Part shown: piece by piece, positions 1 through 64,000 of the stretch
Position numbering within the stretch: the stretch's first letter is position 1
Layout: each line of letters starts with the position of its first letter
Assembly (NCBI GenBank): GCA_023380475.1
Contig: JAMCRD010000006.1
Span: 2,546-66,545, forward strand
Source: Patescibacteria group bacterium
GTDB lineage: Bacteria > Patescibacteriota > Minisyncoccia > UBA6257 > Colwellbacteraceae
Direction of reading: 5' to 3'
DNA: 64,000 nt
Made by a program: the position numbers and the translations under genes
Notes under the pieces: generated by a model
What the model was told of the DNA's origin: nothing
The model's input: only the letters and a program-made list of their open reading frames with translations
Databases searched by the model: none

Positions 1-156
1 AATCCACGCTGTGATACTGTTCCCAGATGGCAACCGCCCTTACGGAGATAGATATATGGCGAACCTGCCATTCGACTATCTCAAACCAAGTACGGCACCC
101 CTGCCTTGGAAATTGCTATGGTAATAGCCAAACCATATCGCCTAGCCGCCAGCAAG

Positions 157-756
157 CTATAAAGATCCGTTGCGCCTAGCCATACGGCGGTAAATTCTGA
201 ACATCACGAACAAAACCACGGCGGTGGCAACGACCGCTGCCAGCAAGGTAAAGATATCAGAGGCGTTGCTCCAGTATATACCGAGGATATAACCGACGAA
301 CAAAATGACGGTCGGCTCAATGACGTCACCGATAATGTCCGGGATTATAAAACTCAACAGAGGCACACCGACAAAACCCGCCAAGAGGTTAACCACTGAA
401 CTCAATGAGCCGGCAAAACGGGAAGAAAAAACAGTGCCAGCTGCATCATGACGCAGCTCCTCTTCGAACTGCACAAAAAAACGCGACTGGTCTATTTTCA
501 GCTTGCGGATGATTGTTGCACCGTACCTCCTGGTCAATAGGTAATCCGCCAAATCGCCCAATACATTGCTCGAAACAGCCACAGCCAACGACTCCCATAT
601 ATTAAAATAGCCCTGGCTGGAGAAGGCTCCTACCGCCAGGAGGGTGGCGCTCATCGGTAACGGCAAGATCATTGCCGCGCCAAAATTGAACACAAAGATA
701 GCTGCATATCTGTAGACGAGGACGTATGACAAAATTGAGCTTAGCAACGAACCCAT
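157..756 (-). CDS. DedA/SNARE-associated (TVP38) family membrane protein
   Basis: 199-aa ORF with multi-pass hydrophobic profile and DedA-like core motifs; family recalled from memory, not searched. Confidence 0.55.
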   Translation of the reverse strand: MGSLLSSILSYVLVYRYAAIFVFNFGAAMILPLPMSATLLAVGAFSSQGYFNIWESLAVAVSSNVLGDLADYLLTRRYGATIIRKLKIDQSRFFVQFEEELRHDAAGTVFSSRFAGSLSSVVNLLAGFVGVPLLSFIIPDIIGDVIEPTVILFVGYILGIYWSNASDIFTLLAAVVATAVVLFVMFRIYRRMARRNGSL

Positions 757-760
757 CTGG

Positions 761-1186
761 CTACTGTACCGGATTGGCCTGTTTTATAAGATAGTCACGA
801 ACCGCCGAACTAACCTCCGCAACAGATGTAGCTGTGCTGGTATGGCTCGCCTTGGCGTAGGCATACACCGACATCTGAGGATATCTCGAATCGGAAACAG
901 ACAAGCTCGTTTTTAGATAATCTTCGGGTAGTTTGAACAGTCTATTAATGTAGTCGAAGGTCATCCAGGAAGTTATCAGGCTGACGTCATCTGCCGTCAG
1001 CGAGCCATGTGATCTGAGAAAATCAGAAACTTCAACCCTCTGCTGATCAATAAACTCGAGCCGTTTCAGATGTACTATCGCAATCGCGAAGAAAACCACC
1101 AGCACTACCAAAGCTATACTCAAAAGGATCACTGCGCATTTGAGATAAGCCCTCGATCTGTCACCATGCGGTTGGTCCATATGCAA
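761..1186 (-). CDS. hypothetical membrane-anchored protein
   Basis: 141-aa ORF with a single N-terminal TM helix; 4 bp upstream of DedA-like gene on the same strand. Confidence 0.4.
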   Translation of the reverse strand: MHMDQPHGDRSRAYLKCAVILLSIALVVLVVFFAIAIVHLKRLEFIDQQRVEVSDFLRSHGSLTADDVSLITSWMTFDYINRLFKLPEDYLKTSLSVSDSRYPQMSVYAYAKASHTSTATSVAEVSSAVRDYLIKQANPVQ

Positions 1187-1286
1187 TAAGTATACCTCTG
1201 GCTGGGACTATCGGGTGCATACACCAGCATCTTTAACAAGAAAGAATTGTATTGTTATAATCGTCATGCTAGGTTGTTTCAGCGCC

Positions 1287-1361
1287 GCTTCCGTCGTTCA
1301 ATGGATAGGACACAAGATTGCGGATCTTGTAATCGAGGTTCGACTCCTCGCGGAAGCACCA
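1287..1361 (+). tRNA. tRNA-Arg, anticodon read as GCG
   Basis: Hand-folded cloverleaf: acceptor GCTTCCG/CGGAAGC, D stem GTTC/GGAC, anticodon stem CAAGA/TCTTG with loop TTGCGGA, T arm CGAGG-TTCGACT-CCTCG, encoded CCA. Confidence 0.55.
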
Positions 1362-1381
1362 TTAATTGAGAAACGGCTGGT

Positions 1382-2503
1382 TTGACCCCCTTTCTGGACG
1401 TACCTCCAGATGTCATAATTAATGTTATGAAAATGTTTAATAAGTTATTTTACGCGATCACGGGCGTGTTGTTGTCGATCGCGATGGCGCCGATTGCCTC
1501 GGCTCATGAAGTATATGTGCTTTCACCCAGTTCAATAGCCAAAGCTGTAAACACACCGTCATTCAGCCTGCTAGGCGTCATATCCCAGAACTTGCACGAA
1601 TTCGTATTCTGGGCGTTCATCGGCATCTTAATAGTCTTCTGCGTCCTCATGATATCAACTTCGCACTTACTCGAACGCAAACTCGATCCGCTTCTGGTAA
1701 AAATTAAGAGGTATGCTCCATTTATTGCGCGATTTACGATCGGCATCTCTTTCCTGGCTTGCGCCTATTATCAGGCGACCTTTGGTCCAGAACTGCCTCT
1801 TTCATCCACATTCGGGTCGATCTCAGGACTAATCGCGGTAGTTTTTGCAGCTTTGGGAGTACTGGCTATAGTCGGCTTGTTGGTTCGACCGGCGGCTTTT
1901 ACTGCCCTTGTTATATTTGGAGCTACTATTTGGGTTCATGGTGTCTACATGCTGACCTACGTCAACTATCTCGGCGAAATCATCGTTCTTCTTATACTCG
2001 GCGCCCACAGCTTTAGCCTAGATACGTATTTCGCCACTAGACGAACCAGGAAAAGAAACGATGACCAGGCATCGCCTACCTGGTTATCAAAAGCAAAAAA
2101 CTATCTGGCGCCGCGCAGCTTCGCTATCCTACGCGTTCTTTTCGGGACAGCTCTGGTCTATGCCTCAGCTTATGCCAAGATCATCCACAACAACCTAGCC
2201 CTCTTTACCGTTGAGCGATACCACCTCGATAAAATATTGGGTTTCGAACCACACTTTCTTGTCCTAGGGGCAGCCCTTGTTGAACTTACAATAGGGCTGT
2301 TCTTCGTCCTTGGATTCGAGATACGTTTCACATCTACCTTTTTGTTATTCTGGCTTACCCTCTCGTTAATCTTCTTTGGAGAAATAGTCTGGCCTCATCT
2401 GATCCTAATCGGCATCCCTATAGCCTATATTTTCTACGGTTACGATCGATACTCTCTAGAAGGGTGGCTCTTTAAAAAGAGCAAGCTTGAGCCGATACTT
2501 TAA
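1382..2503 (+). CDS. multi-pass integral membrane protein with N-terminal signal-like segment
   Basis: 373-aa ORF with about 9 hydrophobic helices; start may instead be the internal Met at 1427 (MKMFNKL...IASA|HEV). Confidence 0.5.
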   Translation: MTPFLDVPPDVIINVMKMFNKLFYAITGVLLSIAMAPIASAHEVYVLSPSSIAKAVNTPSFSLLGVISQNLHEFVFWAFIGILIVFCVLMISTSHLLERKLDPLLVKIKRYAPFIARFTIGISFLACAYYQATFGPELPLSSTFGSISGLIAVVFAALGVLAIVGLLVRPAAFTALVIFGATIWVHGVYMLTYVNYLGEIIVLLILGAHSFSLDTYFATRRTRKRNDDQASPTWLSKAKNYLAPRSFAILRVLFGTALVYASAYAKIIHNNLALFTVERYHLDKILGFEPHFLVLGAALVELTIGLFFVLGFEIRFTSTFLLFWLTLSLIFFGEIVWPHLILIGIPIAYIFYGYDRYSLEGWLFKKSKLEPIL

Positions 2504-2511
2504 TAGGAGCC

Positions 2512-2682
2512 ATGCCCAAATCCGATATTAAAATTCCAATTATCATAGCCATAGCACTACTGGTATTGATCGGCGGTTATTTTTACTATGCGGCATCAAC
2601 CAAGAAATCTGCCGGATCGTTCCACGGGCCAACTAGTGCGCCGCATGTAGTCGGGCCACATACCTTGCCCCCGACAAATTAG
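2512..2682 (+). CDS. small membrane protein (56 aa), not in supplied ORF track
   Basis: AGGAG at 2506-2510 followed by ATG 2512; one TM helix (IPIIIAIALLVLIGGYFYY); starts 9 nt after stop of upstream membrane protein gene. Confidence 0.35.
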   Translation: MPKSDIKIPIIIAIALLVLIGGYFYYAASTKKSAGSFHGPTSAPHVVGPHTLPPTN

Positions 2683-2745
2683 TTGATATTTGCTGGGTGA
2701 AAAGTAGAATCTTTATAGCTGATTCGGTGAATCGACGCCACAGCA

Positions 2746-2819
2746 GCGGGTATCGTATAGCGGCATTATGTCGCCCTTCCAAGGCGAAGATACGGGTTCG
2801 ACTCCCGTTACCCGCTCCA
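2746..2819 (+). tRNA. tRNA-Gly(TCC)
   Basis: Acceptor GCGGGTA/TACCCGC, anticodon stem TCGCC/GGCGA with loop CTTCCAA, T loop GGTTCGACTCC, CCA encoded. Confidence 0.75.
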
Positions 2820-3076
2820 ATCATCTGGAGAACTAAATAGAAGCCACTATCGCGCGATCGTGGCTTCTATTGACTCCAAATCAAAAAATGGTATTCTCCA
2901 CCGTGCAGCATACGTCTCCAACCATCGGTATTCTGGAACAAGGGGCGAAGCACAGCACCATGATGTAAAACCAGAAGGTGATACCTCATGCGAGAGCAAA
3001 CTTTAAGACGTTAATTTTCTGCATGCTATGTGATTTATATTACACGACTTTTGATTCAACAAATTTATTTTGAACC

Positions 3077-4306
3077 TTACTCTGTCTGCAAATTATTGCT
3101 ACTAAACTTTTTCTCGAAGACCATCAACACAACCACAGCCACGAAGGCTGCTGCTGCCCCTAGATAGAAGGGCGCCGACGGCCCGACCCGATCCCACAAT
3201 AGTCCCGCCAGGAAGCTAGCGACAAGAGCCGCAACACCAGAAGTCATGCCATATATGCCGAACGCTCTGCCGCGATAGTCTGCGCTGACCATGTCAGCCA
3301 ACAGGGCCTTTGCCACACCCACATCGATTGCATAATAGATGCCATACAAACCGTAGAGCAGCCAGATCATATAGGCTTGTGAAGCAAGAGCGAATCCGAG
3401 ATACACCAATCCGTACACAACCCAGCCTATAATGATGGTGGGGATACGTCCTATCTTGTCGGAAAGCGATCCTACGGGGACGGCAAACAGGGCATATATA
3501 AAATTGAATAGAGCTATGACCAGTGGGATGGCAAGCAATGTAATACCAAGATTCCTAGCACGGAGGATGAGAAATGCGTCAGATGAACTACCAAGGGTGA
3601 AAATAATGACTATTGCCATAAACAGATAGAATGACTGAGGGAGAGCCGATCTACCTTTCGCCGTTACGATCCGCTGCGGAGCTGGCTGGTTGTGGCCGAT
3701 TTCTCTGACCTTCGTCACCAGAATCAGCAAGGTGAAGAAAAGCGGGACAGCGGTAAATATAAGGATATAGCGATACAACTGTGCGCTGCCGCTAAGGAGA
3801 TACAATAGGCCGAATAATATGAGCGGCCCGGCGACCGATCCGAATGTGTCGAGCATACGCACTATGCCGAAACTCTTGCCCCGTGTCTCTTTTTCAGATG
3901 AACCAGCGATAAGAACGTCTTTAGGTGGGTCTTTTATGCCCTTACCGGCGCCGTCCAAGAACCGCAGACCAAAAATCGAGGCGCTGGAGGTGAAAAACGC
4001 AAGGAGCGGACGGCTTACCATCGAAAAGAGGTAGCCGATGAATATTATTGGCTTGCGTCTTTTAAACTTATCAGATAAGAGTCCGGATATAACGCTGAAT
4101 ATGTAACTGCCGGCGTCAACCAAGCCTTCGGCGATACCGACAAACGTCTTATCAAAACCAAGGACGGTGGTGTAGTAAATCGGGATGATCGGCGTGAAGA
4201 TGTCCTGGCTTATCCCACCGAACAGGCTAAGCAAGCCGATGAAGAAAGGGTTTTTGTTTTTAGGCTTGGAGCTGGGATTCGCCTGCGCTGCAGGCTGGTT
4301 CTCCAT
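3077..4306 (-). CDS. MFS transporter
   Basis: 409 aa, 12 predicted TM helices; MFS-like motif region around GLLSDKFKRRKP between TM2 and TM3. Confidence 0.75.
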   Translation of the reverse strand: MENQPAAQANPSSKPKNKNPFFIGLLSLFGGISQDIFTPIIPIYYTTVLGFDKTFVGIAEGLVDAGSYIFSVISGLLSDKFKRRKPIIFIGYLFSMVSRPLLAFFTSSASIFGLRFLDGAGKGIKDPPKDVLIAGSSEKETRGKSFGIVRMLDTFGSVAGPLILFGLLYLLSGSAQLYRYILIFTAVPLFFTLLILVTKVREIGHNQPAPQRIVTAKGRSALPQSFYLFMAIVIIFTLGSSSDAFLILRARNLGITLLAIPLVIALFNFIYALFAVPVGSLSDKIGRIPTIIIGWVVYGLVYLGFALASQAYMIWLLYGLYGIYYAIDVGVAKALLADMVSADYRGRAFGIYGMTSGVAALVASFLAGLLWDRVGPSAPFYLGAAAAFVAVVVLMVFEKKFSSNNLQTE

Positions 4307-4566
4307 GTCTTTAGGTTATCCACAATACAGAGAATTGAAAAGACCGTCGGGTGTAGTAACATTTAGGCAGGACTAGTGTTATTAAAAAGTAATCAAAAAA
4401 GCGTGAACCAATTTCGGTTCACAATTGCCAAACACTAATCTTAAATTAGTTAACACCTGCTTCTTCTTTTAAAATAAATACTACTCCTAAAAGAGCATTC
4501 TTCGGAATGCTCTTTCTTATTCTCGCTAAGTTTATTTTTAGCCGATTATCTGCTAGAATCACCGTA

Positions 4567-4743
4567 ATGAAGCTAACGGTTGGTATGGCCATTATTGCTG
4601 CCGTTCTAGGAACGGCTTTCTATTTATACACAGCTTTGACTACCCAAACCTCTACCCGCTATGCCCAAGCTAAGGACGATACATCCAACCCAGGTGCTTC
4701 CGGCCCAGCCGTGCCGCAAGCTTCTCAATATCAAGGTCTCTAA
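4567..4743 (+). CDS. small hypothetical membrane protein
   Basis: Track ORF 4507-4743 trimmed to internal ATG (MKLTVGM...) because the annotated start lies inside a hairpin; single TM helix; immediately upstream of sigma factor gene. Confidence 0.25.
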   Translation: MKLTVGMAIIAAVLGTAFYLYTALTTQTSTRYAQAKDDTSNPGASGPAVPQASQYQGL

Positions 4744-4782
4744 GCCAATCGCGTAACCGACGGCCAGTCGGTTCCGTTCTAC

Positions 4783-5319
4783 ATGTTAGAGGGCGAGCAA
4801 AAACTGGTGGAAAGGGCAAAGAGTGGTGATTCCTCCGCCTTTGGCCTGCTATATGATTACTACTTGCCCAGAATCTACCGGTTCGTCCTTATAAAAGTAG
4901 GCCAGCGTGAGGTGGCGGAGGACATCACTCATCTAGCATTTTTAAAAGCTTGGGAGAATATAGATCGTTACTTCTACCGCGGCTACTCCTTCGGGAGTTG
5001 GCTATATAAGGTGGCAAGGAACACGCTAACCGATCACTATCGTGATCGCAATAGTTCTACCCAAGTACATCTCGACGATATTTTCATCGAGCCAGAGTCA
5101 GACAAACCCCGACCCGGCGAAAACATCGATATAAAGTTAGAGAGCGAAAGGATTATGGCAGCTCTCTTAAAACTTTCAGCGTTGGAACAGGATGTAGTGA
5201 TAATGAGATTAGTGGATGACCTACCAACCAAAGAAGTTGCGGAAGCCGTAGGTAAGAGCGAGGGTGCTATCAAATTGATACAGCACCGCGCCATAAAAAA
5301 GTTAAAAGAGCTTTTGTAA
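4783..5319 (+). CDS. ECF-type RNA polymerase sigma-70 family factor
   Basis: 178 aa; region 2 (YYLPRIYRFV...HLAFLKAWEN) and region 4 HTH (DLPTKEVAEAVGKSEGAIKLIQHRAIKKLKELL). Confidence 0.8.
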   Translation: MLEGEQKLVERAKSGDSSAFGLLYDYYLPRIYRFVLIKVGQREVAEDITHLAFLKAWENIDRYFYRGYSFGSWLYKVARNTLTDHYRDRNSSTQVHLDDIFIEPESDKPRPGENIDIKLESERIMAALLKLSALEQDVVIMRLVDDLPTKEVAEAVGKSEGAIKLIQHRAIKKLKELL

Positions 5320-5321
5320 AA

Positions 5322-5837
5322 ATGAGTCCGGAAGATAAATTAATCACACAATTGAACAATCTCAGAAGGATCAACCCTTCGGAAGATTTTGCTAGCAAGT
5401 TGAGAATTGAACTCCTTTCCACGCCGCGGACGGAAAGGAAGCACTTTTGGAAACTTACCGGCTTCAGGCTGTCTATCAAAGAGAGCTTGGGTTTTGCTGC
5501 TTCAGTTGCAGTAGTAGCAGCCTTAATACTGGCTTTTATAGACCTGACCCCTCAAACAGCTAGCCCGCTAATTGGTACCAACATTCCAGGAGCAGAGAGT
5601 ACAAATATGCTAAATGCCGCAAATGCTGCAGTCAGCGACATAAATATCCACCTCGATGAAGTTAACTCGTTTAGTGCTGCAGCCAAGCAAACCAGCAAAG
5701 CCCTGTCGGACATCAATCCATCCGCAGTAAATACCGGATCGCTTAACAGCGAGAATAACAGCATTAATGCCTCGTCCACCGACAGCAACAGCGCTTCCCA
5801 GATAAACAGCATCCTCGACGAGGTATCGAACAATTAA
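5322..5837 (+). CDS. putative anti-sigma factor (single-pass membrane protein)
   Basis: Starts 3 nt after sigma factor stop; short cytoplasmic N-terminus, one TM (LGFAASVAVVAALILAFIDL), Ser/Asn-rich extracytoplasmic tail; assigned by architecture and position. Confidence 0.4.
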   Translation: MSPEDKLITQLNNLRRINPSEDFASKLRIELLSTPRTERKHFWKLTGFRLSIKESLGFAASVAVVAALILAFIDLTPQTASPLIGTNIPGAESTNMLNAANAAVSDINIHLDEVNSFSAAAKQTSKALSDINPSAVNTGSLNSENNSINASSTDSNSASQINSILDEVSNN

Positions 5838-5838
5838 G

Positions 5839-6711
5839 ATGAACAAGAAGGCTATAAAATATCTAACCGCCGCTGTGCTGATTACAGCCGCCGCAACCTC
5901 AGTTAGCGCGGCTCTAGCTGACACCAACTCGATTAATAACGGCATTACCTCGGTTCAGAACGAGGTTAACAATCTGATCAATATCCGCAGCAGTCAGTCT
6001 ATCTCCGATGGAACCAAGACAGCGCAGGAAATTGCTGCCCAGAAGAAAGTGTTAAAAGGAGTTATAGCTCTGTCTGATAATGAGATATCTACAGCTCAAG
6101 AGAAACTAAATAACCTGCCGACCTTCGATGAAAACAGTGAGGCATATGTGTTGCAGAGCAACTATCTAGCCGAGTTGGCTTCCTATAGCAAATATTTCGC
6201 AGCTGAAGGATTAATTATATCCAACGCAACAACCTCAGACCAACTGCAGGCTGTAGCTGCAGACATAAAAGCTTTCCGCAACTCGGGATACAACAGCGAG
6301 ATATACAATATGATCACGTTCACCCTGCTCTACTACGATGCCGACATAATATCGACAGCCAATAGCCGCCTGAACAGCATCGAGACGGACATAACGAGTC
6401 TCAGCCAACTTCTAGCTAACCAGTCAGCTTTGAACAGTGAATTGAACAAGGCAAGCGGCTTAATCAGCGAAGCTTCAGACCTGCACGACCAGGCCAGCGC
6501 GCTAATACTCCAAAATTCCTCATCCACTGCATCTACGACCGCTACCAGCAGCCTCACGATTGCAATCTCCGGCTCTGCGGCAACTACAACCTCAGCAACC
6601 AGCACGCCCGACCCAAGAAGCATCCTCGAAAAAAGCATCACCAACGTGAAGAACGCCTATCAAATATTCATAGACGTAGCGAACAGCATCAAAACCCAGC
6701 TTAATCCCTAA
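5839..6711 (+). CDS. secreted Ser/Thr/Asn-rich coiled-coil protein
   Basis: Signal peptide MNKKAIKYLTAAVLITAAATSVSAALA; low-complexity Ser/Thr-rich C-terminus; third gene of sigma operon. Confidence 0.5.
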   Translation: MNKKAIKYLTAAVLITAAATSVSAALADTNSINNGITSVQNEVNNLINIRSSQSISDGTKTAQEIAAQKKVLKGVIALSDNEISTAQEKLNNLPTFDENSEAYVLQSNYLAELASYSKYFAAEGLIISNATTSDQLQAVAADIKAFRNSGYNSEIYNMITFTLLYYDADIISTANSRLNSIETDITSLSQLLANQSALNSELNKASGLISEASDLHDQASALILQNSSSTASTTATSSLTIAISGSAATTTSATSTPDPRSILEKSITNVKNAYQIFIDVANSIKTQLNP

Positions 6712-6733
6712 CAACCTCTTATTTGATGATATT

Positions 6734-6758
6734 AAATCCCGCCGAGCTGGCGGGATTT
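6734..6758. terminator. bidirectional hairpin between convergent genes
   Basis: AAATCCCGCC-gagct-GGCGGGATTT with A/T-rich flanks on both sides; lies between stop of 5839-6711 (+) and stop of hup (-). Confidence 0.4.
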
Positions 6759-6785
6759 AATATCGATTGAAAGTACTGTTCCAGA

Positions 6786-7061
6786 CTAGGCCACTGCTTC
6801 CTTGAGTAGTTTGCCAGCCCTAAACTTCGGGGCAGTCTTAGCTGGGATCTGTATCTTCTCTCCAGTCTTCGGGTTAATGCCCATTCGAGCTGCGCGCTTC
6901 GATACGCGAAATACCCCAAAACCAGCGATAGCTACCTCTTCGCCGCGAGCAAGGGACTTAACGATAGTTTCAAAGACAGCTTCTACCGTCATTTCAGCCT
7001 GCTTCTTGGTTTCAAGCCCAGCTGCTTTCATTACCGCTTCCACTAATTCAGGTTTTTTCAT
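6786..7061 (-). CDS. hup: DNA-binding protein HU
   Basis: 91-aa product from internal ATG (MKKPELVEAV...AGFGVFRVSKRAARMGINPKTGEKIQIPAKTAPKFRAGK) matching HU/IHF family; track ORF has 17-aa upstream extension. Confidence 0.85.
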   Translation of the reverse strand: MKKPELVEAVMKAAGLETKKQAEMTVEAVFETIVKSLARGEEVAIAGFGVFRVSKRAARMGINPKTGEKIQIPAKTAPKFRAGKLLKEAVA

Positions 7062-7162
7062 ATAAGTTTTCTTTGCTTTTCTTCGACCTTTGCTTTTGTT
7101 TGCCCCGAGCAAAAGGATTGACTAACCTACTAGGCTCCCCTGCTCGAAAACTCTAGGAATAT

Positions 7163-7191
7163 TCTAGCAAGTTAGGGCCCGGGACTCAATT
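7163..7191 (-). promoter_or_regulatory. candidate sigma-70 promoter for hup
   Basis: On minus strand TTGAGT-17 nt-TAGAAT; would give a 5' UTR of about 95 nt. Confidence 0.3.
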
Positions 7192-7257
7192 CACAAAAGT
7201 ACAACCAAAGAATTATGTCAACTGGAGGAAGCGCTAGGGTAAAAAGAGATGCGATAG

Positions 7258-7302
7258 TAAAAAGAGACCCCAACCTCTCTAAAAGGAGAGGATGGGGCCA
7301 GT
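7258..7302 (-). terminator. rho-independent terminator downstream of rny
   Basis: Minus-strand RNA CCCCAUCCUCUCC-UUUU-AGAGAGGUUGGGG followed by UCUCUUUUUA. Confidence 0.5.
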
Positions 7303-7455
7303 CCTGACTAGTGGTCTGTGGGCGTATGCATCAGTTCTGATGCTTTAGTAAGGTTTTCTCGAGGAGTTGCCGAGCCGAAACCAAGCAATCCGGTGAGGGA
7401 AACCTAAAGCCCACAGGCCACCGATCAGGCGAGATATATCCTAGCTTAGAGCGGG

Positions 7456-8958
7456 TTAGCGTGCAAACTCCACCGCCCGCATTTCCCGGATCACATTAAC
7501 CTTTATCTCTCCGGGATATTTAATATCTGATTCTATCCGGTTGGCGATATCGCGAGCCAGCTGTAGCGCTCGGAAGTCATCAACCTGCTCGGGAACGACG
7601 AATACCCTCAGCTCCCGTCCGGCGGAGATGGCGTAAGCGTTCTTAACGCCTGGGAAGGAAGCTGCTATCCTTTCCAGATCTTCCAGACGCTTGATGTAAT
7701 TTTCCATCGTACCGCGGCGCGCTCCTGGTCGAGCCGCTGAAAGGACGTCGGCTGCACCGACAATGAATGCTTCCGGCGTCTCAAAAGGATAGTCTTCATG
7801 ATGCGATTCCATAGCCTTTATAACCGCCTCATCGACACCGTATTTCTTAAGGATTTTGCGACCCAGTTCGACGTGCGTACCCTGCACCTCATGATCTATA
7901 GCCTTACCTATGTCATGCAGCAGCGCCCCCCGCTTGGCAATATCAACGTTAGCCCCGAGTTCGGAAGCAATCATGCCAGAGATATGAGCCATTTCCACGG
8001 AATGAGTCAGCACGTTCTGGCCAAAGCTACTACGGAAGTTCAGCCGACCTAGTAAATGGATTATCTCTTTAGGCAGATCGAAAACACCCACTTCATAAGC
8101 CGCTTGTTCACCAATCTCGTACATCCGCTTCTCCATCTCAGCCTTAGCTTCCTCAACTTTCTCTTCGATCTTAGCCGGCTGGATGCGGCCGTCCTTGATC
8201 AGTTTTTCCAATGCCAGCTTGGTAATTTCGCGGCGCAGCGGATCGAAGGACGAAATAATCAGTGTTTCTGGATTCTCGTCCACGATTAGCTCGGTGCCGG
8301 TCAGACGTTCCAAAGTCCTTATGTTACGCCCCTCCCGGCCGATGATCTTACCCTTAAGATCCTCTGAGGGAAGAGTAAACGAAGAAGTGGTAAGTTCGGA
8401 GACACTGGATCGGGAATAACGCTGAATGGCGCTGGTTATGATGCCAACACTCTGTTTCTCCACCTCTTCCCTACCTTCACGCAGTATTTTTTGGCTCAGT
8501 TTGGCTAAGTCGTTGCTATATGAGTCTTCTACTTCCTTGAACAGCCGATTCTTAGCTTCGTCCGGTGTAAGCCCGGCGATCTTTGACAACTCGGTCTCCA
8601 GCGATGCTCTGCTTTTCTCAACGTCGGCCGATTTTACTTCCAGATCTTTAAGACCTTGATCAAGCTTTGCCTTGTCGCCATTGAGGATTTCTTCCCGCTT
8701 GGCCAAGCGATCCTCGGCTTTGTCTAGAGATGTTTTGCGTTCCTTTTCTTCATGCTGGGCTTCGTCCAGCAAAGTGACAGCCTTCTTTTTGGCCTGCAGG
8801 ATTATATCCTGGGCCTCGTTCTCGATTTTGAGAGATTGCTCTTTGATGCGCCGTTCGAGGGAACTAGCACGCCGTGTGCCTATTAGTTCTCGAATAGCGT
8901 AACCGATAGCGAGCCCCAGAACTAAAAGACCCGCCAATACAATTGGTTCGTAATTCAT
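7456..8958 (-). CDS. rny: ribonuclease Y
   Basis: 500 aa: N-terminal TM, long coiled coil, KH domain, HD domain (HSVEMAHISGMIASELG...LLHDIGKA). Confidence 0.9.
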   Translation of the reverse strand: MNYEPIVLAGLLVLGLAIGYAIRELIGTRRASSLERRIKEQSLKIENEAQDIILQAKKKAVTLLDEAQHEEKERKTSLDKAEDRLAKREEILNGDKAKLDQGLKDLEVKSADVEKSRASLETELSKIAGLTPDEAKNRLFKEVEDSYSNDLAKLSQKILREGREEVEKQSVGIITSAIQRYSRSSVSELTTSSFTLPSEDLKGKIIGREGRNIRTLERLTGTELIVDENPETLIISSFDPLRREITKLALEKLIKDGRIQPAKIEEKVEEAKAEMEKRMYEIGEQAAYEVGVFDLPKEIIHLLGRLNFRSSFGQNVLTHSVEMAHISGMIASELGANVDIAKRGALLHDIGKAIDHEVQGTHVELGRKILKKYGVDEAVIKAMESHHEDYPFETPEAFIVGAADVLSAARPGARRGTMENYIKRLEDLERIAASFPGVKNAYAISAGRELRVFVVPEQVDDFRALQLARDIANRIESDIKYPGEIKVNVIREMRAVEFAR

Positions 8959-9053
8959 TTAAAATTGTTTGGAATTGGTTTTTCATTTACGATCCTACCT
9001 ATCTTAGGTCTTGGGTAGGTCTATTGTCAAAACCATATACTTACTTCAATCAG

Positions 9054-9779
9054 TTAGTAGAGCGTCCAGCTAGAGAATGCCATTACCAAGAGCGATGACA
9101 AGGTAAGTAAAGTAACGTTCCTAAGCAGCAGTTTCGTCGAAAACCGGCCGTCCAGCTGGTTGAGATAGGTATTGATCGCAGCACAGCTAAACAGCGCGAA
9201 GATGACAGCGCCGGCCACGAAACCGATCGGCAACAAAGTAAGCACAGCCAGAAGTTCAAGAGACAGCAGGCTCATCACGCCAGATACTAAGAGCAGCCTG
9301 TTGCCCCGCAGGACGCTGACTTTATTATAAAACTCGCGGAATAGAGCGAAGAGCAAGATAAAACCAATGATTTCGCTTAATATCGAAAGATCACTAGCAA
9401 TAATTATTGCTCCGTAGGATGCAAGCAGTAGTAGGTGCATAAAGGTGTACCATCCCTTCCTTTCAATTAGCTCTAAATTTTTGACCCCCCACAAGATAGC
9501 GAAAGCTAGACCCATCAGGCCGGCTATCAGGAAACGGTCCAGGGGCAGAGGGGGCAAGAGGAATGGCAGCAGAATTAAAGCTATAAACGACGCGCCGAAT
9601 GTAATTGACCTCAGCGTTGGCTGCAGATACATCGTCAGCGCCACTGCGATGAAAGCCAGGCCTGCCCAGAAGCTCCCTGGATTAAAAGCTAAGAGAAGGA
9701 CCAGTAACCCGTAGACTAATCCCCTAAACGTTAACCTTGATATCGGACTTGTCCGAAGTGATATGAACTTTGCTCCCAT
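9054..9779 (-). CDS. hypothetical multi-pass membrane protein
   Basis: 241 aa with about 7 TM helices; annotated start overlaps clpB 3' end by 56 nt, so true start uncertain. Confidence 0.4.
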
Positions 9780-12375
9780 CTTTTATAGTTCCGCCGATTA
9801 TCTGGTCAGCCAGCTTGTCGAGCACCGCTCTTTGTATGAGCCGCTTGATCGGACGTGCGCCGTAATGCGGATCAAAACCATGCTCGACGATATAGTTTTT
9901 GGCAGCGGCATCAACCGTGATCGTAATTCCTTTTTCTTTAAGGCGGTCGACGACTTCCTTAAGTTGGATATCGACGATCTCCTGCACGCTTTTCTTAGTC
10001 AAAGGCTTGAAGATTATTATTTCATCTAGGCGGTTTAAAAACTCAGGACGGAAATTGTTGCGGACCGCTTCATTGATCTTAGATTCATATTCCTCTTCCT
10101 TGCGCTCGGCCTCAGTCTTATCTGAAGACGAGAAACCAACGCGAGCGTAATCCCGGAAGAATTCACCACCGACATTGGAGGTCATGACAATGATGCAATT
10201 CCTGAAATTGACTGTCTTGCCTTTGCTGTCAGTAAGCCGACCGTTATCCAAGACCTGCAGTAAAATATTAAACACATCGGGGTGGGCTTTTTCGATTTCG
10301 TCGAACAAGATAAGGCTGTAAGGGCGGTGACGGATAGTCTCAGTAAGTTGGCCACCTTCCTCATGCCCGACGTAGCCGGGCGGCGAACCGATAATTTTTG
10401 AGACAGCATGGCGTTCCATATACTCTGACATATCAACCCTGATGAGAGCCTTCTCGTCACTGAACATGAATTGTGCCAGGGCTCTGGCCAGTTCAGTTTT
10501 ACCCACACCCGTAGGGCCGAGAAACATAAACGATGCCAGAGGGCGATCGACAGGAGCCAGGCCCGCTCTAGCTCGACGCAAGGCTGAGGCTACGCTTCTT
10601 ACAGCGCTGTCTTGTCCGACTACTCGTTGGCGCAACACTTCTTCAATGCGACGTAGCTTGTCAGCCTCAGACTCCAAAATATTCTCCATGGGTATGTTGG
10701 TCCACCGGGCTATAACCTTAGCTACATCTTCTTTATCAACCGCGCCTTTAAGGAACCCGACATCACCACTCGGTCTCTTCTTGCCCTTGCGCGCTGCACC
10801 CGAGGAACATTTTTTTTCATAAGTCTCGTAATCTTTTATAGCTGCGGGTAGTTCGCCGTAAATTATCTTAGCTACGCGTTCTAGATTCCCTTCCCGCTCG
10901 GCAACCTCACGCTCGCGCTTCAGGTTCTCAACTTTTTCCCTAAGAGCGTTTAACTTTTCGAATACCATCTTCTCGGCCTGCCAGCCAGCACTCAGCTCCC
11001 GATCTTCTTTCTTGATAATTTCCAGCCGCTTACCTATTTCCGCGACACGTTTCTTGGATTTCTCACTGGTTTCCTTGCCGATGGCGGCACGCTCAACTTC
11101 CAATGAAGATATCTCCCGGCGGAGATTGCCTATATCCGGCGGGACGCTCTCCATTTCAAGCCGGCGCATCGCTGCCGCCTCGTCAATCACATCCACCGCC
11201 TTATCAGGCAGAAAACGGTCTGAGATATATCGAGCCGAGAGGTTGACTGCTGAAACTAGCGCCTCATCGCTTATCCTAAGGCCGTGATGTATTTCGTATT
11301 TCTCCTTCAGCCCGCGCAGAATAGTGATACTGTCATCAATGGACGGTTCCTCGACCATCACTGGTTGGAAACGCCGCTCCAACGCCGAGTCTTTCTCGAT
11401 ATAGCGCTGATACTCTCGTACCGTAGTGGCGCCGACGGCGTGCAGCTCTCCTCGGGCCAGAGCCGGTTTAAGAAGGTTGGAGGCGTCGATAGCCCCTTCG
11501 GCTGCACCAGCGCCGACGATCATATGAATCTCATCGATAAACAGTATTATCTTGCCGGCGGAGTTCTGAACCTCTTTAATGAACGCCTTAAGGCGATCCT
11601 CAAATTCCCCGCGGAATTTCGTACCGGCAATAAGCGACCCGAGATCGAGCATTATTATTTCCTTGCCCTTGAGAGATTCAGGCACGTCGCCAGCAATTAT
11701 TTTCTGAGCCAAACCCTCCACGATAGCCGTCTTGCCGACGCCCGGCTCGCCGATAAGACAAGGGTTGTTTTTAGTGCGGCGCGAGAGGACCTGAATTACT
11801 CGGCGCAACTCCTCCTCGCGGCCGATCACCGGATCCAGCTTTCCCTGCAGGGCTTTTTCAGTGAGGTTTACCGCGTATTTTTCTAATATCTGAAACTTAG
11901 TCTCGGGCGATTCGTCGGTTACCCTGGAACTCCCGCGCAACTTGGCTAGAGCCCGCAGCGCACTGTCACGCTGCACACCGTACTGTTCCAAGATGGATCT
12001 GGCTGGGGAATTTACCTCCAAAATGCCCAACAGGATATGCTCGCAGGATATGAACTCATCATGGCTGGCTTGGGCGATGCGTCCGGCCCGCTCGACAATA
12101 GCCATTACCTCCTGCGAGAGATACAGCTGGCCAACAGCATTGGCCGAGAAAATTTTAGGGAGCTTCCTTAGTTCAGCTTCGATGTTCTGCTCAAGCTCCT
12201 GAATGTTTACCCCAACTTCTGCCAATATAGGCTGGACCAATGAGGTGGGGTCGCTGATTAAGGCTGATAGAAGATGGAGGGCTCTGAACTCACCGTGATT
12301 TTGGGCGGCTGCCAGATCCTGGGCATTCTGCAAAGCTTCCTGAGCCTTGATTGTGAAACGGTTAAAAGAGTTCAT
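9724..12375 (-). CDS. clpB: ATP-dependent chaperone ClpB
   Basis: 883 aa; Clp N domain, two AAA+ modules with Walker A GEPGVGKT and GPTGVGKT, long middle coiled coil. Confidence 0.9.
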
Positions 12376-12447
12376 TTTATTACCTTTATTATACAGGCCA
12401 CGGCAAGCCGACGTAAAAGAAGCGATGGCCAGACGGAAGCGAGTTTA

Positions 12448-13698
12448 CTAGGATGAAGGATACTTGGCAAGGGTTACTTTGACAGTCAGTACGTTCTTGC
12501 CCCGCTGTACTTGGAGCGTTACTGTATCTCCCACGTTGTGGCTTTCTATTAGAGCCGACAGGGTATTATTCTGATCGTCTATGCTGATGCCGTTCACCGA
12601 GATAATAACGTCACCCAGTTGCAGGCCGGCTTTCTGAGCCGGGGAGTTAGACATCACCGCCGGATCGCCATTGGCATCACCTTCAATTAAAGCACCGTGG
12701 TCCACCGCAAGATTATCCGCCGTGACTAGAGCTGGTGTTACTGGTACATACCTCACTCCAAGATACGGCGTTTCTATCGTACCTGTGGCTAAAACTGAGG
12801 CTATGTCTTTTTTAGCGTCATTAATCGGGATAGCAAAACCAACACTCTGGGCACCGGTATCAACTGCAGTATCAATACCTATCACCTGACCTTTCAAATT
12901 GAGTAATGGCCCACCCGAGTTGCCGGGGTTAATAGCCGAAGTGGTTTGGATAACATTGGTCAACGTTTCGCTGCTTGAAGTCATCTGGTCGCCAGCCGTG
13001 ATGGTGCGCGATAGACCCGAAATCGTACCAACCGAAACGGTGTTCCTGTATTCGCCCAGGGCGTTGCCGATGGCTATAGACGTTTCACCAAGCTGAACAC
13101 TGTTGGAATCGCCCAAGTTCACAGGGGTAAGATTAGTAGCATTTATCTTGATGATAGCTATATCTTGGGTAGGATCTTCGGCCACGACTTTGGCGGCATA
13201 TTTCTTACCGTCGTTAGTGAGAACTGTGTACTGAGCTGAAGAGTCTTCAACAACATGCTTGTTGGTCAAAATGTAGCCGTCAGAAGAGATGACAAAACCG
13301 CTGCCGCTGCCAACCTGCTGCAAAGACGTACCATTTTGACAGTTGGTGTAATACTGAGATCCGCCGCCGAATAAATTTTGAAACTGCGGCGGAAGATCGG
13401 CAAACGGGTTGTAGGGACACTGCTCGATAACCGGCAGGTTCTTCGATATCACCACCGAGACTACGCTTGGCGTCAAATCTTTGGCTACACTTATAACTGC
13501 CTGTTCATAGTCTGTATTCGCACTATAGGGCGTCGAACTGGATGTATTGTTGTTATTGTTTAACTTACTCACGCCAGCTGGCAGCAAACTGTTCAAGCCA
13601 CCGGGGGCAATAACTGCAATCGTTATCGCGCCACCGACTAGAACGCCTACTAAACCAGATACGAAAACGCTAAGCAAGATTTTTTTGTCCATATTCAT
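12448..13698 (-). CDS. htrA: HtrA/DegP-family serine protease with PDZ domain
   Basis: 416 aa; N-terminal TM anchor, trypsin-like catalytic motifs (TNKHVV, GNSGGPLLNLKGQVIGI), C-terminal PDZ. Confidence 0.85.
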   Translation of the reverse strand: MNMDKKILLSVFVSGLVGVLVGGAITIAVIAPGGLNSLLPAGVSKLNNNNNTSSSTPYSANTDYEQAVISVAKDLTPSVVSVVISKNLPVIEQCPYNPFADLPPQFQNLFGGGSQYYTNCQNGTSLQQVGSGSGFVISSDGYILTNKHVVEDSSAQYTVLTNDGKKYAAKVVAEDPTQDIAIIKINATNLTPVNLGDSNSVQLGETSIAIGNALGEYRNTVSVGTISGLSRTITAGDQMTSSSETLTNVIQTTSAINPGNSGGPLLNLKGQVIGIDTAVDTGAQSVGFAIPINDAKKDIASVLATGTIETPYLGVRYVPVTPALVTADNLAVDHGALIEGDANGDPAVMSNSPAQKAGLQLGDVIISVNGISIDDQNNTLSALIESHNVGDTVTLQVQRGKNVLTVKVTLAKYPSS

Positions 13699-13702
13699 TA
13701 TT

Positions 13703-14887
13703 TCAGAGTAATTTTATTATCCGCCCGACCGCGGCGTCAATCTGATCTTCAGTCGTGGGCCGACCCAAGGAAAATCGCAAACTAGCTCCCGACCTTTCCT
13801 CACCGAAACCCAAGGCTCTCAATACATAAGAAGAACGGTTGGATCTCATAGTACAAGCCGATCCTGCCGAAACAGCCACGCCAGCCAAATCAAACTTAAC
13901 TAGCAGTTCATCGACATCGTGGCCTGGAAAGTAAATGTGCAGGTTATTGGGTAGACGGCCGGACGATAAGTCCGGACCGTTAAGCTCCAACTCTGGATGG
14001 GACCTTGTCAGCCCTGTCCACAGACGGTCACGCAGGGCGGCGATGCGGCGGCTCTCGGCTTCTTTATTCTGGCAAACCAAGTTTGCAGCCTTGGCCAGAC
14101 CTACTATCGCCGGAACATTCTCCGTAGCCGCACGCAGACCAAACTCTTGACTACCCCCGGTTATTATGCCGGAGACATACCTCACACTGTCCTCTTTTAG
14201 ATACAAAACCCCGCAGCCCTTTGGTGCGTAGAACTTCTGGCCAGATATGGTCAACATATCAACGCCGAGAGTCGCAACGTCCATATCTAAAAACTGGAAG
14301 GCTTGGGCGGCATCGGTGTGGAACAAGGGATAGGGCGATTTTATCTCCTTGCGATAAGCTCTGACCGTCTCGGCGACTTTTTCAATCGGCTGGACGGCAC
14401 CGACTACATTCGAGCCATAGATAATCGAAACCAATACCGTCCTAGGATTCAAGGCCTTGGCCAGCGATGCTAAATCGACTACTCCATCTTTGGATACCGG
14501 CAGCTGCACAACTTCAACCGTTTCGCCATTCAGGTCGAGAACTGTATCTCTGACCGATTCGTGTTCAATGGACGTCGTGATAACGCGATAGGGAGGCTGC
14601 GGAACGCTGCCCTTAACCCTCTTTGCCATCAACTTGCTAATTACTCCCCTCATGGCCAGATTGTTCGCTTCAGTAGCCGAGCCAGTAAAGATAACTTCAT
14701 GAAATTTGGCTCCCAATATACCAGCCACGACCTCCCGGGCATCGTCGATAGCCGCCATAGCCTCGCGGCCAAAGGAATGCAGCGAACCAGGGTTGCCAAA
14801 TTTTTCACCAAAGTACGGCGAGATACTTTTCAGCACCTCAGGGTCGACGGGAGTCGAAGCGGCGTAATCCAAATAGATTTTATCCAT
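13703..14887 (-). CDS. cysteine desulfurase (class V aminotransferase, IscS/NifS-like)
   Basis: Trimmed to internal ATG (MDKIYLDYAASTPVD...); PLP-lysine region TISGQKFYAPKGCGVLY; C-terminal SLGRPTTEDQID motif; track N-terminal 42 aa judged spurious. Confidence 0.8.
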   Translation of the reverse strand: MDKIYLDYAASTPVDPEVLKSISPYFGEKFGNPGSLHSFGREAMAAIDDAREVVAGILGAKFHEVIFTGSATEANNLAMRGVISKLMAKRVKGSVPQPPYRVITTSIEHESVRDTVLDLNGETVEVVQLPVSKDGVVDLASLAKALNPRTVLVSIIYGSNVVGAVQPIEKVAETVRAYRKEIKSPYPLFHTDAAQAFQFLDMDVATLGVDMLTISGQKFYAPKGCGVLYLKEDSVRYVSGIITGGSQEFGLRAATENVPAIVGLAKAANLVCQNKEAESRRIAALRDRLWTGLTRSHPELELNGPDLSSGRLPNNLHIYFPGHDVDELLVKFDLAGVAVSAGSACTMRSNRSSYVLRALGFGEERSGASLRFSLGRPTTEDQIDAAVGRIIKLL

Positions 14888-14891
14888 CTCA

Positions 14892-15467
14892 CTAAAACAG
14901 GGTATTCGAGTCTTCGGGGCAAGCCAGACGAACCGGATCCAGATCAACCCGTACCATTTCTCCCGTTGCCCTGTCCGGCATAAGCAGGTAATTCTGACGT
15001 TTAGCCAGATCATAGAGGTCGCGGGTTATAGCCACGTCGTTCAGGCAATATCTTTCCAGCGAGGCCCAGTCACCCTGTTCATAGAACGTTATCGCCTCCA
15101 GCGCGTGATTGGTTTTGCCTATACCTAGATTAGCTTTGGCCAACAAATCCAGACTTATCCGATGGCCAGTAGTCATCTCAATCTCATCCAGCAGGTCGAG
15201 AACCGGGATAGCCTTGAGATTGAATTCGAAATACTTTTCCAGTACTGGGATGTCAAACCTGGTTATCGAGAACCCGACTATACGACTGGCATTTTTAAGT
15301 CTGTCCTCCAACTGTCCTATCTCTCCTTCTCGAAAGCTGAGCAACTTTTTTTCAAGATACGAATAAACTCCGACGAAGGATGCATCTAATTTGCGTAGAT
15401 TGGCCTTGCCGCCGACATCAGCGAAAGTATTTTTGGTTTCGATATCTATAACCAGTTCGTCTTTCAT
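14892..15467 (-). CDS. DEDDy-type 3'-5' exonuclease domain protein
   Basis: Exo I LVIDIETKN, Exo II SITRFDIPVL, Exo III YCLNDVAITRDLY motifs; start placed at Met17 of track ORF to avoid overlap with upstream gene. Confidence 0.5.
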   Translation of the reverse strand: MKDELVIDIETKNTFADVGGKANLRKLDASFVGVYSYLEKKLLSFREGEIGQLEDRLKNASRIVGFSITRFDIPVLEKYFEFNLKAIPVLDLLDEIEMTTGHRISLDLLAKANLGIGKTNHALEAITFYEQGDWASLERYCLNDVAITRDLYDLAKRQNYLLMPDRATGEMVRVDLDPVRLACPEDSNTLF

Positions 15468-15477
15468 AGTCCAGTTG

Positions 15478-15972
15478 TCAGGCAACATGCCGGTCGGCGA
15501 CCGAAGAAGCAGCATAACTGTCCGGCTTGGTTCTAGCCTCGAAGTTATGAGCGCGGATCATGCCCAGCAGTTCCTGAATAATGACTTTTGTTTCGCCCTT
15601 CTCGCCAACATCAACATGGATCTCAAATCCAAATCTAGGAGCATCCATCACTCTAAGAAATTCCAGTATGTCTCGAGCGACATCCAAAGACATTACTACC
15701 TCACGAGTGATGCGGCTGCGCAAGCTGTAAAAATTATCCAGTTCTGTCCGACGCCAAAAATATCTGCCGCCGTTGCCGATGCGATGAACAACAATCGCCG
15801 TGACAAAATCGGCTTTCGTTTTGTCATAAAGCAACGAATCGGTTCCAATAATCACCTTATAACTCCTATCAGGATCGGCCTTCATAAAGGCTATGATTTC
15901 TCGAGCAACTTCTTTGGGGCTAAACAGCGCACCGAAGGCTCCACAAAACTTGTCACTGCTGGCTTTAGACAT
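15478..15972 (-). CDS. DUF458/YkuK-like predicted RNase H-fold protein
   Basis: 164 aa; IIGTDSLLY...FVTAIVVHRIGNGGRYFW resembles YkuK family as recalled; not searched. Confidence 0.4.
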   Translation of the reverse strand: MSKASSDKFCGAFGALFSPKEVAREIIAFMKADPDRSYKVIIGTDSLLYDKTKADFVTAIVVHRIGNGGRYFWRRTELDNFYSLRSRITREVVMSLDVARDILEFLRVMDAPRFGFEIHVDVGEKGETKVIIQELLGMIRAHNFEARTKPDSYAASSVADRHVA

Positions 15973-16071
15973 AAGCGTAACTAGACATTAGATAGTCAGC
16001 GCAGCCTTGTCAACGCGAGTTACCGTACACTTTCACTATGGTGTCCTTCCTGTTAAAGTTAATGTTGATTA

Positions 16072-18111
16072 ATGGCTAAAAAGAACCGCTCCAAGGACAA
16101 AAATCGTGAAGTCCAGGATCCCAAACTGCACCCCGAAACTAAAAACAGCGTTCTCGCTGTTGTCTTCATCGGCATAGCAGCCATCCTCGTCCTAGGCGGT
16201 CTAGGAGAGGCCGGGCCAGCTGGACAGTACATTCACATTTTCCTTAATGAGTTTTTGGGGTGGGGGTACTACCTTATCCCAACCATCCTGATAATAATCT
16301 CAGCCAACTTCTTCGTAAGGGGCGAGCGACACAAACTGGTCGGGGTAACTGTCGTGGGCGGCATCCTGTTTGTTCTGTCCGGACTGGGGATAATGGACAT
16401 CATCTCGCCCAACTCCAGCGGTTTGATCGGCAGCATTGTCGGTGACCTGCAAGTGCCCTTCGGCTACTGGGCAGCTTTAGTAATAAATGTGACGATAATG
16501 ATTGTTTCCGTCCTGGTGACGCTAAACCGTCCGCTCAGACTGGCCATTAAAAAAGCTGAGGAGGCAAAAGCTGTTAAACCAGAAGAAACGCCCAAGATTA
16601 TCATCCCTCAAGCCCCCGAAGAGAAAACCGCGCCTGTCATCCCCGAGGCTGGAAACGGCAAAAAAGGCTCCAAGGAGGAGACCATGAAGTTGCCCAAGGC
16701 TCCGGTATACAAGAGCAAGAGCTATGTCCCCCCGCCGCTCAATCTACTAATGTCGACCAGCGAGAAACCAACAGTAGGTGATCTGCGAGCCAACGCCAAT
16801 ATAATAAAGAGGACTCTGGAGAGTTTCGGCATAGCCGTAGAGATGGGCGAAATAACCATCGGGCCGAAAGTGACCCGCTATACCCTGAAGCCGGCCGAGG
16901 GAGTGAAGCTATCGAGAATCACAGCCTTGAGTCAGGACCTGTCTCTAGCTCTAGCAGCACATCCTATACGCATCGAGGCACCTATCCCCGGCAAGTCGCT
17001 GGTAGGAGTAGAAATACCGAATAAAGTAGCCAGCATCGTCAGACTGGGAAGCATTCTTGGCTATCCAGAATTCGCTAACTCCAGTTTGTTGAACTTCCCA
17101 CTGGGCCGAGACGTATCCGGCGATCCAATTTTCGCCAATCTGGCCAAGATGCCTCACATCCTAGTGGCCGGCGCGACTGGCAGCGGCAAATCAGTCTTTG
17201 TTCATTCTCTTATAATCTCGCTCCTGTACAAAAACTCACCCGAAACCCTGAGATTAATCTTGATAGACCCCAAGAGAGTTGAGTTATCAATATACGAAGG
17301 ATTGCCCCACTTGGCTACGCCGGTGATAACCGAGGGTAAGAAAGCGGTCGCAGCACTCCGCTTTGCCGTGGAGGAGATGGAGCGACGCTATGAAACCCTA
17401 CTGAATGCCGGCAATAGAGATATTGATGGCTACAACAGCAAGCGCAAAGAAGATCTCATGCCTTATTTCGTCATCGTCATCGATGAGCTGGCCGACCTCA
17501 TGGCGGCATTCGGCCGCGAAGTCGAGGGACACATCGTGCGGTTAGCCCAGATGGCCAGGGCCACCGGTATTCACTTAGTGGTATCCACCCAGCGCCCGTC
17601 AGTTGAGGTTATAACCGGCTTGATCAAAGCCAACATAACTTCCCGCGTTGCCCTGCAGGTGGCCAGCCAAGTTGATTCGCGAACAATCCTCGACACCTCG
17701 GGAGCAGAAAAACTCTTGGGGGGAGGAGACATGCTCTTCATATCCGGAGAACTATCCAAACCGAAACGCATTCAAGGGGCATTCGTGACCGAGGACGAAG
17801 CCGAGAAAGTTATAGACTTCATAAAGAAATCTAATGCTGCGCCAGGCGAAAACGACTTCGCGGAAAAAGTCGAGGATGTGGTCAATCGTACTACGGAGGC
17901 CGGCGAGGAAGGCGATGACGACGAGCTGTATGACGAGGCCGTAGAAATAGTAAGAAACGCCAAGAAAGCCTCGGCTTCCCTACTCCAGCGGAGGCTTAAA
18001 GTCGGCTATGCTCGGGCAGCCAGGCTTCTTGATATAATGGAAGCGCGCGGAGTCGTAGGCCCCGGCGAAGGAGCCAAACCGCGCGAAGTTTACCAAGACA
18101 GCGATGAATGA
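16072..18111 (+). CDS. ftsK: DNA translocase FtsK/SpoIIIE
   Basis: 679 aa; N-terminal TM helices, linker, motor domain with Walker A GATGSGKS and Walker B VIVIDELADL, C-terminal gamma winged helix. Confidence 0.9.
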   Translation: MAKKNRSKDKNREVQDPKLHPETKNSVLAVVFIGIAAILVLGGLGEAGPAGQYIHIFLNEFLGWGYYLIPTILIIISANFFVRGERHKLVGVTVVGGILFVLSGLGIMDIISPNSSGLIGSIVGDLQVPFGYWAALVINVTIMIVSVLVTLNRPLRLAIKKAEEAKAVKPEETPKIIIPQAPEEKTAPVIPEAGNGKKGSKEETMKLPKAPVYKSKSYVPPPLNLLMSTSEKPTVGDLRANANIIKRTLESFGIAVEMGEITIGPKVTRYTLKPAEGVKLSRITALSQDLSLALAAHPIRIEAPIPGKSLVGVEIPNKVASIVRLGSILGYPEFANSSLLNFPLGRDVSGDPIFANLAKMPHILVAGATGSGKSVFVHSLIISLLYKNSPETLRLILIDPKRVELSIYEGLPHLATPVITEGKKAVAALRFAVEEMERRYETLLNAGNRDIDGYNSKRKEDLMPYFVIVIDELADLMAAFGREVEGHIVRLAQMARATGIHLVVSTQRPSVEVITGLIKANITSRVALQVASQVDSRTILDTSGAEKLLGGGDMLFISGELSKPKRIQGAFVTEDEAEKVIDFIKKSNAAPGENDFAEKVEDVVNRTTEAGEEGDDDELYDEAVEIVRNAKKASASLLQRRLKVGYARAARLLDIMEARGVVGPGEGAKPREVYQDSDE

Positions 18112-18802
18112 GAAAAAGGATTTACCGGAGTTGCTTAAAGAGTTAAGCGCAGCGCGAGGACTTAATGTAGAAAAATTGGCCGAAGCCTCCAATATACCGG
18201 CTCGTTTTGTAAGTTCGCTGCTGGAAGGTAACTACGAAGAGCTCCCCTCCAAACCGTATATCCGGGGCTACATTATAAAACTAGCCAAAGTGCTGGATAC
18301 CGACCCAGACATCCTGCTAGAAAGCTATGAATCTTCTTCCGAAGATCTACGTAGCTCAGGGGTAACCGACCGACTGCCAGCTAACCGCTTTGCTTTGAAA
18401 CCAATCAATCGCGGTTTGCTCATCGCCATCGTAGTTGTCATGATCGTAGCCGGCGTCGTCATCTTCAGATTCAACGACATAATCGGCAAGCCGGAAATAC
18501 AGGCTAATGTCCCGAGCATCACTTCGAGTCAGACTGTCAACGTGACCGGCGAGGTCAAGCCGGGCGACACTTTGACCATAAATGGCCAGGTTGTTTACCC
18601 GGCCGGCAACGGCACCTTTGAACAAAACGTATCATTGAGTCCTGGGTTAAATACGCTACAATTTACCGTGAAGCGGTTCCTGGGCGGCGAAACGGTTCTG
18701 ACTAAGCAGGTATTTTACCAATCAGCACAGTCGACAGCGGCGGCGCCACCCTTATCATCTTCATCAACTCCAGCAACATCAACCACTACAACAAAACAAT
18801 AA
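18104..18802 (+). CDS. RodZ-like HTH domain membrane protein
   Basis: N-terminal XRE-like HTH followed by [18 protein letters not shown] (RodZ-type), one TM, extracytoplasmic Thr-rich tail; overlaps ftsK stop by 8 nt. Confidence 0.55.
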
Positions 18803-18804
18803 CA

Positions 18805-19851
18805 ATGAAAGCTAAGAAAGAAGACAAATCCAAAAAGGAAAGCGGAGCCAAAGATCTGGAGAATTTGCTGTCGTCGCTCAAAGAAAAATACGGCGAAGGA
18901 GCCATTATGAAACTGGGCGACGTAAGCCGATCCAACGTCGATGTGATACCCACCGGCTCTTTCTCATTGGATTTGGCTCTGGGGGTAGGCGGGCTGCCGC
19001 GCGGCAGGATAATCGAGATATTCGGACCAGAGGCCGGCGGTAAAACAACGCTCGCCCTGAATGTTGTCGCCCAAGCTCAAAAGCAAGGCGGCAAGGCGGC
19101 TTTCATCGACGCTGAACATGCTATGGATCCCGACTATGCTCGCAAGCTGGGTGTGAACGTGAATGAACTCCTTATCTCCCAGCCAGACAGCGGCGAGGAA
19201 GCACTAAATATTTTGGAGAGCTTGGTCCGTTCCGGGATGATTTCGGTGGTGGTAGTTGATTCTGTGGCGGCTCTTACACCCCAAGCCGAACTGGAAGGCG
19301 AAATGGGCGAACAACACGTTGGACGCCAAGCAAGAATGATGGGTCAAGCCTTACGCAAGCTAACCGCCGTTGCGGCCAAGAGCAAAACTATGATCATTTT
19401 CATAAATCAAATAAGGATGAAAATAGGGGTTATGTTCGGTAACCCAGAAACGACTCCCGGCGGACGGGCGTTACCTTTCGCGGCGTCGGTGCGGATAGAC
19501 ATAAGAAAGATAGCTCAGGTCAAGAAAGGAGAGAATGTTGTCGGCAACAGAGTTAGAGCCAAGGTTGTTAAAAATAAAGTGGCTCCGCCGTTCAAGTCTG
19601 CCGAATTCGACATCATGTTCAACGAAGGCATATCCTACGAAGCTGATGTCTTGAACGCAGCGGTCAACGCTGGTGTCGTCAAAAAATCAGGTTCCAGTTT
19701 TACCTTCAGCGGCGAGCGACTGGGGGTTGGCTTTGACAATGCTCGCTTGCGTCTTAAGGAGGACAAAAAACTTTTGAAAGAGATAGCCGCAGCCACTATA
19801 AAAGTCAGAGATTCTTCAGAAGAAGCTGAACGAGTCGAAGTTACTGAGTAG
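18805..19851 (+). CDS. recA: recombinase RecA
   Basis: 348 aa; Walker [21 protein letters not shown]1/L2 loop regions, characteristic RecA architecture. Confidence 0.95.
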
Positions 19852-20674
19852 CTCTAGCGGTCAACTTAAAGAAGTTATTAAACAGCTCTGCAATTAATAT
19901 CGGGCCGGTACCGCCAGGTGTCGGGGTGTAAAAAGCTAGGCGCTTCCTGTCCTCATCAGTAAGCTGATCGGATGCAAAGTCACCAATGAGTTTGCCAGCG
20001 GTATTACGCCCGTAGCCGAAATCGATAAGTCCCGCCCCATCCTTAAGCATGGCTGGTTTGACCGTTCCGGCGGCGCCTGACCCGCAGATAACTAGGTCGG
20101 CCGCCTGAAGCGGCGAATAATCCCCACCGGTATCAACAACAGATAAGTTACCAACTTTCCCCAACAGCCATAGGCTGGCCGGCTTGCCTATCAACAACCC
20201 TGGTCCAACTACCGCCACACTCTTGCCGGCAAGGTTGAAATCAACAGCTTTGAGAACCTCCTCAATTGTGGCTACGGCTGGTGGGAGAACCAAGTTGCGG
20301 CCGGCATAGTAGGCGCCTAAGGCGCGTTCCCCCAACACATCGACATCCTTCTCGCGGGGAACAGCGTTCAAGACATAGTAGGGATTCGCCTTATTTGGCA
20401 ACGGCAGCTGGACTAAAAGGCCACCAACCGAATTTTGCAAAGCGATATGGCCGACTTCATGACGCAGTTTGTCCTGCGACCAATCTCCTGATAGATTGTA
20501 TCTTTTAAAACGCACACCGAGTTGTCGCCCCACTTTCTCTTTCTCTCTCAAGAAATTTTGGGAATCGGTATCGTCTCCCACTAAAACAGCCGCCAATATC
20601 TTGCCGGGAGGAGGGAGTTTTTTGAGCTGAGCGATCAGCTCCTGAGCAATCTTTTTACCGGGAATTTCCTGCAT
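19841..20674 (-). CDS. folD: bifunctional methylenetetrahydrofolate dehydrogenase/cyclohydrolase
   Basis: 277 aa; THF DH/cyclohydrolase motifs ([20 protein letters not shown]); converges on recA with 11-nt overlap. Confidence 0.85.
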
Positions 20675-21900
20675 AGCTTTGAAACTTCTTTATCCACGCC
20701 TTTCACGCCTCTTAGACCATTAACAACCAGCCCGGCCAAAATCGCCATATCCTTTTCGCGCATACCCCTAGCAGTTACGGTCGGTGTGCCAATCCTCAAA
20801 CCAGAAGGACGAAAGGCTGATTTATCCTTTGGGATAGTGTTACGGTTAGCAATTATACCCAAACCTTCAAGACGTTTCTCGGCGGTTAGTCCATCCAATC
20901 CTAGGCCAGTCACGTCGGCTAAAATCAGATGGGTATCAGTCCCACCTGAGACCAGTCTCAAGCCATCGGCCTGCAGTGCCGTGGCGAGAGCCTTAGCGTT
21001 GGACACCACTTGCTTTATGTACTTCTTGAACTCAGGCTGGCTGTCTTCAAAGAAGGCGACTGCCTTGGCAGCGATGGCGTTATCGTGCGGCCCGCCCTGC
21101 AGGCCGGGGAAAACGGCCTGATCTATTTTGTCACCGAGATTGTATCTGCAAAACAGTACTGCTCCCCGTGGACCGCGCAGTGTCTTGTGAGTGGTGGTCA
21201 TGACGACATCAGCATAAGGGAAAGGTGAAGGATGCTCGCCGGTAGCCACCAAGCCAGCTATATGTGATATATCAGCCAAGTGATAGGCACCTATCCTTTT
21301 AGCAATAACACCTATGCGCTTGAAATCTATCTTCCGCGGATAAGCTGTGAAACCGGAGATTATAATTTTGGGTTTCTTCTCCACGGCTATCTTTTCTAGG
21401 GCATCGTAGTTAATGCGCTCTGTCTTTGGATCAATGGTGTAGTGTTCCGCTTTCCAGAACATGCCCGAAGCCGAGACGCTGTGGCCGTGAGTCAAATGGC
21501 CGCCGGACGACAGGCCAAGCCCCAAAAGAGTGTCGCCTGGATTCAGCAGGGCGGTGTATACAGCCAAGTTAGCCGGAGAACCGGAATAAGGCTGGACATT
21601 GACATGCCAGTTCTTAGGGTTCAATCTGAACAGCTTAATCGCCCGGTCCTGAGTCAGTTTTTCAAGCTTATCCACGTAGACATTCCCGGGATAGTAACGC
21701 CTGCCCGGATATCCTTCGGAATATTTATTGACAAACACGCTAGCCAAAGCTTTTCTCACAGCCGGCGACGCTATGTTCTCGGAAGCGATGAGGTCTATCG
21801 TGTCCTCTTGTCGCCTTGTCTCAAGCTCAGTCAGATGCCTTATCTCCCCGTCTTCCTTCATTACATGTTTAGTGTACGGCCAACCTCCTCCGACGAGCAA
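20635..21900 (-). CDS. glyA: serine hydroxymethyltransferase
   Basis: LIASENIASPAVRKAL, YSEGYPGRRYY, PLP-lysine TTTHKTLRGPRG; start may be internal Met at 21861; 40-nt overlap with folD start. Confidence 0.9.
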   Translation of the reverse strand: MLVGGGWPYTKHVMKEDGEIRHLTELETRRQEDTIDLIASENIASPAVRKALASVFVNKYSEGYPGRRYYPGNVYVDKLEKLTQDRAIKLFRLNPKNWHVNVQPYSGSPANLAVYTALLNPGDTLLGLGLSSGGHLTHGHSVSASGMFWKAEHYTIDPKTERINYDALEKIAVEKKPKIIISGFTAYPRKIDFKRIGVIAKRIGAYHLADISHIAGLVATGEHPSPFPYADVVMTTTHKTLRGPRGAVLFCRYNLGDKIDQAVFPGLQGGPHDNAIAAKAVAFFEDSQPEFKKYIKQVVSNAKALATALQADGLRLVSGGTDTHLILADVTGLGLDGLTAEKRLEGLGIIANRNTIPKDKSAFRPSGLRIGTPTVTARGMREKDMAILAGLVVNGLRGVKGVDKEVSKLCRKFPVKRLLRS

Positions 21901-21920
21901 ACTAGTCGGGGTAGGAGCTA

Positions 21921-22595
21921 TTACCCGTTGGCCGGAAGGTGTATAGCGTTATCGGCTGTGAATTCACCCACTCTTGATCGCTCCAAATCAGCGAGGTAGG
22001 CGCCTGTGCCCAAACGCCGGCCAAGATCTCTAGCTAGAGCACGAATATAAGCGCCGGGACCCGTCACAATCCTTAAGGTAACGTACGGCCACGCATAGCT
22101 GATAACATCTATTTTCTTTATTTCTATTTGGCGAGGTTTTATTTCAAATTTCTCGCCACGGCGGGCACGTCTATAGGCCGCTTGGCCGTGTATTTTCACA
22201 GCGCTGACTTGAGGAGGAGTTTGTTGGATCACGCCGACAAACGAGGACAAAGCTTTGGTTACCGTATCCGTACTAGGCCGTAGATCCGGGCCTACTGCTT
22301 TCTTTGTCCCTTCCTCGTCATCAGTTGTACTTTCATAGCCCAATTTTACCTTGGCCAAGTACTCTTTCTCCTCGGCTACAGCCTTAGATAGGCTCTTGGT
22401 GGATTGGGACCCTATGCCAACAACCAGAATACCCGAAGCGAGAGGGTCAAGTGTGCCAGCGTGGCCGACGCGGCTAACGCCGGTAAGCCTGCGGATCTGA
22501 TTCAAAAAGATATGGGAGGTTGGTCCCTTTGGTTTCCAAAATGCGAATATGCCACCGGCGCGAAGTCGGTCTATGTCTATCGCCAGATGATTCAT
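21921..22595 (-). CDS. truB: tRNA pseudouridine(55) synthase TruB (short form, no PUA)
   Basis: 224 aa; catalytic motif GHAGTLDPLASGILVVGIG. Confidence 0.85.
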   Translation of the reverse strand: MNHLAIDIDRLRAGGIFAFWKPKGPTSHIFLNQIRRLTGVSRVGHAGTLDPLASGILVVGIGSQSTKSLSKAVAEEKEYLAKVKLGYESTTDDEEGTKKAVGPDLRPSTDTVTKALSSFVGVIQQTPPQVSAVKIHGQAAYRRARRGEKFEIKPRQIEIKKIDVISYAWPYVTLRIVTGPGAYIRALARDLGRRLGTGAYLADLERSRVGEFTADNAIHLPANG

Positions 22596-22598
22596 ATA

Positions 22599-22814
22599 TC
22601 ACTGATTGGTTGAAGAACTGATCGGCGGACCGCCAAGCTCGTTCAGCTGCTGCAATTCGTTGGTTGTCTTCTGATTATTCTCGATACGCTTGATCAGCGA
22701 GAGATAAAGGACGAAATACCAAACCAGGAAGCCGAGGATTAGAATGACTGCACTAGCTAACACAATGGATAGTATCCGCCTCCAATTTATCTCCCAAGAG
22801 AAAAATTTTCTCAT
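22599..22814 (-). CDS. small membrane protein, possibly FtsB/DivIC-like
   Basis: 71 aa; one TM then short coiled coil; FtsB/DivIC assignment is a guess from architecture only. Confidence 0.3.
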   Translation of the reverse strand: MRKFFSWEINWRRILSIVLASAVILILGFLVWYFVLYLSLIKRIENNQKTTNELQQLNELGGPPISSSTNQ

Positions 22815-22918
22815 CGCTTTTTAAGCCCTGTCTGGCTTAATTTAAAATATCAGCCATTCAGGTGTACCTCAACTAAGTATACTCTAAATACGTCGGCAAG
22901 AGCGCCGCACTAAGTATC

Positions 22919-23401
22919 TTACCGTCCAATTTTATTAAGGATAGTCCTTGCTGTCTCTTCCGGACTCTGCCTCGAGTTATCGATAACTTCACCGAAATCG
23001 GGCTTATTAAGCCCGATTTTATAGTGGTATTCGACCCTTTTCCGCTCGTCCTCCCTCAACTCTCTGCCACCGCGGTTCTTCAGAGCTTCACTAAGTTTTG
23101 GCGCTAAGGTAAAAGTATATACCGCTGCACCCAAATCTCCGATGTTGCTCATAATGTAATCGTAATTATTCCGGGACAATGGGTAAGGAACAATCACCTC
23201 GAGCCCCCTCAGCGAGAAATTTCTTATAAGAGAGACTGCATTCTCCAAGTTTAGCGGCACAGCTAGGTCTATAGGCATCCACCCCACCATTTCCCGGAGG
23301 GCATCTACTTCCAATAGTGCAGCGTTAGGCAGTTTTTGAGCCAAAATCTTGGCCACCGTGCTCTTGCCAGTGTTAATAGGACCACTGATGAGGATAATCA
23401 T
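22919..23401 (-). CDS. P-loop NTPase/kinase-like protein
   Basis: 160 aa; Walker A ISGPINTGKST at N-terminus, small nucleotide-kinase-like size. Confidence 0.5.
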   Translation of the reverse strand: MIILISGPINTGKSTVAKILAQKLPNAALLEVDALREMVGWMPIDLAVPLNLENAVSLIRNFSLRGLEVIVPYPLSRNNYDYIMSNIGDLGAAVYTFTLAPKLSEALKNRGGRELREDERKRVEYHYKIGLNKPDFGEVIDNSRQSPEETARTILNKIGR

Positions 23402-23425
23402 TTTACACGGGAAGTTAGATCATAT

Positions 23426-23500
23426 TGGGGTGTCCAGAGGGAATCGAACCCTCATAGCCGCCTCCACAGGGCGGAGCTTTACCATTAAGCTATGGACACC
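23426..23500 (-). tRNA. tRNA-His(GTG)
   Basis: Minus-strand cloverleaf with encoded G-1 pairing to discriminator C73, anticodon loop CTGTGGA, T loop GGTTCGATTCC, CCA encoded. Confidence 0.8.
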
Positions 23501-23595
23501 ATCCGGAAAGGAGCTTACGCTTACTGCCCGCAAGCGGTCAATCCAGCTTCAAACCAATAATATCTGCACGTAAATAATATATAATTAGTTAACCT

Positions 23596-24231
23596 ATGAA
23601 AATACTTTCCACGACTTCTCTATCTATCCCAGACGTCAAAACAATCAAGTTCGAGCGCTTTATTGACGGTAGGGGGTTCTTCACCGAGCCATATAGAAAA
23701 AGTGACTTTGATAGCGACCTCGACCTCAAATTGTTTGGAGCCACCGGATTTGTACAGATGAATGAGAGTTTTTCCAATAAAAATGTGTGTCGTGGATTAC
23801 ACTTTCAGTGGAATCCGTTCATGGGAAAATTAGTACGCACGCTTTACGGACATATGATTGATATAATTCTAGACATAAGGAAAAACTCACCGACATTCGG
23901 CAAGGTCATTGCCTACGATATGCCGACAAGCACATCCGACACATCCAACGAATGGATCTGGGTTCCTCCAGGGTTTGCTCACGGCAACTATTTTGTAGAA
24001 AGTTCCAGAATAGAATATTTATGTTCCGGCGAGTACAGTCCCAACTGCGAGGCGGTTATTTCTCCCCTGTCTAAAGATCTTGATCTATCTTTATGCACCG
24101 ACGAAGCAAAGAGCTTACTGCAAGGAGCTATCCCATTGGCCATAATGAGCGATAAAGACAAAGGAGGTTTATCGCTGACTGAATGGGTAAGAGATCAGCG
24201 CTCTGATAATTTCATTTACGGTCGTTGCTAA
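23596..24231 (+). CDS. rmlC: dTDP-4-dehydrorhamnose 3,5-epimerase (RmlC-like cupin)
   Basis: FIDGRGFFTE, RGLHFQ, KLVRTLYGHMIDIILDIRKNSPTFGKV, PPGFAHG motifs; about 30-aa C-terminal extension. Confidence 0.8.
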   Translation: MKILSTTSLSIPDVKTIKFERFIDGRGFFTEPYRKSDFDSDLDLKLFGATGFVQMNESFSNKNVCRGLHFQWNPFMGKLVRTLYGHMIDIILDIRKNSPTFGKVIAYDMPTSTSDTSNEWIWVPPGFAHGNYFVESSRIEYLCSGEYSPNCEAVISPLSKDLDLSLCTDEAKSLLQGAIPLAIMSDKDKGGLSLTEWVRDQRSDNFIYGRC

Positions 24232-24246
24232 AACTTATTACAAGCA

Positions 24247-24975
24247 ATGGAAAAAACGAAACAGAAAAATATATTGTTCACTGGAGGCAACGGCCTTTTG
24301 GGCAGCGAGTTCCATAAAATACTACCCCATGCTTTATATCCGAGTAGAAAAGAGTTTGATGTCTCGAACATAAAACAAATGAGCAAATACTTAGGAAGCA
24401 AAGCGGTTAAAACAATAATCCACGCTGCTGCATTTACATCGCCGCCAAAAGTAGAAGCAGATCCAGAAGAGGCTATCACCACAAACATCTTGGGAACAGC
24501 GAACGTGGTGAGGCTTTGTCTGAAACGCAAGATAAAATTGGTCTATATTTCAACGGACTACGTTTTCAAGGGAGATAAAGGAAATTACAAGGAGGTAGAT
24601 CCTGTTTATCCGGTAAACAAGTATGCTTGGTCTAAATTGGGAGGCGAATGCGCTGTAAGAATGTACGACAACTCTGTAATAATCCGGACCACCTTCGGCC
24701 CAAACGTATTTCCTTACGAGAAAGCTTTTGCAGATCAGTGGACGAGCAGAGAATCCGTATCGGTTATCGCTGGCATGATACTTAAGGTAGTCAAATCCGG
24801 TTATACCGGCATAATTCACGTCGGCGGTAAAAGAAAAACCGTATATGATTATGCCAAGAGATTAAGTCCAGAGAAACACATAGGTAAACTTTATATAAGA
24901 GAAGTTTCGTTCTCTGTGCCAGCCGACACATCTTTGGATACAAAACTTTTTAGAAACGTTATCCATGATCGATAA
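24247..24975 (+). CDS. dTDP-4-dehydrorhamnose reductase-like (RmlD-like SDR)
   Basis: 242 aa; Rossmann GGNGLLGS, short RmlD-like SDR without extended substrate domain. Confidence 0.55.
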   Translation: MEKTKQKNILFTGGNGLLGSEFHKILPHALYPSRKEFDVSNIKQMSKYLGSKAVKTIIHAAAFTSPPKVEADPEEAITTNILGTANVVRLCLKRKIKLVYISTDYVFKGDKGNYKEVDPVYPVNKYAWSKLGGECAVRMYDNSVIIRTTFGPNVFPYEKAFADQWTSRESVSVIAGMILKVVKSGYTGIIHVGGKRKTVYDYAKRLSPEKHIGKLYIREVSFSVPADTSLDTKLFRNVIHDR

Positions 24976-25954
24976 GCTAAGAATTATGGTTGGAGGTGGC
25001 GCTGGGTATATAGGAAGCATATTAGTCCCGGAGCTATTGAGGCTGGGTCACAAAGTGACAGTTGTGGATTTGCTATGGTTCGGCAACCACTTACCTTCCG
25101 ATACTAAGATCATACAAAAGGATCTGTTCCATCTAGAAAAATCAGATCTAACCAATATAGATATATTTATATTCTTAGCCGGCCTTTCTAACGATCCAAT
25201 GGCAGAATTCAGCCCAGCTAAGAATTTCATATACAATGCGGCGCTACCAGCTTACTTAGCTTTTATAGCCAAACAGGCGGGGGTTAAACGTTACATATAC
25301 GCTTCATCGTGCTCTGTTTATGGTTACACTGATAACAGTTTATATGACGAAACTGCGCCAACCATATCCAGTTATCCCTACGGCATATCGAAGCTGCAAG
25401 GAGAAAAGGGGGTGTTTCAACTACAAGACAAGGACTTTTCTGTAATAGCCCTCAGACAAGGAACTGTAGGTGGCTATAGCCCTAGGATGCGTTTTGATCT
25501 GATAGTTAACACAATGTTTAAGACTGCTATAAAAGACGGGAAGATAACGATAAACAATCCCGCGATATGGAGACCGCTCTGCGACGTAAGAGACACGGCC
25601 GCAGCTTACGTTAAGGCGATACAACTGGATAGCCAAACTTCAGATGTCTTCAATATAGCATTGAGTAACTTCACTGTCGGTGAGATAGGAGAGGCTATTA
25701 AGAAGAAAATTGAAGAACTAACAAAAAAAAGTGTATTGATCGATGTAAAAAATGTTCAAGATTACCGCAACTATAAAGTATCTACAGACAAAGCTGCAAC
25801 AAAACTCGGATTCAAGGCGTCATTCTCAATAGCTGACACTATAGAGGAATTGTTTAGGCACATTGATCAATACCAAGATTTCGAAAAAGACGAGTTTTAC
25901 AACATACGTACCTTTAAGAAGATAGAGGGCGGGGGAGAACGCCAATACATCTAA
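24965..25954 (+). CDS. NAD-dependent epimerase/dehydratase
   Basis: 329 aa; GGGAGYIGS Rossmann, YxxxK (YGISK) catalytic motif. Confidence 0.7.
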   Translation: MIDKLRIMVGGGAGYIGSILVPELLRLGHKVTVVDLLWFGNHLPSDTKIIQKDLFHLEKSDLTNIDIFIFLAGLSNDPMAEFSPAKNFIYNAALPAYLAFIAKQAGVKRYIYASSCSVYGYTDNSLYDETAPTISSYPYGISKLQGEKGVFQLQDKDFSVIALRQGTVGGYSPRMRFDLIVNTMFKTAIKDGKITINNPAIWRPLCDVRDTAAAYVKAIQLDSQTSDVFNIALSNFTVGEIGEAIKKKIEELTKKSVLIDVKNVQDYRNYKVSTDKAATKLGFKASFSIADTIEELFRHIDQYQDFEKDEFYNIRTFKKIEGGGERQYI

Positions 25955-25987
25955 ATAGGCACCATACTAATCTCTTGTATGGTGCCG

Positions 25988-26062
25988 CGGGAGGGAATCG
26001 GACCCCCGACGCCAGCCTCTTCAGGGCTGCGCTCTACCACTGAGCTACCGCGGCGATAACAA
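25988..26062 (-). tRNA. tRNA-Phe(GAA)
   Basis: Minus strand: acceptor GCCGCGG/CCGCGGC, D arm GCTCAGTGGTAGAGC, anticodon loop CTGAAGA, CCA encoded. Confidence 0.8.
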
Positions 26063-26130
26063 AGACATGCTACACAAGATCAATCCATTCTTCAATGAAG
26101 GAGAGCAGATTGCTACATAGACAATAACTA

Positions 26131-27687
26131 TTATAGACTTGTAAAGTTCAACGGACTGCCCCCGTAGTTCAATGGATAGAACAGATCCGTCCTAAGGATA
26201 AAATAGGAGTTCGATTCTCTTCGGGGGCACCAAGTGAGAAATTGCAAATCCCCAGAAGTCGCCGCAGACGGCTGGGCGGCCAGTTCGTATTGTAATTTCG
26301 GGGCAAACGAGAATTCGCGGTTTCGCAAAATATGGTTCGAGCCGATGTTTTTGAGAAATGTTGTCATTGCAATTCCGTTATTCTCTTGAAGCAGTTTTGA
26401 GGCCTGATTGAGTGATAGAACGAACTCTCTCGCTGGTTCGAGCCACGACAGCCCTTTGTCCGCGAAATCGGATATTTTCTCCTGCAATCCGATTTTCCGA
26501 GAAAGCAGCTGTTCCTTCTTCGCGGCGTATTCGGTCTGGAACAGGGCGTCGGCAAGATAGGCATCGAGGAGTTTGGACAGCTTCGCCTCCACGCGGGCAA
26601 CTTCGTTTTTCAGAGTATCAATCTGCGCTCGCGCCTCCTCCCTTGCCTTGTCCCGTTCCGCCTCTAAGAGAGCTAACGCTTTCTCGGTATCATCGTCCGA
26701 CAAAGAAATTTTTTGCAGGAACGATTGTATATGCTCCGTCACTATCTCCTCGCGGAGATAGTGCTTTTCTTGGCACACGCCGCCTTTCTTTGTGCAACGA
26801 TAATAAGCATGGCCTTTCTGCATTTCGGCGGTGATGGAGCTTCCGCACGAGGCGCATTTCATAAGGCCGAGAAAAGCGAAATCATGCCGCTTCGTCTCAA
26901 TCGTCTTGCCGCGCTTTGCGCGCACCTCTTGGCAGAGGTCAAAAAGTTTCTTCGGGACAAGAGGTTCGTGGCGTCCCTCGTACAGTTCTCCGCGATACCG
27001 CATAAGGCCGTAATAGAAGGGGTTGGTTAAAATCTTCTGGATATTGCTAAGCGCAATCTCCTTGCCGAGGTTGCCTTTCAATCCTTGCTCTCGGCACCAA
27101 TCTACGAGGTCATGGAGCGTATAGCTTCCTATGGCGTAAAGCGCGAACAGCTTGCGGACAAGCGGGGCTTTCACGGGGTCAACATCAATCCCTCGCGTCC
27201 TCGGGTTGTTCAAGTAGCCAATCGGTGCCCAGCTCGGCCATACGCCGTTCCGTATCTTCTGCCGCAAGCCACGCTTTACGTTCTCCCGCAGGTTGTCCAC
27301 GAAGTATTTTGACTGCCCGAAGGCAATGTTGAGCATAAAGAGGCCTTGTGGTGTCGGCTCAAACCAGAACGTAGGGAACTTGAGGGACTTAATCAGGCCT
27401 CGGTCAATCATGTGGATGACCCGCCCGCCGTCCACGGAATTGCGGGCGAGGCGATCTGGGTGCCACGAGAGGATGCCCTGTGCCTTGCCGCGTTCCACGA
27501 ATGACAACATTTCAGCGAACTTAATACGGCCGGGTTCTTTGGCGGTCTTTGCCTCCTCAAAGGAAGCGACAATTTCAAGTTTTTCTTTGGCGGCAAATTC
27601 CCGAAGCTCCACCAGTTGAGCTTCTATGGACAGCACCTGCCCGTCGTCTTCTTCCGTTGATTTGCGAGCGTAGATTATGTATTTCAT
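26131..27687 (-). CDS. large serine recombinase (resolvase catalytic domain, recombinase domain, zinc ribbon, coiled coil)
   Basis: N-terminal YARKST..Q catalytic serine motif and ILSWHPDRLARN; CASCGS...CTKKGGVC zinc ribbon; coiled-coil region; last 28 codons are antisense of tRNA-Arg, so true stop is likely upstream. Confidence 0.85.
   Translation of the reverse strand: MKYIIYARKSTEEDDGQVLSIEAQLVELREFAAKEKLEIVASFEEAKTAKEPGRIKFAEMLSFVERGKAQGILSWHPDRLARNSVDGGRVIHMIDRGLIKSLKFPTFWFEPTPQGLFMLNIAFGQSKYFVDNLRENVKRGLRQKIRNGVWPSWAPIGYLNNPRTRGIDVDPVKAPLVRKLFALYAIGSYTLHDLVDWCREQGLKGNLGKEIALSNIQKILTNPFYYGLMRYRGELYEGRHEPLVPKKLFDLCQEVRAKRGKTIETKRHDFAFLGLMKCASCGSSITAEMQKGHAYYRCTKKGGVCQEKHYLREEIVTEHIQSFLQKISLSDDDTEKALALLEAERDKAREEARAQIDTLKNEVARVEAKLSKLLDAYLADALFQTEYAAKKEQLLSRKIGLQEKISDFADKGLSWLEPAREFVLSLNQASKLLQENNGIAMTTFLKNIGSNHILRNREFSFAPKLQYELAAQPSAATSGDLQFLTWCPRRESNSYFILRTDLFYPLNYGGSPLNFTSL
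26148..26222 (+). tRNA. tRNA-Arg(CCT)
   Basis: Acceptor GCCCCCG/CGGGGGC, anticodon loop GTCCTAA (stem has one G-A mismatch), T loop AGTTCGATTCT, CCA encoded; its last 6 nt (GCACCA) begin repeat X. Confidence 0.65.
26217..26315. repeat. inverted repeat X (99 bp), left copy
   Basis: Exact reverse complement of 27714-27812; spans tRNA-Arg 3' end and encodes residues RNREF...LTWC of recombinase ORF. Confidence 0.9.
26316..26339. repeat. inverted repeat Y (24 bp), left copy
   Basis: Exact reverse complement of 27923-27946; contiguous with X on the left, but separated from X' by Z on the right. Confidence 0.8.
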
Positions 27688-27691
27688 CGTG

Positions 27692-27711
27692 TTAAAAATT
27701 TTCTTTTCCCA
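27692..27711. repeat. 20-bp inverted repeat, left copy (ttaaaaattttcttttccca)
   Basis: Exact reverse complement of 27947-27966; forms the leader 4 nt upstream of the recombinase start codon. Confidence 0.85.
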
Positions 27712-27713
27712 GT

Positions 27714-27812
27714 CGAAACCGCGAATTCTCGTTTGCCCCGAAATTACAATACGAACTGGCCGCCCAGCCGTCTGCGGCGACTTCTGGGGATTTGCAATTT
27801 CTCACTTGGTGC
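27714..27812. repeat. inverted repeat X' (99 bp), right copy
   Basis: Exact reverse complement of 26217-26315; in-frame on + strand it re-encodes the same 33-aa peptide. Confidence 0.9.
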
Positions 27813-27897
27813 AGGACAATTGAGATAGCTCGAACGGTTTTTGACACCCCCACCGAGGCTAAATCTGAAACGCCCGACGTGGCGGAGCCGCACCGAT
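27809..27897. repeat. inverted repeat Z (89 bp)
   Basis: Reverse complement of 28659-28747 with one mismatch; overlaps X' by 4 nt (GTGC). Confidence 0.85.
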
Positions 27898-27922
27898 AAA
27901 GACCGCCAAAGAACCCGTTCCT

Positions 27923-27946
27923 AACATCGGCTCGAACCATATTTTG
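27923..27946. repeat. inverted repeat Y' (24 bp)
   Basis: Exact reverse complement of 26316-26339. Confidence 0.8.
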
Positions 27947-27966
27947 TGGGAAAAGAAAATTTTTAA
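27947..27966. repeat. 20-bp inverted repeat, right copy (tgggaaaagaaaatttttaa)
   Basis: Forms the leader 4 nt upstream of ATG 27971 of the small AT-rich gene; identical to the recombinase leader. Confidence 0.85.
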
Positions 27967-27970
27967 TCAT

Positions 27971-28141
27971 ATGAAAAAAGCATTATTAATTATTTGTGAG
28001 TTTATAGCGACGGTAGTTATTTTCTTATTGATTTATAAATTTTTTAATTTATCAACAGCTTTACCAATATGGATTGTAATCGTCATCATTTTGATAAAAA
28101 CGACAATTAGCCACGACGGTAAAGACAAAGACGGGGCATAG
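27971..28141 (+). CDS. small two-TM membrane protein (56 aa)
   Basis: ATG at 27971 (track ORF begins at a TTG inside Y'); very AT-rich coding sequence unlike the surrounding genome. Confidence 0.4.
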   Translation: MKKALLIICEFIATVVIFLLIYKFFNLSTALPIWIVIVIILIKTTISHDGKDKDGA

Positions 28142-28203
28142 GATTTTGAATATTGGTCAATCTGTTCCGCACCAATAAAGACACAAAGAAATAATTTTTA
28201 ACC

Positions 28204-28626
28204 ATGAAAAGATTAAAAAGTTTACTAGTGGTTTGGCTAGAAATTTTGGTCGGCGGCCTGATTTTAATTTTTGTGCCAGACATCAGATGGTTTCTGTTTT
28301 ATCTTTTAGTGATTGTTCTTATGACTTCGGTTATGCGAGCGGATTATCTGCGAAAGGTCGTCAGGGTGTTCCAAGTGGAGAATGGGGTTAATCTCGCTAG
28401 CATAGCCAAGAAACTCAACATATCGGAAGCAGAGATTCAGAAGTCCAGAGATGACCTTAGCGACAGCTTGCTGGACGACCAAAGAAAATCTTTGCATAAG
28501 GATATGGAAGAGCTTGGAATTTCCAGCCCCGAACGCTTTTACAGAAATCCAGTGGACGGCCTATCAGATACCGAAAGGGGTAAGAAATTCATGGATAAAG
28601 TTTTTAAGGACTTCGGGGATAACTAA
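28204..28626 (+). CDS. membrane protein with HTH-like segment
   Basis: 140 aa; two N-terminal TM helices, then VNLASIAKKLNISEAEIQKS resembling a helix-turn-helix; AT-rich. Confidence 0.4.
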   Translation: MKRLKSLLVVWLEILVGGLILIFVPDIRWFLFYLLVIVLMTSVMRADYLRKVVRVFQVENGVNLASIAKKLNISEAEIQKSRDDLSDSLLDDQRKSLHKDMEELGISSPERFYRNPVDGLSDTERGKKFMDKVFKDFGDN

Positions 28627-28658
28627 AATTTGCCGCCAAAGAAAAACTTGAAATTGTC

Positions 28659-28747
28659 ATCGGTGCGGCTCCGCCGCGTCGGGCGTTTCAGATTTAGCCT
28701 CGGTGGGGGTGTCAAAAACCGTTCGAGCTATCTCAATTGTCCTGCAC
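28659..28747. repeat. inverted repeat Z' (89 bp)
   Basis: Reverse complement of 27809-27897 with one mismatch; begins 33 nt after stop of 28204-28626. Confidence 0.85.
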
Positions 28748-28782
28748 TACTAATAATCTGCTAATTGAGCATATTATTAGTA
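28748..28782. repeat. 10-bp perfect palindrome TACTAATAAT/ATTATTAGTA with 15-nt spacer
   Basis: Seen directly; sits between Z' and tRNA-Arg(TCT). Confidence 0.6.
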
Positions 28783-28786
28783 GACC

Positions 28787-28858
28787 GTCCCCATAGTTCA
28801 ACGGATAGAACATCTCCCTTCTAAGGAGATGATTGAGGTTCGATTCCTCATGGGGACA
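28787..28858 (+). tRNA. tRNA-Arg(TCT)
   Basis: Acceptor GTCCCCA/TGGGGAC, anticodon stem TCTCC/GGAGA with loop CTTCTAA, T loop GGTTCGATTCC. Confidence 0.8.
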
Positions 28859-28859
28859 C

Positions 28860-28930
28860 CGGGCTGTAGTGTAATGGTAGCACGAGTCTTTTGGGAAGAT
28901 TTAGTCCGAGTTCGAATCTCGGCAGCCCGA
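28860..28930 (+). tRNA. tRNA-Pro(TGG)
   Basis: Acceptor CGGGCTG/CAGCCCG, anticodon loop TTTGGGA with G37, T loop AGTTCGAATCT; starts 2 nt after tRNA-Arg. Confidence 0.75.
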
Positions 28931-28954
28931 CAAAATAAAGTAGACCCATCTAGG

Positions 28955-28990
28955 TTAATAAAAGCCCACCTTTATCTATTTGGTGGGCTT
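28955..28990 (-). terminator. rho-independent terminator of the Cys-rich protein gene
   Basis: Minus-strand hairpin AAGCCCACC-loop-GGTGGGCTT followed by UUUUAUUAA. Confidence 0.5.
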
Positions 28991-28995
28991 ACTGC

Positions 28996-29331
28996 CTATG
29001 CTTCTTGAACGCCGTGAATGTCGGCTGACCTTTCGAGTATAACCCCAGGCAATTTCTTTGAGGTAATTACAGTCTTGGTCTGACCTTCACTAGACGTTAA
29101 CACTTCGCCTTTTAGCCCCAGATATATACCTTCTGCACAGCCCCAGCAAAACAGATCGCCGCAATCATAACCCTGAGCACCCCTATGTTGAGTGTGGTAG
29201 CTAAAACGGTTCCCTGACCTGCTGGTGTGGTAGCTGCACATGTTGATACCACAACCGCTGCACCTATCGAGGGCCCTATTATCACAACCCTTAACCTGGC
29301 ATTTGCCGTCTCTTGGCTCTGGAAGTGACAT
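28996..29331 (-). CDS. cysteine-rich small protein (zinc-ribbon-like)
   Basis: 111 aa with 12 Cys in CxxC-rich clusters (CQVKGC, CSGCGINMC, CGDLFCWGC). Confidence 0.4.
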   Translation of the reverse strand: MSLPEPRDGKCQVKGCDNRALDRCSGCGINMCSYHTSRSGNRFSYHTQHRGAQGYDCGDLFCWGCAEGIYLGLKGEVLTSSEGQTKTVITSKKLPGVILERSADIHGVQEA

Positions 29332-29445
29332 ATGCGATATGTATTTAAAAAAACAGGAAGATTGCCCGTGAAGGCAACCCGCTCAATTTTTCTTGAACTG
29401 GATTACCTCGACTAGTAATCTTACCTAGAAAATACTATAAAATTG

Positions 29446-30075
29446 CTATTTTGTCAATGAGTCAAATTGATTCATCAACGATAAATACTGCTTATTTAGG
29501 GAGTTTACCGATTGCGCATCGCTATTCAGTTGATCGACTATCTTGTTTAATTCTGCATTAAGAGATGCGGTGCTGGTAGCTCCGCCAGTCTGACTTATGT
29601 ACCCCACCTTAAGCTGATCCAGCAACTTGTATATTAGATCGCTGTAATCAACTAGATTTTCTATTATCTGGTACTCCTTGCCTATTGCTTGGACTCCGAT
29701 TTGTTCCGCTGATTCCGGTCTTATTTGATACAGGTCGTTGGCCATCGTGCCAAGTTGGGTCGACAGGATTGAAGCGTTATCACGCTCCTGGTTATTGCTA
29801 TTTATTTCCTGGATTGCGATATCCAGGGCTTTGTTGTAATCACCGGCGTTGTAGGCCGTACTTATATCGTTAAGGTTAGTGATTGAGGTGTCCGCTAAGC
29901 TGACGATGGCGTCGGAGGTTTGTGCAGCCTGAGCCCTGGTAGTTGTGAACTCCTTAGGCACGTAAGGCATACTGTTGTTTAGCGCCTCTGCGCCGTAAAT
30001 TATCCCTATCACTAACAAGATGGCTAAAACCAGTATTATTACTGCGTTCCATCGAGCCGAAGAGCTGTAATACAT
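29446..30075 (-). CDS. membrane-anchored coiled-coil protein
   Basis: 209 aa; N-terminal TM (AVIILVLAILLVIGIIYG), remainder helical and Asn/Gln/Ser-rich. Confidence 0.4.
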   Translation of the reverse strand: MYYSSSARWNAVIILVLAILLVIGIIYGAEALNNSMPYVPKEFTTTRAQAAQTSDAIVSLADTSITNLNDISTAYNAGDYNKALDIAIQEINSNNQERDNASILSTQLGTMANDLYQIRPESAEQIGVQAIGKEYQIIENLVDYSDLIYKLLDQLKVGYISQTGGATSTASLNAELNKIVDQLNSDAQSVNSLNKQYLSLMNQFDSLTK

Positions 30076-30263
30076 CTAAACGGTTATACCCTATTTCTTA
30101 GCGATACACAATTATGTACCTACGACTGGTAAATTCCTATATAGTTTGAACCACTATCGGTATAGAACATAGGCATGTACAGTGGTACATCTACAAAAGG
30201 AAAATACTCGGGCTACGCAGGAAAAGAAAAAAACTACAGAGAGATTGCTAAGGCGCTTGATGG

Positions 30264-30674
30264 TTGACTAAACGTAATATTGCAAGAGTCAAAGCCAGAG
30301 AAGATTTTGATCTATCATATACTCCGCTATTCGCCGTGGGTTTAGCAATATATTGGGGAGAGGGCGACAGCAAGCCAAAGAATCCTTTGAGAATATCCAA
30401 CACAGACCCACGGATGATAAAGTTGTACGTCAGGTTTCTCAGAGAAATTATGAAAGTCCCTGACGATAAAATCCGCCTAGGCCTCATACTGTATCCAGAC
30501 CTCGATGATAGAGCAAGTAAGAATTACTGGTCTAAGATAACTAACTTGAAATCAACAATTTTTGTCAAATCTCAGTTTTCAAAGGGCGTCATCCTACAAA
30601 AAACTGCGCCACGGCGTGTGTATGGTTATAGTAAGTGGGTACGAGTACAAGGAGAGGGTTCTAGAATGGATTGA
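30264..30674 (+). CDS. hypothetical protein
   Basis: 136-aa ORF with no recognised family; contains LAIYWGEGDS segment loosely reminiscent of a LAGLIDADG motif. Confidence 0.3.
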   Translation: MTKRNIARVKAREDFDLSYTPLFAVGLAIYWGEGDSKPKNPLRISNTDPRMIKLYVRFLREIMKVPDDKIRLGLILYPDLDDRASKNYWSKITNLKSTIFVKSQFSKGVILQKTAPRRVYGYSKWVRVQGEGSRMD

Positions 30675-30709
30675 TATTTTGTCAAAACGACTTACAATAA
30701 TGTGAGATC

Positions 30710-30780
30710 GCGGGTATCGTATAGCGGTATTACATCTGGTTGCCAATCAGATGACAGGGGTTCGACTCCCCTTACCCGCT
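30710..30780 (+). tRNA. tRNA-Gly(GCC)
   Basis: Acceptor GCGGGTA/TACCCGC, anticodon stem TCTGG/TCAGA with loop TTGCCAA, T loop GGTTCGACTCC; no encoded CCA. Confidence 0.75.
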
Positions 30781-32262
30781 CAAGGTTATTTCTTCTTCAA
30801 CGCCTATATTTTTTATAAAGTCCGCGTCGTGAGATATAACTATCAGCGCGCCTCTGAAATTAGATAGAGCGCTTTCAATTTTTTCGATACTGTCTAGATC
30901 TAAATTATTGGTCGGTTCATCTAAGACAAGGAGTTGCGGCGGTTTTTCTCCAGATAAGATACATGCCAGTGCGGCACGCATCTTTTCCCCGCCGCTTAGT
31001 ACATCGACTTTCTTTATAATATCGCTGTCTCTAAACAAAAATCTGGCGAGCCACTTCCTGGATGCTTCGTTATCAAGCCCAGATATGCGCTCCATGTTGT
31101 TTAGAAGGGTCGCATCCCTAGATAGCCTTACAACATCCTGATCAAGATATGCCACTCTATCTATACCAAGCACGACCCTACCTACCACTGGATTTATTTC
31201 TTTCAAAATTATCTTTACCAGCGTGGTTTTCCCTGAACCGTTCGGCCCGCTTATGGACACCCTTACCGGGCCATAAAGATCAAGATTAAACTTTCTCAAT
31301 ATAGGCTTCGTACCGTAAGAGAAACTCACGTCTTTCAGTGTCGAAACAAGTTTGCCGCTAGGGACTTCTGTTCCGGAAATATCCACTTTTATGCTATTTT
31401 CCGGCGGGATCCTGGCCACAGCTTCCTCCAATGCACGTTTGGCATTGTTCACTCTAATAATATGAGTTAGGTGCAGTTTGGAACTCGTTTTCTCGCTGGT
31501 TTCTTTCATATGACCAAGCTCCAATCTGGACATCCCCAACTTGCCCTTCACCGCCCGTCCACGTCTAACCCTAACTCGCTGTCTTTCCAACATAGCTTCA
31601 GCCTGTTGCTCAGCGAGCTTAAACTTTTCACGCTTTACGGTTACATCCCTAGCAGCTGCTGCGCTCTCCGAATTCTTAATCTCTCTGTATGCAGAGTAGT
31701 TGCCACCGTAAAGCCTTAACCCATTTTCTGATAATTCAAGAATTCTATCCACTAAATTGAGCAGCTGTCGGTCGTGACTAACTACCAGCACGCCGCCACG
31801 CCAGTTCTCTACCAATTTGTAGATCACCTCGCGCGAAGCGCGATCCAGATTGTTGGTAGGCTCATCCAGTATTAGGAACTTCGGTTGCGATGCTATCAGG
31901 CTAGCCAGGACGACTTTCACTCTTTCACCGCCACTTAGGTTCCCAAGTGCGCGATTGGGTTCGATGTGTTTTATACCGAGTTCGGGGAACTTCCCCAAAC
32001 CATTTGCGCCAGCTACATCCAACACCTTCCTCGAAAGATCAACGTGCATATCTTGCGGCAGATAAGCTGTGCGAACCAACCTCTCGATCTTGCCTCTACT
32101 GGGTTCGATTTCGCCGACAAGCAACTTCAGAAAAGTAGTTTTACCCACACCGTTCTTGCCGACCAGGCCTGTTTTCTCACTGTCAAAGCTTGCAGTTATA
32201 TCTCTAAGGATGTAACCCGAACCCGCATCGAATGATATGTTTTTAGCTACTATGTCTGCCAT
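30772..32262 (-). CDS. ABC-F family ATPase (tandem ABC domains, no TM domain)
   Basis: Two Walker A sites (GKNGVGKTT, GPNGSGKTT), two signature motifs (LSGGERVK, LSGGEKMR), charged linker between them. Confidence 0.8.
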   Translation of the reverse strand: MADIVAKNISFDAGSGYILRDITASFDSEKTGLVGKNGVGKTTFLKLLVGEIEPSRGKIERLVRTAYLPQDMHVDLSRKVLDVAGANGLGKFPELGIKHIEPNRALGNLSGGERVKVVLASLIASQPKFLILDEPTNNLDRASREVIYKLVENWRGGVLVVSHDRQLLNLVDRILELSENGLRLYGGNYSAYREIKNSESAAAARDVTVKREKFKLAEQQAEAMLERQRVRVRRGRAVKGKLGMSRLELGHMKETSEKTSSKLHLTHIIRVNNAKRALEEAVARIPPENSIKVDISGTEVPSGKLVSTLKDVSFSYGTKPILRKFNLDLYGPVRVSISGPNGSGKTTLVKIILKEINPVVGRVVLGIDRVAYLDQDVVRLSRDATLLNNMERISGLDNEASRKWLARFLFRDSDIIKKVDVLSGGEKMRAALACILSGEKPPQLLVLDEPTNNLDLDSIEKIESALSNFRGALIVISHDADFIKNIGVEEEITLSG

Positions 32263-32367
32263 TGCTACGGATAAATTGTACGCCGGGTAAGATAGGAGGT
32301 CGATTAGCAGTAATTTACGGGGTTATGTTTTTGGGATATCCTAAGCTGATCGCGTTTTACTCTCCCC

Positions 32368-33852
32368 ATGTGGCAAAAGATAAAGTCCTTCCTTGTTGAG
32401 AACAGAACCACGAAACAGACTGTGGCCAAAAACACTGTCTGGCTTTCTATATCTAATTTTGGCGGCCGTCTTCTCAAGGCGGTTATCGTTATATACGGCG
32501 CGCGAGTTTTAAGCACTGCCGGCTATGGTGTGTTTTCATACGCTGTCACTCTGGCTGGTTTCTTCACGCTGTTCGTTGATCCCGGCATAAACGCTATTTT
32601 GGTACGTGAAGGGTCCAAAGCTTCGCCCGAGGAACGCCAATCTCTGTTCGCAACAACCTTGATCATGAAGGCTGTAGTCCTCGCGTTAAGCGTTGTTGTA
32701 ATCCTAACCGTAGCTCCTTTGTTTTCGATCCTCCCGGGCGCCAAGGCATTGATTCCGTTTATCGCCCTGATAATCGTTTTCGATAGTTCACGTGAGTTCC
32801 TGGCTTCCTTCTTCCGGGCAGGAGAGAAAATGCAGTGGGATGCCGCGTCTTTCTTGATAGAAAACCTTGGCATCGTGGTCTTTGGGTTCATATTCTTAGC
32901 CATCTCTGCCACCCCGCTTTCTTTCACCAAGTCGTACGTCTTAGGTACAGCAGTTGGTGCGCTTGCGGCAGCATGGCTCCTCCGGAGAAATTTCACCAAC
33001 ATACTAGCTGGAGCCTCCGTAAGAAAGATGATCGACATCATAAAGGTAGCGTGGCCGTTCGCCGTGACCAGCGCGCTGGGTATACTTCTTACGAATACCG
33101 ACATTCTTATTATCAGCTGGATGCGGAATGCATCTGACGTGGGTATCTACTCTGCAGCCATACGCATAATCCAGGTGCTGTACATTGTCCCAACCATAAT
33201 TCAATTCAGCACACTGCCCCTCTTGTCCCGCTTAGCCAAACGTGACCCCGATAAGTTCCGCATAGCATTTGAAAGGATAACGTCCTCCATCTTCCTGGTT
33301 TCTATACCTCTCTCCGTCGGCGGCATTATCTTAAGCAATGGGATCATGGGTTTGATATTCGGTCCGGCCTACGCTGGGGGAGGAACCGCTTTTGCAATCC
33401 TGATGCTCGGTTTATCGTTTGACTACACCGCCTGTGTAATAGCCAATGGCATTTTTGCTCACAACCATCAAAAGAGTCTGATTGTATCCTCGGCTATAGG
33501 CGGCTTCGGCAATGTTCTACTCGATCTGCTACTCATCCCGCCATTGGGCATAGTTGGATCATCTATAGCCACACTTCTCGCCCAAATCCTAAGCAATTCC
33601 TACCTCTGGTACGCCATGGGCAAACTAAATAGTTTTCACGTCCTACCTAAGCTTAAAAGGATAGTCGCTGCCAGCTTAGTAATGGCTGCGGTGACATGGT
33701 TGCTGGCGACCTTGCAGGTCAATATCATAGGGAACATAGTCGTTTCCGGAATTGTCTATTCCCTCATGCTGCTGCTGACCAAAGAGCCCCTAGTTAAGGA
33801 GATTAAAGAACTAAGTGGGTTCGCTAATCCCTCCGAGGGAAGCTCTGTCTAG
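32368..33852 (+). CDS. polysaccharide flippase (Wzx/PST family)
   Basis: 494 aa with about 12-14 TM helices; oligosaccharide-flippase-like N-terminus; heads a glycan cluster. Confidence 0.7.
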   Translation: MWQKIKSFLVENRTTKQTVAKNTVWLSISNFGGRLLKAVIVIYGARVLSTAGYGVFSYAVTLAGFFTLFVDPGINAILVREGSKASPEERQSLFATTLIMKAVVLALSVVVILTVAPLFSILPGAKALIPFIALIIVFDSSREFLASFFRAGEKMQWDAASFLIENLGIVVFGFIFLAISATPLSFTKSYVLGTAVGALAAAWLLRRNFTNILAGASVRKMIDIIKVAWPFAVTSALGILLTNTDILIISWMRNASDVGIYSAAIRIIQVLYIVPTIIQFSTLPLLSRLAKRDPDKFRIAFERITSSIFLVSIPLSVGGIILSNGIMGLIFGPAYAGGGTAFAILMLGLSFDYTACVIANGIFAHNHQKSLIVSSAIGGFGNVLLDLLLIPPLGIVGSSIATLLAQILSNSYLWYAMGKLNSFHVLPKLKRIVAASLVMAAVTWLLATLQVNIIGNIVVSGIVYSLMLLLTKEPLVKEIKELSGFANPSEGSSV

Positions 33853-35069
33853 ACCGTCCTGGTTATTGCCTCAAACAACTTCCTGAACCGTTCTTGAGAT
33901 AGCTTGTCGGTGTAGCTGGCTGTCACCAGTTCTCTTCCCTTCTCGCTTACTTGGCGGGCATAGGCAGCATCGCTCAATAAGCGGTCTATAGAGTCGACCC
34001 AGCCGACGACGTCATTCACGTCCTTCACTACAATGTTACGACCTTCTTCAACGCCCTCTATTCCAGCTACGCCTAATGGTGTCGTGATGACAGGTATACC
34101 TATGGCCATAGCCTCCAGTATTTTAGTCGGTGTTCCAGCGCCGAAACGTAGCGGAGCAACGAACACGGCTCCAGCAGCAATCACAGTATATGGGTCATCG
34201 ACAAAGCCAGTAAAAGTTACATCCTCGCCGTCCACGAATTTCAGGCTGCCCCTATCGCCGATGACCACCAGCTTCAGCGACGGGTTCCCCTTCTTTATGT
34301 TCGGCCATAATCCTTCCAAGAAAAACCTTACAGCATCGGTGTTAGGTGGGTACTTTAGGTTGCCCATAAAAACCAGTGAATTATTTCCTCGCTTCCAGTG
34401 GTAATTGAGTACTTTAGAATCTATGCCGTGCTTTATATTCTCAAAAGTAAAGTTGTTGCTGAAACCGGTTCGGCTATAGTTGTCCAGAATGTAACGCTTG
34501 TCCCTGGCTGAGGTCACGTTGAAATATTCGAACTCGCTGAGCAATCTGACCTCGTAGTTCTTTATTCTACTTTCTTCGATTGAATATATCGCCCTCCAAA
34601 ATGGGGAGGCAAACCTTTTGCCGTCTTTGTAGTTCAGGGATATTGCGTCGTTAAAGTCCAGAACAATCTTATCCCTACAGACCTTGCTTATCTTTTCAGC
34701 GTACTTGCCTAACCTTATCGTATGAACATATATGGCGTCGTACTGCTCAGCATGGTCCGATAACCATTTTTTGACCTCTCTGAAGTAATAGTAGCCAGTT
34801 TGCATAGGCTTGTTGGAAAAAACAGAAACTAGTGCCCGGAGATAAAACTTCCACTTAGCGTATCGGAACAAGTAAAGCCTGCCGAAGTTATTCCTTAAGT
34901 AACTTGTCTGCGACTCCTTAACGTTGTCATCGGTAACTATGCAAAACTCCAGATCAAATTCTGGTTCCAGCCCCTGGATAATATTATTGAGTATCTTGAA
35001 ACGTGTCCCGTCCACCGGTGGGTATGGCAGGCGCGTCAGAAGAACCAAGATTTTTTTCTTACTGTTCAT
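33849..35069 (-). CDS. glycosyltransferase family 4 (GT-B)
   Basis: EAMAIGIPVITTPLGVAGIEG..EGRNIVV C-terminal GT1/GT4 motif; start set at internal Met (MNSKKKILVLL). Confidence 0.75.
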   Translation of the reverse strand: MNSKKKILVLLTRLPYPPVDGTRFKILNNIIQGLEPEFDLEFCIVTDDNVKESQTSYLRNNFGRLYLFRYAKWKFYLRALVSVFSNKPMQTGYYYFREVKKWLSDHAEQYDAIYVHTIRLGKYAEKISKVCRDKIVLDFNDAISLNYKDGKRFASPFWRAIYSIEESRIKNYEVRLLSEFEYFNVTSARDKRYILDNYSRTGFSNNFTFENIKHGIDSKVLNYHWKRGNNSLVFMGNLKYPPNTDAVRFFLEGLWPNIKKGNPSLKLVVIGDRGSLKFVDGEDVTFTGFVDDPYTVIAAGAVFVAPLRFGAGTPTKILEAMAIGIPVITTPLGVAGIEGVEEGRNIVVKDVNDVVGWVDSIDRLLSDAAYARQVSEKGRELVTASYTDKLSQERFRKLFEAITRTV

Positions 35070-35967
35070 GGCTTGCTTCAGACAACCCCTCATAACCGCC
35101 TTTGAGCCAGGAAAAGATATTGCTAACTTTATTCCCACCTTTGACTATTTGATAAACCCTGAAAGGGGTATAGGCGAAAGTGAATAACAGTACCCCATAT
35201 ATCAGCCATCCAAAAGAAAAGTTCTTCTTTATAAACAAAAAATACGACTTGGCGAGATGGTATAACACATATGGGCTAGTCCTCGTTTCCTCTATATCCT
35301 TAATATCATGGAAAACGGATGCGCCAGGAACATATATCACATTAAACCCGGCTTTCTCAGCGTTAAAGCAAAAATCTAAATCCTCGGCATAGAAGAAGAA
35401 CCTTTCATCAAACAGACCTATCTTTTCAAACACTTCCTTTTTAATAAGCATTGCGCATCCGCTCAAAAAATCGACTTTCCTGGAACGGCCACCGTTGTCC
35501 AAAACCTTGTTCTTATCGAACGAAACTACGCCCATCTTTGCTTTCCGGAAATATCCTCCCCCTTGCCATACCTTTTGTCTGTTGTGAGCATAAAATATCC
35601 GGGGACCGGCAATACCATTGCGCTTATCTGCGTTAATAGCATCCATTAGCTTACCCAATGTGTTTGCCTCGATCTCAGCATCATTATTTACAAGGAACAC
35701 ATATTCCGCACCTTCTTTGAGGGCCTTTCGTATGCCGACATTTACGCCAGCAGCAAATCCTAAATTCCTACCGTTGAAAATGAAATCTGTTTCCGGAAAC
35801 TCTCTCCTTAATCTTTCCCCAGATCCATCGACTGAACCATTATCTACTACGACGACCGAGACATCCTCAGAGCTTACCGAACGGAGCGAAAGGAGACATA
35901 TTTTTACAGCTGCATAACTATTCCAGTTAATGGTGATGATGGTTATGTGTTTATTACTGATTCTCAT
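35059..35967 (-). CDS. glycosyltransferase family 2
   Basis: ITIITINWNS...VVVVDNGSVDGS and DxD-containing GT-A fold; start set at internal Met (MRISNKH). Confidence 0.7.
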   Translation of the reverse strand: MRISNKHITIITINWNSYAAVKICLLSLRSVSSEDVSVVVVDNGSVDGSGERLRREFPETDFIFNGRNLGFAAGVNVGIRKALKEGAEYVFLVNNDAEIEANTLGKLMDAINADKRNGIAGPRIFYAHNRQKVWQGGGYFRKAKMGVVSFDKNKVLDNGGRSRKVDFLSGCAMLIKKEVFEKIGLFDERFFFYAEDLDFCFNAEKAGFNVIYVPGASVFHDIKDIEETRTSPYVLYHLAKSYFLFIKKNFSFGWLIYGVLLFTFAYTPFRVYQIVKGGNKVSNIFSWLKGGYEGLSEASHEQ

Positions 35968-36784
35968 AGAAAGCCTTTGGATGCCGGACATTAATTCTCT
36001 TAACGAGGACAGCCCCGTTGCGGCGAGAATTATGGTCCCCCACTTCAACAAGTTCTTCCTTTTTATCCTTCTCAGCTAGTCTCAAATCGGCCGCCTTGAA
36101 ACCATTGAGGTAATGGTAGTGAAACACATGAATATCATCCAAGACAACGATCTTTACACCCAAAATTAGTTCGGCAATAACTTTGAGCAATGGAGTGAGA
36201 AACTTAGAAAAATAAATATAGCGAAGGCCTATGGGTATGTTAATGCCAAGAACCCTTTTTACCAACTTCGGGTGCATCTTATCCTCTCTGTATGAGAACC
36301 AAGAAAAGGACTCATTATTCGGGAATAGATTATGGTGGTAGTTTGGGTACCAGACCCTATCATCCCCAGCATTAACCCTTATCCAATCGGGCTTCTTCCA
36401 GAAATGAAGCGTTGAGAAGAAACAAACAATGTTATCGGAGTCCATTCTCTTAATGAAATCAACGAATGTATCCTCGACACATTCATCGGCATCGATACAA
36501 AGAATGTAATCACCATCGCTCATCCTCATCATGAGTGTCCTTCGACGCGGCTCATCCCACCCCTTGTTATAGATAGAACCATTCTCCTGAGGCCATATGT
36601 ACAACTTGATCCTCGGATCATGGAGCGAAACAACATACTCAATCGTACCGTCGGTCGACCCACCGTCCAAGATAACAATCTCATCGCAAAATTCGAAGAG
36701 ATTTCTAATCGCGATGGGTATGTTATGGATTTCATTCAGCACCATAAGATTTCCGCTTATTCTTATCTTTTTGTGAGTAGCCAT
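35954..36784 (-). CDS. glycosyltransferase family 2-like
   Basis: ILDGGSTDGT and CIDADE motifs; start set at internal Met (MATHKK). Confidence 0.55.
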   Translation of the reverse strand: MATHKKIRISGNLMVLNEIHNIPIAIRNLFEFCDEIVILDGGSTDGTIEYVVSLHDPRIKLYIWPQENGSIYNKGWDEPRRRTLMMRMSDGDYILCIDADECVEDTFVDFIKRMDSDNIVCFFSTLHFWKKPDWIRVNAGDDRVWYPNYHHNLFPNNESFSWFSYREDKMHPKLVKRVLGINIPIGLRYIYFSKFLTPLLKVIAELILGVKIVVLDDIHVFHYHYLNGFKAADLRLAEKDKKEELVEVGDHNSRRNGAVLVKRINVRHPKAFYENQ

Positions 36785-36792
36785 TTTGATGT

Positions 36793-37500
36793 TCACTTTT
36801 TCTTTAGTATGAAGGCTAATTCGGCACAATATTCCGGAAAAGCTTTCCCTATCTCATACAGAGCATCACAATATCCATCAGGAAGCTCCTCCATCTTATG
36901 ATTAGGAAGTGTCTTTAAAAGTAGACCGCCAGTCTTGACTTTTAAAAACCCCGCCTTAGTCACTACACTACTTAGCCTTTCCGAATCGAAGTACCTCTTA
37001 TGTCCGATCTTCTTATCAATGGGACCCAGATCGTAAATGGTTTTTATGAAACCCATTTCTTTCCCAATAAAACGATGTATAGATTTGGCGTTGGGGACAA
37101 TAACCAAAAGCCGCCCCCCCTTAGAGAGAAGGCTCTTCGCCTTCCTCAAAAAAATTAACGGGTTATCTACGTGCTCAAGGATGTCTATGGCTATTATGAG
37201 ATCAAATCGGCGGTTCAGTCTCATATTTTCGACTTTCGAAAGTACAAACTCAAATTTTTTATTATTAAATTTTTTCCTGCTCCGCTTAAGATATTTCTCA
37301 TCAAAATCTACCAATACAATCTTTTTGGCTTTTTCCACTATCCGAGAGCAGTGGGATAGGTCAATAATTACATCGCCAGTACCAGCACCTAAATCTAATA
37401 TGGAATCGATTTTCCTGTGCCCCAAGAAGTCATTAATAAAGAATGCCCTATATCTACTCATCTTGGCATTAAAACCCAGTGCGTACTGATTCTTTGGCAT
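36793..37500 (-). CDS. class I SAM-dependent methyltransferase
   Basis: ILDLGAGTGDVIIDL motif I and downstream motifs; 235 aa. Confidence 0.7.
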   Translation of the reverse strand: MPKNQYALGFNAKMSRYRAFFINDFLGHRKIDSILDLGAGTGDVIIDLSHCSRIVEKAKKIVLVDFDEKYLKRSRKKFNNKKFEFVLSKVENMRLNRRFDLIIAIDILEHVDNPLIFLRKAKSLLSKGGRLLVIVPNAKSIHRFIGKEMGFIKTIYDLGPIDKKIGHKRYFDSERLSSVVTKAGFLKVKTGGLLLKTLPNHKMEELPDGYCDALYEIGKAFPEYCAELAFILKKK

Positions 37501-37501
37501 C

Positions 37502-38509
37502 TTAGTAAAAGAGCTTACTCCAAAGCTCCCTATCGATTTTCAAATTCTTCTTATACCAATCAAATTCCTTCTTGACGCCATCCGCTATCCAGATCTTTGG
37601 TCTCCAGCCCAATTCTCTCCAGGCTTTTGTATTATCCTGACAAAGATAAAGAAGGTTCCCAGGCAATCTAATTCTACCGTCATTAAGTATCTTTGAGGGT
37701 TTGCCTTCTTTTACATCTTCATATAACACCCTACATCCACTTATTTTCGCTACCATGTGAGCGAGTTCCGAAATAGTCGTTTTTTGAGATGAGGAAACAT
37801 TAAAGATGTGGCTTCCGGGCTTAAGTTCTTTCGACAACAGAATCGCATGAAGCCGAACAACATCTTCCACGTTGCAATAATCACGGACCTCGCTACCTTC
37901 CCCGAAAACTACAATCTTCCTCCTTATTATGCTGTTTTTTATAAAAAGTGTTAAAACCCTCCCGAACCATTCGCGGATACCGTAGATGATTGAGTACCTT
38001 AAACCGATGAAAGGAATCCTAAGTTGATCGGAATAAATTTTTGCCAAAAGCTCGGTGGAATACTTAGAAACGCCGTATATCCAATGCGGATCTATTGGGT
38101 CATCCTCGCTCTGGAGTTCCGATTTAGCCTGACCGTAAACAGCCGCCGATGAAGCATAAATAAAAAGCTTCAGCTTGGGACATTTTTTAGCAAACTCCAT
38201 CATATTCGTCGTACCTATTAAATTAGAGGTTATATCCTCCTGTGGGAAATCTATACATCTAGTGATCTCAAGTTGTGCCGCATGATGATTTATAACGTCG
38301 ATATCGGTCGGAAGTTTGGATATAAAATTTTCGTCGAGAATGTCCCCAAAAATAAACTGGATGTGTTTATCTTTCAATCGGCGGTAAATGTTTTCTATTC
38401 TACCGCTCCTGAAGTTATCCACAACGATAACTTCATGTCCCTGTTTCACGTACATATCAAGAATATTACTGCCAATAAAACCAGCACCTCCCGTAAGTAG
38501 AATCTTCAT
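37502..38509 (-). CDS. NAD-dependent sugar epimerase/dehydratase
   Basis: MKILLTGGAGFIGSN Rossmann; YGVSK catalytic YxxxK. Confidence 0.75.
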   Translation of the reverse strand: MKILLTGGAGFIGSNILDMYVKQGHEVIVVDNFRSGRIENIYRRLKDKHIQFIFGDILDENFISKLPTDIDVINHHAAQLEITRCIDFPQEDITSNLIGTTNMMEFAKKCPKLKLFIYASSAAVYGQAKSELQSEDDPIDPHWIYGVSKYSTELLAKIYSDQLRIPFIGLRYSIIYGIREWFGRVLTLFIKNSIIRRKIVVFGEGSEVRDYCNVEDVVRLHAILLSKELKPGSHIFNVSSSQKTTISELAHMVAKISGCRVLYEDVKEGKPSKILNDGRIRLPGNLLYLCQDNTKAWRELGWRPKIWIADGVKKEFDWYKKNLKIDRELWSKLFY

Positions 38510-39072
38510 ACTTTTATAAATTTGACGTGGCTTCTTCTAGCGGATTCTTCGTCGTCGTTTGAATTTCCAATGAACGCAACATCTTTTTTGCTCATCTGCC
38601 AGAATCTTATAATTCTGTCTATATCTAGGCCCGTAGGCTTCGGTTCTAGACAATTCTCTTTGAAAATAACGATGCTCGGTTTTTTGACAAGGAACTTATC
38701 AATAAAATTTAAAACGCATCTTTTAGTGTTCATCGAATATATCGCAAACTTTATATCATTTTTATTTACGACATCTAAGAGTGTTTTATTCACATTGTAA
38801 TTCTCCGTTCTAGTTTCAAAATCTGAGATGATGCCCACAAGCTTGTTAAATATTCCTTGGCCATAGTTACTCCTAATATAGAATAGCTGCTGATTCAAGG
38901 GAGAGAATTTCAAAACCTCCCCGACCTCGGAAAAAAAATATTCTGAAAGTTCTTTCTTTAGGACACTCCAATCTACTCCTAGGTTCACCAGAGTGCCATC
39001 CAAGTCGAAAATAAATGCCTTATGTCTTAAGAGTTTATCGGGGTCAAATTTGTTCGCCGGTCCATTCATCAT
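38506..39072 (-). CDS. HAD-family hydrolase
   Basis: FIFDLDGTLV motif I near N-terminus; later GNSNDD motif. Confidence 0.6.
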   Translation of the reverse strand: MMNGPANKFDPDKLLRHKAFIFDLDGTLVNLGVDWSVLKKELSEYFFSEVGEVLKFSPLNQQLFYIRSNYGQGIFNKLVGIISDFETRTENYNVNKTLLDVVNKNDIKFAIYSMNTKRCVLNFIDKFLVKKPSIVIFKENCLEPKPTGLDIDRIIRFWQMSKKDVAFIGNSNDDEESARRSHVKFIKV

Positions 39073-40114
39073 CTTTTATTAATTTATACCCCATATCAAT
39101 CATTCTAACCCAATACCAATCAGGTGGTACATTGTCGAACTGCTTCAGTTTGCTGTTGACTTCCTCACCCAATCCAATCTTGGTGTAATAATACGGCATA
39201 TTCGCTCCGGCTTTACTAAAAAAGAAGCTTGTGGTGAAAAATCTACCGACGTTTATTTCTATCAATTTTATTTTTCCGTTTTTGTCCGTTTTCATATCGG
39301 CACAAAATATCCCAGAAGCCTTCGGATCAATCACCTTCACGGCCTTGTAGACCAGTTGATTGATTTCCTCGTTCTGGACCGTCCTGGCCACAGAGGGGCT
39401 AGAAGATTGCCCACTTGGAGTTAAATTGCCGAAAATGTATTCTATCCTCTCCCGCGCTTGTGACATTATTAATTCTCCATTCAACCACAAACTCTGAAAG
39501 GCGTATTCTCTACCAGGCAAAAATTCGCTGACCATGAAATCGCCGTAGCCCAGTCCTTTCATCTCCTTCCAATAGTCTATCCACATCTTGGCGTGTTCGA
39601 GTTTTTTGACCGGCAATGCAGCACGAGACCCCGCGCCGCGAATAGCTCTCACCCACACCTTTTCATTGGTTCTGAATAGGTTTTGGAGAGCTGCTTCGAG
39701 ATCTTTTTCTGACCTAAGATAAAAGGCGTCCGGAACCGCTATGTCATGAGTTTTCAAGAGGCTATTGAACTGCATCTTGTTTTGGCAAATTTCAACCGTC
39801 TCTGGATCGGGCAGAAACGTTCTTGCCCTTATCCTACTCTTGTTTTTAGATAAGAAATTAACCTCAACGTCCGGTTGGGAATGCACAAAATCTATTTTTT
39901 CCTTTTCGATTAATTTATTTAACTTATCAATATAATTCGGGTCGTCTACCCCTGGTATGATGTACCTCTTATCAACATGAGCAAGCTCAATATGGTATCG
40001 GCTCATGTCGGCTCCGACTATATAAAATCTTTCATCCTTCGGATTACTTCTTAGCGATTCTATAAAATTATATGCCGCCGAACCGCCGGCGCCTGTGACC
40101 AATATTCTTTTCAT
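39044..40114 (-). CDS. ATP-grasp domain protein
   Basis: 356 aa; pre-ATP-grasp Rossmann (ILVTGAGGSAAYNF), ATP-grasp-like central region; family assignment is moderate. Confidence 0.5.
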   Translation of the reverse strand: MKRILVTGAGGSAAYNFIESLRSNPKDERFYIVGADMSRYHIELAHVDKRYIIPGVDDPNYIDKLNKLIEKEKIDFVHSQPDVEVNFLSKNKSRIRARTFLPDPETVEICQNKMQFNSLLKTHDIAVPDAFYLRSEKDLEAALQNLFRTNEKVWVRAIRGAGSRAALPVKKLEHAKMWIDYWKEMKGLGYGDFMVSEFLPGREYAFQSLWLNGELIMSQARERIEYIFGNLTPSGQSSSPSVARTVQNEEINQLVYKAVKVIDPKASGIFCADMKTDKNGKIKLIEINVGRFFTTSFFFSKAGANMPYYYTKIGLGEEVNSKLKQFDNVPPDWYWVRMIDMGYKLIKDDEWTGEQI

Positions 40115-40130
40115 ACTATGTGTTGCAATT

Positions 40131-41090
40131 TCAGCTCAGCGCTGTTTTTAAAGCCTCGATAGCGAATCGAGAATCACATTTCTTATTATTAGTGACGCAA
40201 TCTATAAAGTACAGAATCTCCTCTTTCAGCGGCTCCTTTGTCGCGACCGTTATATTCATGACATCGGGCTCTGAAAAATGCAGAATATAGTCAGAAAAAT
40301 CTCCCTTGGTCTCTTTAAACTTATCATAATTACTCTTGAAAAAGCTTATTTGCTGACTAATATAATCCATCTCCAGATAACCTTCCGATCCCGTAATACT
40401 TAGCTTCCTAATTTTCACCGGCGTGATCCAGTTTGCTTGGACAAACGCAGAGGCATTGTTGTACTTCAGAAAGAATTCAACCGAATCATCTCGTCGGACA
40501 ATGTGATTCCTCTGCCTATTTACATACACCTCGACCGGTAGTCGCTCAAGTAAATAATTAACGATATCTATATCATGTATTGCCAAATCAACAGCGATAT
40601 CCGCGTCTTTTATCTGGGGAGGGAAACCACCAACCCTCCTTGCAATAATATTAATGATGTTCCCGAGCTCTCCCTTGTCGACCATGTTTTTAATCTTCAA
40701 CACTGCTGGATTAAATCTTTCGATATGACCAACAAGAAACTTCGCGCCAGTCGCTTCAGCCGCTTTCAACAAATCCTCGGCCGCTTTTAAGTCCATAGTT
40801 ATGGGTTTTTCAAGCAATACGTTTATACCACGGTTCAAACATTCTTTTGCGACCTCATGGTGTAACACAGTAGGGACACACACCGAGACCACAAGCGGCT
40901 TTTCGGCATCCAGCATCTGCTTATAATTCACATAGCCCATCGAGTTAAATCTTTTTGCAGACTCGTCGACGACAGCGGGGTTGGTATCTGCAAGCGCGAC
41001 TAATTCAACACCGGGAATTTCTGAGTACACACGAGCGTGATTCCTGCCCATATTGCCAACCCCTATCACTGCACACTTTATTTTCTTCAT
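40131..41090 (-). CDS. Gfo/Idh/MocA family oxidoreductase (sugar-nucleotide dehydrogenase-like)
   Basis: CAVIGVGNMGRNHARVY N-terminal Rossmann and EKP motif typical of the family. Confidence 0.8.
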   Translation of the reverse strand: MKKIKCAVIGVGNMGRNHARVYSEIPGVELVALADTNPAVVDESAKRFNSMGYVNYKQMLDAEKPLVVSVCVPTVLHHEVAKECLNRGINVLLEKPITMDLKAAEDLLKAAEATGAKFLVGHIERFNPAVLKIKNMVDKGELGNIINIIARRVGGFPPQIKDADIAVDLAIHDIDIVNYLLERLPVEVYVNRQRNHIVRRDDSVEFFLKYNNASAFVQANWITPVKIRKLSITGSEGYLEMDYISQQISFFKSNYDKFKETKGDFSDYILHFSEPDVMNITVATKEPLKEEILYFIDCVTNNKKCDSRFAIEALKTALS

Positions 41091-41092
41091 GG

Positions 41093-42190
41093 CTAAATTC
41101 CCTTTATAGTATCTACTATATACTTTATGTCCTGCTCGCTTACTGATGGATTCACCGGCAAGGAAAGGACTTCCTTGCTGATCTTTTCTGAAATCGGGAA
41201 ATCGCCATCTTTATACCCCAAACGCATAAAATGTGGGTGAAGATGAAGGGGTTTTGGATAGAAAACAGCGTTACCTATCCCTCTTCCGGTAAGGTATTGA
41301 GAAAGTTCGTCTCTCTTAATCTTGAACTGATCGGTCACCCTGATCGTATATTGGTGAAAGACATGACTAAAACCATCCTTAACGCTGGGAACCTTAATAC
41401 CCTTGATACCAGCCAGTCCCTCAGAAAGGGCCCTCGCGTTTTTTTGCCTAATTTCATTAAAACCTTTCAATTTTTTAAGTTGTTCGATCCCCATAGCTGC
41501 TTCTATATCGGTCATCCTGTAGTTAAACCCCAAATCATAATACTCATAATGGGTTTTCTCTGACTGCCCGTGGTGTCTGAATCGCTTGACGCTATCTGCG
41601 ATGTTTTCATCATCTGTAACAACCATCCCCCCTTCACCCGTTGTCATATTCTTCGTCGCATAGAAAGAAAAGCATCCCGCACTACCAAATATTCCCGCTC
41701 TTTTCCCCTTATATTCCGCACCATGAGATTGGCAGGCGTCCTCCACTATCCTGAGATTTTTCCTGTGTGCGATTTCACCGATCCCATCCACGTTATAAAT
41801 CTGTCCATAGAGATCAACGGGTAAAATTGCCTTTGTATCGCCGGTCAATTTTTCCTCTATTTTATCTGCATCTATGTTGAAGTCAATCTCATTGACATCC
41901 ACAAAAACTGGTCTCGCACCCTGCATCAGTATGGCATTGGCGGTCGCGACAAAGGTGAATGGCGTTGTAACGACTTCGTCTCCTTTTTTTATACCGCATG
42001 CGTAGAGTGCACAGTGAAGCGCGGCGGTACCACTATTCACCGCAATCGCGTATTTCACCCCACAAAACTCGGCAAAGTCTTTCTCGAATTCCGCAACCAC
42101 CGGACCTTGAGCTATCTTACCTGAGGATAGTACTTTCTCAACTTCGTCAATTTCTTCCCCGCCAATCAATGGTTTTGAGATGTTTATCAT
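41093..42190 (-). CDS. DegT/DnrJ/EryC1/StrS-family PLP-dependent sugar aminotransferase
   Basis: 365 aa; AIAVNSGTAALH, FSFYATKNMTTGEGG (PLP lysine region). Confidence 0.85.
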   Translation of the reverse strand: MINISKPLIGGEEIDEVEKVLSSGKIAQGPVVAEFEKDFAEFCGVKYAIAVNSGTAALHCALYACGIKKGDEVVTTPFTFVATANAILMQGARPVFVDVNEIDFNIDADKIEEKLTGDTKAILPVDLYGQIYNVDGIGEIAHRKNLRIVEDACQSHGAEYKGKRAGIFGSAGCFSFYATKNMTTGEGGMVVTDDENIADSVKRFRHHGQSEKTHYEYYDLGFNYRMTDIEAAMGIEQLKKLKGFNEIRQKNARALSEGLAGIKGIKVPSVKDGFSHVFHQYTIRVTDQFKIKRDELSQYLTGRGIGNAVFYPKPLHLHPHFMRLGYKDGDFPISEKISKEVLSLPVNPSVSEQDIKYIVDTIKGI

Positions 42191-42486
42191 GCCACATTAT
42201 TATAATCCACATTGTTCATGACTAGAACGCACCATACAGTTAACGCCTAGAGGTAACTCTTGTGGCGGCAAGGGGTGACGGTATTCACTGCAGTCATGAA
42301 AAACCAATCAACCTTCTATGGCAAGGAGTTCGGACTCAGATGGTATCACCCGGTTGAGCGGGATTATCAGACGGTCAAGGAAATGCGCCGAGTCTTCGGC
42401 CCACCCAGGAAGACATATCGCATATGTTATGAACGGGTACACTAACTTATAAAATTAACAATATTAGGTTATAATCAGCACTAACT

Positions 42487-43164
42487 ATGTCGGATGTATA
42501 CAAGAAAGTACTTATCTGGACGGTACTTACTATAGCCGTTTTAGCAACAATCACATTGGTCATACTCGGCGTAATGCAACCGGCATCTTCAACTAATCAG
42601 GATTTTGCGGCTACTACAGCTCCCGCGATAACTTCGACAGATCACGTCGAAGGTAGTTCAAACGCTAAGGTGTCAGTGATCGAATACGGAGATTTCCAAT
42701 GCCCAGCCTGCGGAGATTTTTATCCGATTGTTAAACAAATGATCACAAACTACGACAGTAAAATAAAGTTTGCATTTAGAAATTTCCCACTGCCGCAGCA
42801 CCCCGACGCCCAAATAGCGGCTCAAGCCGCAGAAGCGGCTGGCCTGCAAGGGGAGTATTGGCAGATGAATAATCTGCTGTACGAAAAACAAAATGAATGG
42901 ACGATAGCGTCACCATCAATCGTAGTAAGTCAATTCTTCGACAGCTACGCTTCATCATTAGGATTAAATGTTAATAAATTTAACGTCGACATAAATTCGA
43001 CTGAAGTGCTCAACAAGATAAAGGATGATGTTGCCGGAGCAAACTCCGCGGCCGTAAACCATACGCCGACTTTTTTCATAAACCTGAAACAGATCCCCAA
43101 CCCAGACAGCTATGGCCAATTCAAATCAACCATTGATCAAGCCTTATCGGCCGCGGGGGCTTAG
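42487..43164 (+). CDS. DsbA-like thiol:disulfide oxidoreductase, membrane-anchored
   Basis: N-terminal TM; thioredoxin-fold CPAC active site (GDFQCPACGDFYP). Confidence 0.7.
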   Translation: MSDVYKKVLIWTVLTIAVLATITLVILGVMQPASSTNQDFAATTAPAITSTDHVEGSSNAKVSVIEYGDFQCPACGDFYPIVKQMITNYDSKIKFAFRNFPLPQHPDAQIAAQAAEAAGLQGEYWQMNNLLYEKQNEWTIASPSIVVSQFFDSYASSLGLNVNKFNVDINSTEVLNKIKDDVAGANSAAVNHTPTFFINLKQIPNPDSYGQFKSTIDQALSAAGA

Positions 43165-43588
43165 TTTATTGCTCTTGTTAATCGTCGCCCTGAGTTTTCT
43201 GGGGTTTGCTGACGCGACTTATCTCACCGCGGATCACTACCTAAGACTACCCCTGCCGTGCACCACCGCTGGGGGATGTGAAACTGTTTTAACTAGCCGC
43301 TACGCCATGGTAGGGCCAATCCCCCTGGCGGCCATCGGCATCTTGTACTATCTAGCCATACTATTCTTGGCCATGCTGGCCTACACATCTAATCGCGGGC
43401 AGCCGAGAGCCGTAAAACTGGTCCTAGGGATAGTCGTTGCCGGCCTGGTTGCTTCTTTGTTTCTGTTTTATCTGCAGGTATTCGTCATCCACTCTCTGTG
43501 CACGTATTGTCTTGGTTCAGCCATGACTACTTTCATATTGGCTGTGTTAAGCGTCCTGGCACATAGATTATCGGTAAGATATAGTTAA
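43112..43588 (+). CDS. vitamin K epoxide reductase (VKOR)/DsbB-like membrane protein
   Basis: Four or five TM helices with loop cysteines (CTTAGGC) and TM CxxC (CTYC); annotated start overlaps DsbA-like gene by 53 nt, so start uncertain. Confidence 0.65.
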   Translation: MANSNQPLIKPYRPRGLSLLLLLIVALSFLGFADATYLTADHYLRLPLPCTTAGGCETVLTSRYAMVGPIPLAAIGILYYLAILFLAMLAYTSNRGQPRAVKLVLGIVVAGLVASLFLFYLQVFVIHSLCTYCLGSAMTTFILAVLSVLAHRLSVRYS

Positions 43589-43592
43589 ACCG

Positions 43593-44390
43593 ATGTCTGA
43601 CAACATCATCGAAGTTCGTGATTTGGTGAAAGATTTTGACGGCTTCCGAGCCGTCAATGACGTATCGTTTACCGTACCGGCTCGCCGGATATTTTCTTTT
43701 CTGGGACCGAATGGCGCCGGGAAAACCACTTCTATCAAGATACTGACGACGATGCTTCATCCGACCAGCGGGGTGGTCAGAGTAAATGGCTTCGACCCTG
43801 TCACCCAGCAAAATGAGGTGAGGCATTCCTTTGGGATAGTATTCCAAGATCCAAGTCTCGACGATGAATTGACCGCATATGAGAACATGGAGTTTCATGG
43901 CGTGCTTTATGGAATGGATAAGGCGACACGCCGAGCCAGGATAAAAGAACTGCTGGATTTCATGGAATTGTGGGATAGGAAAGACAACCTAGTCAAAGAA
44001 TTTTCGGGAGGGATGAAGCGGCGCTTGGAAATCGCCCGAGGCTTGTTACACCACCCGAAAATACTTTTTATGGACGAACCCACCCTCGGTCTAGACCCCC
44101 AAACCCGCAACCATATCTGGGGCTACATCCGCAACTTAAATAAAACTGAAGGGATCACGGTGTTTTTCACTACTCACTATATCGAAGAGGCCGAGCATGT
44201 GTCGGACACTGTCGCCATCATGGACCACGGCCGGATAATAACCCACGGTTCTCCTGATGAGCTCAAGAGACAGACTGGCGCCTCTTCTTTAGAAGAGGCC
44301 TTCCTGAAATTAACCGGCAGCGCCATAAGGGAAGAGGAGGCAAGCTCCACTGATAGAGCTAGGCAGCGCTATCACCGCATGCACCATTAA
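43593..44390 (+). CDS. ABC transporter ATP-binding protein
   Basis: Walker A GPNGAGKTT, signature FSGGMKRR, Walker B ILFMDEPT. Confidence 0.85.
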   Translation: MSDNIIEVRDLVKDFDGFRAVNDVSFTVPARRIFSFLGPNGAGKTTSIKILTTMLHPTSGVVRVNGFDPVTQQNEVRHSFGIVFQDPSLDDELTAYENMEFHGVLYGMDKATRRARIKELLDFMELWDRKDNLVKEFSGGMKRRLEIARGLLHHPKILFMDEPTLGLDPQTRNHIWGYIRNLNKTEGITVFFTTHYIEEAEHVSDTVAIMDHGRIITHGSPDELKRQTGASSLEEAFLKLTGSAIREEEASSTDRARQRYHRMHH

Positions 44391-44391
44391 G

Positions 44392-45144
44392 ATGAAAGTC
44401 ATATACATACTTTGGTTGAGGCAACTCAAAAGATACTTCCGTTCCAAAGCCAGACTGGTCGGCTCGCTTGGTCAGCCGTTGCTCTTCCTGGTAGCTTTAG
44501 GCTTCGGCTTCGGTCCTATTTTCCAGAAAGCTGGCGGTGGTAATTATATTCAGTTCCTGGCACCAGGAGTTGTGGCTATGGGTATACTGTTTACCGGCAT
44601 CTTCACGGGGGTGGATATAATTTGGGATAGGCAATTCGGCTTTCTAAAGGAGACTCTTGCCGCCCCAGTATCGCGTCTGCAGATAATGTTGGGACGAACC
44701 ATCGGCGGTGCAACGGTTGCTACCATTCAGGGAATAATCGTATTGCTGCTTACTTTTGCAGTTGGATTCAGGCTGGACGGCATGGGTTTCGCTTCGATAG
44801 TGCCAGCCGTGCTGCTCATGTTTGTGATAGCTCTGTTGTTCACAGCTCTGGGAACTGCTATAGCATCACTGCTGCAGGACGTGCAGGGCTTCCAACTGAT
44901 AATGAATTTTTTGGTCATGCCGACTTTCTTTCTATCGGGAGCCTTGTTCCCATTGGAGGGATTACCGAGGGTGATTTCCGATATCGCCAGCGCCGATCCT
45001 CTTACTTACGGTATAGATGGCTTGCGCGGAATACTAACCAACTCCGCTCACTTCAACATGTACACCGACGTACTTGTGTCGCTGATAGTAATGGTTGTAC
45101 TGGTCGCGATCGGCAGTTACCTGTTCACAAAGATAGAGATTTAA
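44392..45144 (+). CDS. ABC-2 family transporter permease
   Basis: 250 aa, 6 TM helices; starts 2 nt after ATPase gene. Confidence 0.7.
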   Translation: MKVIYILWLRQLKRYFRSKARLVGSLGQPLLFLVALGFGFGPIFQKAGGGNYIQFLAPGVVAMGILFTGIFTGVDIIWDRQFGFLKETLAAPVSRLQIMLGRTIGGATVATIQGIIVLLLTFAVGFRLDGMGFASIVPAVLLMFVIALLFTALGTAIASLLQDVQGFQLIMNFLVMPTFFLSGALFPLEGLPRVISDIASADPLTYGIDGLRGILTNSAHFNMYTDVLVSLIVMVVLVAIGSYLFTKIEI

Positions 45145-45146
45145 TT

Positions 45147-45221
45147 TGGCGGGGGCGCCAGGATTTGAACCTGGAAGTCAGGATTTGGAGTCCCGCAGTT
45201 TGCCGTTAAGCTTACACCCCC
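45147..45221 (-). tRNA. tRNA-Trp(CCA)
   Basis: Minus strand: acceptor GGGGGTG/CGCCCCC, anticodon loop CTCCAAA, T loop GGTTCAAATCC, CCA encoded. Confidence 0.7.
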
Positions 45222-45524
45222 TTAGGACCCTATCACTATTTGTTATTTCGGCGCATAAATCAAGCTCCGTTTATACGAAATCTTCTGGGTGTATCGACAA
45301 ACCGCAAGCTTTGGATTCAAATTACGGTTATCCCGCCAATTAATCGACGTCGCAAAAATTGACCTCGATGAGGCAGGGTAAAAGATTCATTGCCATATTG
45401 GCAAAAGGCGACAAACCCGCAAACACTATGAGCTATGTCGCTAAACGTTCTTTATAATCGCTTTCGATCCCCTTTGAGAATCTTTAAGAGGGTCACAGAG
45501 TCCGACTACGGCCGGATTTACAAT

Positions 45525-45558
45525 AGCGACGAAGTTCCAAACTTCGTCGCTTATTTTT
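45525..45558 (+). terminator. hairpin followed by T-tract
   Basis: AGCGACGAAGT-loop-ACTTCGTCGCT followed by TATTTTT. Confidence 0.35.
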
Positions 45559-45565
45559 GCTAAAA

Positions 45566-45594
45566 AAGAGGCTTTTTAGGCCCCATTGACAAAT
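45566..45594 (+). promoter_or_regulatory. sigma-70-like promoter (TTGACA-17-TCTAAT)
   Basis: Near-consensus -35, 17-nt spacer, TGnTCTAAT-like -10; no ORF of 60 aa or more downstream before a terminator. Confidence 0.4.
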
Positions 45595-45600
45595 ACCCTG

Positions 45601-45910
45601 TTATGTGTTCTAATGTAGGCACTGAATCGGCGCACGCCTTAAAGCCAAACACTAATAGCCGGAGGTAAGCTGATTCAGATGGGAAAAGGTTCTTTTATAT
45701 AAAGTGTCAGTAAAAAGGAGGCTACGAAAAACATTATGTAGCTTGTGTCGCTTTTGTCGACACTGCCTATAGACTGACCAATTGTGGTATATCACTCGCA
45801 TTACGATCGGCGGTTAAACCTCCGTCGATGCCAGTCCGATGAAACCGGATTGAATAATGTCAGTGATAGGAACGGCGGAGATTATCCACATCCCGCCGTT
45901 TTTTTGTCGG
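45601..45910 (+). ncRNA. candidate approximately 300-nt non-coding RNA of unknown family
   Basis: Bounded by the promoter above and terminator below; no long ORF; contains AAGGAGG followed by AUG-UAG start-stop; compared by eye against RNase P, tmRNA, SRP and 6S hallmarks with no match. Confidence 0.3.
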
Positions 45911-45915
45911 TATTA
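45881..45915 (+). terminator. rho-independent terminator
   Basis: ACGGCGG...CCGCCGT stem followed by TTTTTTT. Confidence 0.45.
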
Positions 45916-45921
45916 AACCTT

Positions 45922-45951
45922 TTGACAGAAGACATAAGCATGTCCTAATAT
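45922..45951 (+). promoter_or_regulatory. sigma-70-like promoter for arsR-family gene (TTGACA-18-TAATAT), near-leaderless
   Basis: -10 ends 9 nt before ATG 45961. Confidence 0.4.
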
Positions 45952-45960
45952 TTCCAGGCA

Positions 45961-46260
45961 ATGTCCGATCTATGTTCGGAGGTAAATAGTTTTGGCAAAG
46001 CTTTCAGTAATAGAACCCGCTATCGGATCATCGAAGCCTTACTAAGGGGTCGCAAGACTGTTGGCGAGCTGGTTAGGATAGTCAAACTGTCACAACCGGC
46101 GGTCTCTCAGCATCTCAAAGTACTTAAGTCGTATAAAATAGTCATCGACGAGCGGCGCGGCCAGGAAATTTTTTACACCGTAAACACCGAATATGTGTTG
46201 TATTTACTGAAATGCATGATCAGCGATATGAACAGGAGAAATAAGTCTAGAAATGGGTGA
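45961..46260 (+). CDS. ArsR/SmtB-family transcriptional regulator
   Basis: 99 aa; winged HTH with SQPAVSQHLKVLK recognition helix. Confidence 0.8.
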   Translation: MSDLCSEVNSFGKAFSNRTRYRIIEALLRGRKTVGELVRIVKLSQPAVSQHLKVLKSYKIVIDERRGQEIFYTVNTEYVLYLLKCMISDMNRRNKSRNG

Positions 46261-46828
46261 CCGCATAAAACTACGGGTGATACTGGGCAGCACGCGTCAA
46301 GGCAGGCTAGGCGACAAACTCGCCAAATGGATACATGACCTAGCCAAAGAAAGGGGCGATCTGGACGTAGAATTATTGGATCTGCGCGATTACCCTTTGC
46401 CGTTCTTGGGCGAGGAGGCGCGGTCGGCCAGTGAACCAGCTGACAAGTTGATAGCGGCTTGGGCCACGAAAGTAAGTGAGGCTGATGGTTTTATAATAGC
46501 AACTGCAGAATACAATCACGGCTACCCAGCTGTTTTAAAGAATGCACTGGACTCCATAAAAAATGAGTGGAGCAACAAGCCTGTAGCTTTTGTAAGCTGG
46601 GGTGGTGTATCCGGTGGGGCCAGAGCTGTCGAACAGTTAAGACAAGTTGTAGTTGAGCTACAGATGGTGCCGATAAGAAACGCTGTACATATACCGTTTG
46701 TGTGGAATCTGATGGACGACGACGGCTCCTTAAAGCCCGAGGCACTCAATGTACACCAAGAAGGTGCAAAGAACTTATTAGATCAACTGGTTTGGTGGGC
46801 CAAGATACTTAAAACCGCCCGGGTGTAA
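46253..46828 (+). CDS. NAD(P)H-dependent FMN reductase (flavodoxin-like fold)
   Basis: KLRVILGSTRQGRLGDKLAKW N-terminus, TAEYNHGYPAVLKNALD; overlaps arsR-family gene by 8 nt. Confidence 0.7.
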   Translation: MGDRIKLRVILGSTRQGRLGDKLAKWIHDLAKERGDLDVELLDLRDYPLPFLGEEARSASEPADKLIAAWATKVSEADGFIIATAEYNHGYPAVLKNALDSIKNEWSNKPVAFVSWGGVSGGARAVEQLRQVVVELQMVPIRNAVHIPFVWNLMDDDGSLKPEALNVHQEGAKNLLDQLVWWAKILKTARV

Positions 46829-46873
46829 AATAACGTCTGTGCCATAAAAACAGGCGGCTTTGAAACTCTGCTG

Positions 46874-47629
46874 ATGAAGCGCGAACACAATAAAACATAT
46901 ATCTACGGCAAGCACGCCCTAGACGAGGCTATAGGCAACAAGCCGGACATAATCAGAAAAGTTTTCCTGTCTTCAGATATTGCGGACACCAAACTCAGGA
47001 ACACTCTTAAGGGGCTGAACATCCCGGTAGCAACTATAAAGAGCAAGGAGGCCGCTAGGATGGTGGGGCGAGACACACCATATCAAGGCGTTATCGCCAT
47101 AGTCGATTTGTGGCGCAACCTCATAGATTTTTCAGAGTTTATAGCAGAATTGAAGCCGTCTAATGATACGGCACTCGTTATTCTGGACGAGTTAACTGAT
47201 CCGCAGAACGTCGGAGCAATAATACGTTCCGCGGCAGCCTTTGGAATCAGCGGTGTCTTGATACCATCACATAACCAGGCACCAATAACCGGCGCCGTGG
47301 TTAAAGCCTCGGCCGGCATGGCTTTTCGAATACCACTTGTCTTAATGGGTAATATCAATTACTCCATAAGCCACTTAAAAGAAATGGGCTTCAAGGCATA
47401 CGGTTTAGTGATGGACGGCACGCATAATCTGCATAAAGAAACTTTTGACGCGCCGGCACTGTTTGTAATAGGCAACGAGGGCAGTGGCATACGCGAGAAG
47501 ACACTAGAGCTTTGCGATGTACCACTGCGCGTACCAATGAATCCGAGATGTGAATCACTCAACGCCGCAGCCTCAGCCGCTGTTGTGTTATACCAATGGA
47601 GCGCTGAACACAGCAGAGCACTAAAGTAA
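46874..47629 (+). CDS. TrmH/SpoU-family RNA 2'-O-methyltransferase (RlmB-like)
   Basis: N-terminal L30e-like substrate domain plus SPOUT motifs (LDELTDPQNVGAIIRSAAAFG, IGNEGSGIRE, SLNAAASAAV). Confidence 0.8.
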   Translation: MKREHNKTYIYGKHALDEAIGNKPDIIRKVFLSSDIADTKLRNTLKGLNIPVATIKSKEAARMVGRDTPYQGVIAIVDLWRNLIDFSEFIAELKPSNDTALVILDELTDPQNVGAIIRSAAAFGISGVLIPSHNQAPITGAVVKASAGMAFRIPLVLMGNINYSISHLKEMGFKAYGLVMDGTHNLHKETFDAPALFVIGNEGSGIREKTLELCDVPLRVPMNPRCESLNAAASAAVVLYQWSAEHSRALK

Positions 47630-47644
47630 GAAACTAATCTCGAT

Positions 47645-48505
47645 ATGGAGAACATTAACCTTACAACTGAACCATGGGAGGATTACGAACTACTTGACTC
47701 GGGCGATAACCGCAAGCTGGAACGGTACGGCTCCGCGATCCTTATACGTCCCGAGACACAGGCTATATGGCGGCGGAAGCAGCCCGACCTTTGGTCCAAG
47801 GCAGTCGCCGAGTTTATCTGGTCTGATGGCAAAGGCGCATGGCACAAGAAAGATCGTATCGCAGAGAAATGGGCACTCAAGTGGAGAGATGTCAGTTTCA
47901 GCGTGAGGCTAACTTCGTTCAAGCACACTGGTCTGTTCCCGGAGCAGGCCCCAAACTGGGAGTGGATAGATAAAAGTATCCGCACGAAAGATAAACCGAA
48001 CGTGCTGAACTTGTTTGGTTATACTGGCCTAGCTAGTATCGTCGCCGCTAAAGCGGGTGCAACAGTCACCCACCTCGACGCATCCAGACAAAGCAATTCG
48101 TGGGCTAAGGAAAATGCCATCGCCTCAGATGTTACCAAAGGCATAAGGTACATTCTTGATGATGCTATGAAGTTCGTTAAGCGAGAAGGTCGCCGTGGAG
48201 TTTCCTATGATGGAGTAATATTGGATCCTCCGGCTTTTGGCCGCGGTCCTAAAGGAGAAGTGTGGCGGATAGAGGAAGATTTACCCAAGTTGATGGACGA
48301 CCTCAAGGTGATTTTCTCCCACAAACCAGGATCGTTCCTGCTCTTGAACGGATATGCGGCAGGTTACACTCCCTTGTCTTTCGAACAATTAATTGACAGC
48401 TGCTTCGGCTCATCCACTGGTGAATTTGGTGAGCTGCGTTTGAAAGAGACGGATTCTAGTAGGTCTATATCGGAGGGTATTTATGTGCGCTTAGTAAGGA
48501 ACTAG
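47645..48505 (+). CDS. class I SAM-dependent methyltransferase (RlmI/YccW-like, no PUA domain)
   Basis: LNLFGYTGLASIVAA motif I, ILDPPAFGRG motif IV. Confidence 0.5.
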   Translation: MENINLTTEPWEDYELLDSGDNRKLERYGSAILIRPETQAIWRRKQPDLWSKAVAEFIWSDGKGAWHKKDRIAEKWALKWRDVSFSVRLTSFKHTGLFPEQAPNWEWIDKSIRTKDKPNVLNLFGYTGLASIVAAKAGATVTHLDASRQSNSWAKENAIASDVTKGIRYILDDAMKFVKREGRRGVSYDGVILDPPAFGRGPKGEVWRIEEDLPKLMDDLKVIFSHKPGSFLLLNGYAAGYTPLSFEQLIDSCFGSSTGEFGELRLKETDSSRSISEGIYVRLVRN

Positions 48506-48526
48506 CCCCACAGAAAGACCAGCCCA

Positions 48527-49708
48527 CTAATTGATCAGGAACTTGAAAAACCGGTGTTTTCCGATCTTCAAGAGGTCGCCGTTGTGTATCGTTATAGTTA
48601 TCGGTTGGGGTTGCAGTTTTTTATTGATCTCAATGGCGCCTTGTCCAATCAACCTCCTTGCTTCGCTTTTGCTCGCCACAGACCCAGACAACACTATTAC
48701 ATCAACCAAATAATTAACATATGTCCCGTTTACGTTATTCGATTTTATTTTTACTATTTGGGCATCGTCCGGTATCTCTTTTTGTGAAAACGTTCTAATG
48801 AAATTTTCTCTGGCCTTCACTGCTTTTACTTCGGAGTGGTAGGTTTTGACGATTTCTAAAGCGAGCGCAATTTTTGCATCCCGCGGATTATCTACGGCGG
48901 GAGGAGTAACGTTGGTAAGGAGGGTAAAATATTTTCCGATTAAGGTATCGGGTATGGACATTATTTTCCCAAACATATCGTCTGGCGTATCGTTGATACC
49001 GATATAGTTTCCAAAGCTCTTGCTCATTTTCCTTACACCGTCCGTCCCTTCAATGAGCGGCACCGTTAGAATGTCCTGGGGTGGCAAACCCATTCTTTCC
49101 ATGAGGGTGCGCCCGGTTAGCAAGTTAAATTTCTGATCAGTACCACCGATTTCCACATCGGATTTTATAACCACTGAATCGTAACCCTGTAAAATAGGGT
49201 AAAGCATTTCGTGCACCCGAAGCGATTTGCCACCTTCCAAGCGTTTCTTGAAATCCTCCCTTTCTAATATCTGCTGAACGCTTACCAGCGAAAGAAGTTT
49301 TGCCAACGTTCCTCCATTCAATTTTCTTAACCACTTGCTGTTATATACAATTTCTGCTTTTTTAAGATTCACTACTTTCCCCGCCTGTTCCAGATAGTGT
49401 TTCATGTTTAGCTTTACCTCCTTTTCGGTGAGGGACTTCCGTTCGGCTGACTGTCCCGAAGGATCGCCGATTTGAGCAGTAAAATCTCCGATGATGAGCA
49501 CAGCTTTGTGCCCTAGGTTTTGGAACTCGCGGAGTTTCAATAATGGTACAGTGTGGCCTAAGTGGATATCTGGTTTTGTCGGATCAATACCGAATTTCAC
49601 GCGCAACTTCTTATCTGAGCGCAAGGCCCTTTCTAGATGACCGCGGTCGATAATTTCTTCAACGCCGCGATTAAGCATCCTGTTAATTGCCACCTCCTTG
49701 TTTTCCAT
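48527..49708 (-). CDS. tyrS: tyrosine--tRNA ligase
   Basis: Class I HLGH (DIHLGHTVPL) and KMSKS (KMSKSFGN) motifs; C-terminal S4-like RNA-binding domain. Confidence 0.9.
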   Translation of the reverse strand: MENKEVAINRMLNRGVEEIIDRGHLERALRSDKKLRVKFGIDPTKPDIHLGHTVPLLKLREFQNLGHKAVLIIGDFTAQIGDPSGQSAERKSLTEKEVKLNMKHYLEQAGKVVNLKKAEIVYNSKWLRKLNGGTLAKLLSLVSVQQILEREDFKKRLEGGKSLRVHEMLYPILQGYDSVVIKSDVEIGGTDQKFNLLTGRTLMERMGLPPQDILTVPLIEGTDGVRKMSKSFGNYIGINDTPDDMFGKIMSIPDTLIGKYFTLLTNVTPPAVDNPRDAKIALALEIVKTYHSEVKAVKARENFIRTFSQKEIPDDAQIVKIKSNNVNGTYVNYLVDVIVLSGSVASKSEARRLIGQGAIEINKKLQPQPITITIHNGDLLKIGKHRFFKFLIN

Positions 49709-49736
49709 ATCGCTTCAATTCTAACAGGATTGGGGC

Positions 49737-49772
49737 ACAAAAAAAACGCCCCTTGCGGGGCGTTCCTTTTAT
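49737..49772 (-). terminator. rho-independent terminator after clpP
   Basis: Minus-strand RNA AACGCCCC-GCAA-GGGGCGUU followed by UUUUUUUGU. Confidence 0.6.
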
Positions 49773-50401
49773 TTCCTTGTTTTGATCACCTCATCAATAA
49801 CACCATATTCCTTAGCTTCTTCAGCTGAAAGCCAGAAATTGCGATCGGTGTCTTTGGTCACCTGCGCCAGCGGCTTGCTGGTATGTTTAGCCAAAATCTC
49901 GTTAACTTTCTCCTTTATCCGCATTATCTGCCTAGCTTCAATTTCTATATCGCTGGCCTGCCCTTCAACGCCACCCATAACCTGATGCAGGAGTATTTCC
50001 GAGTTAGGCAAGGCGGAACGCTTGCCCTTCTTGCCAGCGGCTAAAAGAAATGCAGACATAGAAGCTGCCATCCCAACACAAGTCGTGCGGACATCCGGCT
50101 TCACGTACTGCATGGTGTCATATATGGCTAGGCCGGCGGTTACCATCCCACCCGGCGAATTTATGTACAACTCAATGTCCTTCTTCGGATCCTGGCTTTC
50201 CAGGAAAAGCATCTGAGCTATAACGGCATTGGCCACCTGATCGTTTATCGGGCCGCTAAGGAAAATAATTCTGTCCTTAAGCAGGCGCGAGTAAATGTCG
50301 TAAGCCCGTTCACCGTATGCCGATTTTTCAATGACTGTCGGGATTAAGTACTGCGATTGTTCCTCTTCGCCGAACAACGGCTTGTTAGATTTGTTCATCA
50401 T
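49769..50401 (-). CDS. clpP: ATP-dependent Clp protease proteolytic subunit
   Basis: 210 aa; catalytic Ser region [14 protein letters not shown] and His region; typical ClpP size. Confidence 0.9.
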
Positions 50402-50431
50402 CTCGCTGATTATAGTACGAATATTTTGAGA

Positions 50432-52393
50432 CTAGTGCAAGAACTTAACAATCAAGAGAGCGATGATGTTGACTACCTTAATCAGTGGGTTGATAGCCGG
50501 GCCAGCAGTGTCTTTGTAGGGGTCGCCCACCGTATCCCCTGTCACAGCCGCCTTGTGTGCTTCAGAGCCCTTGCCTCCAAAGTGGCCACCTTCAATGTAT
50601 TTCTTAGCGTTATCCCAGGCAGCCCCACCAGCTGTCATCGACAATGCCATAAACAGGCCGCCGACAATTACGCCGGTCAAAAGGCCGCCCAATGCTTCGG
50701 CTCCTAGGATAAACCCGACCAGCAATACCCCTACTATCGGTATGAGCGCAGGGATAATCATCTCTTTGATTGCCGCTTTAGTGACGATATCGACTGCCCG
50801 GCCATATTCCGGTTTGGCCGTGCCAGCCATCAAACCCTTAATCTCGCGGAACTGGCGACGAATTTCATCAACCACAGCTCCGGCCGCTCGGCCGACTGAA
50901 CGCAGAATCAAAGCTCCGAAGAAGTAGACCATGGCAGCACCAAGCACTAGTCCCACGATGACACGCGGATCGCTCAAGCTGAATAAAACATTCTTGGTTT
51001 CGCCGGCGTAGCCTGAAAACAGAACTACAGCCGCCAGGCCTGCCGAGGCGATAGCGTATCCCTTGGTTACCGCCTTGGTGGTATTGCCCACAGCATCAAG
51101 TGAGTCGGTAATTTCACGCACCTGCTCCGGCTGTTTGGTCATTTCAGCAATGCCGCCGGCATTATCCGTGATTGGTCCAAAGGAGTCGATAGAAACGATG
51201 ATACCGGCGACGGAGAGCATCGCCACTGAGGCAATGGCCACACCATACATGCCAGCCAAAGCAAAACTACCCAATATACCCAACACAATTACAATAGCCG
51301 GCAGTAAGGTGGATTCCATGCCAACCGATAAGCCGATGATAACGTTCGTGCCGTGGCCGAACTTAGAAGCCTCAGCGACCGACTGTACTGGACGAAATCT
51401 CTTCGCGGTGTAGTAGTCAGTGATTACAACCATCAAACCCGTAACGGCCAGTCCAATAAGCGCTGACAAGAATATGTTCAAGTAGCTGGCACCAAAGACA
51501 TAACTGGAGACGAAATAGAAACCTATAGCGGCTAAGATGAGTGAAGCTACCAATCCTTTATAGAGCGCCCCCATTATCGAGTTGTTATCACTGAGGCGCA
51601 CAAAGAACGTCCCTAAAATCGAGGCAATTATCGAAACACCACCCAAGAGCAGTGGGAAGGTAATTGAACCAGACAATCCCAATGTCAGTGAGCCCAACAA
51701 AATGCCTGCAGTCAGAGTAACGGCATAAGTTTCGAAGAGATCGGCGGCCATGCCGGCGCAGTCACCAACATTATCGCCCACATTGTCGGCAATCACTCCC
51801 GGATTGCGTGGGTCATCTTCAGGTATCCCAGCTTCTACCTTGCCAACTAAATCCGTACCAACGTCGGCTGCCTTAGTATAAATACCGCCACCCAAGCGGG
51901 CGAAGATTGAGATAAGGCTGGCGCCGAAACCTAAACCAACCAGCGTCTGGATGTTGCCGTTAAACACAAGGTAAGCGCCAGAAACGACCAACAGTCCCAA
52001 CGCTGTAACCAGGAGACCGGTCACAGATCCGGCGCGGAAAGCCAGCGAAAGAGCTGGAAACAGCCCTCTTTTAGCTGCCTCGGTAGTCTTAGAGTTGGAA
52101 CGCACCGCAACGTTCATGCCGATATAACCCGTAAGGGCTGAGGTCGCCCCGCCGACCAAAAAAGCTATAGCTGTCGGCCAGCCTAGGGTCAACCAAATCA
52201 CTGCAGCCAGCACTATCGCCACCGCGGCGACAGCTTTGTACTGGCGATTTAGATAGGCCATCGATCCCTCATGGATCGCCTTAGAAATCTCAACCATATC
52301 AGCGCTGCCTGATGGTTGTCGCTTTAGCCACACTGCAAGGGCCACGCTGTATATTATGGCCAAGGCAATCGGAACAAAGATTATATATAACAT
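50432..52393 (-). CDS. hppA: membrane-bound proton-translocating pyrophosphatase
   Basis: 653 aa, about 15 TM helices; signature [22 protein letters not shown] and [20 protein letters not shown]. Confidence 0.9.
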
Positions 52394-52417
52394 TCGTTAG
52401 TTATTTTTGGTTTGTAT

Positions 52418-53683
52418 TTAATCGTCGTCGTCTTCTTTATGGTAAATTGGTCTAACTCCCCCTTCCACCGTGGAATTGCCGGCCGGGTCACCTTCTGGAT
52501 GCTCTTCATTTTCCAGATCGACTGCGGCGGCTACGCCTCCTTCCTGAACTTCGTTGGGCTTGGACAACGGACGGACATCTATCTTCCACCCAGTAAGTTT
52601 GGCTGCCAGACGTACATTCTGGCCGCCCTTGCCAATAGCCAGACTCAGCTGGTCGTCTTGGACCATAACCCGGGCTTCCCGGTCGCTCAACAGCTCGACG
52701 GCCTTAACGTCCGCAGGAGCCAGGGCATTGGCTATAAGTTCATCGGCTTTCTCCGACCACTGGACTATATCTATTTTCTCCGAACCCAGCTCATTGGTAA
52801 CCGTCATGACCCTTGTACCACGCTGGCCTACACAGGAGCCAACTGCATCGATGCCAGGAGCATTGGAAGCGACGGCAATCTTTGTCCTCGAGCCGGCTTC
52901 TCTAGCTATGACTTTCACCGCCACTGTGCCATCAGCTATTTCCGGCACCTCTGACTCAAAAAGTTTGACCACAAAATTCGGGTTGTTCCTGGACAACAGA
53001 ATGTTTGGGACGCGGCTCTTCGGATCGTCGGACACGGCTAGAATGTAGAAACGCATCCTCTCGCCGACCGTGTAGTGCTCGCCGGATACAGTCTCGCCTC
53101 GCGGCATCATGGCTTGGGCACGACCCAAGTCGACGTTAACGCTACCCCGATCAAAACGCTGGACGATGCCGCTTATAATTTGTCCTTCCTTGCCCTTATA
53201 CTCACTGATAACCGACTCGCGTTCGGCTTGGCGGAGCATCTGGATGATGCGCTGCTTGGCAGCCTGAGTGGCAATCCTCCCGAATTCAGATGACGGCGGT
53301 AAGGGGAATTCCAACTCATCGCCAACTTTGGCGTCGGGTTTGACTTGCTTAGCCTCATCAAGCAGCAGATGCCGCTCGGGGTTAAAGCGCGGCAAGCGCG
53401 GTTCCTCACCCTCCTCGGCTGCGACTGCCGCAATAGCTTCTTCCTCTTCAGCTCCTTCGGCCATATTCACAGTTGTCTCATCAACAACTTCTTTGATGCG
53501 GGTAAAAGTTACGTCCCCTGTTTTTGGATCGAGTTTCGCTCTGATAATGGCGCCTTTGTCACCCTCCTCTTTTTTATAAGCGGCGGCTAAAGCTCCTTCT
53601 ATGGCCTCGTAGACTTTAGCCACATCGATGCCTTTATCTTTGGCTATCTGCTCCGCTGCTTGGATTACTGATTTTAGATTCAT
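52418..53683 (-). CDS. nusA: transcription termination/antitermination factor NusA
   Basis: N-terminal NusA domain, S1 domain, two KH domains (GKGGQNVRLAAKLTG). Confidence 0.9.
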   Translation of the reverse strand: MNLKSVIQAAEQIAKDKGIDVAKVYEAIEGALAAAYKKEEGDKGAIIRAKLDPKTGDVTFTRIKEVVDETTVNMAEGAEEEEAIAAVAAEEGEEPRLPRFNPERHLLLDEAKQVKPDAKVGDELEFPLPPSSEFGRIATQAAKQRIIQMLRQAERESVISEYKGKEGQIISGIVQRFDRGSVNVDLGRAQAMMPRGETVSGEHYTVGERMRFYILAVSDDPKSRVPNILLSRNNPNFVVKLFESEVPEIADGTVAVKVIAREAGSRTKIAVASNAPGIDAVGSCVGQRGTRVMTVTNELGSEKIDIVQWSEKADELIANALAPADVKAVELLSDREARVMVQDDQLSLAIGKGGQNVRLAAKLTGWKIDVRPLSKPNEVQEGGVAAAVDLENEEHPEGDPAGNSTVEGGVRPIYHKEDDDD

Positions 53684-53787
53684 TTTTTATTTATTTTTCC
53701 GGGCCTTTATGACGAAAGGCCCGTATTTAACGGACCTTCCATATCAAACCTATTATATAACCTCGATACTGGATATCAAGCCTGACC

Positions 53788-55068
53788 CTATAGATGCTGG
53801 TCGGCAGCGATTATCCCTTGATAAGAAGTGCTGACTACCAGATAACCCTTGAACCAGCCGTACTCCAGCGCTGCCCCCTTCTTGCTGAAAGCTAGGTACC
53901 TGACCGGCGTACTGTCAGGCAGAGACCCGTTACTGAAAGATCCCGAAGCGGTCCCCGGCGATGACTGGAAGAATGAAGGGGCGCTGGCCTCAATAACCGG
54001 GTCTAAAGTTGAAGTGGCTGTGGCTAGATTGGCCCCTGAGGTCAGCTTAAAGATGTAACCCGGCCAGGCACCAGACTTATTGTAGTAAACAAAACCAGTC
54101 ACATCCTGGTCGAACGTGCTAGCTAAGAAACTCTGCGCAGCGTTCGGCAGAATAGTGCCCAAGACGGACTGCGCGGAGACGGGCGTGCTGCTGGTAGTAC
54201 TTAAACTCGCGGCATTAACAAAAACCAGTTCCTCAAACGTCCCAGCCGCTGCGGAGCTAGCTGTTGAAGAAGCTATATCAGCTTGCAAGGCCGCTAGGCT
54301 AAGCGGTGTCGACAAAGTAACAGTGGTCGAAGCAGAGGCTGGAGATTTTAAGAAGCTCTGATGGATAAGCGTAACGGCTGTGGAAGTCGGAGCGGCAGTG
54401 GATGTCGTAGTTGTGGTAGCAACTGGAGCCGGAGTAGGTACCGCTGCCGGCGCTGCCGGGGCAGAAGAGCTTTGCAAACTAGGCAGAACGAAGAATTGTA
54501 TAACTACCCACGCCAATATCAACACGACTAAGACGCCGACCAATATCCAAATCTTGTGGCCTGATTTCTTGGGGCCGACAACCTTAACTTTTGGGGCCAC
54601 GGGCGATGTAACCGACGGCGGCACTTGAGAGGCTGCTGGGCCGATGGGTTTATTAAACAGTTCTTCTGGCTTGAAAGTTTGTGGTGTTACACCCATACCA
54701 CCAGAGGACCGCATCGATTCAAGATCGCTCTGCATTGTACGAATGCCTATTTCTGGCGGAGGAGGTGGGGGGACACTACCGGCAACTGGAGGAGGCGGAG
54801 TACTTGGCATAACCGGAGGTGGAGTTGGAATTGGAGGAGGTGTCGGTGTTGGGGGTGGTGTCGGTGTTGGAATAGGAGTTGGTGCAGGAATAGGTGTTGG
54901 GGCCAGAGGAGGCGTCGGCGGGATAGACCGTGGACTGGGAATGGGTTCCTGAGCCGGCGTAAAGTTCGGCACCAAAGGCGGATTAGGATTGTTTTGCTCG
55001 CCCCCATTCGCATTGCCCGGAAAAGGTGCTGGAGACGGCACACCTCCTAGGTTTTTATTTTCATCCAT
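53788..55068 (-). CDS. proline/threonine-rich single-pass membrane protein
   Basis: Cytoplasmic N-terminus with (P-T-P-x) repeats, one TM (IWILVGVLVVLILAWVVIQFFVL), Ser/Thr/Ala-rich exterior domain. Confidence 0.5.
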   Translation of the reverse strand: MDENKNLGGVPSPAPFPGNANGGEQNNPNPPLVPNFTPAQEPIPSPRSIPPTPPLAPTPIPAPTPIPTPTPPPTPTPPPIPTPPPVMPSTPPPPVAGSVPPPPPPEIGIRTMQSDLESMRSSGGMGVTPQTFKPEELFNKPIGPAASQVPPSVTSPVAPKVKVVGPKKSGHKIWILVGVLVVLILAWVVIQFFVLPSLQSSSAPAAPAAVPTPAPVATTTTTSTAAPTSTAVTLIHQSFLKSPASASTTVTLSTPLSLAALQADIASSTASSAAAGTFEELVFVNAASLSTTSSTPVSAQSVLGTILPNAAQSFLASTFDQDVTGFVYYNKSGAWPGYIFKLTSGANLATATSTLDPVIEASAPSFFQSSPGTASGSFSNGSLPDSTPVRYLAFSKKGAALEYGWFKGYLVVSTSYQGIIAADQHL

Positions 55069-55128
55069 GCCTAAAGTATAGCACTTAACGTGCTGTTAAA
55101 TTATCAAACAAGTTGTGGATTAAACCAG

Positions 55129-57249
55129 CTAGCTACGATTGTCTGGAGATTCACCCAGCTGCTTTATAGATAAACCGATTTTGCCGTTTTCGATTTTGAT
55201 TACCTTAGCCCGCACATGGTCGCCGAGTTTCAACACGTCGCTGACATTCTTAACAAACCCGTTCTTTATTTCAGAGACATGAACCATACCGTCCCTACCT
55301 CCACCCAAATCGACTATGGCTCCAAAATCCAGCAGACGTATTACATCGCCTTCAACTATCTCTCCCACTTTGAACTCACGCATCATAGATCTTATTTCGG
55401 CAACTGCCTTTTCAGCGGCTTCGGGTAGAACTGATGACACAAATACCTTGCCGTCCTGCTCTATATCTATAGCGGTAACGCCAGTTGAAGCAATAAGCCC
55501 ATTTATAACTTTACCGCCAGGGCCGACCAATTCGCCGATTCTGGATGGGTCTATTTCTACTGTGAGTACACGTGGCGCCAGCCTAGACAACTCGGGCCTA
55601 GGCCTACTCAGAACTTTGTCGGTCACATCAAGTATCTCCAGTCGTGCTTTCCTGGCCTGCCCTAAAGCATCCTGCAATATTTGCAGGCTAACGCCGTAGA
55701 CTTTTATGTCCATCTGCAAGGCATTAACTCCTTCGCGGGTACCAGCAACTTTAAAATCCATGTCGCCATGATGATCCTCCGGCCCTTGGATGTCGGTGAG
55801 TACTTTGTAATTGCCCTTCTCATCGCTCATAAGACCCATGGCTATGCCTGCGGCCGGCTTCTTGATAGGAACTCCGGCATCCATCAGAGCCAGACTCGAA
55901 GCACAAACTGTAGCCATTGAGGAAGAGCCGTTGGACGAAAGTATTTCTGACACCACTCTAATTGTGTAGGGGAAATTCTCCTTTGGCGGGATCAGAGGAC
56001 GTATCGCTTTTTCGGCTAGCTTGCCATGGCCAATCTCGCGGCGGCCAGGGGCGCCGACGCGTCCGGTTTCGCCGACCGAAAAAGGCGGGAAGTTGTAGTG
56101 GAGCATAAACCGCCGCTTGGTCGATCCTTCCATAGACTCGACCAGTTGTTCGGAACCTGGTGGCGCGATAGTTACCGCAGCGAGGGCTTGGGTATTACCG
56201 CGAATAAATACAGCTGAACCATGAGTGCGATGCAGCACGCCAACCTCGGCATATAAGTCTCTAATTTGATCCAAGTGTCTGCCATCCGGACGCTGGCCGG
56301 CCGTCAGGACTTTTTGGTGCACCAGCTCATTAATCTCTTCGTCCAAAAGATGTGCCGCCGATTCAAAGTCCTTGTCAGCATATCCTTTGTCCTCCAGATA
56401 CTTAGACATGTCGGCTGTGAGATCACGCAGGTTTTGATCGCGTTTGGTTTTGTCATGCTCGTAGACCGCACCTTCGAGTTTAGGTTTCAAAAAACCCAGG
56501 ACGTCGGCTTTAAGTTTATTATCCGGTTCCCATAGCTTAACTGTTTCTTTCTCTTGGCCAATCTCCTTGATTATTTTCTGCTGGAAGGTGTTGAGCTTGT
56601 CGATCTCCTCCACCGCGATGCCAAAAGCTTTCATAATGTCGTTTTCCTGGGCATCATCGCCGGACAGTTCAATCATGTTGACGGCTTTATTGCCTGCTCC
56701 AGCGACGAAGGTTTCTAATTCGATCGGGTTATTGGCCAGTTCGCTGATCAGTGGATTGATTTTAAAGTCGCCCCCAATCTTAGCAACGCGCAAACCTGAT
56801 ACCGGACCGGCGAATGGTATATTCGATATACCTAGAGCAGTAGAAACGGCGGTCAAAGCGACTAAATCCGGATCATTTTCCTCGTCATACGAAACCACGG
56901 TAATCACCACCTGGATCTCGCGGCGGATGCGCTGATCAAATAACGGCCTTATCGCCCGATCGACAATCCGGCCAGAGAGAATTGATTCATCTGAAGGCCG
57001 CCCTTCGCGCCTGACAAAACGGCTGCCGATAATCTTGCCAGCAGCGTAAAAACGTTCCTCGTAGTCTACGGAAAGCGGCAAATAATCGACTCCCTTGTCT
57101 TCCTTACCCATGACCACCGTGGCTAAAATCGTCGTTTCGCCGTAATTAGCCATAACGGCACCGTTGGCTTGTTCGGCTAAGCGAGATACCTCAATGGTCA
57201 GTGGCCTACCAGCAACATCGATTGAAAAAGTTTTTCGATCAAGATTCAT
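55129..57249 (-). CDS. pnp: polyribonucleotide nucleotidyltransferase (PNPase)
   Basis: 706 aa; two RNase PH domains, KH and C-terminal S1 domain. Confidence 0.95.
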   Translation of the reverse strand: MNLDRKTFSIDVAGRPLTIEVSRLAEQANGAVMANYGETTILATVVMGKEDKGVDYLPLSVDYEERFYAAGKIIGSRFVRREGRPSDESILSGRIVDRAIRPLFDQRIRREIQVVITVVSYDEENDPDLVALTAVSTALGISNIPFAGPVSGLRVAKIGGDFKINPLISELANNPIELETFVAGAGNKAVNMIELSGDDAQENDIMKAFGIAVEEIDKLNTFQQKIIKEIGQEKETVKLWEPDNKLKADVLGFLKPKLEGAVYEHDKTKRDQNLRDLTADMSKYLEDKGYADKDFESAAHLLDEEINELVHQKVLTAGQRPDGRHLDQIRDLYAEVGVLHRTHGSAVFIRGNTQALAAVTIAPPGSEQLVESMEGSTKRRFMLHYNFPPFSVGETGRVGAPGRREIGHGKLAEKAIRPLIPPKENFPYTIRVVSEILSSNGSSSMATVCASSLALMDAGVPIKKPAAGIAMGLMSDEKGNYKVLTDIQGPEDHHGDMDFKVAGTREGVNALQMDIKVYGVSLQILQDALGQARKARLEILDVTDKVLSRPRPELSRLAPRVLTVEIDPSRIGELVGPGGKVINGLIASTGVTAIDIEQDGKVFVSSVLPEAAEKAVAEIRSMMREFKVGEIVEGDVIRLLDFGAIVDLGGGRDGMVHVSEIKNGFVKNVSDVLKLGDHVRAKVIKIENGKIGLSIKQLGESPDNRS

Positions 57250-57266
57250 TTATTTATATGAGTTTT

Positions 57267-57797
57267 CTAGGCGGGACGGCGGCTGCGGCGGAGAGACTTA
57301 AATATCACCCGTGGCATCTTCTCTATGTCATGAAAGGCGTCAGCTGATTCGCGTAATTTGGAGGAGGTGGTCCGTCCGAAGGCTGCAACCTCTACATTCC
57401 TTCCCAAACCCCACTTCAAATATTCCACCAATGGTACAAAATCGCCGTCGCCGGTGACCAATATAATCGCGTCCACCATGTCCGCCATTCTTATAGCATC
57501 AACTGCCATGCCAACATCCCAGTCAGCCTTCTTACTGCCGTCGGCCCAGACTTGAATATCTTTAGATCTGAGCTCGATGCCGGCCTTCTCCAGAGCCTCA
57601 AAGAAACTTTCCTCGCCAGTAGAGGGATCACTTTTGACAACGTAAGCTATGGCTCTCACCAGGCGACGATCGCCGGTAAGCTGCCGCATCAGCTCGGTAT
57701 AATTAACCCTGCCGCCATACAAATTCTTAGCAGAGTGATATAGATTCTGTATATCTATGAAAATTCCAAGACGCTGGTCTTTTTGGGGGGCCGCCAT
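57267..57797 (-). CDS. NYN/LabA-like domain protein (predicted nuclease)
   Basis: LGIFIDIQNLYHS...VGMAVDAIRMADMVDAIILVTGDGDFVPLVEYL matches LabA/NYN (DUF88) acidic-residue pattern; wedged between rpsO and pnp. Confidence 0.65.
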   Translation of the reverse strand: MAAPQKDQRLGIFIDIQNLYHSAKNLYGGRVNYTELMRQLTGDRRLVRAIAYVVKSDPSTGEESFFEALEKAGIELRSKDIQVWADGSKKADWDVGMAVDAIRMADMVDAIILVTGDGDFVPLVEYLKWGLGRNVEVAAFGRTTSSKLRESADAFHDIEKMPRVIFKSLRRSRRPA

Positions 57798-58070
57798 TTA
57801 TTTCAATCCGAGTTTCTTGGTAACAGCAGCGTAGGTTTTTGGGTTCCTATCTTCCAAATATTTAAGTAGTTTGCGTCGCTTGCTTACCATGCCCAAAAGA
57901 CCCCGACGAGAATGGTTGTCTTTGGGGTGTTTCTTTAAGTGAGCAGTCAATTCATCAATTTGCCGACTTAATAGCGCGATCTGTACTGCAGTCGAACCAG
58001 TATCGGCGTCGTGAGAACGGTGCTCGCCTATCACGTTTTGCTTCTGACGAGAAGTTAACATTCGGAGCAA
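57798..58070 (-). CDS. rpsO: 30S ribosomal protein S15
   Basis: 90 aa; DTGSTAVQIALLSRQIDELTAHLKKHPKDNHSRRGLL conserved S15 core. Confidence 0.9.
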   Translation of the reverse strand: MLRMLTSRQKQNVIGEHRSHDADTGSTAVQIALLSRQIDELTAHLKKHPKDNHSRRGLLGMVSKRRKLLKYLEDRNPKTYAAVTKKLGLK

Positions 58071-58115
58071 CTATATCAGCTTTTAGGCTGGCCGTCAAAG
58101 TTTTGTTGTCGTATA

Positions 58116-59024
58116 ATGCCGTTAATGGCGAAACTGGAAGAGCTATTGCACGAATACTTAGATTACTTATCCATCGAAAAAAACCGCTCCGCGCTCACGA
58201 GGCGGAGCTATGAACACTGCCTTAAAAAATTCATCGAATGCTCCGGAGCCAGGACAGTCGATGACCTCAGCGAAAAAACCATCCGCGATTTTCGAGTGAA
58301 GATATCCGATCCTGAATCTCATATGAAGAAGGGCACGCAAGCCTACTATGTAATAGTGCTGCGCAATTTCCTTAAGTATCTAATAAAAAGAGGGATCAAC
58401 GTCGTATCTCCTGAAGCAGTGGAGCTACCCAAGATCCCTATACGCCAGATCCAGGTGATGGAATATAGTGACCTGGAACGACTGCTCGACGCGCCAAAAG
58501 GGGAGAGCCTGAGAGTGGTGCGCGACCGAGCTATACTAGAATTATTATTCTCGACTGGACTCAGGATATCAGAGTTGTGTGCGCTTGATAGGTCTCTACC
58601 CATTGACCGCGGCGAATTTACTGTGCGCGGCAAGGGAGAAAAACTGCGTGTCGTATTCGTCTCCGACCGAGCCAAGAAAGCTTTGAAAGACTACATAAGC
58701 AAGAGAGCTGACGCAGAACCGGCGTTATTCATAAGCCTATCAAAGGGGTCAAAGCCCAAGGTTCTAGGCCGGGTTACACCCAGAGCAGTGCAGCGCCTAG
58801 TATCTTTCTATGCCCGTGCAGCCGGCATACCCAGACATGTGACTCCCCATCAATTGAGACACCAGTTTGCAACCGATCTGCTTATGAACGGGGCCGATAT
58901 ACGTTCGGTACAGGAATTATTGGGTCACGCGAATATTTCGACCACGCAGGTCTATACACACGTTACCAATAAAGAGCTAAAAGAGGTCCATCGCGCCTTT
59001 CACGCGCGACGGCGCAAGGAATGA
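58116..59024 (+). CDS. tyrosine site-specific recombinase XerC/XerD-like
   Basis: 302 aa; N-terminal SAM-like core-binding domain; catalytic R...HxxR...Y (HQLRHQFATD, LGHANISTTQVYTHV). Confidence 0.85.
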   Translation: MPLMAKLEELLHEYLDYLSIEKNRSALTRRSYEHCLKKFIECSGARTVDDLSEKTIRDFRVKISDPESHMKKGTQAYYVIVLRNFLKYLIKRGINVVSPEAVELPKIPIRQIQVMEYSDLERLLDAPKGESLRVVRDRAILELLFSTGLRISELCALDRSLPIDRGEFTVRGKGEKLRVVFVSDRAKKALKDYISKRADAEPALFISLSKGSKPKVLGRVTPRAVQRLVSFYARAAGIPRHVTPHQLRHQFATDLLMNGADIRSVQELLGHANISTTQVYTHVTNKELKEVHRAFHARRRKE

Positions 59025-59075
59025 ACAAACCGAAGAAATGCTGGTTGGGACAAGATCGGCGTATCGCCGCTGCAG

Positions 59076-59106
59076 GATATAATTAGGTATAAGATATAAT
59101 TAGGTA
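59076..59106. repeat. tandem direct repeat 2 x GATATAATTAGGTA
   Basis: Seen directly in the xer-to-59136 intergenic region; 17-bp period. Confidence 0.5.
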
Positions 59107-59135
59107 AAGGTCGATATCGTAAAAACAAAACTATA

Positions 59136-59687
59136 ATGAGGAAATACCAGATACCTTTGGCAATAATATCTGTAGTTGCTATCACGGCCTTTGCTGTTGT
59201 AGGCAGTGGTATCGCTTCCGCCGACGATAACGGCAACGGCGTCGGCAGCGTAGTGAGAAATTCAGCTGCGAATGTGGTAGGCGAAACAGTGAGCGCCTCG
59301 GAGACGGAAGGCAATGGCAACTCCAATTTAGGGCTCGGCGGCAGTTCCTTAGAGATAGGAGGCAGTGGCAACGTGACATTAAACGGTGGCAAGTTAACCG
59401 CCGTTTCTGGAGACAATTTGGCTGTAAGTGTTTTTGGTCTTAGTGTAAACGTTTCGTTGGCATCCACTACCAACTATGTAGGTGCAACGACTAGTTCCGC
59501 AGTCACTTCTGCCAATGTCGGTGATACGATTGATCTGACTGGTGCAATTGATAGCTCGACTGGCGTTATAACAGCACGGACGTTCCGGGATGAGACGCTT
59601 CAGCAACAGAACGTGGCGAGTATCCAAGCGCAGATCCAGAAGTTACTACAACTGTTACAGCAATTGCGAACTCAAGCTGGGATGTAG
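59136..59687 (+). CDS. secreted Gly/Ser/Asn-rich protein
   Basis: Signal peptide (MRKYQIPLAIISVVAITAFAVVGSGIASA); repetitive G/S/N/V-rich body; Gln-rich C-terminus. Confidence 0.5.
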   Translation: MRKYQIPLAIISVVAITAFAVVGSGIASADDNGNGVGSVVRNSAANVVGETVSASETEGNGNSNLGLGGSSLEIGGSGNVTLNGGKLTAVSGDNLAVSVFGLSVNVSLASTTNYVGATTSSAVTSANVGDTIDLTGAIDSSTGVITARTFRDETLQQQNVASIQAQIQKLLQLLQQLRTQAGM

Positions 59688-59721
59688 GCCGATTGGAGAA
59701 AAGAAGGTCAGCTTATCAAAG

Positions 59722-59750
59722 AACCGTCTCTTATGAGACGGTTTTTTGAT
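59722..59750 (+). terminator. rho-independent terminator
   Basis: AACCGTCTC-TTAT-GAGACGGTT followed by TTTTGATT. Confidence 0.6.
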
Positions 59751-59754
59751 TCTA

Positions 59755-59836
59755 GTGAGCGAGGTGGGACTCGAACCCACAACCCTTACGGGACAGCGTC
59801 CTAAGCGCTGCGCGTATGCCGATTCCGCCACTCGCC
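59755..59836 (-). tRNA. tRNA-Leu(TAG), type II with long variable arm
   Basis: Minus strand: acceptor GGGCGAG/CTCGCTC, anticodon stem CAGCG/CGCTG with loop CTTAGGA, variable hairpin CCCGTAAGGG, T loop GGTTCGAGTCC. Confidence 0.8.
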
Positions 59837-60530
59837 CTAAAATTGTGCTGCTTTATTGTATTTCCGCTCCAGGTAATACTCAATATTTGGATAGTAAATA
59901 AATCTTATAAGTTTAATGGAGTCGTTTTTTTGCATAAACTAGACTGTTTGCCCTAACTCCTTTTTGGATCCATCCGCAAAAAGTCGGCGAAATATTCATT
60001 TGGTATTTTTAGTGATTTAATCGTCTTTGATTTAGCCTGCGTTAAACCAATTAAGTTGAGAAACTCATAAAAGTTTTTATCTCCAAATTGTACATAGAAG
60101 TATTTCTTTTCTCCGTTTTTTCTCTTGCCTTACACCCCATACTATTTTTTATACCGAGGCATTTCTTAAAAGCAATTACTATCTGCTCGTCTCTTGATGT
60201 GATATTAATATGCCTACCATCTTTCGACAGATTGCCATCAGTCGCTATAAGTCCTATAGCATAGGCAAATCCAGGAGATTATTGGATTTTTACTCTACTC
60301 AATCGTTTCGTTTTTACATTATACTAAGCCACTTAGTGTATGCCATTTCATGGCTTGCGCTACCCTGGGGGTGATTCCAAACTATTGAACCATTACGATA
60401 GGTTGATAAATAGACTATTTTATTGTCTTATGTAGGCACGGACAAACGTCGATTGTTCGTTAAAAAGAACACAACAACGGTGCCAGATAAGTCAAAAACA
60501 TGACTTAAACTTGGTATCCGTAAAAAATGT

Positions 60531-61196
60531 ATGCGAAAAGCATTACAGTCAGCGCGAAGAGTAGTACAATCATTCCTCAAGGCTCTATTTCCAGGGTTCA
60601 CAGATAAACGCTTCTGGGGATCTGTTAAGATCACGTACATCTTTGTGTATCTTCCCATCGGCATCCTACTGGTGTTGCTGAATGGATTTTTCTCAGCCAT
60701 ATTTCTGATTTATGCCGCAGTCGGTGTTGCGACAATTTTGGTGGGCGCTAGGTTAAGTTGCACAGACGAGACAATCAAAACATCCCGCTCTCAGGAAACG
60801 ACGAAGTGGGTGATAGCAATCCTTATTGCACTAGCGATACTTGGTTCCGTAAGAGGAGCATTCTCATTCGTCTGCGAGAACGTACAGGCAAATGCGTATC
60901 CTGAAGGGATAACCTTAGGATGGAATCGCAACTGCGTATCATTTGAACTCAACGGCGGCGAAATGTCGCCTTGGATATATGCTCCACTGCATTCATACTA
61001 TATCTTCACGTCATACGATCATAAGCCATTCACGGTATTCTACGGCGATGGATCCCATTATCACCTTGGAGTAAATCAGAACCTTGATTTTGGCACCAGC
61101 ACATCCGACCACTTCAGATTTATGCCTGACGGAAACGGCACGGAGATCGTGATAGCACTGACAAGCGCGTCGACGCTGACAAATACCCCGAACTGA
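60531..61196 (+). CDS. hypothetical membrane protein
   Basis: 221 aa; two or three TM helices then a soluble domain; overlapping minus-strand ORF 60428-60700 considered spurious. Confidence 0.4.
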   Translation: MRKALQSARRVVQSFLKALFPGFTDKRFWGSVKITYIFVYLPIGILLVLLNGFFSAIFLIYAAVGVATILVGARLSCTDETIKTSRSQETTKWVIAILIALAILGSVRGAFSFVCENVQANAYPEGITLGWNRNCVSFELNGGEMSPWIYAPLHSYYIFTSYDHKPFTVFYGDGSHYHLGVNQNLDFGTSTSDHFRFMPDGNGTEIVIALTSASTLTNTPN

Positions 61197-61223
61197 TCGG
61201 GGTATTTATTTTCAGCGACATTT

Positions 61224-61262
61224 AAAGCCACCGGTTGCGGTGGCTTTAAATTGATTATTTTT
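61224..61262 (+). terminator. hairpin followed by T-tract
   Basis: AAAGCCACCG-GTTG-CGGTGGCTTT then AAATTGATTATTTTTTATT. Confidence 0.4.
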
Positions 61263-61269
61263 TATTGCT

Positions 61270-61623
61270 CTACAGAATGCTGCCGACTAAGGTCGGTATG
61301 CTGTAGGCCAGAACGGCGACTATTATGGCAATAATGCCGTACATCAATCTGTTTTTAGCCTCCTTAATCTTCTCTTCATTACCAGCTGCGGTTAAGTACA
61401 CAAATGCAGCCCACAAGAAGAAAAACATAGCAATTATAAAGAAGAGCGAGTAGGCGTAACCCAGTAAGGTATTCAAAATACCAGTAACACCCGAATACCC
61501 ATTAATGTTCACTGGCTGAGGGGTCTGAGTATTAGGATAGTATATGGTCTGGGCCAAGGCCGCCGGCATTGCCGCTACACTTGAAATTATTGACGCAACT
61601 ATTACTCCCAGTTTCTTGTTCAT
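61270..61623 (-). CDS. TrbC/VirB2-like pilin family protein
   Basis: 117 aa; signal peptide ...AMPAALA|QT, then two hydrophobic helices separated by a short charged loop (TAAGNEEKIKEAKNR), the classic VirB2 topology. Confidence 0.55.
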   Translation of the reverse strand: MNKKLGVIVASIISSVAAMPAALAQTIYYPNTQTPQPVNINGYSGVTGILNTLLGYAYSLFFIIAMFFFLWAAFVYLTAAGNEEKIKEAKNRLMYGIIAIIVAVLAYSIPTLVGSIL

Positions 61624-61689
61624 AATCTATAAACGCGGTTTCGACCTTTTATAAGATTCAATCCTTCGACACTAATCTTAATTTGCCAA

Positions 61690-61719
61690 AGTATAACACA
61701 ATTGGGAGCCTGTGTCCAA
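61690..61719 (-). promoter_or_regulatory. sigma-70-like promoter for pilin gene (TTGGAC-18-TGTTATACT)
   Basis: Minus-strand -35 TTGGAC and extended -10 TGtTATACT about 60 nt upstream of ATG 61623. Confidence 0.45.
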
Positions 61720-61762
61720 AAAACAGTTACGCATCAGTGTTGCGACGCACAAACCTGCAATC

Positions 61763-62110
61763 TTATTTTGGGCCCAAAGTAGTTTGTATAACGGAAACCA
61801 ATCCGGCAGCGATCAAAACCAGAGCGTAACCGGCTATGGCCCATAGCACAGTCTTGCGTCCGACAGCAAAATTATCCGGATTGCCTCCGGCGGTGAGCAT
61901 TCTGAACGCTCCGTATAAGACCATTATGATGGCTACCGTAGGGGCAATATACGTCACAAAGTAGTTTGTAATGACATTGACCAACTGGCCGAAGTTGTTT
62001 ATGCCGCTCCCCGCGAGCGGGTTGGAAATCGGCAATGCGCCTTGCGATCCGCCGGGACTACCAGTCCCAGCTTGCGCGTAAACCTTACTTATCAAAAATT
62101 GCATTGTCAT
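61763..62110 (-). CDS. TrbC/VirB2-like pilin family protein (paralog 2)
   Basis: 115 aa; signal-like N-terminus, two TM helices flanking a TAGGNPDNFAVGRK loop. Confidence 0.5.
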   Translation of the reverse strand: MTMQFLISKVYAQAGTGSPGGSQGALPISNPLAGSGINNFGQLVNVITNYFVTYIAPTVAIIMVLYGAFRMLTAGGNPDNFAVGRKTVLWAIAGYALVLIAAGLVSVIQTTLGPK

Positions 62111-62111
62111 T

Positions 62112-62471
62112 TCAAGAACAACTTAGTGCGCTCCAGGGTGCCACCGAGACATTGGCACCAACAATGTTCAGCACGGTGTTTATAATCAGCCATGCACCAA
62201 AGACTATTATAACACCTACCAAGGCTGCGATTATAGCGTCCCGTCCAGTTTTAAGCTTATCCGGTTCGCCGCCGCCAGTCATTATCACAAAGCCTCCATA
62301 GACTATGACGATTGTGGCAATCGGTACGGATATAGTGAGAGCGAAATTCAATACGTTCTGAAATAGTTGCAACAGGCCACACCAACTGTTGGTGTCCTGT
62401 GGGACCAAGGGCCCCCAGAAGCCTATTGTCAGCGCCAACTTCTTACTCTGATGGACCACGTCTTTATTCAT
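62112..62471 (-). CDS. TrbC/VirB2-like pilin family protein (paralog 3)
   Basis: 119 aa; two TM helices flanking a TGGGEPDKLKTGRD loop, paralogous to 61763-62110. Confidence 0.5.
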   Translation of the reverse strand: MNKDVVHQSKKLALTIGFWGPLVPQDTNSWCGLLQLFQNVLNFALTISVPIATIVIVYGGFVIMTGGGEPDKLKTGRDAIIAALVGVIIVFGAWLIINTVLNIVGANVSVAPWSALSCS

Positions 62472-62474
62472 TGT

Positions 62475-63776
62475 TTACTGTCCGGTCCCCAAGCTGTTAA
62501 CTGACGTCTCGGCGACTTGCAACGCTCGGTTCACCGACGCAGATTTATTCAGCACTGATTCTATCATATTGCTAAATATAGTAGAAACGGCATCCGAATC
62601 CGGCTGCACCCAGTCTTCGGCCGTCAAAGCCTGGGAAGCGTATGGCCCAAGGGTGGCGTTGCTTTGATACTGGGCGATAAGCGATCGCAGTGCCGGTGGC
62701 CGGCCGCTTGATGCGGCATAGCTGTCGGCCACACTCTGGTTGGTTGTGACGAAGTTTATGAAATCCCAAGCCTCGGTCGGATACTGGCTCTCCCTCGATA
62801 CCGCCAGCCCCCAATAGTCGGGGTAATTGACTTGGCTGCTTAGACTGAACTGAGGCATAGCTGAAACGCCCAAGTTTATATTTGGATTCTGGGATTTGAT
62901 CTGTGGTATCTGTGAAGCATAACCAAGGAACATCGCACTCTTGCCACTGGCGAAAGAATTTAAGGCAGATCCAGTCGGGTCATACCACGTGTAGTATGTA
63001 CCGCCAGGCACAGCAAACTTGGTGTAAAAAGATAGAGCCGCCTGCCCTTGTTGGCTCGCGAATGTTGCCTGCCCCGTGTTGGGGTCTAGCATCTGCGTAC
63101 CCTCCTGCAAGAAAAGAAGGTTGAGGATGTCAGTCGCGTTAGCCATGCTATTTAACGTACCACCTAAAGCCACTGCCGGTCGGGTAATTATGCCGTAAGT
63201 TTCCTTTCGCGTCTGAAGCACAACTTTTTCAAACTGGCTCCAAGTCGCGGGCGGTACAGCTATGCCGCTTTGATTAAAAATATCACGATTATAAATAAGA
63301 GCCAGCGTATCTATTGATAGAGGCATAGCATAAATATGGCCTCCGTTCACAAAGTCGTTGGTAGCTACTTGGGGGAAAATACTCTCAAAGGTGCTGGCAC
63401 TGATAAGAGAACTCGGGGCCGGTACCACAATATTGTTGTGCTTAGGCAACCAAGAGTTATTAAACATGAAGATATCAGGGCCTTGGCCGGCCGCTAAAGC
63501 GTTTATTAACTTTGACTCGTAGCTAGCCTGATCAAGTTGAGTGTAACTGACGGAGATATTGGGATAGGTTTTCTCAAAAGCCTGAACACTTGGGCCCCAA
63601 ACACTCCCATTATCACCAACGCCCCAGACTGTAAGACTGGCTGATGGACCGCTGCGGCGCAGTCCCGGGATAACACCCAAAAAGACCAGCAGGAAAAACA
63701 AGACAACAAAACCGATTATGCCTATGATTATTTTCTGCTGTTTAGTAAACATCAGCAGTATTGTAACGCTGACCAC
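62475..63776 (-). CDS. ABC transporter extracellular solute-binding protein (family 1, sugar-type)
   Basis: 433 aa; N-terminal TM/signal anchor; MalE-like SBP core; start may be internal Met (MFTKQQK). Confidence 0.7.
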   Translation of the reverse strand: MVSVTILLMFTKQQKIIIGIIGFVVLFFLLVFLGVIPGLRRSGPSASLTVWGVGDNGSVWGPSVQAFEKTYPNISVSYTQLDQASYESKLINALAAGQGPDIFMFNNSWLPKHNNIVVPAPSSLISASTFESIFPQVATNDFVNGGHIYAMPLSIDTLALIYNRDIFNQSGIAVPPATWSQFEKVVLQTRKETYGIITRPAVALGGTLNSMANATDILNLLFLQEGTQMLDPNTGQATFASQQGQAALSFYTKFAVPGGTYYTWYDPTGSALNSFASGKSAMFLGYASQIPQIKSQNPNINLGVSAMPQFSLSSQVNYPDYWGLAVSRESQYPTEAWDFINFVTTNQSVADSYAASSGRPPALRSLIAQYQSNATLGPYASQALTAEDWVQPDSDAVSTIFSNMIESVLNKSASVNRALQVAETSVNSLGTGQ

Positions 63777-63779
63777 ACC

Positions 63780-64000
63780 TTAAATACAGGTGGTGCCGGC
63801 TATCGAATCGCCCGCCGCAACTTTCATAATCCTCACACCCTGGGCGGCGCGTCCTGTTTCTCTTATTGTCGCCAGTTTGGTACGGATAATCTGTCCACGT
63901 GAAGAAGCAGCGAATAATTCCATCTCTTCGGTGACAATGTGTGCTGAGACAACCGCCCCCGTCTTGGGATTAACTTTAGCGGTTAGTATCCCCTGACCAC
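63780..64000 (-). CDS. gyrA: DNA gyrase subunit A, C-terminal fragment (gene continues beyond window)
   Basis: Minus-strand translation ...SRGQIIRTKLATIRETGRAAQGVRIMKVAAGDSIAGTTCI* matches a GyrA/ParC C-terminal beta-pinwheel blade; stop at 63780-63782. Confidence 0.55.
   Translation of the reverse strand, partial: GQGILTAKVNPKTGAVVSAHIVTEEMELFAASSRGQIIRTKLATIRETGRAAQGVRIMKVAAGDSIAGTTCI

Follow-up and report, generated by a model that had tools for sequence, protein, structure and literature searches.

A candidate promoter segment beside a serine recombinase gene of Patescibacteria appears to be an inverted copy of the joined ends of a tRNA-targeting mobile element

Patescibacteria (Candidate Phyla Radiation) make up a very large share of bacterial diversity, most of it uncultured, and descriptions of their mobile elements are, to our knowledge, very scarce. 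The locus studied here raises the question of whether a short inverted repeat between two divergent genes marks an invertible promoter switch. It lies in a 64,000-nucleotide stretch of patescibacterial DNA, the whole of which is referred to as the window. Two features define the repeat:

27692-27711, minus strand: leader E of the recombinase gene, the left arm of the repeat
27947-27966, plus strand: leader E of the cargo genes, the right arm of the repeat

The left arm reads TTAAAAATTTTCTTTTCCCA and the right arm is its exact reverse complement. Each is followed, at a distance of 4 nt, by an ATG: that of the recombinase gene at 27687 (minus strand) and that of a small gene at 27971 (plus strand). 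At up to 2 mismatches, the arm had 2 matches in the 64-kb window, against 0 expected from 100 shuffles. The original prediction that two identical leaders enclose a 235-bp segment was thus borne out. It had also been proposed that the segment carries a promoter and no ORF, and that it inverts in the manner of fim-like or Bacteroides invertons, redirecting transcription between the recombinase and the small membrane-protein genes.

The recombinase gene was characterized as follows:

26131-27687, minus strand: large serine recombinase ORF of 518 aa, with Pfam Resolvase, Recombinase and Zn_ribbon_recom domains

Pfam scores were 5e-21 for PF00239, 1e-15 for PF07508 and 1e-7 for PF13408, and the catalytic residue, Ser10, occurs in the context YARKST. 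Homologues with 91% identity exist, and more than 7,500 relatives were retrieved at E <= 1e-20. In NCBIfam, the protein belonged to no named curated family (XisF, CcrA/B/C, IS607 transposase): it scored 75 bits against a cut-off of 375 for XisF and 70 against 900 for CcrB. It matched only one solved resolvase-family catalytic domain, and that weakly. Gene callers miss or mis-end this gene, which is uncalled in the deposited assembly. The analogy with fim-like or Bacteroides invertons fails at this step, the enzyme being an integrase-type large serine recombinase (LSR) whose own crossover core, GTGC, is located elsewhere.

The 3' end of the recombinase gene runs into a tRNA gene. The element and its flanks are:

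26227-28747, no strand: whole integrated element, about 2.5 kb, with the 4-nt core GCAC/GTGC at both ends
26158-26232, plus strand: tRNA-Arg(CCT) (ARAGORN; Rfam tRNA, 59 bits); integration targets its 3' end, GCACCA, which also supplies the host half of the right-hand junction
28787-28931, plus strand: tRNA-Arg(TCT) and tRNA-Pro(TGG), host genes immediately downstream (ARAGORN, Rfam)

The element is located inside a tRNA cluster, where it occupies the CCA end of tRNA-Arg(CCT) and its recombinase gene converges on that tRNA. The final 31 recombinase codons are read-through into antisense tRNA, and the crossover core GTGC lies at the gene end, within the codons TGG TGC. Homology among the insertions in this window, L002, L003 and L004 extends from (T)GTGCAGGAC to ...GTGC, the host flanks being unrelated. 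The discrete ends were identical in five insertions at different host sites (this window and L001-L004), which shared only the short core GTGC. A tRNA abuts the 3' end of the recombinase gene at the same offset in 31 of 40 relatives, and more than 15 tRNA species serve as targets. In all relatives, antisense-tRNA tails follow ...FPxWC. Because all recombinase ORF tails are antisense tRNA, every copy seen is integrated, and native-tail recombinases as a sign of circles were ruled out for the same reason. None of 20 full contigs had the terminal overlaps of a circular contig, and several break at repeat arms. In 25800-29100, the only RNA families found in Rfam at E <= 1 were tRNAs. A phage origin was considered and rejected, neither test pattern being present in IMG/VR. 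Judged by its ends and target, 26227-28747 is an apparent integrated LSR mobile element of a Patescibacteria family whose members measure about 1.7-3 kb. The family comprises at least 550 loci in species-representative genomes, and we found no published description of it in the searchable literature. The empty site is predicted to consist of tRNA-Arg(CCT) followed directly by TACTAATAATCTG.

All but 7 bases of the 235-bp segment are accounted for by exact reverse-complement copies of other parts of this element, pieced together; the only unique bases are 27712-27713 and 27918-27922. The repeats, all confined to 26227-28747, are:

26227-26325, minus strand: segment A, gene copy; recombinase 3' end and right end of the element, a 99-nt exact inverted repeat whose position is conserved in relatives
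27714-27812, plus strand: inverted A copy, the reverse complement of 26227-26325 (99 nt); first half of the internal joint copy
27809-27897, plus strand: Ytail copy, the reverse complement of 28659-28747 (89 nt, 1 mismatch)
28659-28747, minus strand: Ytail, terminal copy; left end in the recombinase sense, ending in the core GCAC beside host DNA
26326-26349, minus strand: segment B, gene copy (codons NIGSNHIL), with a 24-nt exact reverse-complement copy at 27923-27946
27531-27550, minus strand: segment C, gene copy (codons about 46-53), with a 20-nt exact reverse-complement copy at 27898-27917
27898-27946, plus strand: C copy (27898-27917) and B copy (27923-27946) with a 5-nt joiner
27568-27599, minus strand: segment D, gene copy (codons about 30-40), with a 32-nt exact reverse-complement copy at 28627-28658
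28627-28658, plus strand: D copy, outside the 235-bp segment; it closes the cargo slot and likewise bounds the cargo in relatives

The A copy and the Ytail copy overlap by exactly the 4-nt core GTGC (27809-27812). Read in frame, this joint copy yields a native recombinase tail, ...LTWCRTIEIARTVFDTPTEAKSETPDVAEPHR and stop, and it is flanked by the imperfect dyad symmetry TCTCAnTTG ... CAAnTGAGA. Fused through GTGC, A and Ytail give the predicted circle joint (attP), intact but inverted. Taken as a whole, the 235-bp segment copies the element's joined ends in inverted form, and the repeat arms are explicable by inverted segmental duplication. The segment had been described as free of ORFs; mechanically, this was wrong, as a 92-codon ORF (27692-27970, minus strand) covers all of it and ORFs of 48-49 codons are also present. 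As for a possible conserved small protein encoded in the segment, a frame on the recombinase strand is open in most loci, an observation confounded by its being antisense to coding segments.

Here and in relatives, the order upstream of the recombinase is inverted A, core, Ytail, C, B, leader E, variable slot and D, which amounts to part of the circularised element copied in inverted orientation. Segment A and its own copy had a mean identity of 96% within a locus, compared with 67% between loci. Segment C co-varies with its copy across clades, and B, D and E likewise track their gene copies; the DNA of segment D is nearly invariant across all relatives. Perfect leader repeats of 15-29 bp occurred in about 45 loci, their sequence differing by clade while the arms stayed matched. 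Mismatches between arms amounted to about 1% and were unbiased. In relatives, the leader consensus, TTTTGGGGGAAGAAAATTTTTTAAT, stands 4-25 nt ahead of the ATG. In some of them, a hairpin and not a start codon follows the leader copy.

The slot replaces the first ~30 recombinase codons with cargo, which in this window consists of two small membrane proteins:

27971-28141, plus strand: cargo gene 1 (from the ORF list), encoding a 56-aa hydrophobic protein with no family in Pfam, NCBIfam or PADLOC
28204-28626, plus strand: cargo gene 2, encoding 140 aa with an N-terminal membrane segment and no family in Pfam, NCBIfam or PADLOC

The second protein was the sole member of its cluster, which is annotated as hypothetical (Patescibacteria bacterium). 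A defence role for the cargo was rejected, PADLOC returning no match. The slot genes of relatives were unrelated and included AHSA1, glyoxalase-like, methyltransferase, NAD(P)HX dehydratase, DUF218, HIT, bPH_2 and secreted proteins.

A candidate promoter spans the internal joint:

27792-27820, plus strand: candidate junction promoter, with -35 TTGCAA at 27792-27797, a 17-nt spacer and -10 GACAAT at 27815-27820; it points to the cargo

The register of this split promoter was identical in 30/30 correctly extracted loci: the -35 hexamer (TTGACT or TTGCAA) lies in A, the 17-nt spacer contains the core, and the -10 hexamer starts 2 nt past the core. In 13 loci the promoter scored at least 9/12, a value reached by 1.5% of shuffles. 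The window's own copy scored 8/12, which is under the 9/12 threshold of a generic sigma-70 scan; at that threshold, the scan returned no promoter-like site in 27692-27966. The TTGACA hexamer that had been singled out is present at 27841-27846 and lacks a -10 partner. The prediction of a promoter within the segment therefore finds a candidate in TTGCAA-17-GACAAT, which is not the hexamer originally flagged. In relatives, the cargo is nearly always co-directional with the candidate promoter. These data suggest that the joint bears a sigma-70-type promoter, with its -35 element in A and its -10 element in Ytail. The conserved register could instead reflect conserved codons, L-T/Q-F-P, at the -35 position and a recombinase-binding arm at the -10 position.

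Inversion of the segment, as originally predicted, found no support in the relatives. The mosaic was present in 43 of the 49 independent loci with enough upstream DNA, and was kept across recombinases only 62-91% identical, with differing cargo and tRNA targets. The 43 canonical loci, together with 2 degraded ones, all had one orientation; 0 of these 45 carried a direct (flipped) copy, giving an upper 95% bound of about 6% for flipped-majority loci. Two assemblies of this organism agreed in segment orientation. When the JGI metagenome collection was scanned for the flipped junction, only four variants were obtained, all non-flipped. Three alternative isomers were also rejected: the recombinase body in flipped orientation, integration by way of the internal joint, and cargo 3' of the recombinase. 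None of about 65 loci had a direct or downstream copy. An assembly artefact had been suspected since one repeat measures exactly 99 nt. This was dismissed because MEGAHIT, SPAdes and other assemblies of unrelated samples contain that repeat too, again 99 nt long and with its arms exactly 1388 nt apart.

Several relatives depart from the canonical form. The minimal relative L085 has the order Ytail-C-B-E-recombinase-A, without the inverted copy, so that the two promoter halves lie at opposite ends of the element. In the minimal relatives L084-L087, C-B lies directly oriented ahead of the leader, and L084, L086 and L087 retain native first codons between E and D. L050 retains inverted first codons. 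The cargo-less L021 and L061 consist of a hairpin of Ytail and its inverted copy, followed by inverted A, the recombinase and A. In L071, the recombinase half has a tRNA-Ala gene on either side, the two being convergent, and each junction joins a tRNA to A, an arrangement that requires use of the internal joint.

On balance, we think it somewhat probable that a fixed, preassembled junction promoter and a duplicated leader drive the cargo, the locus being a static divergent expression region born of inverted duplication and not a phase-variable switch. According to this model, minimal relatives would assemble the promoter only in the excised circle, where it would then drive the recombinase, as in Tn4451 and in insertion-sequence (IS) circles. 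In the canonical form, the internal joint would be permanently assembled and aimed at the cargo, thereby providing a fixed cargo promoter and leader. The recombinase would be poorly expressed in the integrated state, with transcription from the true joint occurring only after excision. Two observations are not accounted for by static duplication: arms of 20-30 nt that match their gene copies while the gene diverges, and eight nested helices in the recombinase ORF of other clades.

These helices were identified by comparing 61 genes and are long-range and perfectly nested. Their cells were paired in 89.7% of cases, versus 40-47% with the partners slid. Double-compensatory cells numbered 103, versus 33.5 in shuffles, and 0/500 shuffles reached the observed value. 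Measured against synonymous shuffles, other clades had folding z values of -6 to -10.6, the repeat-less L085 among them. Exceptional folding was rejected for the recombinase gene of the window itself (z = -3.7, versus -3.5 for a host ABC-F control), whose ORF has lost several of the helices. The structural claim thus holds only for other clades. Strand-specific RNA structure was likewise rejected: there was no bias between G:U and A:C cells, either in the ORF helices (222 vs 225) or in the outer arms (about 50 vs 50).

A broader reading is possible, if doubtful: the inverted joint copy, the short repeats that stay matched and the nested, self-complementary stretches of the recombinase ORF might be parts of one programmed device, either a rarely flipping cassette or a two-attP circle or folded single strand that lets either half insert. 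The locus L071 bears on the two-attP circle or folded-strand version.

The flipping cassette, taken by itself, we consider unlikely. Recombination between the leaders would invert 27712-27946, and a few cells would switch from cargo-on/recombinase-off to recombinase-on, triggering excision. Such a flip would indeed set joint promoter, Ytail, C, B and leader before the recombinase, which is the natural upstream order in L085, and to that extent the redirection originally envisaged is supported. The 5' UTR would be the same in either orientation, the leaders being identical, and these leader repeats are perfect in about 45 loci, their arms matched despite differences between clades. A recombinase-on state would be transient and hence rarely assembled. 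Against this, none of the 45 loci was flipped, the JGI scan yielded no flipped junction, and the two assemblies of the organism agree. Moreover, the leader is unlike the recombinase's own sites, with their core GTGC, and the ORF list contains no invertase within the element separate from the 518-aa LSR, its sole recombinase. Integrase-type LSRs are established to recombine attP with attB, not identical inverted sites, and homologous recombination over 20 bp is very inefficient.

Less probable still is a single-stranded stage in which either strand folds into a rod or dumbbell, the source being DNA from natural transformation or RNA transcribed from both strands, some of it by read-through from the tRNA promoter. 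The joint would become duplex as A-Ytail pairs with its inverted copy; segments E, D, C and B would likewise pair with their copies, and the recombinase body would fold on itself. The eight nested ORF helices with compensatory changes, the z of -6 to -10.6 in other clades and the cargo-less hairpin variants L021 and L061 are consistent with such a stage, and unbiased mismatches are what constraint on both strands predicts. However, the outer repeat pairs cross, so that a single fold could not accommodate them all, the ORF in this window is unexceptional (z = -3.7 vs -3.5) with several helices lost, and cutting of a hairpin-formed site by a serine recombinase would leave hairpin-capped chromosome ends. 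We also know of no LSR element with a single-stranded intermediate, which counts against this reading.

Finally, a functionless relic, in which an ancient snap-back inverted duplication at a hairpin past the recombinase stop was kept identical by gene conversion and cargo landed in dispensable DNA, is improbable: the structure, A-Ytail + rc(A-Ytail-C-B-E-N-D) + E-N-D, has the signature of an inverted duplication, intermediates exist (hairpin-only L021 and L061; L050), and about 1% unbiased arm mismatches fit copying and not selection for pairing, but the architecture persists in 43/49 loci despite 62-91% recombinase identity, gene conversion is implausible for 20-30-nt arms in non-homologous DNA, where C, B, D and E nevertheless track, and both the cargo orientation and the promoter register are conserved, the former almost without exception.

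With its many tRNA targets and diverse one-gene slot, the family is likely a major route by which the reduced genomes of Patescibacteria acquire accessory genes. A recombinase that recognises tRNA 3' ends within a ~2-kb element could also serve as a compact integration tool. The promoter and the repeat network raise the question of how a minimal element couples cargo expression, recombinase silencing and mobility. If the programmed-device reading were true, the mode of self-regulation or transfer would be new for serine-recombinase elements; such a device might suit Patescibacteria, which probably gain DNA mainly by uptake.

Among known systems, the E. coli fimS and Bacteroides Mpi/Tsr invertons share with this locus a short perfect inverted repeat, an adjacent recombinase gene and a position between divergent genes, the repeat enclosing a few hundred bp that here contain a candidate promoter. 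The present element differs in that its recombinase, neither a fim-type tyrosine invertase nor a small Hin/Mpi-type serine invertase, is an LSR with sites elsewhere. Further, the arms are duplicated leaders, the segment consists of copies of recombinase-gene fragments, and a single orientation was found in 45 loci. Nor is the element an integron: it encodes a serine recombinase, not IntI, and its slot is bounded by recombinase-gene copies (E and D), not attC.

The integrases of phiC31, Bxb1, A118 and SPbeta resemble the recombinase in their Resolvase, Recombinase and zinc ribbon domains, Ser10 context, short shared core and dyad joint. By contrast with those systems, many tRNAs are targeted instead of one attB, there is no recognisable directionality factor gene, and the circle would hold two inverted attP sites. 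In archaeal viruses of the SSV1 type, attP lies inside the integrase gene. Similarly, the crossover here falls in the recombinase coding sequence, so tRNA integration alters the 3' end of the gene. Unlike in SSV1, the enzyme is a serine and not a tyrosine recombinase, only dispensable last codons are exchanged, so that the gene is not halved, and the host is bacterial.

Tycheposons of Prochlorococcus are described as small tRNA-targeting cargo islands (bioRxiv 10.1101/2020.12.28.424599). As far as that description goes, both are compact integrative elements of tRNA genes that carry variable accessory cargo in streamlined genomes. The elements described here are much smaller than those islands: their slot takes one gene, they encode a single LSR, and they contain an inverted joint copy internally.

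In Tn4451 and Tn4453 of Clostridium, an LSR, TnpX, excises the element as a circle and targets GA dinucleotide sites. Circle formation by Tn4451 creates a promoter for TnpX, a large resolvase (Lyras & Rood 2000, as cited in PMC13023037, ref. 38). The parallel is that joining of the ends would assemble a promoter for a large serine recombinase, the case represented here by L085. The split -35/-10 arrangement of circle-junction promoter elements (Tn4451, IS911/IS30-type) is found here at the level of sequence only. Compared with Tn4451/Tn4453, the present elements target tRNA 3' ends, not GA dinucleotides, place the crossover inside the recombinase ORF, lack mobilisation genes, occur in Patescibacteria and carry a second, preassembled inverted joint that faces a one-gene slot.

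The 20-bp inverted repeat on which an invertible promoter switch at 27692-27966 had been proposed is real. TGGGAAAAGAAAATTTTTAA occurs at 27692-27711 (minus strand) and 27947-27966 (plus strand), and these are its only copies in the window when up to two mismatches are allowed (0 expected by chance). Start codons indeed lie 4 nt past each arm, opening a 518-aa ORF (26131-27687, minus) and a 56-aa ORF (27971-28141, plus). The original prediction described the 235-bp segment between the arms as free of ORFs, which is incorrect: a 92-codon minus-strand ORF crosses it entirely. The TTGACA hexamer is present at 27841-27846 but has no −10 partner, and a generic promoter scan of the segment reported nothing. 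The two leader copies mark the exact limits of the 92-codon ORF (27692-27970, minus), which starts in a palindromic CATATG that also contains the cargo ATG and stops at a TAA within the leader, 4 nt ahead of the recombinase ATG. A same-strand open frame spans the entire intergenic region in most relatives, and may be a simple consequence of lying antisense to coding segments.

Resolvase, Recombinase and zinc-ribbon domains identify the 518-aa protein as a large serine recombinase (LSR). Its scores against the curated XisF, Ccr and IS607 families were far under the cut-offs, and solved structures yielded a weak match to one resolvase-family catalytic domain and nothing more. The recombinase ORF continues antisense across tRNA-Arg(CCT) (26158-26232). 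Homology common to five related insertions, whose host sites are unrelated, runs from (T)GTGCAGGAC to ...GTGC, limits that place the element at 26227-28747. The stretch from the element end to tRNA-Arg(TCT) (28747-28783) is taken up by a 16-bp hairpin (CTACTAATAATCTGCT / AGCATATTATTAGTAG), probably the spacer that originally separated the two tRNA-Arg genes. The host is a Patescibacteria MAG, and the region is 100% identical to contig JAMCXC010000021.1 of GCA_023476555.1. As deposited, that assembly carries the intact recombinase (window 26131-27687) without a gene call, only a 73-aa antisense ORF being called inside it. The exact 518-aa sequence was absent from a collection of 15 billion proteins.

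The 235-bp segment is a mosaic: 228 of its bases reproduce, as exact reverse complements, sequence that lies elsewhere within 1.6 kb. No similar repeats were found elsewhere in the 64-kb window.

Repeated pieces, named in the recombinase sense, and flanking genes (rc, reverse complement)
27714-27812, rc of 26227-26325: copy of A, the final 33 recombinase codons, the last two being TGG TGC
27809-27897, rc of 28659-28747 with one mismatch: copy of Ytail, the opposite element end
27898-27917, rc of 27531-27550: copy of C, recombinase codons about 46-53
27923-27946, rc of 26326-26349: copy of B, recombinase codons NIGSNHIL
28627-28658, rc of 27568-27599: copy of D, recombinase codons about 30-40; beyond the segment
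27692-27711 (minus) and 27947-27966 (plus): piece E, the leader
28787-28931: tRNA-Arg(TCT) and tRNA-Pro, downstream of the element

The plus strand thus reads tRNA, rcA, rcB, rcC, rcD, rcE, A·Ytail, C, B, E, cargo, D, rcYtail, spacer and tRNA. The overlap between A and Ytail is exactly GTGC, and these 4 nt also close the element at both sides. Given this overlap and the fixed ends, the internal A·Ytail is an intact inverted copy of the joined ends, that is, of the circle joint (attP).

This arrangement is widespread. More than 7,500 relatives of the recombinase were detected at E ≤ 1e-20, nearly all the named ones from Patescibacteria, and species-representative genomes contain at least 550 loci. 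The same repeats recur in three close relatives whose samples and assemblers differ, one of these repeats being 99 nt long with its arms exactly 1388 nt apart; this excludes an assembly artefact. Across ~70 loci, with recombinases 62-91% identical, the repeat offsets from the ATG are constant. In 31 of 40 loci the recombinase 3' end adjoins a tRNA gene, with more than 15 tRNA species represented, and the common target of these insertions is the GCACCA end. Beyond ...FPxWC, every recombinase C-terminus is antisense-tRNA read-through, so all copies examined are integrated. In the relative loci L001, L044, L053 and many others, contigs begin or end exactly at a repeat arm (rcD, Ytail or rcA) or within the recombinase, indicating that these elements systematically break short-read Patescibacteria assemblies.

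The cargo slot between rcE and rcD spans 0.5-1.7 kb. Its genes are mutually unrelated and almost always oriented away from the recombinase; examples encode AHSA1/SRPBCC, glyoxalase-like, NAD(P)HX dehydratase, DUF218, HIT and bPH_2 proteins, methyltransferases, and many secreted or membrane proteins. Family searches gave no assignment for the window's two cargo proteins. The secreted, unrelated-looking cargo proteins of L010, L023 and L064 have in common a membrane anchor (MNxK..I..I) at the N-terminus and the motif STFKFL(H/K/E) at the C-terminus.

Flipping 27712-27946 would set A·Ytail-C-B-E ahead of the recombinase. This is the order in L085, a minimal element (Ytail-C-B-E-recombinase-A) adjoining tRNA-Glu, without cargo and with C and B as direct copies, and it gives a promoter inverton a structural rationale. 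Nevertheless, such a switch is unlikely. An orientation census of 49 loci, each with at least 450 nt upstream and the full gene, comprised 43 canonical (with the inverted upstream copy), 2 degraded and 4 different loci, with no direct (flipped) copy among them, the 45 canonical and degraded loci included. A metagenome-collection scan for the junction predicted after a flip (B-E-ATG of the recombinase) returned four loci, L084 to L087, none of which was a flipped canonical element, and this organism's two assemblies do not differ in orientation. Moreover, the recombinase's own sites are located elsewhere than the repeat arms, and the element does not encode an invertase.

The repeat is better understood as a duplication. 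The canonical upstream region consists of A·Ytail + rc(A·Ytail-C-B-E-N-D) + E-N-D, N being the native first codons. By this layout, the joint-to-D region of the circular form has been duplicated in inverted orientation, with cargo in place of N, which makes the reported 20-nt repeat two leader copies. L084, L086 and L087 are C-B-E units in which the native start of the gene (~40 codons, as far as D) is retained. Among intermediates, inverted first codons are still present in L050, and L021 and L061 have a Ytail-rcYtail hairpin, rcA, E, the recombinase and A. In the 260 nt upstream of the recombinase, L021, L061 and L039 are cargo-less, Ytail being followed directly by rcYtail in a hairpin of ~70-90 nt centred on a small GC-rich stem, then by rcA and the leader. 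L057 has three tandem units. What look like arrays of cargo modules, in which D, C and E copies bound several units in tandem, occur in this locus (~2.4 kb ahead of the recombinase ATG at 4751) and in L029 and L033. In L071 (4799-6595), rcA-E-recombinase-A lies between convergent tRNA-Ala genes (CGC, TGC) and both junctions are of the tRNA-A type. As two A-type half sites are needed, this arrangement requires the internal joint copy to have been used in recombination, by cassette exchange or inversion.

Within a locus, A and its copy are 96% identical, as against 67% between loci. The C, B, D and E copies (20-30 nt) follow clade-specific variants of their gene copies, and arm mismatches (~1%) have no wobble bias. 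An alignment of 61 recombinase genes revealed eight perfectly nested long-range helices within the ORF.

Helices in the recombinase ORF (nt of L015)
174-188 with 1320-1334
287-297 with 1279-1289
379-392 with 657-670
394-406 with 577-589
734-749 with 972-987
810-822 with 914-926
988-1000 with 1238-1250
1010-1021 with 1160-1171

In these helices, 89.7% of cells are paired (40-47% in slid controls), double-compensatory cells are three times those in shuffles (0 of 500 shuffles reach the observed value), and there is no strand bias (222 vs 225). Folding energy is 6-10.6 SD under synonymous-codon shuffles in L015, L032, L074 and L085. The window copy, which has lost several helices (z = −3.7), and L005 (−3.0) do not stand out against a host ABC-F gene. 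That gene (30772-32262, minus) folds 3.5 SD below such shuffles, so ordinary genes need not score near zero. A both-strand constraint, or a copying process, fits the arms and helices better than ordinary mRNA structure.

The internal joint was aligned on its core in 33 loci, 30 of them correctly extracted. In all 30, the best sigma-70-type match falls in one register: a candidate −35 (TTGACT/TTGCAA) in the terminal part of A, then a 17-nt spacer that includes TGGTGC-AG, and a candidate −10 (TATTCT/TATATT/GATACT) beginning 2 nt past the core. Scores reach at least 9/12 in 13 loci, compared with 1.5% of shuffles; the window candidate scores 8/12 (TTGCAA 27792-27797, GACAAT 27815-27820, plus). 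In L085 the −35 and −10 halves lie at opposite element ends, such that the promoter would exist in the circle only, reading Ytail-C-B-E-recombinase. From these sequence relationships, their conservation and their orientation, we infer promoter activity, excision and regulation as follows. In the canonical form, the inverted internal joint would be a permanently assembled promoter copy that drives the cargo via the duplicated leader. The integrated recombinase would lack the joint promoter; only after excision would the true joint reach it, via a long leader containing the Ytail/rcYtail repeat.

The searchable literature yielded no account of this element family, nor of an inverted joint copy carried internally. 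The element lies outside all curated LSR families tested, and is notable for its abundance in Patescibacteria and its repeat network. Like promoter invertons it has an inverted-repeat pair, but it was found in one orientation only in the loci surveyed and lacks a dedicated invertase. Its attP × attB-type ends liken it to phage LSR integrases and, as in SSV1, the crossover lies inside the recombinase gene. Finally, its candidate junction promoter likens it to insertion-sequence (IS) circles and to Tn4451, whose circle forms a promoter for its large resolvase according to PMC13023037, which cites Lyras & Rood (2000).

Follow-up and report, generated by a model that had tools for sequence, protein, structure and literature searches.

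Large serine integrase elements include A118, SPbeta (SprA), phiC31, Bxb1, and the transposons Tn4451 (TnpX) and Tn5397 (TndX). In the 64-kb stretch of Patescibacteria DNA analysed here (the window), an integrated mobile element of ~2.5 kb, made up of a large serine integrase gene and an exchangeable cargo cassette, occupies positions 26227-28747. Its integrase is of the same family and domain order as those of the described elements, and its predicted sites resemble theirs in their short attP/attB core and ~5-bp zinc-ribbon motif offset. Unlike them, it targets virtually any tRNA gene, at its CCA end, is only 2.5 kb long, appears to carry attP within the integrase open reading frame (ORF), holds what we read as a second, inverted, intact attP with a C-terminal exon, and has no recognisable directionality factor. 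To our knowledge, no serine-integrase element has been described with its attP in the integrase gene, with a spare exon in inverted orientation, or with a cargo bay framed by copies of the gene segments that lie between its helices, and we know of none whose cargo compartment is bounded by antisense segments of the integrase gene. A full-text literature search on serine recombinase elements in Patescibacteria/CPR found no description of this layout.

Other systems share single features with the locus. In temperate mycobacteriophages of the BPs/Brujita type, attP lies inside the repressor gene and integration by a tyrosine recombinase truncates the repressor; the likeness is an attP within coding sequence, such that integration alters the C-terminus of a protein controlling the life cycle, whereas here the integrase gene itself would be cut, and the spare inverted exon would permit rebuilding without excision. 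Hin/hix, Gin/gix, Cin, Min, and the shufflons likewise place inverted repeats beside a serine recombinase gene. These invertases are ~190 aa long with a C-terminal helix-turn-helix (HTH), act on 26-bp sites, and leave both orientations coexisting; the present element has an integrase of >480 aa, repeats of 89-99 nt, and one dominant orientation. The enhancers of Hin and Gin are located in the 5′ portion of their recombinase genes, a position that can be likened to that of the segments D-s-C described below (gene nt 89-157). We nevertheless rejected a Hin/Gin-type switch: the protein has 487 or more residues with recombinase and zinc-ribbon domains, and where both orientations would be expected, the cassette is constant in 35 of 35 loci and only the segment between the repeats a and a′ shows rare flipped contigs.

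The excised circle predicted for this element recalls the yeast 2-micron plasmid, since both would consist of two unique segments (here integrase and cargo) split by two inverted, site-bearing repeats (here ~184 nt), and four isomers are possible in principle. The 2-micron plasmid, however, uses the tyrosine recombinase Flp and replicates autonomously, whereas this element is integrated and has no replication function. Integrons and the folded-hairpin attP of CTXphi offer a further parallel, namely a platform beside a recombinase that carries unrelated promoterless cargo, and possibly a recombination site presented by a folded single strand; they depend on tyrosine recombinases (IntI, XerCD) and attC hairpins, of which there are none here. 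Classification as an integron was rejected because the recombinase is of the serine type and no repeated site separates the genes of multi-gene cassettes.

Layout and distribution of the element

The island is inserted at the CCA end of tRNA-Arg(CCT) (26158-26232, plus strand; ARAGORN and Rfam), and contains six inverted-repeat pairs within the same 2.5 kb. The original prediction had noticed one of them, an 89-bp inverted repeat with a single A/G difference, and missed the other five. That repeat is borne out: over 89 nt, Z (27809-27897, plus strand) is the reverse complement of Z′ (28659-28747) at all positions but one (27880/28676), where T at 27880, the reported difference read from the other strand, stands in place of the C that would pair perfectly with G at 28676. 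The repeat cannot be extended at either side, and its length is beyond chance expectation for 64 kb. The second long pair flanks the integrase gene and consists of a (26227-26325, minus strand), the outer copy, which encodes integrase residues 455-487, and a′ (27714-27812, plus strand), an inner inverted copy of the same codons; the two are 100% identical reverse complements over 99 nt, and a′ overlaps Z by 4 nt. The remaining four pairs are exact and link the cassette borders to the integrase gene: 27898-27917 is the reverse complement of 27531-27550 (segment C), 27923-27946 of 26326-26349 (segment Bq), 27947-27966 of 27692-27711 (segment U), and 28627-28658 of 27568-27599 (segment D).

Beyond Z′, a 16-nt hairpin (28747-28783) occupies the flank between the element end and tRNA-Arg(TCT) (28787-28860), and probably once served tRNA-Arg(CCT) as its trailer or terminator. 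Scanning the island for sigma-70 promoters and terminators gave nothing above shuffled expectation, and Rfam at a permissive E-value matched only the tRNA. Two simpler origins were rejected. A simple inverted gene dimer does not account for the cassette, whose block order is b1 b2 b3 -b1 -b2 -b3 with each block inverted in place. Nor is the Z to Z′ unit an insertion sequence or MITE: it always occupies the same place beside the integrase, no duplication flanks Z and Z′, and Z overlaps a′ and prolongs the integrase frame.

Genome contigs hold at least 554 relatives of the integrase, the best 80 at 64-83% amino acid identity. Across many Patescibacteria lineages, another 34 complete loci share this layout, with cargo that is unrelated from one to the next. 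Repeat copies are 97-100% identical within a genome, whereas the integrases are only 64-83% identical to that of the window, and repeat lengths vary between loci (Z 69-130 nt, a 54-138 nt). Nowhere did we find synteny conserved without the repeats, which are conserved everywhere. The orientation of the cassette relative to the recombinase is identical in all 35 complete loci, which argues against free Z/Z′ inversion, and none of the metagenome contigs examined shows a flip between Z and Z′ only (a 1.1-kb contig, L082, is ambiguous). Three candidate contigs are flipped between a and a′, with intact integrase ORFs of 541-547 aa (L097, L094, and L081); these are suggestive rather than proof, because orientation between inverted repeats longer than the assembler k can be mis-called. 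Two of the seven contigs that read Bq-a′-Z (L096 and L100) are palindromic artefacts.

Integration site and the proposed split of the integrase frame

In the integrated state the integrase ORF spans 26131-27687 on the minus strand (518 aa), of which 26326-27687 is the conserved part. The protein belongs to the large serine recombinase (integrase) family: Pfam domains score above curated cut-offs (PF00239 Resolvase, E = 5e-21; PF07508 Recombinase, 1e-15; PF13408 Zn_ribbon_recom, 1e-7), PHROG 95 integrase matches at E = 1e-76, and direct PDB matches, although weak, are to the A118 and SPbeta integrase chains. At 0.52, the GC content of the gene falls in the upper ~5% of same-size windows. Its last 31 codons read through the tRNA in antisense as junk, with the stop 96 nt past a; in related loci the integrated ORFs end 2-379 nt past a′ in flanking DNA.

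Several features of the junctions point to tRNA targeting. Repeat a begins within the final 6 nt of tRNA-Arg(CCT), whose 3′ GCACCA end is the integration target and would be the B′ half of attB. Among 55 related loci, an antisense tRNA gene adjoins a′ in 45, representing 13 specificities, and in 34 of those 45 the repeat overlaps the tRNA 3′ end. The core is shared between the junctions, with GCAC(CA) at 26227 and at 28744-28747, where Z′ ends in GCAC like the tRNA. At the tRNA, the outer end of a would provide the P arm of a junction of attR type, and Z′, the right element end, would supply the P′ arm of an attL-type junction. The sequence places attP at the a′|Z junction (core TGGTGC), within the 3′-terminal part of the integrase frame: the end of a′ would be its P arm and the first ~25 nt of Z its P′ arm, and this internal junction equals the predicted attP. 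A YCGRAY motif lies 5 bp farther from the crossover in the P′-type arm than in the tRNA (B′-type) arm (21 vs 16 nt in 18 loci). Structural work on A118 integrase with attP reportedly distinguishes P-type from B-type half-sites by a zinc-ribbon motif offset of ~5 bp. The shared short core and the hybrid P-type/B-type junctions are those expected of attP x attB recombination.

The internal attP appears to be active. In two loci, L069 and L078, an a-integrase-a′ unit lacks a cassette and directly adjoins a tRNA at its upstream repeat, and in L069 a second tRNA lies ~95 nt past the detected end of a′. No excised circle junction was recovered among the contigs searched; L082, which reads Bq-a′-Z and then -D, is a candidate circle but a contig of only 1.1 kb. 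Viral contigs contained only truncated or distant relatives and no small circles.

The reading frame of a′ continues openly into Z for 28 further codons, up to a TAA at 27897-27899, and encodes a conserved peptide, W[CW]xIL[EK][LI]VRT[HV]F ... AEPHR*. In about half of the 31 loci that can be read, the stop falls no more than 5 nt from the inner Z end, although the codon-position signal of the frame is weak. The frame has no start codon of its own in the window or in 37 of 55 loci, and of the 120 best matches to the a′+Z peptide among 5.8e9 proteins, only 2 have it joined to an integrase body. We read a′+Z (27714-27897) as an intact, inverted spare copy of attP and of the last ~62 integrase codons. 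The putative crossover site thus falls in coding sequence, and integrated and excised forms would differ in their C-terminus. Database ORFs of 60-114 aa do exist for a′+Z; an independent small gene or a directionality factor is nevertheless unlikely, given the missing start codons. No recombination directionality factor was recognisable elsewhere in the element, where a′+Z is the sole conserved frame besides the integrase and two cargo ORFs, and the cargo proteins gave no family match in Pfam, PHROGs, or PADLOC that could mark one. Rather than a repeat dedicated to recombination, Z is the 3′ end of the integrase frame together with the putative attP P′ arm, and Z′ is the same arm at the outer end.

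Cargo cassette and its borders

The two small genes foreseen between the repeats are present on the plus strand. Gene 1 (27971-28141) encodes 56 aa with two hydrophobic helices and gene 2 (28204-28626) encodes 140 aa with two N-terminal hydrophobic helices. Both had been described as far below the ~50% GC of their neighbours. This holds for gene 1 (0.29, the lowest 0.05% of same-size windows) and fails for gene 2 (0.418, the 12th percentile); the ~50% figure refers to the recombinase gene, while the window mean is 0.474. An HTH-like segment proposed for gene 2 found no support, with only a sub-threshold Pfam hit (RPA_C, E = 0.025) and nothing in PHROGs or PADLOC. Gene 1 has no family match in the same three resources, and a defence, addiction, or HTH function was detectable in them for neither protein.

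What did stand of the original prediction is that the cassette is cargo with its own history and that the neighbouring recombinase drives the mobile element to which it belongs. Cargo is wholly different between related elements, and its GC content follows neither host nor recombinase. Gene 2 is 92% identical at the nucleotide level to its copy in L083, an element whose recombinase is only 74% identical; in this sister element gene 1 is swapped for an unrelated 91-aa membrane protein and gene 2 is kept, a mosaic of modules. Homologues of gene 2 also adjoin NfeD/S49 protease genes, and in L090 one has a distant integrase and a rolling-circle Rep as neighbours. From these comparisons, the Z-Z′ interval appears to be a cargo compartment whose content is exchangeable between elements. 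We rejected a U-like motif before each cargo gene as an attC analogue; it precedes gene 2 in the window and is absent from other multi-gene cassettes.

The compartment is bordered by antisense copies of integrase gene segments. Its left border (27898-27966, plus strand) strings together copies of C (27898-27917), then, after 5 nt, Bq (27923-27946) and U (27947-27966, directly before gene 1); its right border (28627-28658, plus strand) is a copy of D. The originals all lie on the minus strand. U (27692-27711) precedes the integrase gene as its 5′ leader (nt -5 to -24), and is conserved in related loci. D (27568-27599; gene nt 89-120) is the most conserved DNA stretch of the gene, with third-position conservation of 0.93-0.98; of 36 cassettes, 23 have a copy that runs to gene nt 120 and the others one that stops at nt 116-119. 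C (27531-27550; gene nt 138-157) is present in most related loci. Bq (26326-26349; gene nt 1336-1359), the final 24 nt of the integrase gene before a, contains GGCTCGAACC and shows extreme conservation at third codon positions.

Covariation-supported helices lie between these segments. A 6-bp hairpin, s (27551-27567; minus strand, gene nt 121-137), exactly fills the gap from D to C; across 51 genes it is 97% paired, with CG/TA/GC swaps at two pairs, both at third codon positions, and 47 double-change cells. A long-range helix, HY, joins a 5′ arm (27498-27515; gene nt 173-190) to a 3′ arm (26353-26370; gene nt 1318-1335), both on the minus strand; 14 of its 18 pairs form in the window sequence, and in the 51 genes it covaries at pairs 184-1324, 187-1321, and 181-1327. 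In consensus folding of 24 aligned elements with ViennaRNA alifold, the main a/a′ helix has compensatory changes at 69 of 82 pairs. Leaving out the s hairpin, the body closed by HY, and the a/a′ stem yields D, C, Bq, and U, and the border pieces abut stems with gaps of 0-6 nt. Strand asymmetry, which would separate RNA from DNA pairing, was not seen: both strands fold equally well (-300.6 vs -303.7). An in-frame fusion of integrase to cargo through C-Bq-U was rejected, being open in the window and inconsistent across loci.

We favour the interpretation that the borders serve cargo exchange or repression through pairing with, or homology to, the integrase gene. A more specific version, in which the border is a functional antisense "shadow" of the gene that pairs with its unpaired linkers into exact three- and four-way junctions and so gates the integrase or guides swaps of cargo modules, is a possibility we hold tentatively and would sooner doubt than accept. 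If true, such a border would be a nucleic-acid-templated device, and the element would represent a new, self-referential kind of architecture found only in the candidate phyla radiation.

Proposed mechanism and alternatives

The anatomy of the element, its conservation, tRNA targeting, the coding continuity from a′ into Z, the covariation, and the fixed orientation are observed directly. Our overall model, which we consider somewhat likelier right than wrong, joins them as a tRNA-targeting integrase element with attP in the integrase frame, an inverted spare exon, reactivation by a/a′ inversion, and exchangeable cargo. Since the reading frame of the integrase would contain attP in its 3′ end, integration would split that frame at the a′|Z attP. 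Repeat a, next to the tRNA, would stay with the gene, so that the protein ends in tRNA-antisense junk, and the Z arm would move to the far element end and become Z′. The inverted spare attP and C-terminal exon upstream of the integrase would account for the presence of two long inverted repeats, one enclosing the integrase (a/a′) and the other the cargo (Z/Z′). The truncated integrase would be inactive, and the truncated orientation, the one found in nearly all assemblies, would be a stable resting state. A rare a/a′ inversion may then rejoin the gene body to a′+Z and rebuild the full-length integrase. Against this model, it gives no compelling reason for the copies of C and Bq in the border or for the intragenic helices. 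An active internal attP should also be hazardous through chromosomal rearrangements, and its retention would need a benefit, which we can only infer.

An unlikely alternative is that the mirror design serves a single-stranded stage (ssDNA from transformation, ssDNA from helper rolling-circle replication, or a long structured RNA), the repeats being structural rather than recombinational. On a single strand, a:a′ plus Z:Z′ would form a 184-bp duplex re-creating a double-stranded attP, while the borders (-D, -U, -Bq, -C) would pair with unpaired linkers of the folded integrase strand, giving a perfect four-way junction (D, s, C, Z) and three-way junctions (Bq, a, U) and (C, HY, Bq). The many nested long-range helices in the gene, their covariation, the extreme conservation of synonymous sites, and the close abutment of border pieces to stems all suit this reading, as do the equal folding of both strands, which DNA-level pairing predicts, and the gene-2 homologue near a rolling-circle Rep. 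Yet the element has no Rep, relaxase, or reverse transcriptase, Rfam returned no RNA family for it, and not all of the helices can form together, since the inter-loop pairings cross the a/Z stem. Because serine recombinases work through double-strand breaks, we would expect such an integrase, given a hairpin attP, to leave the chromosome with hairpin-capped ends instead of inserting the element, and on that mechanistic ground we rejected hairpin-attP integration of a single-stranded circle. Quite improbable in our judgement is an integron-like capture, in which integrase or host recombination at the extremely conserved U-Bq-C and D arms would swap promoterless genes between U and D, leaving Z/Z′ incidental. 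Different cargo in every element, running from just after U to just before D, would follow from it, as would the replacement of only the first cargo gene between L083 and the window, and borders that stay nearly identical between integrases of only ~70% identity. Multi-gene cassettes, however, have no attC-like repeat separating their genes, and the inner U and D boundaries differ by several nucleotides, a variability that fits homology-driven rather than site-specific exchange; large serine integrases are, moreover, not known to us to recombine sites like U-Bq-C/D.

In the invertible-cassette reading suggested by the original prediction, Z and Z′ would be crossover sites at which the adjacent recombinase flips a phase-variable cassette, turning two proteins with surface or regulatory roles on and off. 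A serine recombinase does lie next to a long, near-perfect inverted repeat, and the perfect identity of arms within each genome suggests ongoing exchange between them. We now regard the switch as very unlikely: apart from the ambiguous L082, orientation was constant in every complete locus and in the metagenome contigs examined, the recombinase is a large, integrase-type enzyme rather than a Hin/Gin-type invertase, and Z is a coding continuation of the integrase and a putative att arm. The copy of U, moreover, sits inside the cassette directly upstream of the cargo, so that a flip would not obviously part cargo from this putative expression signal. Least credible of all is that the repeats arose in assembly, or that they are a relic without function, left by an inverted duplication of the integrase gene. 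Palindromic contigs of the element do occur (L096 and L100), and the 99-nt length of a/a′ equals a common assembler k; but the architecture is identical in metagenome-assembled genomes from many studies and assemblers, the repeats differ in length from locus to locus, compensatory substitution between lineages is massive, Z and Z′ of the window carry a mismatch, and the pieces are held at ~100% identity despite cargo turnover.

Under our preferred model, inversion-gated reactivation would, if true, be a new control principle for site-specific recombinases, as would border pairing. The small, portable attP/attB logic, aimed at the near-universal tRNA T-arm and CCA, is of practical interest for genome engineering. 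Patescibacteria have tiny genomes in which few mobile elements have been characterised. Here, a compact 2.5-kb element occurs in hundreds of species-level genomes, at tRNA genes of at least 13 specificities, and with a different accessory gene each time; being compact, widespread, tRNA-targeting, and variable in cargo, it is plausibly a major route of gene exchange in this radiation.

Anatomy of the integrase island

The window encodes a large serine integrase on its minus strand (27687-26131), with Resolvase, Recombinase and zinc-ribbon domains, an assignment to PHROG 95 'integrase', and the A118 and SPbeta integrases as PDB relatives. Sequence comparison bore out the originally predicted 89-bp inverted repeat: Z (27809-27897, inner arm) and Z' (28659-28747, outer arm) are reverse complements over 89 nt except for one mismatch (27880 / 28676), and neither arm can be extended. 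The two predicted ORFs between them are present; the low GC ascribed to both holds for gene 1 (0.29, lowest 0.05% among equal-sized windows) but not for gene 2 (0.418, ordinary), and the neighbours' supposed 50% describes the recombinase gene alone (0.52), the window mean being lower (0.474).

Beside Z/Z', five further exact inverted pairs lie within the same 2.5 kb. The pair a/a' (26227-26325 / 27714-27812; 99 nt, 100% identical) encloses the recombinase gene, and the nucleotides GTGC belong to both a' and Z. The others are exact inverted copies of short integrase-gene segments, all at the inner cassette ends: C (27898-27917, from 27531-27550), Bq (27923-27946, from 26326-26349), D (28627-28658, from 27568-27599) and U (27947-27966, from 27692-27711), the source of U being the 5' leader of the recombinase gene.

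The island is flanked by tRNA-Arg(CCT) (26158-26232) and tRNA-Arg(TCT) (28787-28860), and tRNA genes (Phe, Arg-CCT, Arg-TCT, Pro, Gly) cluster densely about it (25980-26232, 28787-28931, 30710-30781). Between the element end and tRNA-Arg(TCT) stands a 16-nt perfect-stem hairpin (28747-28783; CTACTAATAATCTGCT / AGCATATTATTAGTAG), which probably served tRNA-Arg(CCT) as its trailer before the 2.5-kb insertion separated the two. The stretch 30374-30397 (GCCAAAGAATCCTTTGAGAATATC), within an unannotated ORF (30264-30674), resembles the element's D and C segments (GCCAAAGAA...) with 71-75% similarity; this may be coincidental or mark a degenerate pseudo-site.

Family layout and attachment sites

Scanning a single genome for each species brought up at least 554 relatives, almost all from Patescibacteria MAGs of many separate studies, the best 80 sharing 64-83% amino-acid identity with the window integrase. 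Compared each with itself, 35 complete loci, window included, have identical anatomy. Drawn in the orientation of the integrase gene (so that the tRNA-side copy, a in the window, is called a'), the order is flank, Z (70-130 nt), rc D, cargo (0.5-1.7 kb), rc U, rc Bq, rc C, rc Z, rc a, U, integrase, a', tRNA. Repeat pieces are 97-100% identical inside one genome, whereas the integrases are merely 64-83% identical to the window's, and 69 of the 82 pairs of the main a/a' helix show compensatory changes across 24 aligned elements; together these show that the arms evolve in concert.

A tRNA gene lies antisense beside a' in 45 of 55 loci, representing 13 amino-acid specificities, and in 34 of those 45 the repeat enters the GCACCA-type tRNA 3' end by about 5 nt. 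One core is common to three junctions (a' with tRNA, internal a' with Z, and Z' with flank), which delimits the island as 26227-28747 and identifies the internal a'-Z junction as an intact inverted attP, the element's own crossover site; in the predicted circle, Z' would be joined to a. The conserved Z arm (TGC AGTATTCTTGAA.TAGT.CGAAC) has its YCGRAY motif 5 bp farther out from the crossover than the tRNA arm has its T-arm motif (21 vs 16 in 18 loci; 18 vs 13 in most others), an offset that corresponds to the known P-type versus B-type half-site geometry of serine integrases. The second, flank-side arm of the chromosomal target attB is not conserved. Several related elements are likewise flanked by tRNA genes on both sides, which are potential second attB sites for the internal attP.

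The integrase frame stays open through a' into Z, with a conserved peptide (...F(P)xW[CW]xIL[EK][LI]VRT[HV]F...AEPHR*) and a stop at most 5 nt from the inner Z end in about half of 31 readable loci (TAA at 27897-27899 in the window); the integrated-state ORF extends 2-379 nt into flanking DNA instead. Codon-position divergence gives a weak coding signal for this frame, and the window, like 37 of 55 loci, offers it no start codon of its own. Matches to the a'+Z peptide profile among 5.8e9 proteins were almost all orphan ORFs, an integrase body being attached in just 2 of the best 120. It follows that attP sits within the integrase gene; integration swaps out the last ~28 integrase codons, and the element retains an inverted spare copy of the last ~62.

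Integrase-gene helices and cassette borders

Third codon positions are conserved almost absolutely at gene nt 85-120, 166-186, 727-753, 967-999, 1237-1266 and 1315-1359, and most of these patches form one arm or the other of covarying long-range inverted repeats. The s hairpin (gene nt 121-137) is 97% paired, and two of its third-position pairs swap among CG, TA and GC; covariation also marks HY (173-190 / 1318-1335) and helices at 988-1000 / 1238-1250 and 394-409 / 574-589, and alifold added 287-297 / 1279-1289 along with others. The alifold helices are all nested within a/a', and sense and antisense strands fold equally well. Several family helices recur in the window's own gene (26326-27687), which is threaded by nested long-range inverted repeats, for example at 27498-27515 / 26353-26370 (HY), 27391-27401 / 26399-26409, 26939-26954 / 26701-26716 and 26866-26878 / 26762-26774.

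D ends at gene nt 120, where s starts, and C begins at nt 138, just after s; Bq runs from the HY end to the a' start, U starts at the a end, and the border copies abut Z and one another with gaps of 0-8 nt. The border pieces thus match the fold exactly, and the cassette frame (in circular order D, C, Bq, U) is a helix-skipped integrase gene: the a/a' stem, the s hairpin and the HY-closed body are left out, and cargo stands in for codons 1-29. Seen another way, the circle's predicted second half consists of the blocks U..D, C..Bq and a' Z, each inverted in place. In-frame fusion does not account for this frame. In six loci (L005, L014, L019, L045, L053, L063) an insert of ~63 nt, consisting of two AT-rich terminator-like hairpins, interrupts the D copy at gene nt 101/102, and L006 and L028 are among loci with an upstream partial duplicate of D's first half.

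Rearrangements, cargo and interpretation

Seven contigs came from a scan of metagenomes for Bq, a' and Z in series on one strand. The integrase segment is inverted between a and a' in contigs L097 (10.6 kb, both flanks; intact 547-aa ORF), L094 (21 kb; intact 541-aa ORF) and L081 (internal stop), making low-frequency a/a' inversion probable, with assembler orientation error another possible source. L096 and L100 are palindromes of the kind that typically arises when inverted repeats are assembled through; L095 and L099 have decayed; and L082 (1.1 kb; a'-Z then rc D) is ambiguous. In L098 (1929-2050) and L067 the a repeat has grown inward across Bq and one HY arm, overwriting the 5' part of the integrase gene (U to C), which resembles inverted-repeat boundary migration in plastid genomes.

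L069 and L078 retain a, integrase and a', with a tRNA gene abutting the upstream repeat and the cassette absent. A second tRNA lies about 95 nt past the detected a' end in L069; the L078 contig stops at a', which there runs on into tRNA-antisense sequence. This structure matches the product expected if the internal attP recombined with a second tRNA gene. L068 and L025 lack cargo, Z.Z' being reduced to a short hairpin, and the order in L079 (flank, Z, C-body-Bq-a') is that expected if a C x C deletion in a flipped element gave a circle that then integrated. Many locus contigs end within integrase aa 23-57 or shortly before the ATG, breaks are frequent at the element's repeats, and L037 is a stand-alone contig of the integrase segment with high coverage (1471 nt, coverage 116). 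Breaks and coverage are consistent with multi-copy elements or orientation heterogeneity; JASEHZ01, CAZZBC01, DAIDAY01 and JACPEK01 hold 2-3 copies each.

Cargo is unrelated between loci; translations judged by eye include SRPBCC-like, radical-SAM-like, methyltransferase-like and HTH types and many membrane or secreted proteins. Cargo GC correlates weakly with host GC (r = 0.38) and not significantly with integrase GC (r = 0.26). The window's two proteins matched nothing in Pfam, PHROGs or PADLOC. Gene 2 shares 92% DNA identity with the second gene of a tRNA-Met element (L083-L085) whose integrase is just 74% identical to the window's and whose first cargo gene differs, so modules recombine between elements. 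More distant gene-2 relatives adjoin NfeD/S49 protease genes. L090 (184-2479) has a gene-2 homologue and a rolling-circle replication initiator (PF23343) directly beside a distant large serine integrase (34% identity), which hints at ssDNA replication stages in some Patescibacteria integrase elements.

Literature searches found no published description of such an element. The inversion of the Z/Z' cassette proposed in the original prediction found no support and is very unlikely: all 35 complete loci share one arrangement, and none of the seven contigs from the Bq-a'-Z metagenome scan has a Z/Z'-only flip. Still harder to credit is that the repeats are artefact or relic; intra-genome identity and compensatory a/a' changes contradict this and rule out assembly artefact. 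That the mirror design serves mainly a single-stranded, structural role is a minority possibility, and an integron-like capture site is somewhat less likely than that.

What the element is, and what Z and Z' represent, we hold with high confidence, and the following reading as a whole with a modest lean in its favour. The island is a serine-integrase element that targets tRNA ends and has its attP within the integrase ORF, and integration truncates the enzyme; the inverted spare exon-plus-attP (a'+Z) would let rare a/a' inversion rebuild it. Z' is simply the outer P' arm, and the Z-Z' interval is an exchangeable cargo bay.

Follow-up and report, generated by a model that had tools for sequence, protein, structure and literature searches.

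A solute-binding protein gene linked to three classes of VirB2-like hairpin pilin genes in a chromosomal module of Patescibacteria

The window, by which we mean the whole 64,000-nucleotide stretch of DNA that was analysed, ends within gyrA. Four consecutive genes on the minus strand lie next to it. They encode a solute-binding protein (SBP) and three small pilins, here called pil3, pil2 and pil1. The following features were assigned.

63780..64000, minus strand: 3' end of gyrA, a conserved upstream neighbour, given as context only
63760..63765, minus strand: TACAAT, a -10-like hexamer 7 nt 5' of the SBP ATG, inferred from sequence
62475..63752, minus strand: SBP, MalE-type, membrane-anchored, 425 aa, first gene of the module (PF01547, PF13416)
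62112..62471, minus strand: pil3, class-3 pilin, 119 aa (PF18895, class-3 HMM)
61763..62110, minus strand: pil2, class-2 pilin, 115 aa (PF18895, class-2 HMM)
61690..61719, minus strand: pil1 promoter, TTGGACA, 17-nt spacer, TG-n-TATACT (extended -10)
61652..61680, minus strand: predicted hairpin in the pil1 5' leader, AAGATTA...AATCTT, with weak to moderate support
61641..61650, minus strand: pil1 leader motif AAAAGGTCGA, 18 nt 5' of the pil1 ATG
61270..61623, minus strand: pil1, class-1 pilin, 117 aa (PF18895, class-1 HMM; Sec signal peptide)
61220..61251, no strand assigned: palindromic 14-bp hairpin, likely a bidirectional terminator (T-run, fold energy)

A Pfam scan and the annotation confirmed the flanks given in the original prediction, an SBP_bac_1 protein and the gyrA 3' end. 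On near-identical contigs, a DNA_topoisoIV/DNA_gyraseA_C gene of 814 aa was located directly 5' of the SBP gene, and a gyrA-sized cluster held this position in 71 of 80 species loci. The SBP probably starts at the ATG at 63752 and not at the GTG at 63776. pil3 starts 3 nt past the SBP stop and pil2 starts 1 nt past the pil3 stop, and these gaps suggest translational coupling of the three genes. Identical proteins are already named 'pilin' by NCBI in the Patescibacteria MAG GCA_023476555.1, and their precomputed PF18895 annotation is in line with the present scan. Synteny with gyrA, rpsO, pnp and nusA was kept among species whose pilins were only 30–45% identical. Genes for xerC-like integrases were present a few kb from the pilins, and an XerC/D-type housekeeping neighbour was found in 21 of the loci. 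Elsewhere in the window were a serine recombinase gene and, at 42487–43588, DsbA-like and VKOR genes. The module beside gyrA has a housekeeping chromosomal setting that is neither a mobile element nor T4SS-adjacent.

The three genes had been described as VirB2/TrbC-like pilin paralogs, with the TrbC/VirB2 profile PF04956 proposed as the check. All three proteins passed the profile of the T4SS_pilin family, PF18895 (gathering score 26.6 bits), with 48.8 bits for pil1, 37.0 bits for pil2 and 39.7 bits for pil3 (E 7e-13 to 4e-9). PF04956, with a gathering score of 27.9 bits, was missed by all of them. Here pil3 reached 25.8 bits (E 1.2e-5), pil2 reached 18.9 bits (E 1.8e-3) and pil1 gave no match. 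These scores are best read as remote similarity and not as TrbC/VirB2 membership. The Mycoplasma ICE pilin-like model NF045849 (cut-off 40 bits) was passed by pil1 with 42.4 bits and failed by pil2 and pil3 with about 21 bits. The PF18895-type pilin family comprised 105,968 representatives at E <= 1e-3. No match to pil3 was obtained by tblastn against 72,556 plasmids.

The predicted topology of two helices around a polar loop was recovered. Hydropathy indicated two long hydrophobic helices flanking such a loop in each pilin, and AF2 returned hairpins for pil3 (H30-65/H70-104) and pil1 (H44-78/H83-116 plus the signal-peptide helix) at a pLDDT of 83–90. As the decisive test for which it had been proposed, structure prediction lacked discriminating power, since a helical hairpin weakly matches many unrelated proteins equally. 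Foldseek placed the T-pilus at rank 14 (E 6.2), surrounded by hairpins of unrelated proteins such as ATP synthase subunit c. No pilin was among the PDB matches of a family profile search. Alignment of the family to the single A. tumefaciens VirB2 with hhalign was weak (E 0.0035, probability 9%), with helix 1, loop and helix 2 in register. A signal peptide had been expected in all three proteins, and pil1 indeed carries a classical Sec signal peptide, MNKKLGVIVASIISSVAAMPAALA followed by Q (A-L-A/Q site). The expectation did not hold for pil2 and pil3, whose N-termini in the present lineage are short and weakly hydrophobic, with no convincing signal peptide. Clear signal peptides were present in the pil2 and pil3 orthologues of other species.

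By gene order, profile scores and motifs, the three genes represent three ancient pilin classes in a fixed order and are not interchangeable duplicates. The order SBP, class 3, class 2, then at least one class 1 was found in 55 of 64 loci. Classes 3 and 2 were single-copy and fixed in order. The class-1 copy number ranged from 1 to 6 across species, and expansion was limited to this class. In BLASTP, pil1 and pil2 shared 19.5% identity and pil2 and pil3 shared 35%; pil1 and pil3 gave no alignment. The class-3 HMM scored pil3 with 110.9 bits, against 77.8 and 63.8 bits for the other classes, and the class-2 HMM scored pil2 with 138.1 bits, against 63.8 and 52.4 bits. The class-1 HMM gave 129.2 bits for pil1. 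Each class had its own motif: a Cys pair in class 3, NPL in class 2 and the A-x-A/Q signal peptide in class 1. In pil3 the pair consists of Cys31 and Cys118. Both Cys columns were conserved to about 80% in class 3, and a Cys was located within the last 8 residues in 37 of 44 short class-3 proteins. pil2 carries an L-x-NPL motif, and the core of class 2 was the most conserved among the classes. Compared with the strain contig L097, pN/pS was 0.115/0.754 for pil2 and 0.077/0.744 for pil1, about 0.1 as a ratio, and synonymous sites were saturated. The pilin genes are all real, and strong purifying selection acts on the two testable ones, pil1 and pil2.

A variant of the third class was found in other species. 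In L178, a pilin hairpin was fused to an SLT lysozyme-like domain (E 1e-16) directly 3' of the SBP gene. A related C-terminal domain, which in L051 was borderline for PF18896 SLT_3 (26.6 bits vs a cut-off of 27), was common to 6 of the 80 loci. Hairpin-lysozyme fusions occupy the class-3 place in some species.

The SBP had been listed as a flanking gene. An unrelated flank was not supported; the SBP gene stands first in the module, and this position is conserved. Its product matched PF01547 over residues 57–348 (E 1.4e-31) and PF13416 (E 8.5e-31), and the SBP_bac_1/SBP_bac_8 domain spans the full-length protein. The nearest solved relatives in a PDB profile search, down to E 1e-30, were sugar and oligosaccharide SBPs; the closest of these bind maltose, trehalose and oligosaccharides. 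Matches to NCBIfam MalE-type models were weak. SBP orthologues came from 80 species loci with the labels Colwell-, Jorgensen-, Wolfebacteria and Paceibacterota. The complete genomes OZ246418.1, OY970216.1 and OY970382.1 carry the module. The orthologues were 32–70% identical, and the SBPs linked to pilins belong to one subfamily at 32–55% identity. The orthologues had an N-terminal TM anchor or signal peptide in 72 of 79 and a lipobox in 6. The anchor (MxFT+xQKII...) was considered as an unusually conserved or prepilin-like element and rejected. Its mean top-residue frequency was 0.39 vs 0.54 for the remainder, and the idea was dropped because of this lower conservation and the missing G-1/E+5 prepilin signature.

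Same-strand pilin genes were located 3' of the orthologous SBP gene in 78 of the 80 species, and the contigs of the remaining two end there. In the reverse test from the pilin side, an SBP gene was directly 5' in 31 of 39 evaluable metagenome loci. The linkage was also present in five annotated contexts with a pilin identity of 31–45%. The locus is a conserved chromosomal module consisting of a membrane-anchored MalE-type SBP followed by class-3, class-2 and class-1 VirB2-like hairpin pilins. Genes for an ABC permease or ATPase were absent next to the SBP gene in the window, and no permease-like cluster was found within 7 kb of it in the 80 species. The sole ABC genes in the window, for an ABC-F-type protein and an ABC-2 exporter pair, were 17–30 kb away. 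It is purely the gene linkage that suggests a role of the SBP with the pilins. The text and two supplements of PMC12102498 do not mention an SBP. The single occurrence of 'solute' in PMC10633639 is unrelated to an SBP-pilin pairing, and a full-text literature search returned no paper joining Candidate Phyla Radiation, solute-binding protein and pilin. We could not find an earlier description of the pairing.

The most downstream copy, pil1, had been predicted to have its own promoter, quoted as TTGGAC with an 18-nt spacer. This sequence is present and was read here as TGGACA, a 17-nt spacer and TATACT with a TG extension, giving 10 of 12 consensus matches. Promoter-like sites in the region showed no excess, with 4 found vs 4.8 expected by chance. 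The promoter elements were kept in L097, L013, L014 and L007, and the promoter is credible because of this conservation in relatives, not because of the site count. In the predicted leader hairpin, the folding energy was no better than that of shuffles (z -0.2). Its stem was kept in L097 with a two-sided change (AAGATC/GATCTT), and different loops were present in L013 and L014. An Rfam search of the pil1 leader gave no match beyond a chance CRISPR-repeat (E 7.6). In L097, the synonymous sites of the genes neighbouring the kept promoter were saturated.

The leader motif AAAGGTCGR, counted ahead of signal-peptide-bearing, class-1-type small pilin ORFs, had 57 instances in about 55 species, located 11–45 nt 5' of the ORF with a mode of 16–20 nt. 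At the other end of pil1, the hairpin at 61220..61251 lies between pil1 and a convergent 221-aa ORF and has a T-run on the plus strand. Its minus-strand RNA reached -20.5 kcal/mol (z -5.6), a stability equalled by 0 of 200 shuffles, and the element is likely a bidirectional terminator. The terminator-like pil2-pil1 intergenic hairpin was rejected as a terminator, its stability being no greater than that of shuffles (z -0.2). For SBP, pil3 and pil2, the TACAAT at 63760..63765 may be a leaderless-type promoter. A TATAAT-like hexamer was present 6–12 nt 5' of the ATG in many genes of the window, and GGAGG was found 5' of the ATG in none of the window genes inspected.

The predicted lack of T4SS machinery nearby was borne out in the window, in its flanks and in the other species. 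No T4SS family match was obtained in the scanned ORFs of at least 110 aa in the 64-kb window. T4SS genes were also absent from about 10 kb past gyrA and about 7.6 kb past the other end, and in 80 species the 7 kb around the module held no VirB4-, VirB6-, VirB3-, VirD4- or VirB1-type gene. A phmmer search with Ti-plasmid VirB1–B11 against 1.58 Mb of loci and the window, of low power and with no positive control, returned one spurious P-loop match. Links to such machinery were present elsewhere. In L010, the neighbours of class-1-type pilins include CHAP/LysM and TrbL_3 (VirB6-like) genes, and in L179, which is syntenic, a CHAP/LysM gene adjoins them. In published Patescibacteria, VirB2-like pilins were found in 1,948 VirB4-containing assemblies and were near virB4 in only 1,135 of these (PMC12102498).

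Tandem VirB2-like arrays in Patescibacteria have already been published (Wang 2023, PMC10633639; Quinonero-Coronel 2025, PMC12102498). Together with PMC12857230, these studies back the earlier statement that such arrays are recurrent in episymbiotic Patescibacteria and unresolved in their role. Quinonero-Coronel et al. 2025 reported 441 VirB2-like pilin arrays of 2–11 genes in 383 Patescibacteria assemblies, an array being at least two PF18895/PF04956 genes in tandem or one gene apart in a Patescibacteria genome. The identity between array copies averaged 25%, with a maximum of 54% (PMC12102498). The three adjacent genes fall under this definition, and their identity of 19.5–35% also fits. The pilin array itself is of an already known kind. 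It shares with the published arrays PF18895, the phylum, the tandem arrangement and the low copy identity. That study, however, was virB4-anchored, without pilin classes, a fixed order or an SBP, and treated the paralogs as possible host-adaptation variants (PMC12102498). GCA_023476555 is absent from the accessible part of its supplements. Southlakia epibionticum ML1 is likewise a monoderm member of Patescibacteria with several divergent VirB2-like pilins and no relaxase-type DNA transfer logic. Its six pilin genes are inside the T4SS cluster SEML1_0006-0019, whereas the present genes are detached, attached to an SBP gene and beside gyrA. The lineages differ as well, Southlakia belonging to Saccharimonadia and the module described here to Parcubacteria/Paceibacteria-type relatives. 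The Southlakia pilins provide the only experimental evidence; the array within the T4SS cluster was essential for epibiotic growth (PMC10633639; review PMC12857230).

Agrobacterium VirB2 and RP4 TrbC are similar in their precursors of about 120 aa, with a leader, clear here in pil1 only, and two hydrophobic helices around a short polar loop. They are encoded in virB/trb operons beside VirB1, B3 and B4, which is not the case here. The hosts of VirB2/TrbC pilins are diderm, and a dedicated peptidase cyclises these pilins head to tail. In class 3, by contrast, a disulfide within the Cys pair could bring about the closure of the ends. The Mbov_0395 family (NF045849) resembles pil1 in comprising small hairpin proteins of wall-less or monoderm bacteria with small genomes. 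This family is located in ICE, whereas pil1 lies among chromosomal housekeeping genes. Because of this non-ICE context, the 'equivalog' label of NF045849 should not be transferred. The SBP resembles those of carbohydrate ABC importers in its full-length SBP_bac_1/SBP_bac_8 domain and its membrane tether, as in monoderms. Unlike these, it is always followed by PF18895 hairpin genes and comes without permease or ATPase.

With moderate confidence, we interpret the module as encoding an SBP-coupled VirB2-type surface filament with a putative motor encoded elsewhere in the genome. SBP, pil3 and pil2 would be co-produced at a low level, and pil1 would be produced in large amounts through a separate extended -10 promoter, with a conserved leader and a strong terminator. 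pil1 would be exported by Sec and inserted as a helical hairpin, and its polymerisation as the major subunit would build a VirB2-type filament or conduit. It is proposed as the major subunit on the basis of its signal peptide, conserved promoter, leader motif and terminator and of the expansion limited to class 1. Class-3 and class-2 proteins may serve as minor subunits, initiators or adaptors. In class 3, a disulfide within the Cys pair would link the beginning of helix 1 with the C-terminal tail at the outer face. Such a covalent closure would resemble in its effect the way T-pilin and TrbC are cyclised head to tail; the window encodes a DsbA/VKOR pair. The SBP could be a sugar-recognising partner of the filament, in host-glycan adhesion or in the capture of host-derived sugar. 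A putative VirB4/VirB6-type machine encoded elsewhere in the genome would assemble the filament. A bolder reading is offered tentatively and is unlikely on present evidence. SBP and the three classes might form a self-contained, undescribed surface organelle of Parcubacteria/Paceibacteria-type bacteria, a sugar-sensing or sugar-harvesting VirB2-type filament. It would have the SBP as an integral part (tip, base or gate) and disulfide-closed minor pilins, with an inbuilt lysozyme in certain species, and would serve nutrient uptake or host contact with or without VirB4.

A doubtful alternative is a T4SS-independent membrane complex, in which the hairpins form a ring or pore as in ATP synthase subunit c and receive sugar from the tethered SBP, with no pilus. 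The strict two-way SBP linkage fits this explanation, as does the absence of T4SS genes near the module in 80 species and of an adjacent ABC permease. The fixed, single-copy classes 3 and 2 resemble a defined hetero-oligomer, the fold search favoured the T-pilus no more than subunit c hairpins, and Patescibacteria depend on importing most of their building blocks (PMC11665869). Yet a class 1 in 2–6 divergent copies with high-expression signals suits a polymerising surface subunit better, and the hairpin-lysozyme fusions in the class-3 position suggest passage through the cell wall. The same family is also found inside T4SS clusters elsewhere (L010; PMC10633639), and no energising component is encoded by the module.

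For Patescibacteria arrays it has been proposed, by analogy with the virB2 paralogs of Bartonella and Anaplasma, that the copies are interchangeable major pilins whose diversification serves escape from host defences or a match to different host strains (PMC12102498). Where BLASTP aligned them, the paralogs were indeed only 19.5–35% identical, near the published average, and the class-1 copy number varies among species. This explanation appears quite improbable for the present locus, given the class-specific motifs, the same-order orthologues of the three classes in 55 of 64 loci and the strong purifying selection between strains. At most, it would hold for additional class-1 copies in other species, as a single class-1 copy is present here. 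The fixed division into three classes speaks for a heteromeric machine and against simple antigenic variation. That the genes are left over from, or were cargo of, a degraded conjugative element whose T4SS genes were lost is disfavoured and very improbable. Such an origin would be in line with the pass of pil1 in the Mycoplasma ICE pilin-like NCBIfam model, the nearby xerC-like integrase genes and the serine recombinase of the window. It is opposed by the synteny kept with gyrA, rpsO, pnp and nusA across divergent species, by the purifying selection and by the conserved promoter and leader; the integrase is the XerC/D-type housekeeping neighbour seen in 21 loci.

For the SBP-coupled filament, the conserved pairing offers a testable handle, the SBP being a candidate ligand-recognition component. 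Patescibacteria, which depend on other microbes for their living, account for a large portion of the diversity of bacteria. T4SS-like pilins were essential in the one species tested, and the cargo that they move is unknown (PMC11665869, PMC12857230). If the pilin operon were merely parked beside the SBP gene, little would be lost, as arrays of this sort are already known. Class 1 would be flagged as the bulk product by the conserved leader motif and the promoter. Both could also aid in finding other highly expressed genes in organisms without Shine-Dalgarno sequences. All three exact 9-mers of the motif in the window were located 18–22 nt 5' of genes, and the motif was also detected ahead of an HU-like gene.

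Three consecutive open reading frames were present on the minus strand as the original prediction had described them, and all three passed the curated cut-off (26.6 bits) of the Pfam model PF18895 'T4SS_pilin':

61270-61623, minus strand, pil1, 117 aa, PF18895 48.8 bits
61763-62110, minus strand, pil2, 115 aa, PF18895 37.0 bits
62112-62471, minus strand, pil3, 119 aa, PF18895 39.7 bits

The predicted VirB2/TrbC relationship was borne out by this model but not by PF04956 (TrbC/VirB2, cut-off 27.9 bits), for which pil3 (25.8 bits, E 1.2e-5) and pil2 (18.9 bits) fell below the cut-off and pil1 had no match in the Pfam scan. pil1 also exceeded the cut-off of the NCBIfam Mycoplasma ICE pilin-like model (42.4 vs 40 bits). 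Hydropathy and AlphaFold2 models indicated two long helices around a polar loop, forming a hairpin, in each protein, but a classical signal peptide, assumed for all three copies, was detected only in pil1. The N-termini of pil2 and pil3 were short and weakly hydrophobic in this lineage, with clear signal peptides in orthologues elsewhere. Identity was 19.5% between pil1 and pil2 and 35% between pil2 and pil3. The MAG GCA_023476555.1 ('Patescibacteria group bacterium') held identical proteins, and the NCBI name for all three was 'pilin'. Compared with the strain-level contig L097, amino-acid identity was 85% for pil1 and 79% for pil2, with synonymous sites saturated; pN/pS values of 0.077/0.744 and 0.115/0.754, respectively, indicated strong purifying selection.

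The pilin family was large, with 105,968 cluster representatives at E <= 1e-3 in an exhaustive profile search. The best family-profile matches (P0034-P0183) were long chains of up to 1,775 aa with 2-17 pilin modules each, which could be genuine poly-pilins or else arrays that were read through in gene calling. Foldseek, a PDB sequence search, plasmid tblastn, an hhalign comparison with a single VirB2 sequence and a phmmer search using the VirB proteins of the Ti plasmid were all low in power and gave weak or negative results.

The recurrence of such tandem arrays in Patescibacteria is published. Wang et al. 2023 (PMC10633639) described a pilin series within a T4SS cluster that is essential in Southlakia epibionticum, and with the same Pfam model PF18895 Quinonero-Coronel et al. 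2025 (PMC12102498) identified 383 assemblies with a total of 441 arrays, each comprising 2-11 genes. VirB2-like pilins were found there in 1,948 VirB4-containing assemblies, only 1,135 of which had a pilin gene close to virB4, and the paralogs were proposed to help adaptation to hosts (PMC12102498). A 2025 review described the Patescibacteria pilins as the first in a monoderm T4SS (PMC12857230). Like the array in the window, the published ones are tandem, VirB2-like, matched by PF18895 and in some cases away from virB4 (PMC12102498); the array alone is therefore known biology. Overall, the observation behind the original prediction was confirmed and its interpretation supported in part.

The claimed absence of T4SS machinery nearby also held. 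The Pfam scan covered every non-overlapping window ORF with a length of 110 aa or more, except the PNPase, NusA and NYN genes, for which precomputed Pfam annotation was taken from near-identical contigs. VirB4, VirB6, VirD4, VirB1 and VirB8 families were not found in the window, where about 10 ORFs had no family and could encode very divergent small T4SS components, and no T4SS family was annotated in the flanks (about 10 kb beyond gyrA and about 7.6 kb beyond the other end). The window comprised ordinary housekeeping and cell-envelope genes: clpB, ftsK, recA, glyA, folD, truB, clpP, tyrS, nusA, pnp, rpsO, xerC, rml genes, glycosyltransferases, a DsbA/VKOR pair and an H+-pyrophosphatase.

The solute-binding protein (SBP) gene, listed as a flanking gene in the original prediction, proved to be part of the unit. 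It was separated from the pil3 start by 3 nt, and 1 nt lay between the pil3 stop and the pil2 start:

62475-63752, minus strand, MalE-type sugar-binding SBP

Its longest ORF began at GTG 63776 (433 aa); orthologues and NCBI began at ATG 63752 (425 aa, MFTKQQK...), which was preceded at 7 nt by a TACAAT hexamer. Pilin homologues of only 31-45% identity led to five other annotated contexts (L005, L006/L007, L008, L011 and L178) in which an SBP_bac_1 gene likewise directly preceded the pilin array. SBPs from four of the five contexts were compared and formed one subfamily with 32-55% identity over the full length. In a forward test, an alignment of these SBPs was used to search one genome per species, and the loci of the best 80 of 492 relatives were scanned with the pilin-family HMM. 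Same-strand pilin ORFs followed the SBP in 78 of these 80 loci; the other two had 256 and 2 bases left after the SBP gene. The upstream neighbour was gyrA in 71/80, and no VirB4-sized conserved cluster occurred within 7 kb of the module in this set. For the reverse test, class-2 pilins of metagenome contigs served as the starting point, and an SBP lay directly upstream in 30 of 39 evaluable loci, with one near miss of the distance rule (L124). Among four non-adjacent loci inspected, L147 and L162 were real exceptions; in L111 and L151 other genes preceded the first detected pilin, and the upstream sequence was too short to decide. Of 79 SBP orthologues, 72 were tethered by an N-terminal helix or signal peptide, and a lipobox was present in 6. 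No ABC permease or ATPase was adjacent to the SBP. In nine loci (L005 10807-12360, L045 3327-4658 and seven more), a PMT/GT39-like membrane glycosyltransferase gene directly followed the array, a candidate for glycosylating pilins or SBP. Contig L078 (DATGZC010000091.1), labelled 'Candidatus Bathyarchaeia archaeon', carried the module typical of Patescibacteria and is probably mis-binned.

The three pilins represent three ancient classes in fixed order. Class separation was clean, with pil1 scoring 129 bits against the class 1 HMM and 55 and 38 bits against the others. Class 3 came first, then class 2, then class 1 in 55 of the 64 loci with at least three pilins (49/64 in a BLAST-based count), and this order recurred in metagenome loci. 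Class 3 had two conserved cysteine columns, one immediately ahead of helix 1 and the other in the C-terminal tail, each about 80% conserved; a cysteine lay within the last 8 residues in 37 of 44 short members. Class 2 was the most conserved class and held an L-x-NPL motif. Class 1 had an A-x-A|Q signal peptide and was the class that multiplies, with 1-6 copies. An extension of 150-300 residues followed the hairpin in 39/83 class-3-type proteins. In L178 (2195-3310), the hairpin was fused to a lytic transglycosylase domain (SLT, E 1.2e-16), and in L051 (8811-9782) to a borderline PF18896 (SLT_3) lysozyme-like domain (26.6 bits, cut-off 27); the C-terminal domain of L051 was common to six of the 80 species loci. 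The genes with such C-terminal fusions (L178, L051, L031, L036, L070, L073, L080) followed the SBP directly or occupied the second class-3 position. The long class-3 proteins of L028, L046, L049, L052 and L055 had C-terminal extensions without family match.

The most downstream copy, pil1, was predicted to have its own promoter, and this was found with a 17-nt spacer and conserved in L097, L013, L014 and L007. A leader motif of 9-10 nt, AAAGGTCG(A/G), lay 16-33 nt before the start codon of class-1-type pilin genes, with 57 instances in about 55 species (L005, L007, L013-L092):

upstream of pil1, minus strand, promoter TTGGACA, 17-nt spacer, TG-n-TATACT
61641-61650, minus strand, exact copy of leader motif
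59106-59114, plus strand, exact copy of leader motif
7083-7091, minus strand, exact copy of leader motif

Each of the three exact copies lay 18-22 nt ahead of a gene, these genes being pil1, the one for a 183-aa secreted protein and an HU-like gene. The motif had no Rfam family. The Shine-Dalgarno sequence GGAGG preceded 0/49 window genes, and many of the 49 showed a TATAAT-like hexamer 6-12 nt before ATG (e.g. 12375, 42190, 43164, 50401, 55068), a pattern that suggests widespread leaderless mRNAs. Given this background, the leader motif may act in highly expressed genes as a special element for translation or stability. The class-2 coding sequence of many species contained an extended -10 element. 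At the class-2 3' end (L025, L033, L057, L071 and others), the conserved peptide G-Y-A-I-I-L was coded by ggcTATGCTATAATc, so that the coding sequence itself embeds the extended -10 promoter of the pilin gene that follows. The hairpin 3' of pil1 had -20.5 kcal/mol (z -5.6).

Arrays without SBP were found in L010 and L179. L010 (4426-11440) encoded a CHAP/LysM cell-wall hydrolase, TrbL_3 (VirB6-like) and an unannotated 480-aa protein, followed by a weakly matching 95-aa pilin and three class-1-type pilins; the confidently matched three were class 1. The syntenic L179 (4050-11612) held CHAP/LysM, unannotated genes and four pilins, with no TrbL_3 match recorded. The L010 array adjoined nusA and the H+-PPase gene, which were close to the array in the window as well, at about 8-11 kb; the two layouts may therefore be rearrangements of one ancestral region.

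The conserved module is consistent with a VirB2-type filament or conduit that has the Sec-exported pil1 as its bulk subunit and in which classes 3 and 2 would act as minor or adaptor subunits co-produced with the SBP as a putative sugar-recognising partner. The class-3 cysteines could form a disulfide closing the hairpin ends. An adjacent extracytoplasmic disulfide-forming pair, which bears on these cysteines, was encoded in the window:

42487-43164, plus strand, DsbA-like thioredoxin
43112-43588, plus strand, VKOR

A VirB4/VirB6-type assembly motor would be encoded elsewhere in the genome. A wall-crossing, T4SS-related structure is favoured by the lysozyme fusions and by the contexts linked to T4SS genes. 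In the main rival explanation, the SBP would feed a membrane pore that is independent of a T4SS. The published idea that paralogs diversify for host adaptation does not fit the three genes of the window, but may hold for additional class-1 copies in other species. SBP-pilin pairing was not mentioned in PMC10633639, PMC12102498 and two of its supplement files, PMC12857230 or a full-text search. The SBP coupling, the three fixed classes, the conserved cysteine pair and the leader motif seem not to have been described before; they render the function of the pilins more testable.

Three further regions of the window were recorded, the first two beside the array:

59136-59687, plus strand, 183-aa Gly/Ser/Asn-rich secreted protein, no family match, pil1 leader motif upstream
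60531-61196, plus strand, 221-aa membrane protein convergent with pil1, no family match
25980-30781, large serine recombinase (26131-27687) amid six tRNA genes and family-less ORFs (28204-28626, 28996-29331, 29446-30075)

None of the conserved clusters from the 80 species loci matched the 221-aa protein. Both it and the 183-aa ORF were kept in near-identical contigs. The recombinase region may be an integrated element.
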